Shown: in pieces, positions 1-48,357 of the stretch
How positions within the stretch are numbered: position 1 is the stretch's first letter
How the letters are laid out: each line of letters starts with the position of its first letter
IMG/VR virus record: IMGVR_UViG_2718217867_000003
Coordinates: 1 to 48,357 of that record
Reading direction: 5' to 3' (one strand)
From: a virus
Taxonomy: Duplodnaviria > Heunggongvirae > Uroviricota > Caudoviricetes
Length of the DNA: 48,357 nucleotides
The notes under the pieces: model-generated
Seen by the model: the letters and a program-made list of their open reading frames with translations, nothing else
Database searches by the model: none
Told to the model about the DNA's origin: nothing
Program-made: the position numbers and the translations under genes

Positions 1-212
1 CACAACATCCGAGGACAGCATCGTCCGCTGGCCCACAGAAGTCCGGAAAGTCATGGAAGGTCGTTGTTGGGAGGAGGTACAAATTCTCTCATGCAAAAAA
101 TACGTAAAATCGATAATAGCTGGAAATAATTCAATACATGCACTCTCGAAAGTGCATCAGCCAACCGCAGAACGTTATTGCATACAACGTTTCTGCGGCA
201 TAATCCCAATGA

Positions 213-797
213 TTACTCCCTGACAGGGTTCGTAGGCCACTCAATATCAGGTGCAGTTGATGTATCAACACGGTTCAGCAACACCCGATACTTTTTCCAG
301 GCTTCCAGCAATGAGGTTTCTTCCTCCGTTGCAATTTCCAGATCTGCAGCATCCTGAAGCGGCGCAATATGCTCACTGGCTGCCTGCATCAGGCTGTTTT
401 TTGTTTCTTCCGCCTCCCGGATCCGGAACAGTTTTTCTGCTTCCGTATCCTTCACCCAGGCTGTGCCGTTCCACTTCTGAAACTCCCCTTCCGGGGATAA
501 CCAGGTGACATTTTCCGGTAATGAGCCGAGTTCAGAAATAAATAACGCGTCGCCGGAAGCCACGTCATAAACCGTTTTACCCCGATGATCTTCAACGAGA
601 TGCCACGATGCCTCATCACTGTTGAAAACAGCCACGAAGCCAGCCGGAATATCTGGCGGTGCAATATAGGTACTGTTTGCTGGCAGACCTGTATGAGGCG
701 GAATATATGCGTCACCTTCACCAATAAATTCATTAGTTCCGGCCAGCAGATTATAAATTTTTATGGTCCGTGGTTGTTCACTCATTCTGAATGCCAT
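213..797 (-). CDS. tfa: tail fiber assembly protein (lambda Tfa-like)
   Basis: 194-aa ORF; sequence recalled as near-identical to phage lambda Tfa ([24 protein letters not shown]...); start overlaps stf stop. Confidence 0.85.
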
Positions 798-3712
798 TAT
801 GCAAGCCTCACAATATAGTTAAATGCGATGTTTTTGACAGTGTTTTCCGCGTTACCAGCAGCGTTAACGGTGATGGTGTGTCCATGTGAGCCAATCGCAA
901 CCGAGTGCGTATGAGCACCAATACCGACAGTATGTGCGTGTGCACCTGCAGATGCAGCTGTGCCGCTGACACTATGAGTGTGCGCTCCTGCAGCACTTGT
1001 ATTCACACTGGCCGCAGACACTACCTTATGTACTGACCCATTTTGTGACCACTGGCTGACTGCTGATGCGCCTGTGACACTATGAGTATGGTTTCCGGCA
1101 CTTGCGGCTGTACCGCTCACACTGTGCGTATGCGCCCCGGTGTTATTCGTGGATTTAGTGCCGTAATCAAACGACGATGTGGTTTTCGTCCCCAAATCCG
1201 TACTGGATGCGCTGGCGCTGTGGGTGTGCGATTTAATGCCGTCCTGTTCCTGAGACAATACGGCCCGACCACTGGCAGGTTTGCCCTTAATCGTCCAGCC
1301 ACGCATATCAGGGATCACGCCTGACGGATAAGCGGTTGCAAGTTTCGGGTAAGCAGATTTGTCAAAAGTCTGCCCCTGCATCAGGGCATAACCAGACGGA
1401 ACGGTATCTGATGGCCACGGGATTGGTGCGCCAGGCGGATAAAACTGCTCTGATGGCGTATAGAGTGAATAAACTGTACCGTCCGTTAACCCTTCCGGCT
1501 TATTAGCAGAATATGCTGGTGACGTATGAATAGTCACGCTGGCATTACTGGTATAATCCCATTGAATATTTACACCAGTCGCATAATTTCCGATTGCAAC
1601 GTAAATATCGTAAGTATCACCAGATGTATTGACCCAGGCAAAATTTGTAAACCCTGTCGATGTGCGCTGCCATAAAGCACCAGTAATCCCCTTCGGATTA
1701 CCATTACCTGCACGCAAAACAAGTTCAGATATACCTGCCTGTTGAGGTGACCCCACGTTAAATCCCGCGCCACCAATCAACGTAATTGAAACAACAGAAC
1801 TCGCCTGTGGCATGGTTACCGTTGCTAATTTGAACCAACCAGCACCACCGCTGAATGACATTGTTGTTGAGTTAAGCGTACCAATATCTTTCGGCGTCAG
1901 TGTTATATCCGCTGAAAGCGCCTTACCATTCACCTTACGGGCAGAAGGTACCCGACCATTCGCATTATCATTAGCTGCTTTCACTGCTTTCGGTGTCGCG
2001 GCAAGCGTTTCAGATGCGCTGTTGGTTACACTACTGAGCTGGATAATTCCTTTTTGTGCTGTCGTAGCGTCCTGAGCGGTATATTTCCCGTTAGCAAGGT
2101 CATAGGCTGCCTTTACCGACTTTGGCGTTGCCGCCAGCATTTCAGATGTGCTGTTGGTCGCGCTGCTGAGCTGAACTATCCCTTTCTGTGCTGTCGTTGC
2201 ATCCTGTGCGGTGTATTTCCCGTTAGCCAGGTCATACGCGGCCTTAACTGCTTTTGGCGTTGCCGCCAGTGACTCGGAAGTGCTGTTAGTCGCACTGCTG
2301 AGCTGTACTATCCCCTTTTTCGTCGTGCTCGCATCTTCAAGCGCCACGGCGGATGCAATATCCTCTGCCCGTTTTGCCGCTGTCTCGGCGCGCGTTGCCG
2401 CGGATTCCGCCGTACTTTTGCTCTGAGCTGCCGCCGTCGCACTGCCAGCTGCCTCTGTCGCCTTCGTGGATGCCGTCGTGGCGCTGCTCTTCGCTGCTGA
2501 CGCTTGTCTGGTCGCCTCATCTTTTGAAGCAGACGCAGATGATGCCGATGACGCCGCCGAACTGGCTGACGATGCGGCAGCAGTTTTTGAGGATTCTGCG
2601 CTGGTTTCCGACGCTTTCGCGTTCGTTTCGGATGTCTTCGCTGCGGAAGCAGAACTCGCTGCTGCGCTGGCCTGTTCAGTGGCTTCGCCAGCCTTCGTTG
2701 TGGCTGTTGAAGCAGACGATGCGGCACTTTCTGCCGACTTTCCGGCAGCGGTGGCACTGGCTGAGGCCTGCCCGGCACTTGTTGACGCGGCGCTGGCAGA
2801 TGATGCAGCCGCTGTTTTTGAGTCTGCGCCTGCGGAGGCACTCTGTGCTGCTGCCGTTTCAGAGGACTTAGCGTTTGTCTCAGACGTCTTTGCCGCCTTC
2901 GCGGAATTTCCTGCCGCCGTTGCCGAGGAAGCGGCATTACTGGCGCTCGAGGCTGCGCTCGTTTCTGATGATTTTGCCGCCTCTTTTGAAGCCGACGCAT
3001 CCCGGGCTGAAGTGGCTGCTTCTGACGCTTTCGTGGTCGCGGTGGATGCAGAAGTGGCTGCTGATTGTTCTGACGCTGCGGCATTCGTTTCTGACGTTTT
3101 CGCCGCACCGGCACTGGTAGCTGCCACGCTTTTTGAGGACTCTGCAGCGGCAGCACTTTTTGAGGCTTCAGTGGCCTTTGTTGATGCCGTTCCTGCGCTG
3201 GAAGACGCTGACTGAGCCGACGAAGCGGCCTGTCCGGCTGACGTGCTGGCTGCACGTGCTGAATCTGCAGCATCAGTCGCATGGGTTGCCGCCTCACGGG
3301 CAGATGTGCTGGCATCACTGGCTGACTTCTTCGCGGCTGCCGTGTTCTGTGCCACCACGGACGCGTTACGCGCCACCTCTTCCACCATCAGTTCAAAACG
3401 GCGCAGTGCCTCAGGACGGGCATCATCCTCCGTCATGGCACCGAGAAAATCATTCAGCGTACCGGGTCGGGAATCTTCATACACGGTGATGGTCCCGGCA
3501 TGTGACGGCGGGAATCCTTCCACCAACAGAATAACGCTGTACTGACCGTACTCAACGTCCATGCTGTAACGCCCGGCTTCATCCGGATTTTCTGAGGCCA
3601 GCGTGTTCACCACCACCGTGGTGCTGTTACGTTTTGCTTTCAGCTGGATTGTGCAGTTCTGTACCGGTTTTCCTGTGCCGTCTTTCAGTACACCTGAAAT
3701 CTTTACTGCCAT
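797..3712 (-). CDS. stf: side tail fiber protein (lambda Stf-like, expanded repeat region)
   Basis: N-terminus [26 protein letters not shown] matches recalled lambda Stf; long Ala/Ser/Thr-rich region; three tandem ~39-aa repeats; His-rich C-terminal HxH repeats; start placed at third codon ATG which has a better SD than the track start at 3718. Confidence 0.85.
1960..2320 (-). repeat. three tandem ~117-bp coding repeats inside stf ([37 protein letters not shown] units)
   Basis: near-identical DNA units visible at about 1960-2076, 2077-2193 and 2194-2310; protein shows the 39-aa unit three times. Confidence 0.7.
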
Positions 3713-3723
3713 ATTCACCCCAC

Positions 3724-3749
3724 AAAAAAGCCCGCCTGAACCGGCGGGC
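3724..3749 (-). terminator. rho-independent terminator-like hairpin between lom and stf
   Basis: 7-bp GC stem GCCCGCC/GGCGGGC with 6-nt loop, followed on the minus strand by a T6 run. Confidence 0.55.
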
Positions 3750-3776
3750 TGTCATAACACTGTGTTACCTGGCTAA

Positions 3777-4376
3777 TCAGAACTTATAACCGACACCCAT
3801 GATGAAACCGTCAGTGCGCCAGTCGCCACTGCCGGAGCCTTCATAAGCAATATCAATGGCCACGGATTCGGTCGGGTTAAACTGCACGCCAACTCCCCAC
3901 GCCAGAGACGTGTTGCTGTGGCGACCGTCATCACTTCCGGTCAGCACGTCGTGCGTTTTCCCCTTGTTGTCAGTTACGCGGAGATAATCCCCGGAGAAAG
4001 TCGACACACGGCTGTAAGCCACACCCGCCATCGCATACGCGCTGAACCATTCATTCACGCGCACAGACGGCCCCGCCATTACGCTGAACCAGCGGTTACG
4101 AACGGAATCTTCATGCCAGCGGGTATCGCTGTAACGGGTAAGCTGGCGATTCTTGTCTCCTGCATAGCTGAATGACGTCACCATCCCCAGTGTGTCCGTA
4201 AACTCATAACGGTATTTCACGTTAATCCCGTTCAGATCATCGCTGCCGGGAACGTTCGTCGAGACATGAAGATACCCCGCACTCAGCGTGGACTGATGTT
4301 CAGACGCCCATGCAGGCGCACCGGATACGGCCAGACAAATGGCTGCGGACATAATGGCGGCATAAAGTTTACGCAT
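3777..4376 (-). CDS. lom: Lom outer-membrane protein (Ail/Lom family moron)
   Basis: 199-aa ORF with N-terminal signal peptide and C-terminal ...GVGYKF beta-barrel terminus; recalled as lambda Lom homolog; position between J and stf. Confidence 0.85.
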
Positions 4377-4400
4377 AATTACCTCTCGCTTTTCTGCAAT

Positions 4401-4424
4401 AAAAAAGGCGTCATTTCTGACGCC
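4401..4424 (-). terminator. rho-independent terminator-like hairpin between J and lom
   Basis: stem GGCGTCA/TGACGCC with 4-nt loop, followed on the minus strand by T6. Confidence 0.5.
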
Positions 4425-4442
4425 CGTTATGGGTTATAAAAT

Positions 4443-7844
<3,402 letters not shown>

Positions 7845-7901
7845 TCACGCTCCATAAACGACAAAACCGCCCGCAGGCGGTTTCACATAAAACGTTTTTC
7901 A

Positions 7902-8549
7902 TCAGCGACCAATCACCACAATTTCGCCGCCATCACCCTCATCAGCTGTACTGACTTCCTGAGAAACCACCCGCGACCCCACGCGCATTTCACCATACAG
8001 TACCGGTAGCGGATTTCCCTGGGCAATCATATTATCCAGCGAAGAAAAATAGGTATTCTGTTTGCCGTTATCCGTTGTCTGTGTGCGGGGAGTTCTGGCT
8101 TTCGGTGCCAGCATCTGCGCCACACCACCCAGGATCATACTGGCCCCTGCCGCATACATGCCCGATAAAGCCGCGGCACCCAGCCAGCCTGCGGGGTTCC
8201 ACCACGCCACCGCAATCAGCGCCGCACCCAGCACCGCCTGAAACACACCGCCACTTTTTGCTCCCGCAAGACGCGGAACGATGTGGATCACGGCACCATT
8301 TGCCAGCGGTTCATTAAGACGGGCAGATAATTCATTTTCGCCTGCATCACGCCCGGAAATGCGCACCTGATACCAGCCCTCATTCAGTTCCTGGCGAAAC
8401 GACGGAAGCTGCGTGTCCAGCGCCCGGATGGCTTCAGCCCCCGTTTTCACACGAAGGTCGATGCGGCGGCCAAATCGTTGTAAATCCCCGTAAAGGCAGA
8501 TGCGTGCCATGCCCGGTGACGCCAGAGGGAGTGTGTGCGTCGCTGCCAT
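7902..8549 (-). CDS. I: tail assembly protein I
   Basis: 215-aa ORF in lambda I position; 3' overlap with K as in lambda. Confidence 0.8.
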   Translation of the reverse strand: MAATHTLPLASPGMARICLYGDLQRFGRRIDLRVKTGAEAIRALDTQLPSFRQELNEGWYQVRISGRDAGENELSARLNEPLANGAVIHIVPRLAGAKSGGVFQAVLGAALIAVAWWNPAGWLGAAALSGMYAAGASMILGGVAQMLAPKARTPRTQTTDNGKQNTYFSSLDNMIAQGNPLPVLYGEMRVGSRVVSQEVSTADEGDGGEIVVIGR

Positions 8550-9190
8550 TTGTCGGTATACCTCTCTCGTTTGCTCAGTTGTTCAGGAATATGGTGCAGC
8601 AGCTCGCCGTTGCCGCAGTAAATGGCGGCATGATTCGGCACCGATGAACCAAAACAGCACAGCAGCACATCGCCCGGTTGTGCTGATGACAACGCCACCT
8701 GATACAGCCCAGTGGCCTCCAGATTATCCAGATAGAGATTCTGACCGTGACGCCACCAGTCATCCCCGCGATGAAAATCCGGCATCTCAATCCCCGCCAG
8801 ATGATAAGCATCCCGGAACAGCGTGTAACAGTCCGTCACCCCGTGCTCAAAGCGCCGCCCGGTGAGATGCGGTACACAGCGGAATTTATGAATCTCACCC
8901 CGGCAGACCAGCCACCACGGCAAATCGCTCTGCACCTGCAGCCGCCTGTCAGCCTCACTCAGCCAGGGCAGACCACCGGGGTGGCTGTGGACCAGCGCCA
9001 CAATCTCACCCTGCATCTCTGCCCGCAGCCAGTCCTCCGGCGACATCCGGAAATACGCCTCCGGCTCACCGGAGATATTCACGCAGGGAAAATATCTTTC
9101 CCCTTCCGGCGTTCTCACCACGAAGCCGCACGACTCCGCTGGCGCACATCGCCGGGCGTGCGCCAGAATCGCTGATTCTGTCTCTGTCAT
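8447..9190 (-). CDS. K: tail assembly protein K (JAMM/MPN plus NlpC/P60 domains)
   Basis: HSHPGG JAMM-type motif and C-terminal Cys/His NlpC/P60-like region; lambda K position; exact start uncertain. Confidence 0.8.
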   Translation of the reverse strand: MTETESAILAHARRCAPAESCGFVVRTPEGERYFPCVNISGEPEAYFRMSPEDWLRAEMQGEIVALVHSHPGGLPWLSEADRRLQVQSDLPWWLVCRGEIHKFRCVPHLTGRRFEHGVTDCYTLFRDAYHLAGIEMPDFHRGDDWWRHGQNLYLDNLEATGLYQVALSSAQPGDVLLCCFGSSVPNHAAIYCGNGELLHHIPEQLSKRERYTDKWQRRTHSLWRHRAWHASAFTGIYNDLAAASTFV

Positions 9191-9195
9191 GGGAT

Positions 9196-9894
9196 TTACT
9201 GCGAAAGTTTGTTAATGGAAAGGAAGCCGCCAAAGTTGCCGACGTTATTGCGAAACTTACAGCCGCTCAGGCATTTGCTGCATTTATCCTTCGTGATATC
9301 GGACGTCGGCTGGTCATATTCATCTGCGACAGCCGGTCCGTGATAACCGCACTCATCACCGCGATAGGTCCAGGTACAGGTGTTGGCCAGCATGATGCGC
9401 CCCGGAAAAACAGCGCCGTCCGTTTCCGTCGGCGTGGACAGTACAAAGGAGGCACTGACCGCGCTCAGTTCGCTGCACTGCTCAATGCGCCAGCGGCTGA
9501 TTACCTCCTGCTCCGGATCGGCGTCACTGTTTCCGTTGACGAAGTTCACCGCATCCAGAAAACGGGCGTAAACCTTACGCCTGACCACCGTTCCGCCGAC
9601 CAGACTCTGCAGGTCTTCGGCCATCCCGGTGACCATGCCATACAGGTTAGATACCTTAAGTGTGGGACGTGCGCTGCTGCCCTTACCGTTCATCTCAAAG
9701 CCGCTTCCCTGAATGGGGTACGCCTGATACTTTCGCCCCTGCCAGGTAACCGGTTCACCTTTTTCATTCTGCTCATTGCAGAAAAAGTAACGCTCCCCAC
9801 CGACCTCTGTCAGATCAATTTCCCAGAGCACCACGCTGGCCGTCTGCTCCACACGGATGCATTCATTCAGTGTTTCCTGTCGTATGTCCTGCAT
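9196..9894 (-). CDS. L: minor tail protein L
   Basis: 232-aa ORF recalled as near-identical to lambda L, including C-terminal CxxC cluster. Confidence 0.85.
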   Translation of the reverse strand: MQDIRQETLNECIRVEQTASVVLWEIDLTEVGGERYFFCNEQNEKGEPVTWQGRKYQAYPIQGSGFEMNGKGSSARPTLKVSNLYGMVTGMAEDLQSLVGGTVVRRKVYARFLDAVNFVNGNSDADPEQEVISRWRIEQCSELSAVSASFVLSTPTETDGAVFPGRIMLANTCTWTYRGDECGYHGPAVADEYDQPTSDITKDKCSKCLSGCKFRNNVGNFGGFLSINKLSQ

Positions 9895-10232
9895 CAGATC
9901 ACCACTTCGTCAAACTGACACGAAAAATCGGTATAGGTGATATGTTCTGTCGCTGACCACGTTCGACACACCACTCTGATTTTTCTGTTAATACCCGGCG
10001 GGCGCCAAAAAAAAGATTTATAGCCTTCATGCCGGGCTAAAAATTTTTCAAATGAATCACGTTCATTCGCCTCAACTTTGAAATCACAGGTGAAAACGCG
10101 CAGAGAATGATTAAGTCCATTTGGACTTCGTTGCTCATAACCATCACCAAATCTTACAGTTTTTATCGATGGTTTATTTTCTGTTTTCATTCCATCCTCT
10201 GGTAACCAGTGAAATTCTTCCGTATTAGCCAC
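9894..10232 (-). CDS. M: minor tail protein M (divergent)
   Basis: 112-aa ORF with VRFGDGY motif shared with lambda M but otherwise diverged; lower GC than neighbours. Confidence 0.7.
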
Positions 10233-13200
10233 TTAACATTCCCCCATCACGTCGCATATTTAACAGATTGCCCTGCACCCGCTGATCAACCATCCCCATA
10301 AGTGCTTTTATTGCCTGAGGGCCAATCTCTCCATTCTGGCCGTCATTTTGAATAGTGATTTGGTATACAGGGGCATAGGTAATATCTCCGCCTCCATTAC
10401 CACTTTTACTATTAATAGCTCTGACACCAAGAGAACCATCGGAAGTTCGTGTTAATGGCATAATGGCTTCCGGTCCAGCCTCACCAAAAACACCAGCCCC
10501 TTTTGCAAAAGCAAAAAATTGCGGGGAATCATAAATACCATTCGAATACGTGCTCAATGACGGAGACTCATAAACACCGCCCTTTGCATTCGGAATAAAT
10601 TTACTAATAGCACTCCCGATAGTTCCTAAAATCCCCCCAGAAGAACTGTTACTAATGCTGTCGAAAATCCCAGTAATTGAAGCCTTTAATGCTATTCGAC
10701 TAAGATCCGAAATCACGGAAGTAGCGAAAGAACGAAAATTTGCCTTGCCTGTCGTGACAAAATCACCCAGCGCATCGGTCATCCCATCAAACATCTGAGT
10801 CGTGGTTGATTTTATCTGCTCACTGATATCCTTAGTGTCATCCAGCCAGTTATTGAATCCCTGGGAGGCACCACTAACCCAGTCTCCTGCCTGAATATCG
10901 AGCTGCTCGTTTTTCTGTCTGACAATTTCTTTTTCCCGTTCCAGAGCATCATTCAGAGCCTGCATTTTCTCTTGAAAAACATGATCTGACATTCCACGGG
11001 ATTTATCTGCATAGTCACGTTCAAGTTGCAGACGCTGATTGTTATATCCATGTTCAATCCGCAGTAATTCCTGCTGGCGTTGCTGATTTTTATCGCCAAC
11101 CCCATAACCAGCAATCTGAATATCATACCCCTGCTGACGATTATCAATCGAAGCCTGCAATGAATCACGCCATGCTGTTATTTCGGCGGATTCCTTGATT
11201 AGCCTGTTATTTTTTTCAATCGCAACATTTTTCTCCATCAACGCGGTTATTTCTTCCCGGTGTAAGAGAAGTGATTTCTGATCCTGGGTTAATTTCGATG
11301 ATGGTCGTGACTCTAGGTCGGCAATCCGCTGACGCCACTTAACCAGTTCCTGTTCAGAGGAACTTAATTTAACGGTCAACTCAGCTTGTGAACTTAGTAA
11401 CGCATTCTGTTGATTCAGATGATCAATCATTCGTTGGGCTGCATCATCAGAATAACCTTTCGCCTTTGGTTGCTTTGGATCTTTATAACGCTCATTTATT
11501 TGAGCGATAAGATTATTATATTCTTCCTTTGAATACTGATTCTTTAGCTTTTCCAGTTTTGCAAGTTCACTAGCTCTCTGCTGCTCCCGGGTCTGATATT
11601 GTTTTGAAAAGGCATCTGCTCTCTGTCTGAGTTCAATTCCTTCCTGTTGTCGCTTGTTGTAATCGTTTATTGATGAATTTAGTACGTCCTGAGCAATTTT
11701 TTCTGCTTGAAGTACGCCCAATTGCTGCTTTAATCGTGCCAGCCTTTTATTTTGAGCTCCGCCATCTCCAATGCCACCTAACCCGAAAACTCCGGGTCGG
11801 GTATTTTTTTCTATTTCATCAATTTGACGGAGAACATCTGAGATTTTTTGATCAAGGGAGGCCTCACGGCCAATATCCAGCATGGAATCCCATGCCCATT
11901 TTGCGGAGTCTGCGACAGCTTTCCATGCAGTCTCAAGATAACCAAGATTTTCTTTAATCTGGTTGGTGCGCTGGATCATTGAGGATGAGTATTCTTCTGT
12001 CGCAATGCGGGCGGCCTCCTGCTGGTTCCCTTCATCCTGTAGCGCCTTAATCTGGTTATAAGTCGCAAGTGTCAGAAAATGGTACTGATCATTAAGTTTT
12101 GATATGGCACTGACAGGATCCTTTGCAATTTCATTGAAGTCATTAACCAGTTGTTCGGTTGATATTCCTGTTACTTCGCTCGTTTTTACTATCGCTGTCG
12201 TCACTTGCTCCAGCGAACTGCTCGCTACCTTTCCCGAACGCACAAGCTGATTTAATACTGCCGCCGCAGCACCAGTTGTCGAATCAGCCGCATTCCCGGC
12301 ACGTTGAGCTATATCGCCCAATTGCCCGCTGGTTGTCCCCAACTGATTTCCGGTAAGAATAAGAGATTTATTAAATTCGTCCTGCTCCTGAGAGCCTTTA
12401 TAGTAAGCCAGTCCTAAGACCCCAACGGCTGCTGCGGCCAGGGTAAAAGGATTAATTAATCCCAGCACATAAGAACCTACACCTTTGATCGCCGGGCCAA
12501 TCCCACCGAACATATCTTTTAGCTGGCCGCCCTGCTGTATTAACACCATAAATGGCGACTGACCAGTGGACAACCCAACAACAATATCCGTCATTTGTGC
12601 AGGCAACATGCGCATAGCAAAAGCCGTTTGTTTTGCCGACATTCCGGTTTTGCTTAATTGTGATTGAGTAACCTCAAGCTCACTCCGCATAGCACGAAGT
12701 TTTCCAGAAAGCTCCTCATACATTTCAGGAGAAAGCATCCCCTTAGCTTTTGCTTCATTGAGCTGTTTCTGTTGTTCTACCAGACGATTAAAAGCAGTTC
12801 CGACAGGATCAAGTTGAGCAATCAGACGTTGCAAAGCAACAACCTGTTCATCATGCGCTTTTGCTGCTTCTCGCTCTGCCTGAGCCTCTCCGGTAAGCTC
12901 TCGCCGTGTTTCCTGTATTTTTCGGCTATAATTCTCAAACTGAGAACCATTTATTTTCCCGGATGCAAACGCAGCATTAAGTTCATCATGCTGTTGTTCA
13001 AGATTTCTTAGCGCCGCAGCCAGAGGGTCGATCTTGTCCAGCATTCTTTGAAAGGCCTGAGCCTGCGCTTCCTGCTGGGCGGCAGCAAGTTTTCCGGCCT
13101 TCTCGGCTTCTCTCTGCGCTTGCGCAACCCCGCTCAATTCCTCTGTGGTTTCATTAAGTTTACGGACAAGAAATTCATATTCTTCTTTATCAATAAGCCC

Positions 13201-13458
13201 TTTATCGAAAAATTTCTTTAATTCAGAATAGCGTCGACCGATAGTATCAATTGCGGCACCAACTGGATCAATAGCTACTTTTAATTTTGCGAGCGCGTTC
13301 TTCTCATCTTCTGTTGCCTTAGTCACTTTCCCTGCGCTATTTGCAGCAGTTTCCCCAGCCTGCGTCATTTTGACTAATGAGGAGGTCAGATTGTCAGCAT
13401 TATTTTTCGCTCCAGTGCTATCAATAATTATTGCGAGACGCGAGGTTTGCTCTGCCAT
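10225..13458 (-). CDS. H: tail tape measure protein
   Basis: 1077-aa coiled-coil-rich ORF between GT and M; AT-richer than the lambda-like L-J block. Confidence 0.85.
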
Positions 13459-13481
13459 TTATTAAAACTCCTGACAACAAA

Positions 13482-13510
13482 AAACCCACCGCGAAGTGGG
13501 TTTCAGGCGA
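13482..13510 (-). terminator. weak terminator-like hairpin immediately upstream of the tape measure gene
   Basis: 5-bp stem CCCAC/GTGGG with 6-nt loop followed by T6 on the minus strand. Confidence 0.3.
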
Positions 13511-13623
13511 CATAATAGTAGATATAGCGATTACGAGGCCAAGCAATGCTTTTCTCCAGGAGCATCATCGATTTAATTAAAGACACCATCACATCTCTGT
13601 AACAGAGTGTACGTAATTAACAA

Positions 13624-13944
13624 CTACACACACTGCTCCTGAAAATACTGGTCATCCAGTGCAAAGATCACTGCTTCAAATTCATCGCGCTCAATCAATA
13701 CCGGATGAGTGGCTAAATATTCATTTATCTCTGTCAGAGATAAAGGCAAAGGCACCCCAGCCATTCCAGCATAACGTCGGGCACGGGATATTACCGAATA
13801 GGCGTACAACAACTCCTTAAGCACCGGGTCTATTTCTGGTTCCGGTATCGGTGGCAACCTGAGTTTTTCTCGCTTCCATCTTGCCTTTTCCCCCCTTTCT
13901 CCCCCGAACTCCGATAACCACCGCTGGGCAGCTATGGCTTTTTT
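13624..13944 (-). CDS. T: tail assembly chaperone GT, T segment reached by -1 programmed frameshift from G
   Basis: -1 frame is open from the slippery site through the 13624..13857 ORF (..KKAIAAQRWLSEFGGERGEKARWKREKLRLPPIPEPEIDP..). Confidence 0.65.
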   Translation of the reverse strand, partial: KKAIAAQRWLSEFGGERGEKARWKREKLRLPPIPEPEIDPVLKELLYAYSVISRARRYAGMAGVPLPLSLTEINEYLATHPVLIERDEFEAVIFALDDQYFQEQCV

Positions 13945-14393
13945 ATCGTATCCTGCTTCTGCTGCTCTTTACCCTGGGCGATGCTGGCTGCTTCTGCAAG
14001 GATCTGCCAGTACAACTCTGGATTCTGCTTAAGCAGCGCGATCCCTCGTTCTGCCGTATATTCCAGTGCAACCTCAACACCATTAACCAGTTCACCAACC
14101 CCTTTCCAGTCTTTCAGCAGATAACGAGCGGCATTATCAATGAGTAAATCATCAACAGAATCCACCTCGGAAACCTTTGAAATATCAAACTCCTTCGTTC
14201 CGACGTGCAAACTGGCATCCATTTTCTCAATGTGGCGACGGATTAATGCATTACGGGAGCGATACTGATCGTTATCGCTGCTTGCCACCAACAGTTTTAA
14301 CCCGTCTACAGGTTTTAAGTCCTTCATTGGCGTAAACCAGCGTTCTCCACCAATGATAATTTTCTGATTAAGAATAAACATCCATAACCTCAT
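13932..14393 (-). CDS. G: tail assembly chaperone G
   Basis: 153-aa ORF between major tail protein and tape measure; ends 3 codons after slippery site. Confidence 0.7.
   Translation of the reverse strand: MRLWMFILNQKIIIGGERWFTPMKDLKPVDGLKLLVASSDNDQYRSRNALIRRHIEKMDASLHVGTKEFDISKVSEVDSVDDLLIDNAARYLLKDWKGVGELVNGVEVALEYTAERGIALLKQNPELYWQILAEAASIAQGKEQQKQDTIKKP
13938..13944 (-). other. slippery heptamer A-AAA-AAG for G/GT -1 ribosomal frameshift
   Basis: sequence ATA AAA AAG CCA TAG at the 3' end of G; canonical A_AAA_AAG shift site just before the G stop codon. Confidence 0.6.
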
Positions 14394-14441
14394 TCAATGC
14401 GTCCCCCTGTAGGGCAGTACCACAGGAGGAATAACGGAAAA

Positions 14442-15404
14442 TCAACTAATCGCCTCAGCACTGGCTTTTGCGATCACGGCAGCCTGGGAATTTTTTTTTC
14501 TGGTTATCGTAGGTGCTTCATCTGCTGCGGTAATGCTCAATTGAACCTGGATAATGTCGCTATTACCCCCATCAGGCCATTCACCTGACACCTGAACCTT
14601 CGGGAAACTGAAAGTGTATGCCCCCTCTCCATTCGAAAGCGTGAAGCTGAACGGAACTGTTTCTCCAGTCAGTGTTTTACTCCAGATTTCCCACGCGGCT
14701 TTAGACCATGAAAGCGTCACCGTACCGGACGGTGTAAAAGTAGTCGGAATATTTGCTCCTGCATAAGGCGAGCCAGTCCCGATACAACGCTGTGTCTGGA
14801 GTTTGTTATCGAACTGAATATCAAAACTGTCGATACAAAAACCGTTACCTCCGGCAACACCATTCAGGCTTACTGCTGAAACCTCCTTAAACGAATAACG
14901 TAGCTTTCCTGCACTATCCACAGGTTCGCCTTTGATAAAATTCGTATCATCGGCCTTTGATTCCCAGTCCAGTCCGGCAAAGGTTACGGTCGCTGTAATA
15001 TCGCCGTCGTTAGGGATCTGCATTTTCCATGAGCCAACCTGCGCTCCTCTGACGACAGAGGCAATTCCGACATCGGACGCATAGGTCGCCAGAGAAAATG
15101 TTATTCGCTCATTCCCCATTGTCAGAGAATCGCCTGACCATTCCGCGCCGAAACAGGATGCAAGAAAATCATCATGTTGACCCCAGCGAAATTTGGTACC
15201 AACATCACCGCCGACATCCACAGTGCCAGGCGTCGCCCCCTGAGCCATCCGGGAGCCACCAATCTCATTATTTTCGCCTTTATTCTGGGTGGGTTTTACT
15301 CCCCAGCTTGTGCGTTTTAATAAACTCCAGTCACCACTTGCTGGCGTAGTGCCTGCAACCGTCTCCCGGATAAATGCCGAGATAACCTTTGCACCTGAAC
15401 TCAC
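14442..15404 (-). CDS. major tail (tube) protein, V-position, non-lambda type
   Basis: 320-aa ORF in V position; GTG start preceded by AGGAGG; sequence differs from lambda V. Confidence 0.65.
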   Translation of the reverse strand: MSSGAKVISAFIRETVAGTTPASGDWSLLKRTSWGVKPTQNKGENNEIGGSRMAQGATPGTVDVGGDVGTKFRWGQHDDFLASCFGAEWSGDSLTMGNERITFSLATYASDVGIASVVRGAQVGSWKMQIPNDGDITATVTFAGLDWESKADDTNFIKGEPVDSAGKLRYSFKEVSAVSLNGVAGGNGFCIDSFDIQFDNKLQTQRCIGTGSPYAGANIPTTFTPSGTVTLSWSKAAWEIWSKTLTGETVPFSFTLSNGEGAYTFSFPKVQVSGEWPDGGNSDIIQVQLSITAADEAPTITRKKNSQAAVIAKASAEAIS

Positions 15405-15430
15405 AGGAGCCTCCTATGTCATTAATTGCG

Positions 15431-15823
15431 CTAGAGCGCGCGATATGGAATTTGAAGATTAAGCTGGAACCAGCCATTCTTTTCGCCAACGGCTATTGAG
15501 GAAACAGCCTGGTAACTGAGACGATCGTCATCCTGAAACTCAAACAGTTCCCGCAATTTATCGGCTGTCTCAGTAATGAGTTTTGAACCAGAACCTGCGG
15601 GGACAAATAACTGAATAATGATTATCCCCGTGCGATAAACAACCGGCCCCGCGCCAATTTCATTAACTCCAGCCTGCCCGGGAATATTACTTAACCGCGC
15701 CCAGATTAACTTACCGGAAGGATCGAACGTTGGCCCGTTCGGATACAATACGTCTTTTCCATCAATAATCGTCTGTGCCGTCATTCTGGAAATAACCGTA
15801 TTTCTGATTTCAGTAAACTTCAT
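15431..15823 (-). CDS. tail terminator protein (U-like)
   Basis: 130-aa ORF in U position; weak resemblance to lambda U (MK.TE..R.. N-terminus, LFVPAG motif). Confidence 0.5.
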   Translation of the reverse strand: MKFTEIRNTVISRMTAQTIIDGKDVLYPNGPTFDPSGKLIWARLSNIPGQAGVNEIGAGPVVYRTGIIIIQLFVPAGSGSKLITETADKLRELFEFQDDDRLSYQAVSSIAVGEKNGWFQLNLQIPYRAL

Positions 15824-16200
15824 TTGTAAGCCTGTAAAACACCATGAAAAGCGTTGGCATACACGCCAGTTGGCGCTTGTTGTGAATGACCGTTTTCAAG
15901 AGCCTCTGCATAAGGAAGGTTATTCTGGATATAAATAACCCCGTAATTTGCAGCTTTCGAAATAACCCCGATCCCACGCTGAACAGCAATCGTACCGTTC
16001 GGATCCACGTTATCAGATATACCAAAATCGGGATGCTGTAACGACACCAGGTTGTTATTTCTGAAACGTCCGGTATCAACCGGAGCAGCAATATCAATAG
16101 CAGTAAGAATCTGCATAGCGATGTAGCGAATCTTCAGCCCTACATTTTCCTCAATCATCCCGGCAAATATTGACGGTTCTATATCCCATGCCTTTGCCAT
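15820..16200 (-). CDS. tail completion/head-tail joining protein (Z-like, HK97 gp10-like)
   Basis: 126-aa ORF, gene order. Confidence 0.45.
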   Translation of the reverse strand: MAKAWDIEPSIFAGMIEENVGLKIRYIAMQILTAIDIAAPVDTGRFRNNNLVSLQHPDFGISDNVDPNGTIAVQRGIGVISKAANYGVIYIQNNLPYAEALENGHSQQAPTGVYANAFHGVLQAYK

Positions 16201-16584
16201 TTACGCTCTCCTTAACTGGATAGAGTAAACTGATGCGGAAGGATCTACACTTGCTGTAATTACCTCGTATCGTTGTAACTGCCTTGATACAGGATCATAA
16301 ATCTCAATAATATGGTCGACAGCTGGTTTATCCGTAACCTCGCATACCAGAGCGGTTAATTTAAGGTCACCATGCAAAATATTAATCCCATCAATTCTGC
16401 CCAGCTTATAACGTGTCAACACGCCTCGCCCGGTATAGATTGCGGTGGATTCGCCGCCAGTTTCCGTCACAGGATCCCAGTGCCGGTGCGTAACGTAAGA
16501 ACCAGAAAAATCACTCACGGCGTCCGCTAAATCCTCATCAAAAGCAGCGGCAACCTCTGACTGAATCTCTTCACGAAGCCCCAT
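16201..16584 (-). CDS. head-tail adaptor/head closure protein
   Basis: 127-aa ORF, gene order between connector and tail completion genes. Confidence 0.45.
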   Translation of the reverse strand: MGLREEIQSEVAAAFDEDLADAVSDFSGSYVTHRHWDPVTETGGESTAIYTGRGVLTRYKLGRIDGINILHGDLKLTALVCEVTDKPAVDHIIEIYDPVSRQLQRYEVITASVDPSASVYSIQLRRA

Positions 16585-16979
16585 TATCCCCCCCTCACAA
16601 CCCTGACTTGTGAGCGACTAAGTCCGTACGGTTTCAGCAGTGCTATCGCAAGCTGTAAATCGGGTTCAAGCAATGCAGTGCTGTTTGCTGGCAACTCAGA
16701 AAATGATTTCGATACACTGACCCCGTCAGCCGACACGGCTTTACTGATAACAACGCCAGAATCATTTTTCTGCTGAAACAACTTACCGAATGAGGCAATT
16801 CTGGCTGCATATGCTCCCGCAAGTTTTACCTCTTCCGGAATACGGGATGGGTTAATTTTCAGGTTGAAGCCATTAAGCCAGGCATTAGCCATTAAAACAG
16901 CTTTATTTTTAGCGTTCTCACTCGTCCAGGCGTTCCCAAACGCATTATCAACGTCATCACAGGTCACGTAAGTGATCAT
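16584..16979 (-). CDS. head-tail connector protein (gp6-like)
   Basis: 131-aa ORF immediately after capsid region; gene order. Confidence 0.45.
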   Translation of the reverse strand: MITYVTCDDVDNAFGNAWTSENAKNKAVLMANAWLNGFNLKINPSRIPEEVKLAGAYAARIASFGKLFQQKNDSGVVISKAVSADGVSVSKSFSELPANSTALLEPDLQLAIALLKPYGLSRSQVRVVRGG

Positions 16980-16982
16980 GTG

Positions 16983-17159
16983 TTACTCCTGAGTTTTCCA
17001 GCCCATAGCCTTCCAGTTGTCAACTTCATCAGGATGAACATTAGCGATAGTTGGTGCGCCGGGAAACATCTGATAATCGGTCACCATAACCACTAACTCA
17101 ATTTGCGTTTTTTGTGCGGCTTCACGCTGTGCTCTTTGCTCTTTAGTTAATCCGGCCAT
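16983..17159 (-). CDS. small hypothetical protein (58 aa) between major capsid and connector genes
   Basis: hand-translated ATG..TAA ORF MAGLTKEQRAQREAAQKTQIELVVMVTDYQMFPGAPTIANVHPDEVDNWKAMGWKTQE, G-rich SD upstream; below the ORF track size cut-off. Confidence 0.35.
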   Translation of the reverse strand: MAGLTKEQRAQREAAQKTQIELVVMVTDYQMFPGAPTIANVHPDEVDNWKAMGWKTQE

Positions 17160-17201
17160 ATGCCCCCCATTAAAAATGGGGCCGAAGCCCCGTTTGAATG
17201 T

Positions 17202-18341
17202 TTAACCAAGAATCAGACAACCATGTGCCGGCTTCACTGATGAAACACCCCATGCCAGTCCAACTTCATAGCGCACCTGGCGATACTGACGATACAGTGC
17301 AATCTGGAACGTAATCCCTGAAATCGGGTCCGTAACATTCATTACATCATCAGCATTATCGCCACCTTCCGGCATTGCCGGAGTACGGGATGCCAGCAGA
17401 AACGCGTTGCGATCAAACGCCATATTTGCAGTAAAGGCCCCAACAACTGTGATGGCAGTATCATCGGCCAGATCCTGACGCAGTCCGGGCGCTGCAAGAG
17501 TAATCAGATTGCTGGTCGCTGCTGCCACAACATACTGATTCGGATCACCAGCGAACGTAACAATCTGACCTGCAGAAATACTCCCCGAACCAGTATCAAT
17601 GGAAATAAGAACATCGCCTTCTTTTTTCTCTCCATTCACGAGATAACCAGTTGCAGCAACCTTTGGCGCTCGTTTCACACCTGCCGAACTGTGAATATTG
17701 AATCCCTCCAGACGCCCCAACACGCCCTCACGCAGTAGCTGTTCAGTGCCGGATTCATTCACCTTAAACAATACAGACTGTTTTCCGCGCAAATTAGCAA
17801 TGGCAGTGGAGCCAAGCACCATCTGCAGATCGGTTGTCGGTGCGCCGTTATCCTCCAGAACCTGACGAGCCAGAGCAGCATCAGAAAGATCATCTTTAAC
17901 ACCAAACGGCGTTGTCCCTGCGGTTCCCACGGCGCGGGAAGCACCGAAATACAACGCACCAAGATCAGCCTCAACCTCGTTTGCAAGGGCGCGAAAAGCC
18001 TGCTTGAACTGATCAGCCAGAATGGTGTTGTAAGTCCCTGAAGGGCCAAGAGCCAGTTGTTCTTCACCATTCCATTTAACCGGTGCCATTTTGGATTTAG
18101 TAATTTTTACATCAACAGTGCCAATATTTTGATCACCTGTATTCGGAGCTGACGGCCCCGGTACGATATCTTCGGTTTTCGCCTCAGGCGCAACTGGCGC
18201 GGTTACCGTCTGATCTTTTGCTGCGGCGTCAGCTTTTGCGTTTTTTGCTACCGCAGGGATAAAACCTACCTGCTCACGGGATACAACATCCAGGGCGGTA
18301 TAAATAGTCGGGATCAACCCGGTCAGGGTATTTCCAGCCAT
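17202..18341 (-). CDS. major capsid protein
   Basis: about 380 aa from internal ATG (MAGNTLTG...) preceded by AAGGA; follows scaffold gene. Confidence 0.75.
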   Translation of the reverse strand: MAGNTLTGLIPTIYTALDVVSREQVGFIPAVAKNAKADAAAKDQTVTAPVAPEAKTEDIVPGPSAPNTGDQNIGTVDVKITKSKMAPVKWNGEEQLALGPSGTYNTILADQFKQAFRALANEVEADLGALYFGASRAVGTAGTTPFGVKDDLSDAALARQVLEDNGAPTTDLQMVLGSTAIANLRGKQSVLFKVNESGTEQLLREGVLGRLEGFNIHSSAGVKRAPKVAATGYLVNGEKKEGDVLISIDTGSGSISAGQIVTFAGDPNQYVVAAATSNLITLAAPGLRQDLADDTAITVVGAFTANMAFDRNAFLLASRTPAMPEGGDNADDVMNVTDPISGITFQIALYRQYRQVRYEVGLAWGVSSVKPAHGCLILG

Positions 18342-18439
18342 AATTAAATATTCCTTAAAAATTTGCGTAATTGTGAATAGATGGAGTAATGAGCTATCCA
18401 GCCCTGACACCAGCTCCCATCCGGAAGCTGACAAATGTG

Positions 18440-19204
18440 TTAATCAACGATTGTGATACCGTCTTTCAATGCGTTTTGCTTACCTGCAACATCCAGTGCA
18501 TCAAAAGCAGAGCGTTTCATCGTTTTCTGACCAATATCATGCTGTGTCGGACGGGAGCCGCCGCCATTGTTGCCACTGGCTTTCAGGATGTAGTCTTTCT
18601 GAGGGTAATTTTCGACGAGGAACTCCAGCGCCTCATCAAACTGCGCCAGTTCGCCAGGCTTCGCGCGGGAATAAATTTTGTTGCCGGAAGCGTCATAAGC
18701 AACGATCTTCCCTTCTTCCACTTTGAATGCCTGCCCGAAGCGGGCTTGTAATAAATCTGCCGGGATCGCAATTTTATCGGCAATATATTTTGAACCCGCA
18801 AAACTACCACCAATCATAGAATCGTAAAGCTGCGTCTCCAGCATCTGAGAGCGTTGCTTTTCTTCATCTAATTGCTGCTGAAAATTTTTCGTAATTTCTG
18901 CCTTAACCTGGTCAACCTGTCCCGCATCGATCAGCTTTTTCTGGTCGATTTTTGACAGCATTTCCAGTGCCTCGATCGCCTTCTTCGGGTCTTCGATAGC
19001 GGCAAACTTAGCCAGTTTTTCCTCTGCAGCTTCTTTAGCCAGGCGATGATTTTTTGCCTCGCCATTAAGCTCTGTAATTTTTTTTATCGCCAGCGGTGCA
19101 TCGAAGCCGATTTCTTTACCATCGTCGTGCACATAAACTGGCAGGCCAGCAGTATCAATTTCTGCGTATTGTTTTCCGTTAATCTCGACCGTTTTCAGTT
19201 TCAT
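18440..19204 (-). CDS. head scaffolding protein
   Basis: helical, charged ~254-aa protein between head morphogenesis gene and major capsid gene; start at internal ATG (MKLKTVEINGKQ); coordinate by track arithmetic, possibly off by 1. Confidence 0.55.
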   Translation of the reverse strand: MKLKTVEINGKQYAEIDTAGLPVYVHDDGKEIGFDAPLAIKKITELNGEAKNHRLAKEAAEEKLAKFAAIEDPKKAIEALEMLSKIDQKKLIDAGQVDQVKAEITKNFQQQLDEEKQRSQMLETQLYDSMIGGSFAGSKYIADKIAIPADLLQARFGQAFKVEEGKIVAYDASGNKIYSRAKPGELAQFDEALEFLVENYPQKDYILKASGNNGGGSRPTQHDIGQKTMKRSAFDALDVAGKQNALKDGITIVD

Positions 19205-19308
19205 ATTAGTACCTGGTTTAAGTCTTCCGACAGTTACGCTGCTCACCATCCGGATCGCAGCAATAAAAAAGGCCACCCGAAGGTAGCCTGTTGTAATAAA
19301 TGATTTAT

Positions 19309-20424
19309 TTAAATCCCTGCTTTTCTGAATACCTGTGCATCACGCTCACGGAGTTGCTTCAGCGTCAGCCATTCGCCTTTATCGGTGTAAAATTCATCTG
19401 GCGACATACCGCCATCCCGAATCAGCTTTGCCCGGGTTTCCCCCACAATCTGTTTTTGTCTGGTGTAAGGCTGACGCAAAAACCATTCCCTGTAGGTTGT
19501 ATCTCCGGCCACCACGCCATCCATGCTGGCCCGCTCAGCCGGGGAAATATCACGAACATCAATACCCAGTTCCTTCGCTGATTTCAGAATGAACGTTTCC
19601 GTTGAGCGGCAGCAGAAATGAATTTTTCCCGGCCCATGCAAATAAGGCACACTGTGACCTACAGGTTTATTATCCAGCGTATATTTGAGGCGATCCCTGA
19701 TTCGACATTGTGGCGTAGTACGATTATCAAGCGTTGATAACCATTGCTTACCCTTAATCAAATCATTATTCGCGCTGGCAAAACTCTCACGGGCAGTAGC
19801 AGCAAGATGTCCAACCGCTGTTTTTGCAATGCTGGCCGCATTAGCCCGGCTCATCTGCAATGCACCATCCTGAAATCCCTTGCTGACATGTCCCCGAATT
19901 TTTCTTGCGATCTGCTCATTGGTATCCCCCAGCAAAAAACCCTGACGCACCGTATTTGTTATGCGTCTGAGCCGATCCGCCTCAAGATCCAAGGCCCACT
20001 CACTGAGCAGTCGTCCCTGGAATGGTCGCGCCATTGCAGCGGCGTAAAGTGCATCAGAAGATATACCAACCAGAGGGTGAACATCAGCAACAAAATCAGG
20101 TAGCAGAGAATCAAACAGACTTAACTGATAACCAGCCTCATAGATTGCTAGCTCGTTCAGCTCTCCGGAGAGACTGGTAAACATGCTGTTAATAGCAGCG
20201 CGGTTAACCTCTCTGACACTCGCCAGAAGTGACTCCAGGCGCGTAACGGTAAAACTACCAGGATCGAGGCTGTCCAGTGCTACCAGCAGGCGAGCTGTAA
20301 GCTCCGCATCGCTGTCATTCAGTATTTTCACCATTCTGGCAGCCACACCATTGCTATAGCGGGATATCCAGACTGCATGAGCAATTGATTCATCACGCAG
20401 CCGTTCATTCACGGTTTGCATCAT
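19309..20424 (-). CDS. head morphogenesis protein (Mu F-like/minor capsid)
   Basis: 371-aa ORF directly downstream of portal gene; typical position and size. Confidence 0.65.
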   Translation of the reverse strand: MMQTVNERLRDESIAHAVWISRYSNGVAARMVKILNDSDAELTARLLVALDSLDPGSFTVTRLESLLASVREVNRAAINSMFTSLSGELNELAIYEAGYQLSLFDSLLPDFVADVHPLVGISSDALYAAAMARPFQGRLLSEWALDLEADRLRRITNTVRQGFLLGDTNEQIARKIRGHVSKGFQDGALQMSRANAASIAKTAVGHLAATARESFASANNDLIKGKQWLSTLDNRTTPQCRIRDRLKYTLDNKPVGHSVPYLHGPGKIHFCCRSTETFILKSAKELGIDVRDISPAERASMDGVVAGDTTYREWFLRQPYTRQKQIVGETRAKLIRDGGMSPDEFYTDKGEWLTLKQLRERDAQVFRKAGI

Positions 20425-21811
20425 TGATTTCCATCAGCATTACACTCTGATTTTTTAATTCATCGATCACTTCCTCTGGACGGGAATCCTGATCGATAAA
20501 TTTCAACGCCTGCAACACCCGAACCGCATCAATCTGACGTATATCACCGCCCTGACGCAATGACTGAACAGCCAGCGCGGAGGATGAGTCAAACACCTGG
20601 GCAGATACATCCAGTTCAGTGCGCACATCCACATTGCCACCGCAACTCTCTCCGCTCCATTCCGCCATTATCTGGAGAATATTATCGAGGGCATCTTCGA
20701 GGGAGTTCGCCATTGTATAAAGCGGCGAGTGTTCCTGCATCCGCTCTTCATTAGTCTGATCAACAGATTTGGTGGATGTATTTTCAGCCCGCAGAAGTTT
20801 AGCGCCGGCATGACGCATCTGATTTTCCAGCTTCTCAAGTGATGTTTCGCCAGATTCTATCGCTGCGCCACTATGTTCAACATATTCGAGGCCATTTTTT
20901 GTTCTGTCCTCAAAAATCGTAGCGGTGGATGCACCAACCGTCAGTTCTTCATTCCTGTCCAGTCCGTAGGCCACCAGCAATGGAACGCGGGCAACATGAA
21001 GAATATTGTCCTGCTCGCTCTGGCTTTGCCAGTGCTTGATATTCAGCAAGCCAAGATTAAGCAATGGCGGTGTACCACGCATAAACCCTGTTTTCTTCGT
21101 ATACAGTGTTACCAGAGGAATATCATCACGGCTGGTATTCCATGACTCATGAAGCATCCAGACAGATTCGCCATTAGTACCTTCGCTGCGTCGATAAATT
21201 TCTACTCGACGGGGCATAATATGGCGGATCTGCTCCACCTTCTTCTGCCCGAAATCATCACCATCAATAATGATGACCTCTTTTATACGCAAATCAGTGA
21301 GAACAACTTTCCCTTTTTCAACTTTCGATTTCCATCCAATAACCTGGCGTGGATTCAGCATCGTAACGTACGGGCGACCACCGGCCGCGTTTTCATCGGC
21401 TTTTGTCCGAATCTCGTTCATATCCGTTCGTGGATAGTCCACCAGCGCATGTGCCACACCATACTGAAATGCGAGACTGAAAAATTGCTGCGCCCACACA
21501 TCCAGTCGGCTCCCCTCCATGTCGATATTTTCTGCATATTCCCTGATTTTTTCCGGCGTTTCCTCACTCAATACTGTCGGCTCTGCAAATATGCGCCCAA
21601 TATTTTGTTTGATGCTTTCTTCATACACAGGAAGTAGCGTAGCCACAGACAGGCGTTTTTTATAAGCGTCTTCATCTTCATTAGGCCATTTGGGGAGATA
21701 ATTTTCCCCCTGCCTGCGCATTTCAAGCGTACCGCCCATCAATGCGTCGTTAATATCCCACGCCTCCAGCATATCGTTATAGTCGAGGTTGGGTGTTGAT
21801 ATATCAGCCAT
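20405..21811 (-). CDS. portal protein
   Basis: 468-aa ORF immediately downstream of terminase large subunit. Confidence 0.8.
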   Translation of the reverse strand: MADISTPNLDYNDMLEAWDINDALMGGTLEMRRQGENYLPKWPNEDEDAYKKRLSVATLLPVYEESIKQNIGRIFAEPTVLSEETPEKIREYAENIDMEGSRLDVWAQQFFSLAFQYGVAHALVDYPRTDMNEIRTKADENAAGGRPYVTMLNPRQVIGWKSKVEKGKVVLTDLRIKEVIIIDGDDFGQKKVEQIRHIMPRRVEIYRRSEGTNGESVWMLHESWNTSRDDIPLVTLYTKKTGFMRGTPPLLNLGLLNIKHWQSQSEQDNILHVARVPLLVAYGLDRNEELTVGASTATIFEDRTKNGLEYVEHSGAAIESGETSLEKLENQMRHAGAKLLRAENTSTKSVDQTNEERMQEHSPLYTMANSLEDALDNILQIMAEWSGESCGGNVDVRTELDVSAQVFDSSSALAVQSLRQGGDIRQIDAVRVLQALKFIDQDSRPEEVIDELKNQSVMLMEINDANRE

Positions 21812-21813
21812 AA

Positions 21814-23124
21814 TTAAATCCGAAGTGATGTGACTCTTCCGGTCGGTTTGACAATAGGGAATTGCTTAACGATGAAATAACCTCCGGCATCATTCGGGTG
21901 ATCATTGCCAGATTTTTTATCAGGCTCCCCCTTATCATCCCAGACCTGTTGCTCCAGAGATTCGGCATATACCGGACAACGCTTCACATTAACTTTATAG
22001 CGACGCTCACCATTGGCATTGCAGAACATTGCATTCATTGAGTTAACGCGATCTTTTACTGGCGGGTTCGAGCTGTTCACCACAACGTTAAAACCTGCCT
22101 GCTTAAGCTGGGCTATATCCGTCGTACTTGCGTTACTTGATTTTCTGGAATCTCCGGAAGCATCTGGATAAATATAAATCTCCCTCACTTTCCGGTAATC
22201 ATGCCCGTCATACAGCCAGAAGCGTTCTTTAATGAGGCGGATCATATCCGGCGTATCGTAGGCATTGATGATTTCAGTTACCGCACATGGAAGCCCCAAA
22301 CGCAGCACATGGACGATTCCCGCCATCTTTCCAACGTTAAAATCCATCCCAATATAAATCGGCTCCCCTGGCTGCTCCACTTCTTCGCAATTATTCAGTT
22401 TCCGGTCAAACTGATGGTAAACAGTACCACTTGTCAGGTTAGTAAACCGTCCTAGAAGATAGGCTTTAATCAGCTCTGGAGGGTATGATTCAAGAAGTGA
22501 AGGAATGTAATCTGCTGGCAGGTTCTTTTCATTATCGAAAGTAGATGCCTGCACCAGACCATACAGTGAGGCCAGCTCTGTTTTTTCACGCACGGCTTTA
22601 ACAAACTGCTCGTAGACAAATTTGAATCCTTCCGGCGTGGTTGTAACGTCAATACCGTTGCGAAGTCCATCAATCTTATAACGCATACGCGCAATTATCT
22701 TGCGCCACGCCGTTCTGGCTTTTTCCTTCGGCAAAATGTCCAGTTCATCCACCAGCGCATTACCAATTTTGAAACCGACGATCGTTTGTGGCTTCTCCAT
22801 CGATCTGCAGATAGTGGTTCCCCGATACTGGCGTCCGTAATAAAAGTGAACCTCTTTATTTCCCTCATTAATTTTTACGTTCAATCCCCAGTCAGCAGCA
22901 ACTTCTTCCACTGTAGGGTAAAAAATATCGCGAATTTGGGGATACGTTGGCGCAAAATATCCCTGATTTATACCTGGATGCTCCCAAATCCCCTTGCATA
23001 TGCCGCCACACCCAACCCATGTTTTGCCCGAGCCAAAACCAGCAATATAGGCTTTAAATTTATGGGGCATTGAAAGAAATCGCGCCTGAGGCACATTAAG
23101 CGTCGGAGAGATCATCTTCATCAC
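21814..23124 (-). CDS. terminase large subunit
   Basis: Walker A GFGSGKT near N-terminus, acidic nuclease-like C-terminal motifs; overlaps terS end. Confidence 0.9.
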   Translation of the reverse strand: MMKMISPTLNVPQARFLSMPHKFKAYIAGFGSGKTWVGCGGICKGIWEHPGINQGYFAPTYPQIRDIFYPTVEEVAADWGLNVKINEGNKEVHFYYGRQYRGTTICRSMEKPQTIVGFKIGNALVDELDILPKEKARTAWRKIIARMRYKIDGLRNGIDVTTTPEGFKFVYEQFVKAVREKTELASLYGLVQASTFDNEKNLPADYIPSLLESYPPELIKAYLLGRFTNLTSGTVYHQFDRKLNNCEEVEQPGEPIYIGMDFNVGKMAGIVHVLRLGLPCAVTEIINAYDTPDMIRLIKERFWLYDGHDYRKVREIYIYPDASGDSRKSSNASTTDIAQLKQAGFNVVVNSSNPPVKDRVNSMNAMFCNANGERRYKVNVKRCPVYAESLEQQVWDDKGEPDKKSGNDHPNDAGGYFIVKQFPIVKPTGRVTSLRI

Positions 23125-24190
23125 TCCTTAATCTGGCATCAACCACATTAATATTGATCGCCACAGGCTGGGGATGTTCATTATCCTCCACCGTTTCGAT
23201 CTCTTTGCGCAGCTTCTGGTTTTCCATTCTGCGCCGTTCAATTTCCAGTTCCTGTAGCCGCTTATCTGCACATAATGCCCCGCCAGCAGAAAGCAAACGC
23301 AACAATTCACGCCGGGCGGCAGCCTTATCCTCCAGCAGGATCTCAACACCGTATTTTCCGAGCTTTGACCCTGCATATAATTGCCGCGCATCCCCATCAA
23401 GCAGTGTGGTATCAGCCATATAAAGCTGTCCCGTTCCCTCACCGCAGCACTTCGGGCAATCCGGATTGGGTATGGCGTTATCAACAAAGCCGAGGCCTCC
23501 ATATTCCGGCTCGGGTTTACCATCTCTGGAGGCCTTTGCCGCAGCCTTATCGAATTCTGCAATATCACGCCACTGGTAGAGATGATTCTCGCCCCAGCAA
23601 TAACGGCAGTTAACACGGCGAAATTGTGCCAACTGATTGGGGTCGGCCTGGACAATGGCCATCAACTGGCTCACCAGTAAATCCAGGTCTGCGGTATAGC
23701 GTTTCTGGTACTGATTGCGGAAGTAGCTGATAGCACGATAAACCCTGGCATTTCTAAGCATACGGCTGGCGTTGCTGTTAGCTGTCGCACCTTGCCCCTC
23801 ATAACCAGCCAGTCGGTATGCCTCTGTCGGCTTTTTCCCCTGAGCAACCAACATGGCGAATTTTGCCTGCTGGTCAGAAATACCGAATTCATCGGGGCAG
23901 AACGAAATTTCTTCCGTGTCCCCCTCAATCAGGAGTGCATCGGATACAGCCTTTTTTTTCTGAGATTTTCCGTTCTGCCTTTGCGCAGTCTGCGCAGTTT
24001 TTTTTCGCGCACTTTTTTGCGCAGTTTTGCGCATTTCTTTCTGCGCATTTTTCGGAGTTTTTTTGATGTAACGACGGGCTGTTGCGTAGTTCAGTCCCCT
24101 TGCTTCACACCATGCCACCGGAGATATACCGGAGCGGGTGTATTCAGCAATATACTCCTGCTGCAACGCCCCCCAGTCCGGTCTGCTCAT
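23096..24190 (-). CDS. terminase small subunit (with N-terminal HTH and basic low-complexity linker)
   Basis: 364-aa ORF upstream of and overlapping terL; HTH-like N-terminus; K/Q/A-rich basic segment. Confidence 0.65.
   Translation of the reverse strand: MSRPDWGALQQEYIAEYTRSGISPVAWCEARGLNYATARRYIKKTPKNAQKEMRKTAQKSARKKTAQTAQRQNGKSQKKKAVSDALLIEGDTEEISFCPDEFGISDQQAKFAMLVAQGKKPTEAYRLAGYEGQGATANSNASRMLRNARVYRAISYFRNQYQKRYTADLDLLVSQLMAIVQADPNQLAQFRRVNCRYCWGENHLYQWRDIAEFDKAAAKASRDGKPEPEYGGLGFVDNAIPNPDCPKCCGEGTGQLYMADTTLLDGDARQLYAGSKLGKYGVEILLEDKAAARRELLRLLSAGGALCADKRLQELEIERRRMENQKLRKEIETVEDNEHPQPVAININVVDARLRSDEDDLSDA
23982..24048. repeat. array of six (T/C)GCGCA(G/T/C) motifs separated by T-runs inside terS
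   Basis: motif copies at about 23982, 23991, 24006, 24018, 24028 and 24042. Confidence 0.6.
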
Positions 24191-24193
24191 CAG

Positions 24194-24445
24194 TTAGTCC
24201 TGATTTTTATCCACCCTGAGTAGTTCGCGCAGAGCAAAGGCATCCCCTTTTCTGGCAAGCTTAAACAATGCCGCTCGTAACTCGGCTTCACCTTTCGCTC
24301 TGCCCTTACGGATGGCCGCATAAAAATCTGTCATTGCTTCCCGATTTTCTTTCAGTCGGTTCAGATCAACATCCAGAACGTCAGCGATTTGTTGTGCAGT
24401 CATCCGGCACGCTGCCAGAGACTCGACTTTCGAATACGGAATCAT
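24194..24445 (-). CDS. small hypothetical protein (83 aa), possible HTH
   Basis: ATG preceded by GGGGGTGA SD; overlaps 3' end of upstream gene by 65 nt in another frame. Confidence 0.4.
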   Translation of the reverse strand: MIPYSKVESLAACRMTAQQIADVLDVDLNRLKENREAMTDFYAAIRKGRAKGEAELRAALFKLARKGDAFALRELLRVDKNQD

Positions 24446-34046: not shown

Positions 34047-34946
34047 ATGTCGACAAAGGCCTATTATTCTATGGATATCATAACAAAAATCATTGAAGAC
34101 GCTCAAAAATTACAGTTATCCTCTGCAAATGAAGCTGAAACACGCCTTAAGATCATAGATCAAATACTCTTTGAAGTATTGAAATGGACTAGGGATGATG
34201 TATCGGTAGAAACTCGAGTTAGCGAAGATGGCGAGACTACTTTTGCTGATTATGTCATTAAAACAGCAAGTACTGCGTTTATAATTGAAGCAAAAAAAAT
34301 TGGTCAGGCATTCGACACAAAACAATTCGATAGGAGACTGAAACTCAACAACAATAATCTTTCTGGTCCTTTTGGAGATGCCATAATTCAAGCAAGAGAT
34401 TATTGTAGAAAACTGAGCATTCAATTTGCTGTTGTAACTAATGGTGAACAATGGGTTATATTCCCAGCAAATAGAACGGATCAAGTTGCATTCAACTCAT
34501 CTTACGCAATTGTATTTAACAATTTACAAAGTGCACTTAAAGATGACTATACAGAATTTTATGACTTATTATCAAGAAAAGCAGTTATAAACTCTAGCCT
34601 TGAAGTTACTTTATTAGGCAACAGGGAAGATCAAATAGAAGAAAGACGCTTAAAAAATACAGTCCGTAAAAGTATCTCTTATGATGCAAAGAATCCAATA
34701 TATCCATTAGTCGAAGAAGCAATTATCACTTCATTTTCAGACACAATAACAGAAATCGACAATGATCTTTTTGAAAGATGTTATGTAAATACTCCTGACA
34801 GGATGAAATTTGATAGGCGTATTAATATGCACATATCAAAAAGTCAACACCTCTTTAGTACGGCGCCTATAAGACCGATGCAAAAAAGAGATGCTAATGC
34901 TTTTAAAGAATCATTATTACGAGCAAAAAGAATTCAAAACCTTTAG
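34047..34946 (+). CDS. PD-(D/E)xK nuclease-domain protein (HsdR-N/Mrr-like); probably N-terminal part of a longer frameshifted gene
   Basis: 299-aa ORF; motif ...ETRLKIIDQILFEVLKW...FADYVIKTASTAFIIEAKK (D ... E-A-K) typical of type I restriction HsdR N-terminal/Mrr-like nucleases; about 33 percent GC. Confidence 0.55.
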   Translation: MSTKAYYSMDIITKIIEDAQKLQLSSANEAETRLKIIDQILFEVLKWTRDDVSVETRVSEDGETTFADYVIKTASTAFIIEAKKIGQAFDTKQFDRRLKLNNNNLSGPFGDAIIQARDYCRKLSIQFAVVTNGEQWVIFPANRTDQVAFNSSYAIVFNNLQSALKDDYTEFYDLLSRKAVINSSLEVTLLGNREDQIEERRLKNTVRKSISYDAKNPIYPLVEEAIITSFSDTITEIDNDLFERCYVNTPDRMKFDRRINMHISKSQHLFSTAPIRPMQKRDANAFKESLLRAKRIQNL

Positions 34947-35203
34947 CTATTGTTATATTAGGAACTGTTGGCGCAGGTAAAACCACATTTTTACATTACA
35001 CACGAAATATATCTGCCGCATCGTATTTCGAAAAATTAAATAATAAACCCTATCCTCATTGGATAAAGGTGGATTTTTTACAATACACGAATGACGAGTC
35101 CCCTATAGACTACATTTATAATATAATAAAAAACTATATTATAAGTGATCCATTTTTTGCAATTATGAGCTATGCATACAGAACGCATACAAAGATGAGA
35201 TAA
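34907..35203 (+). pseudogene. P-loop (Walker A) segment in a second frame, no start codon
   Basis: frame open 34907-35203 encodes ..PLAIVILGTVGAGKTTFLHY..; no ATG/GTG/TTG start in frame; overlaps end of upstream ORF at an A5 run (34925-34929). Confidence 0.5.
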
Positions 35204-35361
35204 CTTCTATAAAAAAAGGACCTGCATTTCTTATTGCGAAGGATGAAGAAAAAATCAATCAACTAATTACAAACAAGCTACAAGCTGATTTTGACAAAGT
35301 TAAGCCATATGCTGATACTTTAATCAGCTATGCAACGAAAAACACACCTATTTTTCTTGTT

Positions 35362-36519
35362 GTGGATAACGTTGATCAACTCAGCGAGGAAGTCCAATCT
35401 CAAATTTTCACTGATTGTGTAGCATTTTCCCAGAGACTCAAATGTAATCTTGTTATATCCTTACGTAATTCTACATATGTTGAACACCGTAACTCCCCAG
35501 CGTTTAACGCATTTGATTTCGACCCTATTCTTATTGAACCACCAAAAGTAGAGTCTGTTTTATCTAAACGTTTTTTCTTAGCCAAAAATATGCTTGAAGG
35601 AGAAGAAGGTGATTTTCTTTCAGATAATGGGATAAGATTTCACGTTGATAACAAAGCCGATTTAATAAGCTTATTACAAAGCTCTGTTTTAGGAACAGAA
35701 ATCGGCAATTTACTTGAAGTACTTGCTGCCGGAGACATCAGAAATGCACTAAGAATGACAAGAGAATTTATTGAACATGGTTATACAAATCCAGGTAAAG
35801 CTATGCGAATATATAGTGAAGGTGGCAACTATATATTGCCTAAGCATGAGGCTCTCAGAGCGATACTGCTAGGGAACCAAGCTGTATATTCAGAGGCTTA
35901 TTCATTGGTTGGCAACCCATTTGATTCAAGACTGGGAAGGACCAACTTCCAACTTTTGAGACTATTCGTTTTAGCAGCATTAGTCCAATATAGTGCTGAT
36001 CCTGCATTTCAATATATCGACGGAATTGACATCCGAAAACAACTTAGAAAAATTGGTGTCGGTGATGATGACTCAATTGCCATACTGCGTGATTTATGTA
36101 AATTACGCTTTATAAGCACGGCTGGTCATGATGTACCAGAATTCAAATCAAGTTTTTATCCTACAAGACTTGGGGGATATATTACTAAGGAGCTAATCAG
36201 TAATTTTACATTTGTTGAATGTACTATGATGGACTCATTCATTGCGAACGAAAAAGTTTGGGAAGATCTAAAAGGATTTGAACGTTTAATCATAAACTCC
36301 TCCAGCGATGTAATCAAAAGACTAGAATATAGAAAGGAACGAGCACAAATATTTTTTGATTATATGCTAGAACTATATAGTTCGCTGCTTGAGGAAGCCA
36401 ATAAACGTGTATTACCTAAAGAATGGCGCACCAATCCTTTGCAGGAAGCTAGATATTCCTTCATTGAAAATCTAAACAAAGCCCTGCAATCAGCACAGAG
36501 AAATTACGGGGAAAAATAA
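35362..36519 (+). CDS. NTPase C-terminal portion (frame beginning inside Walker B-like motif FLVVDNVDQ)
   Basis: third frame open from 35149; track ORF starts at GTG inside hhhhDxhD motif; T6 run at 35153-35158 in overlap with previous frame. Confidence 0.55.
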   Translation: MDNVDQLSEEVQSQIFTDCVAFSQRLKCNLVISLRNSTYVEHRNSPAFNAFDFDPILIEPPKVESVLSKRFFLAKNMLEGEEGDFLSDNGIRFHVDNKADLISLLQSSVLGTEIGNLLEVLAAGDIRNALRMTREFIEHGYTNPGKAMRIYSEGGNYILPKHEALRAILLGNQAVYSEAYSLVGNPFDSRLGRTNFQLLRLFVLAALVQYSADPAFQYIDGIDIRKQLRKIGVGDDDSIAILRDLCKLRFISTAGHDVPEFKSSFYPTRLGGYITKELISNFTFVECTMMDSFIANEKVWEDLKGFERLIINSSSDVIKRLEYRKERAQIFFDYMLELYSSLLEEANKRVLPKEWRTNPLQEARYSFIENLNKALQSAQRNYGEK

Positions 36520-36545
36520 AAAAAAGCCACACCTTACGGTGTGGC
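36520..36545. terminator. bidirectional terminator between island and prophage genes
   Basis: A-run, 8-bp stem GCCACACC/GGTGTGGC with TTAC loop; T8 on minus strand. Confidence 0.6.
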
Positions 36546-36618
36546 TCCTCTGTTGGTTTTATAGGATCATTCCTTTTTGAGGTGGTCATTATATTCCCTA
36601 TCTATTTTCCTGGCAATA

Positions 36619-37023
36619 CTAATTTCCTTGATAAAACGCCAGCACTCGCTGCATAGCTTCGCTTTTCCGGCACTCGCGACAGATTATGTTCAGACGCCTG
36701 TCGTAGCGGCGTATTTCTCCGTCTGGTAATGACCAGATAAGGTCCGGATCAACCACAGATAGTTTCTTCACCTTTGCCCTAGATAGTTTTTTGCGGGCAT
36801 TTTGCCAATCCTTACGAGCCTGTTCAGACGGGAATAACCCGTAACCAGAGTTGTATACATCGCCACTGGCAACCAGCTCTCTGGCGAGAACGCTCATCAG
36901 ATATCTTGTCGCACCTGTCTTGGCTTCCAGTTGCCGTAACGTCTCGCGCCCACTCCGGCGTACTAGCTCAACAACCTGCCCTTTAATTTTTTCCCGCTCT
37001 TCTTGTGTAAATACTTTTGCCAT
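36619..37023 (-). CDS. hypothetical phage protein (134 aa)
   Basis: ATG with GGAGG SD. Confidence 0.5.
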   Translation of the reverse strand: MAKVFTQEEREKIKGQVVELVRRSGRETLRQLEAKTGATRYLMSVLARELVASGDVYNSGYGLFPSEQARKDWQNARKKLSRAKVKKLSVVDPDLIWSLPDGEIRRYDRRLNIICRECRKSEAMQRVLAFYQGN

Positions 37024-37077
37024 AAGCGCCTCCGGCAATCACTTTTCCGATACAACACGGCGGGAAGAATCAGTAAT

Positions 37078-37800
37078 CTATCGAACAATATCCCGGTGCT
37101 TGTTCAGCTCCCGCAGCGCGGCGCAGACTCGCTCCCACTTCTGGACATGATTTTTCGCCCGACGCAGTTCGCGGTTTGCCATATGCAGCGATGGCAAAAT
37201 CAGGTCATCAGCTCGCGTTTCAGTAAACGATGGCAGCGACTGCACAATGTCCGCCACAGTTTCTGTTTTAATATCTTCCTGTGTTGCCGCTTCCTGTACT
37301 GGTAACGCAACACCGGCTGGCTGAGGAAAGGTTTTACCATCATTTTTCGTTACCAATGCAGCTTTCGGTTCTGCTGGTAAATTATCGCCCGGTATGCAGT
37401 AACGAAATTTACCGCCCTGATTTACGCGAAGCAGACGACCTTTGCTGATTGCCATTGCCAGCGTTGAAGCCACTTTGCGTGATGTGGTACCAAACAATGT
37501 AGCCAGCTCATCCGCCGTTTGTGGTCCACGTTGTTCAATCGTCGCAGTTAAATCGCTCTCTGAAATTTTCGCGACTGTTGCCGTGGTAGTTTCTTCCGGC
37601 AGTTCTGCCGGCGCTGGCTGTTCCTGCTGAACGTTGTTATCAGCCACACGCCAGGTGTACGCGCTTTTATCAACGAAACCAGCCTTTTTCAGTTCCCATA
37701 GTTCGTTCAGCACTTCTTCACGACTGATATCAAGTCGCGCAGCAAGTTCTATGGATGTGGCTTTTCCCATTGCTTTCAGTACGTCAAAAACAGTCTCCAT
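37078..37800 (-). CDS. hypothetical protein with N-terminal winged-helix-like region (YdaW-position)
   Basis: about 240 aa from internal ATG with GGGAGA SD; follows DnaC-like gene. Confidence 0.5.
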
Positions 37801-37822
37801 TAAATTTTTCTCCCGGTAAAAA

Positions 37823-38569
37823 TTACTTCGCAATTCCTGGCTGGACGACATTCGGACGCCAGCTCTCCCAGTTGAAATTCACCCATCGCCCGCCGTTCAT
37901 GGTCATGCGATCCATAATCCGCTCGCCAAGCAATGTTTTCATGGCCTCATAGTTCAGGTTTGTCAGCATCCCCACGCTGCGCATCGACGCTGTCCGGCGA
38001 TCAACAATCTGGTGCAGTACCACCTGCTCGTTTTTCGTCTCGCGCTGAATGCCAATTTCATCAAGAACCAGCAGATCCACTTCGCACAGTTCCCGCAAAA
38101 ATTTTTCGCCTGACTGCCCGTCGTCATAGCTGGCGTGCAGGGCACTCATAACATCAGCCACGGTAACCACAATCACTGTCTGACCGTCTTTCAGCAGGCG
38201 ATTCCCGATAGCTGCCGCTAAGTGGTTCTTCCCGGTACCAGGTTTTCCGCTGAACGCAAAATTTGTACACCCGGTCATCAGTTCATCAGCGATGGATTTC
38301 GCCTGACTCAACGCGTATCGCTGCCCTTCGTTCTGCACCTGGTAATTCGAAAACGAGCATTTGCGGTGCAATGGCTGGATGCCAGAGCGATTCAGAATTT
38401 TTTCCACCCGCAACTGACGATTCTGACGGTTGATCTCCTCACAACGTTTCTGGCCTTCGGAAAGTTGCCACTCGCGCCACTCCGCTACCGTCTTGAATGG
38501 CGCGGTTACATGTGACGGGGCCAGTCTGCGGATACGTTCAAGAACGTCGCCTGTCGCAATATTTTTCAT
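37823..38569 (-). CDS. ydaV: DnaC-like helicase loader (AAA+, IstB-like)
   Basis: Walker [16 protein letters not shown] and Walker B LLVLDEIG. Confidence 0.8.
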
Positions 38570-38575
38570 GGTCAG

Positions 38576-39364
38576 TTACCCCCTGAAGCCTGGCGGGATC
38601 GCACTATCCGGTAACGAGACGGTGTTAACCTGTCGGAGTAACGTCTCAGGTCGAACACCTTTCGGCGCGAACAAGCCCTGGTATTCGTTGGCGATGCTGT
38701 GTCGAATCACCTGCTCAGGTGAAAAACCCTGCTGGCGGAATTTTTCCAGCTCCCGTATCGCCCCGTTAGCGCCCTGCTCCGTTCGAATCGGTTTTCGCAA
38801 TGCCTGCCTGAACTGAACCCACTCATGCCAGAGTGTTTCCGGCAACCAGTCAGGCAGCTCGATAGCCTCCGGTTCGAATTTTTTAGACGCTCGTTTTTGG
38901 CGAGGGGGATTTAGGGGGAGATAAGTATTTATATCTTCCTCTTTCTCTTCCTCTGGTAACGCTTTTTGATCCGTTTTTGTAACGCTGGCAGCGTTACCTT
39001 TTCGTTTCAGTTCTCGTATTTTTGTTACTCTCTCGTTTGTAACCGCCCGTTTTTTAGAGCTTTTCCCGTTATGGCGCTCAAAGTTAGGAAGCGACAACAC
39101 ACCATTAGTTTCGACCAGCCATCCAACCTGAATTAACGCATCAGCAAAACCAGCCATAAAAGTGATGCGATCTATTGCACTTTTTGTAACGCCGCGAGCG
39201 TTACACTCTGCGTTACCGTCTATCATTTGTTGATCCGCCCATGCCCAGAAGCGAATGACTTTCCCTAATGCGGCATCTGGATCAATATTCAGAATCTCAG
39301 CAAGCCTGAATATTTCCGGCTTATCCGGCGTAATAACTTCGAGCTTTATCCAGTTTGAAGCCAT
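38576..39364 (-). CDS. ydaU: replication initiation protein (lambda O-like role; YdaU-like)
   Basis: 262-aa ORF upstream of DnaC-like gene; basic linker; contains origin-like palindromes in coding sequence. Confidence 0.6.
   Translation of the reverse strand: MASNWIKLEVITPDKPEIFRLAEILNIDPDAALGKVIRFWAWADQQMIDGNAECNARGVTKSAIDRITFMAGFADALIQVGWLVETNGVLSLPNFERHNGKSSKKRAVTNERVTKIRELKRKGNAASVTKTDQKALPEEEKEEDINTYLPLNPPRQKRASKKFEPEAIELPDWLPETLWHEWVQFRQALRKPIRTEQGANGAIRELEKFRQQGFSPEQVIRHSIANEYQGLFAPKGVRPETLLRQVNTVSLPDSAIPPGFRG
38979..38997. repeat. 19-bp dyad GTAACGC-N5-GCGTTAC (copy 1, inside initiator gene)
   Basis: GTAACGCTGGCAGCGTTAC; additional GTAACGC/GTAACC half-sites nearby (38956, 39037). 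Confidence 0.6.
39186..39204. repeat. 19-bp dyad GTAACGC-N5-GCGTTAC (copy 2, inside initiator gene)
   Basis: GTAACGCCGCGAGCGTTAC plus adjacent GCGTTAC half-site at 39210. Confidence 0.6.
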
Positions 39365-39377
39365 TTGTTTTCACCTT

Positions 39378-39396
39378 GTAACGCTCGCAGCGTTAC
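39378..39396. repeat. 19-bp dyad GTAACGC-N5-GCGTTAC (copy 3, 14 bp upstream of initiator start codon)
   Basis: GTAACGCTCGCAGCGTTAC. Confidence 0.6.
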
Positions 39397-39441
39397 ATTT
39401 AACTGATACCGAACAAAACAGTTCGGTACGATTAATTTCAA

Positions 39442-39864
39442 TCAATGCACTACGACAGAATCGCTAGGAGAACCGCCGCCGCTGAAATGTGCTTTACGGT
39501 AAACGGCCTGGACTGCATCATCATGCGCATCAATTGCCGTACTCAGTGCATCCTGTGCCGCCAGTAATGCACGGCGTTCCAGGGTATCGAAGATGCAGAG
39601 TCGGTGACGCAGCTCGCGAGGAAGAATTGCCAGAACCGCAGGGATCAGTTTCTGAATTTTTTCCCTTTGCGCATTCGTTTCACCTTTCAACCAACGATGA
39701 TAGATATTCTGCTGATTGTTCCAGTCCTTGCCTGGTACCAGGGGCAATTCGCCGCCCCCCTGGCGCAGATATTCTTCAGTAATTGCGTTAGCGACCCACG
39801 CCTGCCCTTTTTCGGCTGCCAGGGCTAACAACACTGATTCGATGTGCTCATGCTTGATTTTCAT
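39442..39864 (-). CDS. ydaT: YdaT-like protein
   Basis: 140-aa ORF downstream of cro-like gene; recalled Rac YdaT. Confidence 0.65.
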   Translation of the reverse strand: MKIKHEHIESVLLALAAEKGQAWVANAITEEYLRQGGGELPLVPGKDWNNQQNIYHRWLKGETNAQREKIQKLIPAVLAILPRELRHRLCIFDTLERRALLAAQDALSTAIDAHDDAVQAVYRKAHFSGGGSPSDSVVVH

Positions 39865-40115
39865 GAATCAACTCCCATCAGCTTTTTCGTAGTAGTTTTA
39901 TTTCTGCCAATAGTTAAAATTGCATCGGCAGAAAATAATCCGTTTGATGCATGAGCGATTTTTTCAGCGTAATTTGTTTCGCCGGTATATTCTGTGCGAG
40001 GCAATTTTCCGTTATCCATCCATTTGTAGATTGCTCTTTGGCTGACACCACAAACGTCGGCCACAACAGAAACGCGAACAGTTTTGATTACATCTTCAAG
40101 TGTTTTCTGGTTCAT
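39861..40115 (-). CDS. ydaS: Cro-like HTH regulator YdaS
   Basis: ATG with GAGGGTG SD; HTH (VSQRAIYKWMDNGKLP); divergent from racR. Confidence 0.7.
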   Translation of the reverse strand: MNQKTLEDVIKTVRVSVVADVCGVSQRAIYKWMDNGKLPRTEYTGETNYAEKIAHASNGLFSADAILTIGRNKTTTKKLMGVDS

Positions 40116-40194
40116 ATCACCCTCACAATGTGAACTTTGAGTACATGCTATAACAGAACTGACAGTACATTCAAGAGCGAATATCATTGAACTT
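40116..40194. promoter_or_regulatory. divergent promoter/operator region between ydaS and racR
   Basis: 79-bp intergenic region with repeated AGTACAT and TGAACTT motifs. Confidence 0.4.
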
Positions 40195-40614
40195 ATGGTT
40201 CATGAAGATAAAGCGCGTAAAGAGTTCGCCAGTAGGCTTGCGCTAGCCTGTGAAAACGCTGGTTATGAACAACATGGAAGGCAGGCAGAAATTGCCCGTC
40301 GAATGAAATTAACACCAAAAGCGGTTAGCAAATGGTTTAATGGTGAAACAATTCCTCGCCGAGAGAAATTAAGGGAATTAGCAACACTCATTGGAACAAC
40401 ACCAACCTATCTTTTGGGAGAGGATACAGAAGAAAGTGGACAGATACGTTTCTATCAGGAGTTAAATCCAAGACAAAAAATCATCATTGACCTTCTGGAC
40501 GAGCTCCCTGACAGTGAGACAGATGAACTTTTAAAAACTCTTGAGGAGAAAAAACAGAAGTACAATGCAATTTACGAAGAGTTAGCACGAAAGAAAAAAC
40601 AAAAAGCCTCTTAA
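40195..40614 (+). CDS. racR: prophage repressor RacR (HTH)
   Basis: 139-aa ORF with N-terminal HTH (RRMKLTPKAVSKWFNGETIP); divergent from cro-like gene. Confidence 0.7.
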   Translation: MVHEDKARKEFASRLALACENAGYEQHGRQAEIARRMKLTPKAVSKWFNGETIPRREKLRELATLIGTTPTYLLGEDTEESGQIRFYQELNPRQKIIIDLLDELPDSETDELLKTLEEKKQKYNAIYEELARKKKQKAS

Positions 40615-40901
40615 ACCAGCATAAATCCGGTAGCGTCCCCCTCCGGGTTTGTGCTTCACTTTATCCCGTCTCATTTTTTTATACATAAAATGTACTTAAA
40701 GTACTTTACAATGATGAACACAAAGTACATTATATACCTACCAACCCACCCCGCCCCACAGAACGCCGGGCAATACTTCGAGTTACCAGGCAGTGGTCAG
40801 GGGTTAAGTAGCCAGCCCGAGGCGTATGAACATGACGGCGGGATTCAAATTTTGCAGTGCAGCAGTTAGTTCCGCCACCCGGCGTTAAGGGGATAGATAA
40901 G

Positions 40902-41036
40902 ATGGTGCATTACGAAGTAGTTCAGTATTTGATGGATTGTTGCGGTATCACTTACAACCAGGCTGTGCAGGCTTTACGCAGCAACGACTGGGATCTCTGG
41001 CAGGCAGAAGTCGCTATACGTAGCAACAAGATGTGA
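40902..41036 (+). CDS. ydaG: small protein YdaG-like (44 aa)
   Basis: hand-translated ATG..TGA ORF with AAGGGGA SD; recalled Rac gene order. Confidence 0.45.
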   Translation: MVHYEVVQYLMDCCGITYNQAVQALRSNDWDLWQAEVAIRSNKM

Positions 41037-41046
41037 GATTCGCAAA

Positions 41047-41202
41047 ATGCAAAAAATCGACCTCGGCAACAACGAATCCCTGGTGTGCGGCGTGTTCCCC
41101 AACCAGGATGGAACGTTCACTGCCATGACGTATACCAAAAGCAAAACATTTAAAACCGAAACTGGTGCGCGCCGATGGTTGGAGAAGCACACAGTAAGCT
41201 AA
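41047..41202 (+). CDS. ydaF: small protein YdaF-like (51 aa)
   Basis: hand-translated ATG..TAA ORF immediately after previous. Confidence 0.45.
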   Translation: MQKIDLGNNESLVCGVFPNQDGTFTAMTYTKSKTFKTETGARRWLEKHTVS

Positions 41203-41687
41203 CGATTAAAACGTCTACTCCTGCTGTTCCAGAATAACTTCATAAAATGGGAGTATTTTTCGGTGACGAGATAATAAGAACAGTTTGCGCTATCACTCTG
41301 ATGTTGAATGATGCCCTTCCGTTCTAATTTTTTCATAACCGGGTTACGGCAAGGAGAAGTGATAATAAGATTTCCTGTTTTAAGGAAATCTTTAAATACA
41401 GCGATTTCTTTCTCAGATAAACGAAGCAATACTCGTTGCTCTGGTAGTAATGAATAATGCTTTTGAATATGTGCTCGCAATCTTGAGAAGGAAATGGCGA
41501 CCACGAAAGAAAAGGCAAAAACGATAATCTGAAAGAGCCAAGGTATTTCAGTATAAGCATTGAATGCGGCAGTAAACTCTTTCGGTATCAGCCAGAGAGT
41601 GAGACCAAAAATGATAATCGTATACATAAGTCTTTCGAGTGGCTCGTTAGCAAAAAGTTTCAACAATGGAGTAAATACATCCAACAT
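41199..41687 (-). CDS. sieB: superinfection exclusion protein B
   Basis: 162 aa from internal ATG (MLDVFTPLLKLF...), membrane protein; recalled SieB. Confidence 0.8.
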   Translation of the reverse strand: MLDVFTPLLKLFANEPLERLMYTIIIFGLTLWLIPKEFTAAFNAYTEIPWLFQIIVFAFSFVVAISFSRLRAHIQKHYSLLPEQRVLLRLSEKEIAVFKDFLKTGNLIITSPCRNPVMKKLERKGIIQHQSDSANCSYYLVTEKYSHFMKLFWNSRSRRFNR

Positions 41688-42128
41688 ATCAATAACTCTC
41701 AACTGTAAGGGTATTGAAATGTTAACACAAGCTCTCGCTGTAGGGGTATAGCCGAGACCACCGAAGCCCGGAGGTGGTGAAATAAAACCGGGCACAACAC
41801 GAAGGCGCATTTCCGATATCCATAAAGAGTCGGTCTTGTCTGTTAAATTTAAATGGTGGGAGTGCGCCTCCGGTTGTAAATAACGACATTGCTGTGTGTA
41901 GTCCTGGCGGCATCAGTTTTTTTCTTGAAGTTCGGCTGATGTCCGCCCTTTTTAAAGTGAATTTTGTGATGCGGTGAATGCGGCTAAGCGCACGTGGCAC
42001 AGTTAAAAGTCATGTTAGTCCTTATTGGTTTGGGTGGGAAAGCCGACTGTAATTGTTAACTGGTTGCAGTCACCTGGAGGCACCAGGCACCGCATCAACA
42101 AAGTTCATTTGTAAAAATGGAGATAATT

Positions 42129-42350
42129 ATGATTGCACATCACTTCGGAACTGATGAAATACCACGTCAGTGTGTGACTCCTGGCGATTATGTTCTTCAT
42201 GAAGGCCGGACATATATTGCCTCGGCAAACAATATTAAAAAGCGAAAACTATATATTCGTAACCTGACCACAAAAACATGCATTACTGACCGCATGATTA
42301 AAGTCTTCCTCGGTCGTGATGGTTTACCTGTAAAGGCGGAGTCATGGTGA
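42129..42350 (+). CDS. kilR: cell-division inhibitor KilR
   Basis: 73 aa from second ATG ([14 protein letters not shown]...) with GGAG SD; recalled KilR. Confidence 0.8.
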
Positions 42351-42520
42351 TGACTAAGAAAATAAAATGTGCTTACCACCTTTGCAAAAAAGACGTTGAA
42401 GAAAGCAAAGCTATTGAAAGAATGCTTCACTTCATGCACGGGATTTTATCAAAAGACGGACCGAGAAAATATTGCAGTGAAGCTTGTGCCGAAAAAGACC
42501 AGATGGCACATGAACTTTAA
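42350..42520 (+). CDS. ydaE: zinc-ribbon small protein YdaE-like (56 aa)
   Basis: ATG overlapping kilR stop (TGATG); Cys-containing. Confidence 0.55.
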   Translation: MTKKIKCAYHLCKKDVEESKAIERMLHFMHGILSKDGPRKYCSEACAEKDQMAHEL

Positions 42521-42594
42521 TTAATTGACTATTCGAAACTGAATTTATGCCAGAAATGGCAGGTATTCGCTCAACCTTAATTAAGGAGAAAAAC

Positions 42595-42870
42595 ATGATT
42601 ACCAATTATGAAGCCACTGTTGTAACTACCGATGACATTGTTCACGAGGTGAATCTGGAAGGAAAGCGCATTGGCTACGTAATTAAAACAGAAAATAAAG
42701 AAACCCCATTCACTGTGGTTGATATCGATGGTCCATCAGGCAACGTAAAAACACTTGATGAAGGTGTCAAAAAAATGTGCCTGGTGCATATCGGAAAGAA
42801 TCTGCCCGCAGAAAAAAAAGCCGAATTTCTGGCAACTCTAATTGCAATGAAATTAAAAGGTGAAATCTGA
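42595..42870 (+). CDS. racC: RacC protein
   Basis: 91 aa from ATG with AAGGAG SD (MITNYEATVV...). Confidence 0.8.
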   Translation: MITNYEATVVTTDDIVHEVNLEGKRIGYVIKTENKETPFTVVDIDGPSGNVKTLDEGVKKMCLVHIGKNLPAEKKAEFLATLIAMKLKGEI

Positions 42871-42971
42871 AAGAAATAGCCTGCGTATGGCGCAGGCTAT
42901 GAACAGTGTGTATCCGGCAAGATCATTCACTGAACAAAACGAATTTTAATCTGAGTTGAGGTTAAAAAACA

Positions 42972-48357: not shown

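Follow-up and report, generated by a model that had tools for sequence, protein, structure and literature searches.

Introduction

The origins of lambdoid phages consist of iterons and an AT-rich tract in the middle of gene O, and two iterons together with the AT tract are enough for unwinding (PMC7466680). Synonymous mutations of the iterons abolish the origin function (PMC7466680). In the lambda sequence, which was used for comparison, four annotated iterons are followed by an A-rich purine tract (ACAAAAGAAAAAAGAAAAGA).

A phage DNA of 48,357 nucleotides (IMG/VR record IMGVR_UViG_2718217867_000003, positions 1 to 48,357) was examined; this whole stretch is referred to as the window. As in the origins of lambda, lambdoid phages and Stx phages, repeats were found in the linker-coding middle of the replication initiator gene, here in the form of one dyad (D1). 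Further dyads are located elsewhere in the gene (D2) and upstream of it (D3).

Initiator gene and locus

The initiator gene (38576..39364, minus strand) encodes a protein of 262 aa with a winged-helix-like N-terminal domain, a disordered linker and a three-helix C-terminal domain with DnaT-like tail. The protein matched phrog_2509 ('replication initiation protein') of the PHROG collection from end to end with E 4.7e-88. Because of this match and of the position just upstream of the gene for a DnaC-like helicase loader, the label 'replication initiator' was assigned. The loader gene (37823..38569, minus strand; NF009043 with 507 bits, IstB_IS21/DnaC-like) follows directly downstream. A YdaT/CII-like gene, a Cro-like gene and a divergent CI-like repressor are the upstream neighbours. 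No Pfam match was obtained for the initiator protein, for any of 14 diverse N-terminal domains or for a variant of 376 aa carrying an insertion. In the AlphaFold model, the linker comprises residues 98-159 and is disordered. The best structural matches of the predicted N-terminal domain were winged-helix DNA-binding domains, the match being weak.

Induced E. coli phages contain the same DNA with the annotation 'replication protein O', and 94% identity was found to a gene annotated ydaU in a record named 'phage Rac'. A Rac-like prophage is also marked by an Rfam match to RalA at 46.6 kb. Matches were found in 1417 of 5426 complete E. coli genomes; in 678 genomes the match covered at least 80% of the query.

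Dyads in and upstream of the initiator gene

Three perfect 19-bp dyads GTAACGC-N5-GCGTTAC are present in the 48-kb window, at 38979-38997 (D1), 39186-39204 (D2) and 39378-39396 (D3). With two mismatches tolerated, the search still returned only these three in the whole window (0.08 expected by chance), and three dyads were obtained in none of 100 dinucleotide-preserving shuffles. Thus, the three dyads that the first-pass annotation had described in and near the initiator gene could be confirmed in number and form. The distances are 207 bp between D1 and D2, 192 bp between D2 and D3 and 399 bp between D1 and D3. The heptamer GCGTTAC occurs 17 times in the window versus 4.1 times expected, with 9 of the 17 copies packed into 38956-39396.

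D1 encodes aa 123-129 (GNAASVT), a stretch of the basic, disordered linker, and is proposed as the binding site of the origin core. D2 encodes aa 54-60 (CNARGVT). The earlier placement of both in-gene dyads in the basic linker is therefore correct for D1, but D2 belongs to a low-confidence loop inside the folded N-terminal domain. D3 (GTAACGCTCGCAGCGTTAC) ends 13 nt 5' of the initiator ATG, where it abuts the Shine-Dalgarno sequence AAGGTG; its nearest base is -14, which agrees with the distance of 14 bp from the start codon reported before.

The extra half-sites mentioned in the first-pass annotation were found at 38956-38962 and 39210-39216. The latter (GGTAACGC in gene orientation) is located 12 bp ahead of D2 and in register with it. 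Exactly this heptamer occurs in 22 of 26 distinct sequences, among the matches listed, of the subclass with the first dyad starting at nt 160. Further half-sites GTTAC/GTAAC at 39024-39043, coding for A-V-T-N-E-R-V-T, were rejected as parts. Most homologues have A-L-T there; these half-sites are not conserved as DNA and were therefore left out of the parts list. With respect to helical phase, the spacings between dyads (189-312 bp) gave mixed values, which are constrained by codon multiples, and no conclusion was drawn.

Selection on the DNA of the dyads

Homologues with 52-80% identity share [C/G/S]-N-A-x-[S/G]-V-T at both in-gene positions of the protein alignment, and exactly this peptide is encoded by NGT-AAC-GCN-NNN-NGC-GTT-ACN. 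The dyads could thus merely reflect a functional peptide, N-A-x-S/G-V-T, that is repeated in the protein, a reading suited to the recurrence of the peptide at both positions. The codon usage contradicts it, since the choice is fixed at synonymous sites. Asparagine in the motif is encoded by AAC in 39 of 40 cases versus 184 of 340 elsewhere in the genes, and valine by GTT in 38 of 43 cases versus 122 of 351. For serine, AGC or AGT is used in 38 of 42 cases and for threonine ACA in 31 of 39, the usage elsewhere being mixed, over six codons in the case of serine. Moreover, the variable residues are exactly those allowed by the codons NGT and NGC.

At the DNA level, about 20 of 27 loci (contigs, one genome per species) have a perfect or nearly perfect dyad at both codon positions, with free N5 spacer. 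In homologues with as little as 36% identity, D2 keeps its codon position (aa 50-54). For 66 distinct close variants from viral contigs, among the matches listed, the mean variability per position was 0.012 at the 42 arm positions. With the same variants, the spacers gave 0.166, the remaining third-codon positions 0.167 and the non-coding leader 0.152, so that the arms are about 14-fold less variable than spacers or synonymous sites. The synonymous variability has its gene-wide minimum at nt 360-420.

In the Stx phage TL-2011b and in Klebsiella phage ST11-OXA245phi3.2, the linker dyad is perfect and read in another frame (V-T-x-x-A-L). Because of this shift, DNA rather than peptide is the conserved entity. 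Together with the third copy D3, which is non-coding, the other frame excludes an explanation at the peptide level; the peptide-repeat reading was effectively refuted by these two observations and its probability is negligible. In the AlphaFold model both in-gene copies encode low-confidence or disordered segments, D1 in the disordered linker and D2 in a loop with pLDDT below 50. Hence, the peptide is free to follow the DNA at these positions. Judged from codon choice, variability and reading frame, the dyads are selected as DNA and not as peptide.

Co-variation with the N-terminal domain

Searches of phage genomes by tblastn revealed a modular initiator protein. Counterparts of residues 1-145 were found in TL-2011b, the Xanthomonas CP2 group, Pseudomonas PAN70 and VW-6S, a Vibrio phage and Ralstonia phages, and more distantly in epsilon15/SPN1S and phiPSA1. 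These phages differ in their C-termini, neighbouring genes and loaders. In the C-terminal part, aa ~89-262 matched the 'Lambda gpO homolog' of Gifsy-2, SPN3UB and O of mEpX1 with 35-38% identity (tblastn). Counterparts of residues ~120-262 were found in these and other lambda-gpO-like proteins, which have another N-terminus.

All relatives sharing the N-terminal domain have two 19-bp dyads in the same layout. Homologues with 31-93% identity, from phages of Enterobacterales, Pseudomonas, Xanthomonas and Ralstonia and from MAGs assigned to other phyla, have the dyads at both of these positions; the MAG taxonomy was taken at face value, although such labels may be unreliable. The dyad sequence follows the divergence of the N-terminal domain in four classes, each of them 19 bp long. 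Most relatives belong to the class GTAACGC-N5-GCGTTA[C/G], and the linker dyad D1 is conserved throughout the GTAAC class. CTAACG-N7-CGTTAG was found in two loci assigned to Planctomycetota, with the symmetric change in both arms of both sites, and TGTCACA-N7-TGTGACA in the Vibrio phage and a Paraglaciecola MAG. The fourth class, GTCCGC-N7-GCGGAC, comprises epsilon15, phiPSA1 and at least 79 distinct epsilon15-like viral contigs. Among the matches listed, it is the sole recurrent dyad in at least 79 epsilon15-like sequences, with at least 143 occurrences at two sites.

In phages which have only the C-terminal module in common, these dyads are absent. At the corresponding place in the linker, each of them has its own cluster of repeats, i.e. 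ATCCCnnAAAACnnGGGAT in Gifsy-2, TGTCTC..GAGACA in mEpX1 and TGTTCAAACA in three copies in ydaU of K-12 Rac. By this pattern of inheritance, the dyads are assigned to the initiator's N-terminal domain.

The same observations bear on the possibility that the dyads are bound by another factor, either a host or another phage protein, or serve as junctions for recombinational exchange of modules. Short conserved DNA segments in mosaic genes could promote exchange, and the module boundary falls in the same linker. However, the N-terminal domain is the only element consistently co-inherited with the dyads, while upstream genes and loaders differ, and the dyads change with the class of this domain. 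The hosts are distributed over several orders or phyla, and a common host factor is thus unlikely. Furthermore, no dyad-type motif was detected in the immunity-region operators at 40100-40190. Binding by another factor or a role in exchange is therefore considered very improbable.

Origin-like core after the linker dyad

In the direction of the gene, D1 is followed by a series of elements, of which the spacer, the purine tract and the C5-N5-C5 element are placed on the minus strand. An A-tract spacer (AAAAACGGATCAAAAA, coding strand) is located at 38963..38978; it includes GATC at 38968-71, and ATCAAAAAGCGTTACC recurs in enterobacterial relatives. The lone half-site GCGTTAC(C) (coding strand, 38956..38962) abuts a tract of 21 nt composed entirely of purines (AGAGGAAGAGAAAGAGGAAGA, coding strand, 38934..38954), which is a candidate DNA-unwinding element. 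An AT-rich patch of 14 bp (TATAAATACTTATC, coding strand, 38920..38933) and a C5-N5-C5 element (CCCCCTAAATCCCCC, coding strand; CCCCC-TAAAT-CCCCC, 38904..38918) at the junction with the C-terminal module complete the series. Across 38850-39100 the GC content decreases to 0.42-0.45 with strong AT skew. For the 80 bp after D1 it is 0.42 versus a gene average of 0.49, a modest drop. This modest drop and the shortness of the AT patch are points against the origin reading, as is the position of the other dyads about 200 and 400 bp away, unlike tandem iterons, which leaves a single full dyad with one half-site beside the putative unwinding tract.

The order of class-matched lone half-site, all-purine tract, AT patch and C-runs after the linker dyad is common to all classes. 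Among the matches listed, the lone half-site of the GTAAC class contains the CGTTAC core (mostly GCGTTACC) in 71 of 84 genes, and that of the epsilon15 class is GCGGAC (usually GCGGACC) in 61 of 78 genes. The half-site of the other class was found between linker dyad and purine tract in none of 162 genes among the matches listed.

A purine run of at least 12 nt within nt 300-600 is present in 157 of 165 distinct genes (median 23 nt), and one of at least 16 nt elsewhere in the gene in 1 of 165, both among the matches listed. The arginine codons AGA and AGG are used in a ratio of 246:1 in the purine tract versus 292:387 elsewhere in the genes among the matches listed. This bias to AGA holds even in the GC-rich phages of Pseudomonas, Xanthomonas and Ralstonia; the conserved peptide R-E-E-K-R-R-E is therefore regarded as translation of (GAGAA)n. 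The C5-N5-C5 element also follows an A-rich tract in Gifsy-2, mEpX1 and ydaU of K-12 Rac, which possess different N-terminal modules, and is thus part of a common right-hand module.

The lone half-site is of importance for another reading, in which hairpins or cruciforms formed by the palindromes in mRNA or single-stranded DNA would be recognised instead of the duplex sequence, for example with a role in RNA stability, translation or priming. Each dyad folds into a stem of 7-9 bp, the leader RNA is predicted to be more stable than shuffles (z = -3.4), and the symmetric G-to-C change of the CTAACG class keeps the pairing. The lone half-site, in contrast, is unable to form a hairpin and nevertheless co-varies with the dyad class, which favours recognition of sequence by a protein over recognition of structure. 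In addition, the stems are essentially invariant within a class, without varied compensatory pairs, and all four classes have the same total length of 19 bp. Rfam yielded no match at gathering score in 38500-39500; the matches in the window, IS009 and RalA, are both located elsewhere. A U-tract after the dyads is not consistent. A function as structure thus appears improbable. As candidates for intrinsic terminators the dyads were rejected, since a consensus scan flagged D1 on the antisense strand alone, with a weak T-tail, and the result was inconsistent across the dyads.

The upstream dyad

At -32 to -44, D3 is retained by all relatives that have a non-coding leader, and the flanking leader sequences are unrelated between lineages. 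It is absent in many relatives, namely in those whose upstream gene overlaps or abuts the ATG. Thus, D3 is conserved but facultative. Several leaders carry extra half-sites. In the present leader, an 8-bp hairpin (39407..39428, minus strand) was found between the CII/YdaT-like gene and D3; in two close relatives, L051 and L054, this hairpin is retained with compensatory-looking changes.

Due to its position against the ribosome-binding site, D3 is reasonable both as auxiliary origin site and as autoregulatory roadblock. From this placement, an autoregulatory role of D3 can be suggested tentatively, the odds being somewhat against it. The idea can be extended to all dyads, which would then be operators only, with the initiator repressing or roadblocking its own operon and the true origin located elsewhere. 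Besides D3 in the leader, abutting the ribosome-binding site, the distribution of the sites over 400 bp resembles looping operators more than tandem iterons, and the co-variation with the N-terminal domain suits any self-binding role. However, the core of the arrangement is the conserved pair inside the gene, near which no promoter-like site was detected on the gene strand, and the dispensable site is D3, the only one placed for regulation. Operators would not account for the conserved elements beside D1 (lone half-site, purine tract, AT patch), which parallel the lambda origin. Finally, K-12 Rac, Gifsy-2 and mEpX1 have class-specific repeats at the same linker position. A function as operators only is therefore regarded as unlikely.

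Proposed function of the dyads

According to the comparisons described, the dyads are very likely binding sites of the initiator. That the dyad region is the replication origin appears probable. We also consider it probable that the dyads are bound by the initiator's own N-terminal domain and constitute, together with half-site, purine tract and AT patch (38920-38997), a prophage origin inside the initiator gene, similar to lambda. The first-pass annotation had proposed such a lambda-like origin inside the initiator gene. This proposal is strongly supported by the DNA-level selection, the co-variation with the N-terminal domain and the core of half-site, purine tract and AT patch; the likeness to lambda does not extend to tandem iterons.

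As mechanism we propose that the winged-helix-like N-terminal domain binds each 19-bp dyad, probably as dimer. The initiator, made from a pR-like operon, would bind D1 and the lone half-site beside the purine tract and also D2 and D3, and the three dyads might be brought together by looping. The initiator complex would destabilise the purine/AT tract. The C-terminal DnaT-like/gpO-like domain would then recruit the DnaC-like loader with the host DnaB onto the opened DNA. In addition, initiator bound to D3 may dampen read-through into its own gene.

In our literature search, no description of the dyad motif, the N-terminal domain family or this origin layout was found. The same layout recurs, by the sequence comparisons, in hundreds of related phages, whose putative origins have never been described. 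We see about an even chance that they represent a previously undescribed, widespread family of phage initiators whose origin is contained in the DNA that encodes their own DNA-binding domain and linker. As layout, this family would have two 19-bp dyads at dispersed positions, a lone half-site and a (GAGAA)n tract, together with at least four co-evolving protein/dyad classes, and a looped complex might take the place of the tandem 'O-some'. The constraint on the DNA would dictate the peptide, i.e. N-A-x-S-V-T and R-E-E-K-R-R-E, the latter via rare AGA codons even in GC-rich hosts. The proposed range of the family comprises phages of Enterobacterales, Pseudomonas, Xanthomonas, Ralstonia and Vibrio, epsilon15-like phages and MAGs assigned to Planctomycetota and Saccharibacteria.

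If confirmed, these results would define the origin and the recognition code of a replication module present in roughly one in four complete E. coli genomes and also in many phages of plant and animal pathogens. A simple sequence rule would be available to locate prophage origins and to predict classes of replication specificity (incompatibility). The locus would be a clear case of a DNA element that dictates protein sequence and codon choice. The four natural pairs of protein and DNA specificity could be used to study the co-evolution of initiator and origin, and origin opening from dispersed sites could be studied against the tandem iterons of lambda.

Comparison with known systems

To the winged-helix Rep initiators of iteron plasmids, the structural match is weak, and sequence similarity is absent. 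The iterons of plasmids are direct repeats that lie outside the rep gene; here, palindromic dyads are found inside the gene.

The relation to E. coli DnaT (primosomal protein I) is limited to the C-terminal part. The tail of the initiator (..VNTVSLPDSAIPPGFRG) is close to the DnaT tail (RDVNTVSEPDSQIPPGFRG), and the gene order, initiator followed by DnaC-like loader, corresponds to dnaT-dnaC. For NF002770, the equivalog model of DnaT, 17 bits were obtained versus a cut-off of 201, with the tail only. Profile matches of the initiator in the PDB were 2ru8_A and 9zbt_D (E = 0.08-0.27). DnaT is not known to possess a sequence-specific origin-binding domain. The annotation 'primosomal protein I' is carried by several phage relatives.

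The ydaU-ydaV/oriJ region of the K-12 Rac prophage is comparable in context, with racR/dicA-like repressor, ydaS/ydaT-like genes, initiator, DnaC-like ydaV and DUF1627. The last ~86 codons of its ydaU are 97% identical to the present gene as DNA and include the same C-run element. The DNA match is, however, limited to the last 258 nt of the gene studied here, and the two proteins have different N-terminal sequences. K-12 YdaU is annotated as member of the YdaU family, and the N-terminal domain of this family, DUF1376, was absent from the present initiator according to Pfam. Instead of GTAACGC dyads, the K-12 linker contains the three TGTTCAAACA repeats; the origin specificity here thus differs from that of K-12 Rac. 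For the gpO-like proteins of Gifsy-2 and mEpX1, homology to the C-terminal part was found, and C5-N5-C5 is common to them and the present locus.

Several properties are shared with lambda itself. The dyad size is 19 bp (7-N5-7) here versus about 18-19 bp, and an AT-rich, purine-skewed tract adjoins the sites, in this case the 21-nt purine run with the 14-bp patch (38920-38954). The initiator likewise consists of separate modules, the N-terminal one for DNA binding and the C-terminal one paired with a helicase loader. In contrast to lambda, the N-terminal domain is not Phage_rep_O (PF04492) and is without Pfam match, and the partner is DnaC-like instead of lambda P. The purine tract is a G/A mixture, (GAGAA/GAGGAA)n, and not mostly A. 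Tandem iterons (four or more with a period of ~20-24 bp) are absent, and the dyads are dispersed: D1 and the half-site are located by the tract, D2 in the coding sequence of the DNA-binding domain and the optional D3 in the leader. Thus, although two defining features of the lambda family, the tandem iterons and the Phage_rep_O N-terminal domain, are missing, the sequence comparison suggests that the dyad locus is functionally a lambda-like origin.

The element CCCCC-N5-CCCCC lies on the coding strand of the initiator gene (window 38904-38918), where it encodes P-P-x-P-P with the rare codon CCC. It is also found in L036 and L037, two related loci with other N-terminal modules, and in ydaU of E. 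coli K-12 (L202). It is common to four initiator types with unrelated N-termini, and it is placed where the class-specific N-terminal module meets the C-terminal module that these types share. The element could represent either the right arm of the putative origin or a recombination junction.

In the linker-coding DNA of ydaU from the K-12 Rac prophage, TGTTCAAACA occurs three times, with one copy inverted. After these copies, the DNA has an A-rich stretch as well as C7-TAAAT-C7-G5; the features occupy nt 393-458 and 514-540 of the gene. The origin oriJ is known by experiment and is poorly mapped. The TGTTCAAACA copies are candidate iterons of oriJ.

An insertion of about 114 amino acids (..DLTHPKPFPSGREF..GRIDIVV..IELD..) was observed in many initiator copies of E. 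coli and Salmonella. The proteins carrying it, e.g. P0019 and P0037, comprise 376-380 amino acids, and one cluster representative of this variant is present on 219 contigs. The insertion is located directly after the purine/AT tract, beginning at about nt 437 of the gene in locus L093, and it replaces the C5-N5-C5 element. A Pfam search with the 376-aa insertion variant gave no match. It could be a nuclease-like or mobile domain placed within the putative origin.

Between the linker dyad (D1) and the lone half-site, a GATC Dam site (38968-38971) is situated midway in two A5 tracts. Several enterobacterial relatives carry GATC at the same place (GGATCAAAAAGCG, AGATCAAAAAGCG); in other relatives TATC, AATC or TTTC was found instead.

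Upstream of the initiator gene, an 8-bp hairpin, TACCGAAC-N6-GTTCGGTA (39407-39428), is located past the stop codon of the CII/YdaT-like gene and ahead of the upstream dyad (D3). Paired stem changes were detected among close relatives, and no U-tract accompanies the hairpin on the gene strand. In two relatives, Vibrio phage 1.211.A (L033) and epsilon15 (L035), the initiator gene start shares its DNA with a gene for a C-5 cytosine methylase, which occupies the place of leader and upstream dyad.

The same dyads were identified in homologues on six MAG contigs (L019, L020, L021, L023, L024 and L025), whose bins are assigned to Planctomycetota, Saccharibacteria and Ignavibacteria. This points either to a replication module with a very broad host range or to phage contigs that were placed in the wrong bins.

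Two Rfam matches at gathering score, both on the minus strand, concern the setting of the module: RalA (46623-46801), the RalR antitoxin sRNA and a Rac-prophage marker, and IS009 (256-454). Judged from these matches, the window is part of a Rac-like prophage and was assigned as such.

The C-terminal tail of the initiator, VNTVSLPDSAIPPGFRG (about 19 amino acids; 38576-38632), is closely similar to that of E. coli DnaT. Furthermore, the gene order dnaT-dnaC of E. coli is mirrored by the initiator gene followed by the DnaC-like gene. Tail similarity and gene order together hint at a common ancestry of dnaT-dnaC and the phage initiator/DnaC-like module, with the initiator tail as a putative docking peptide.
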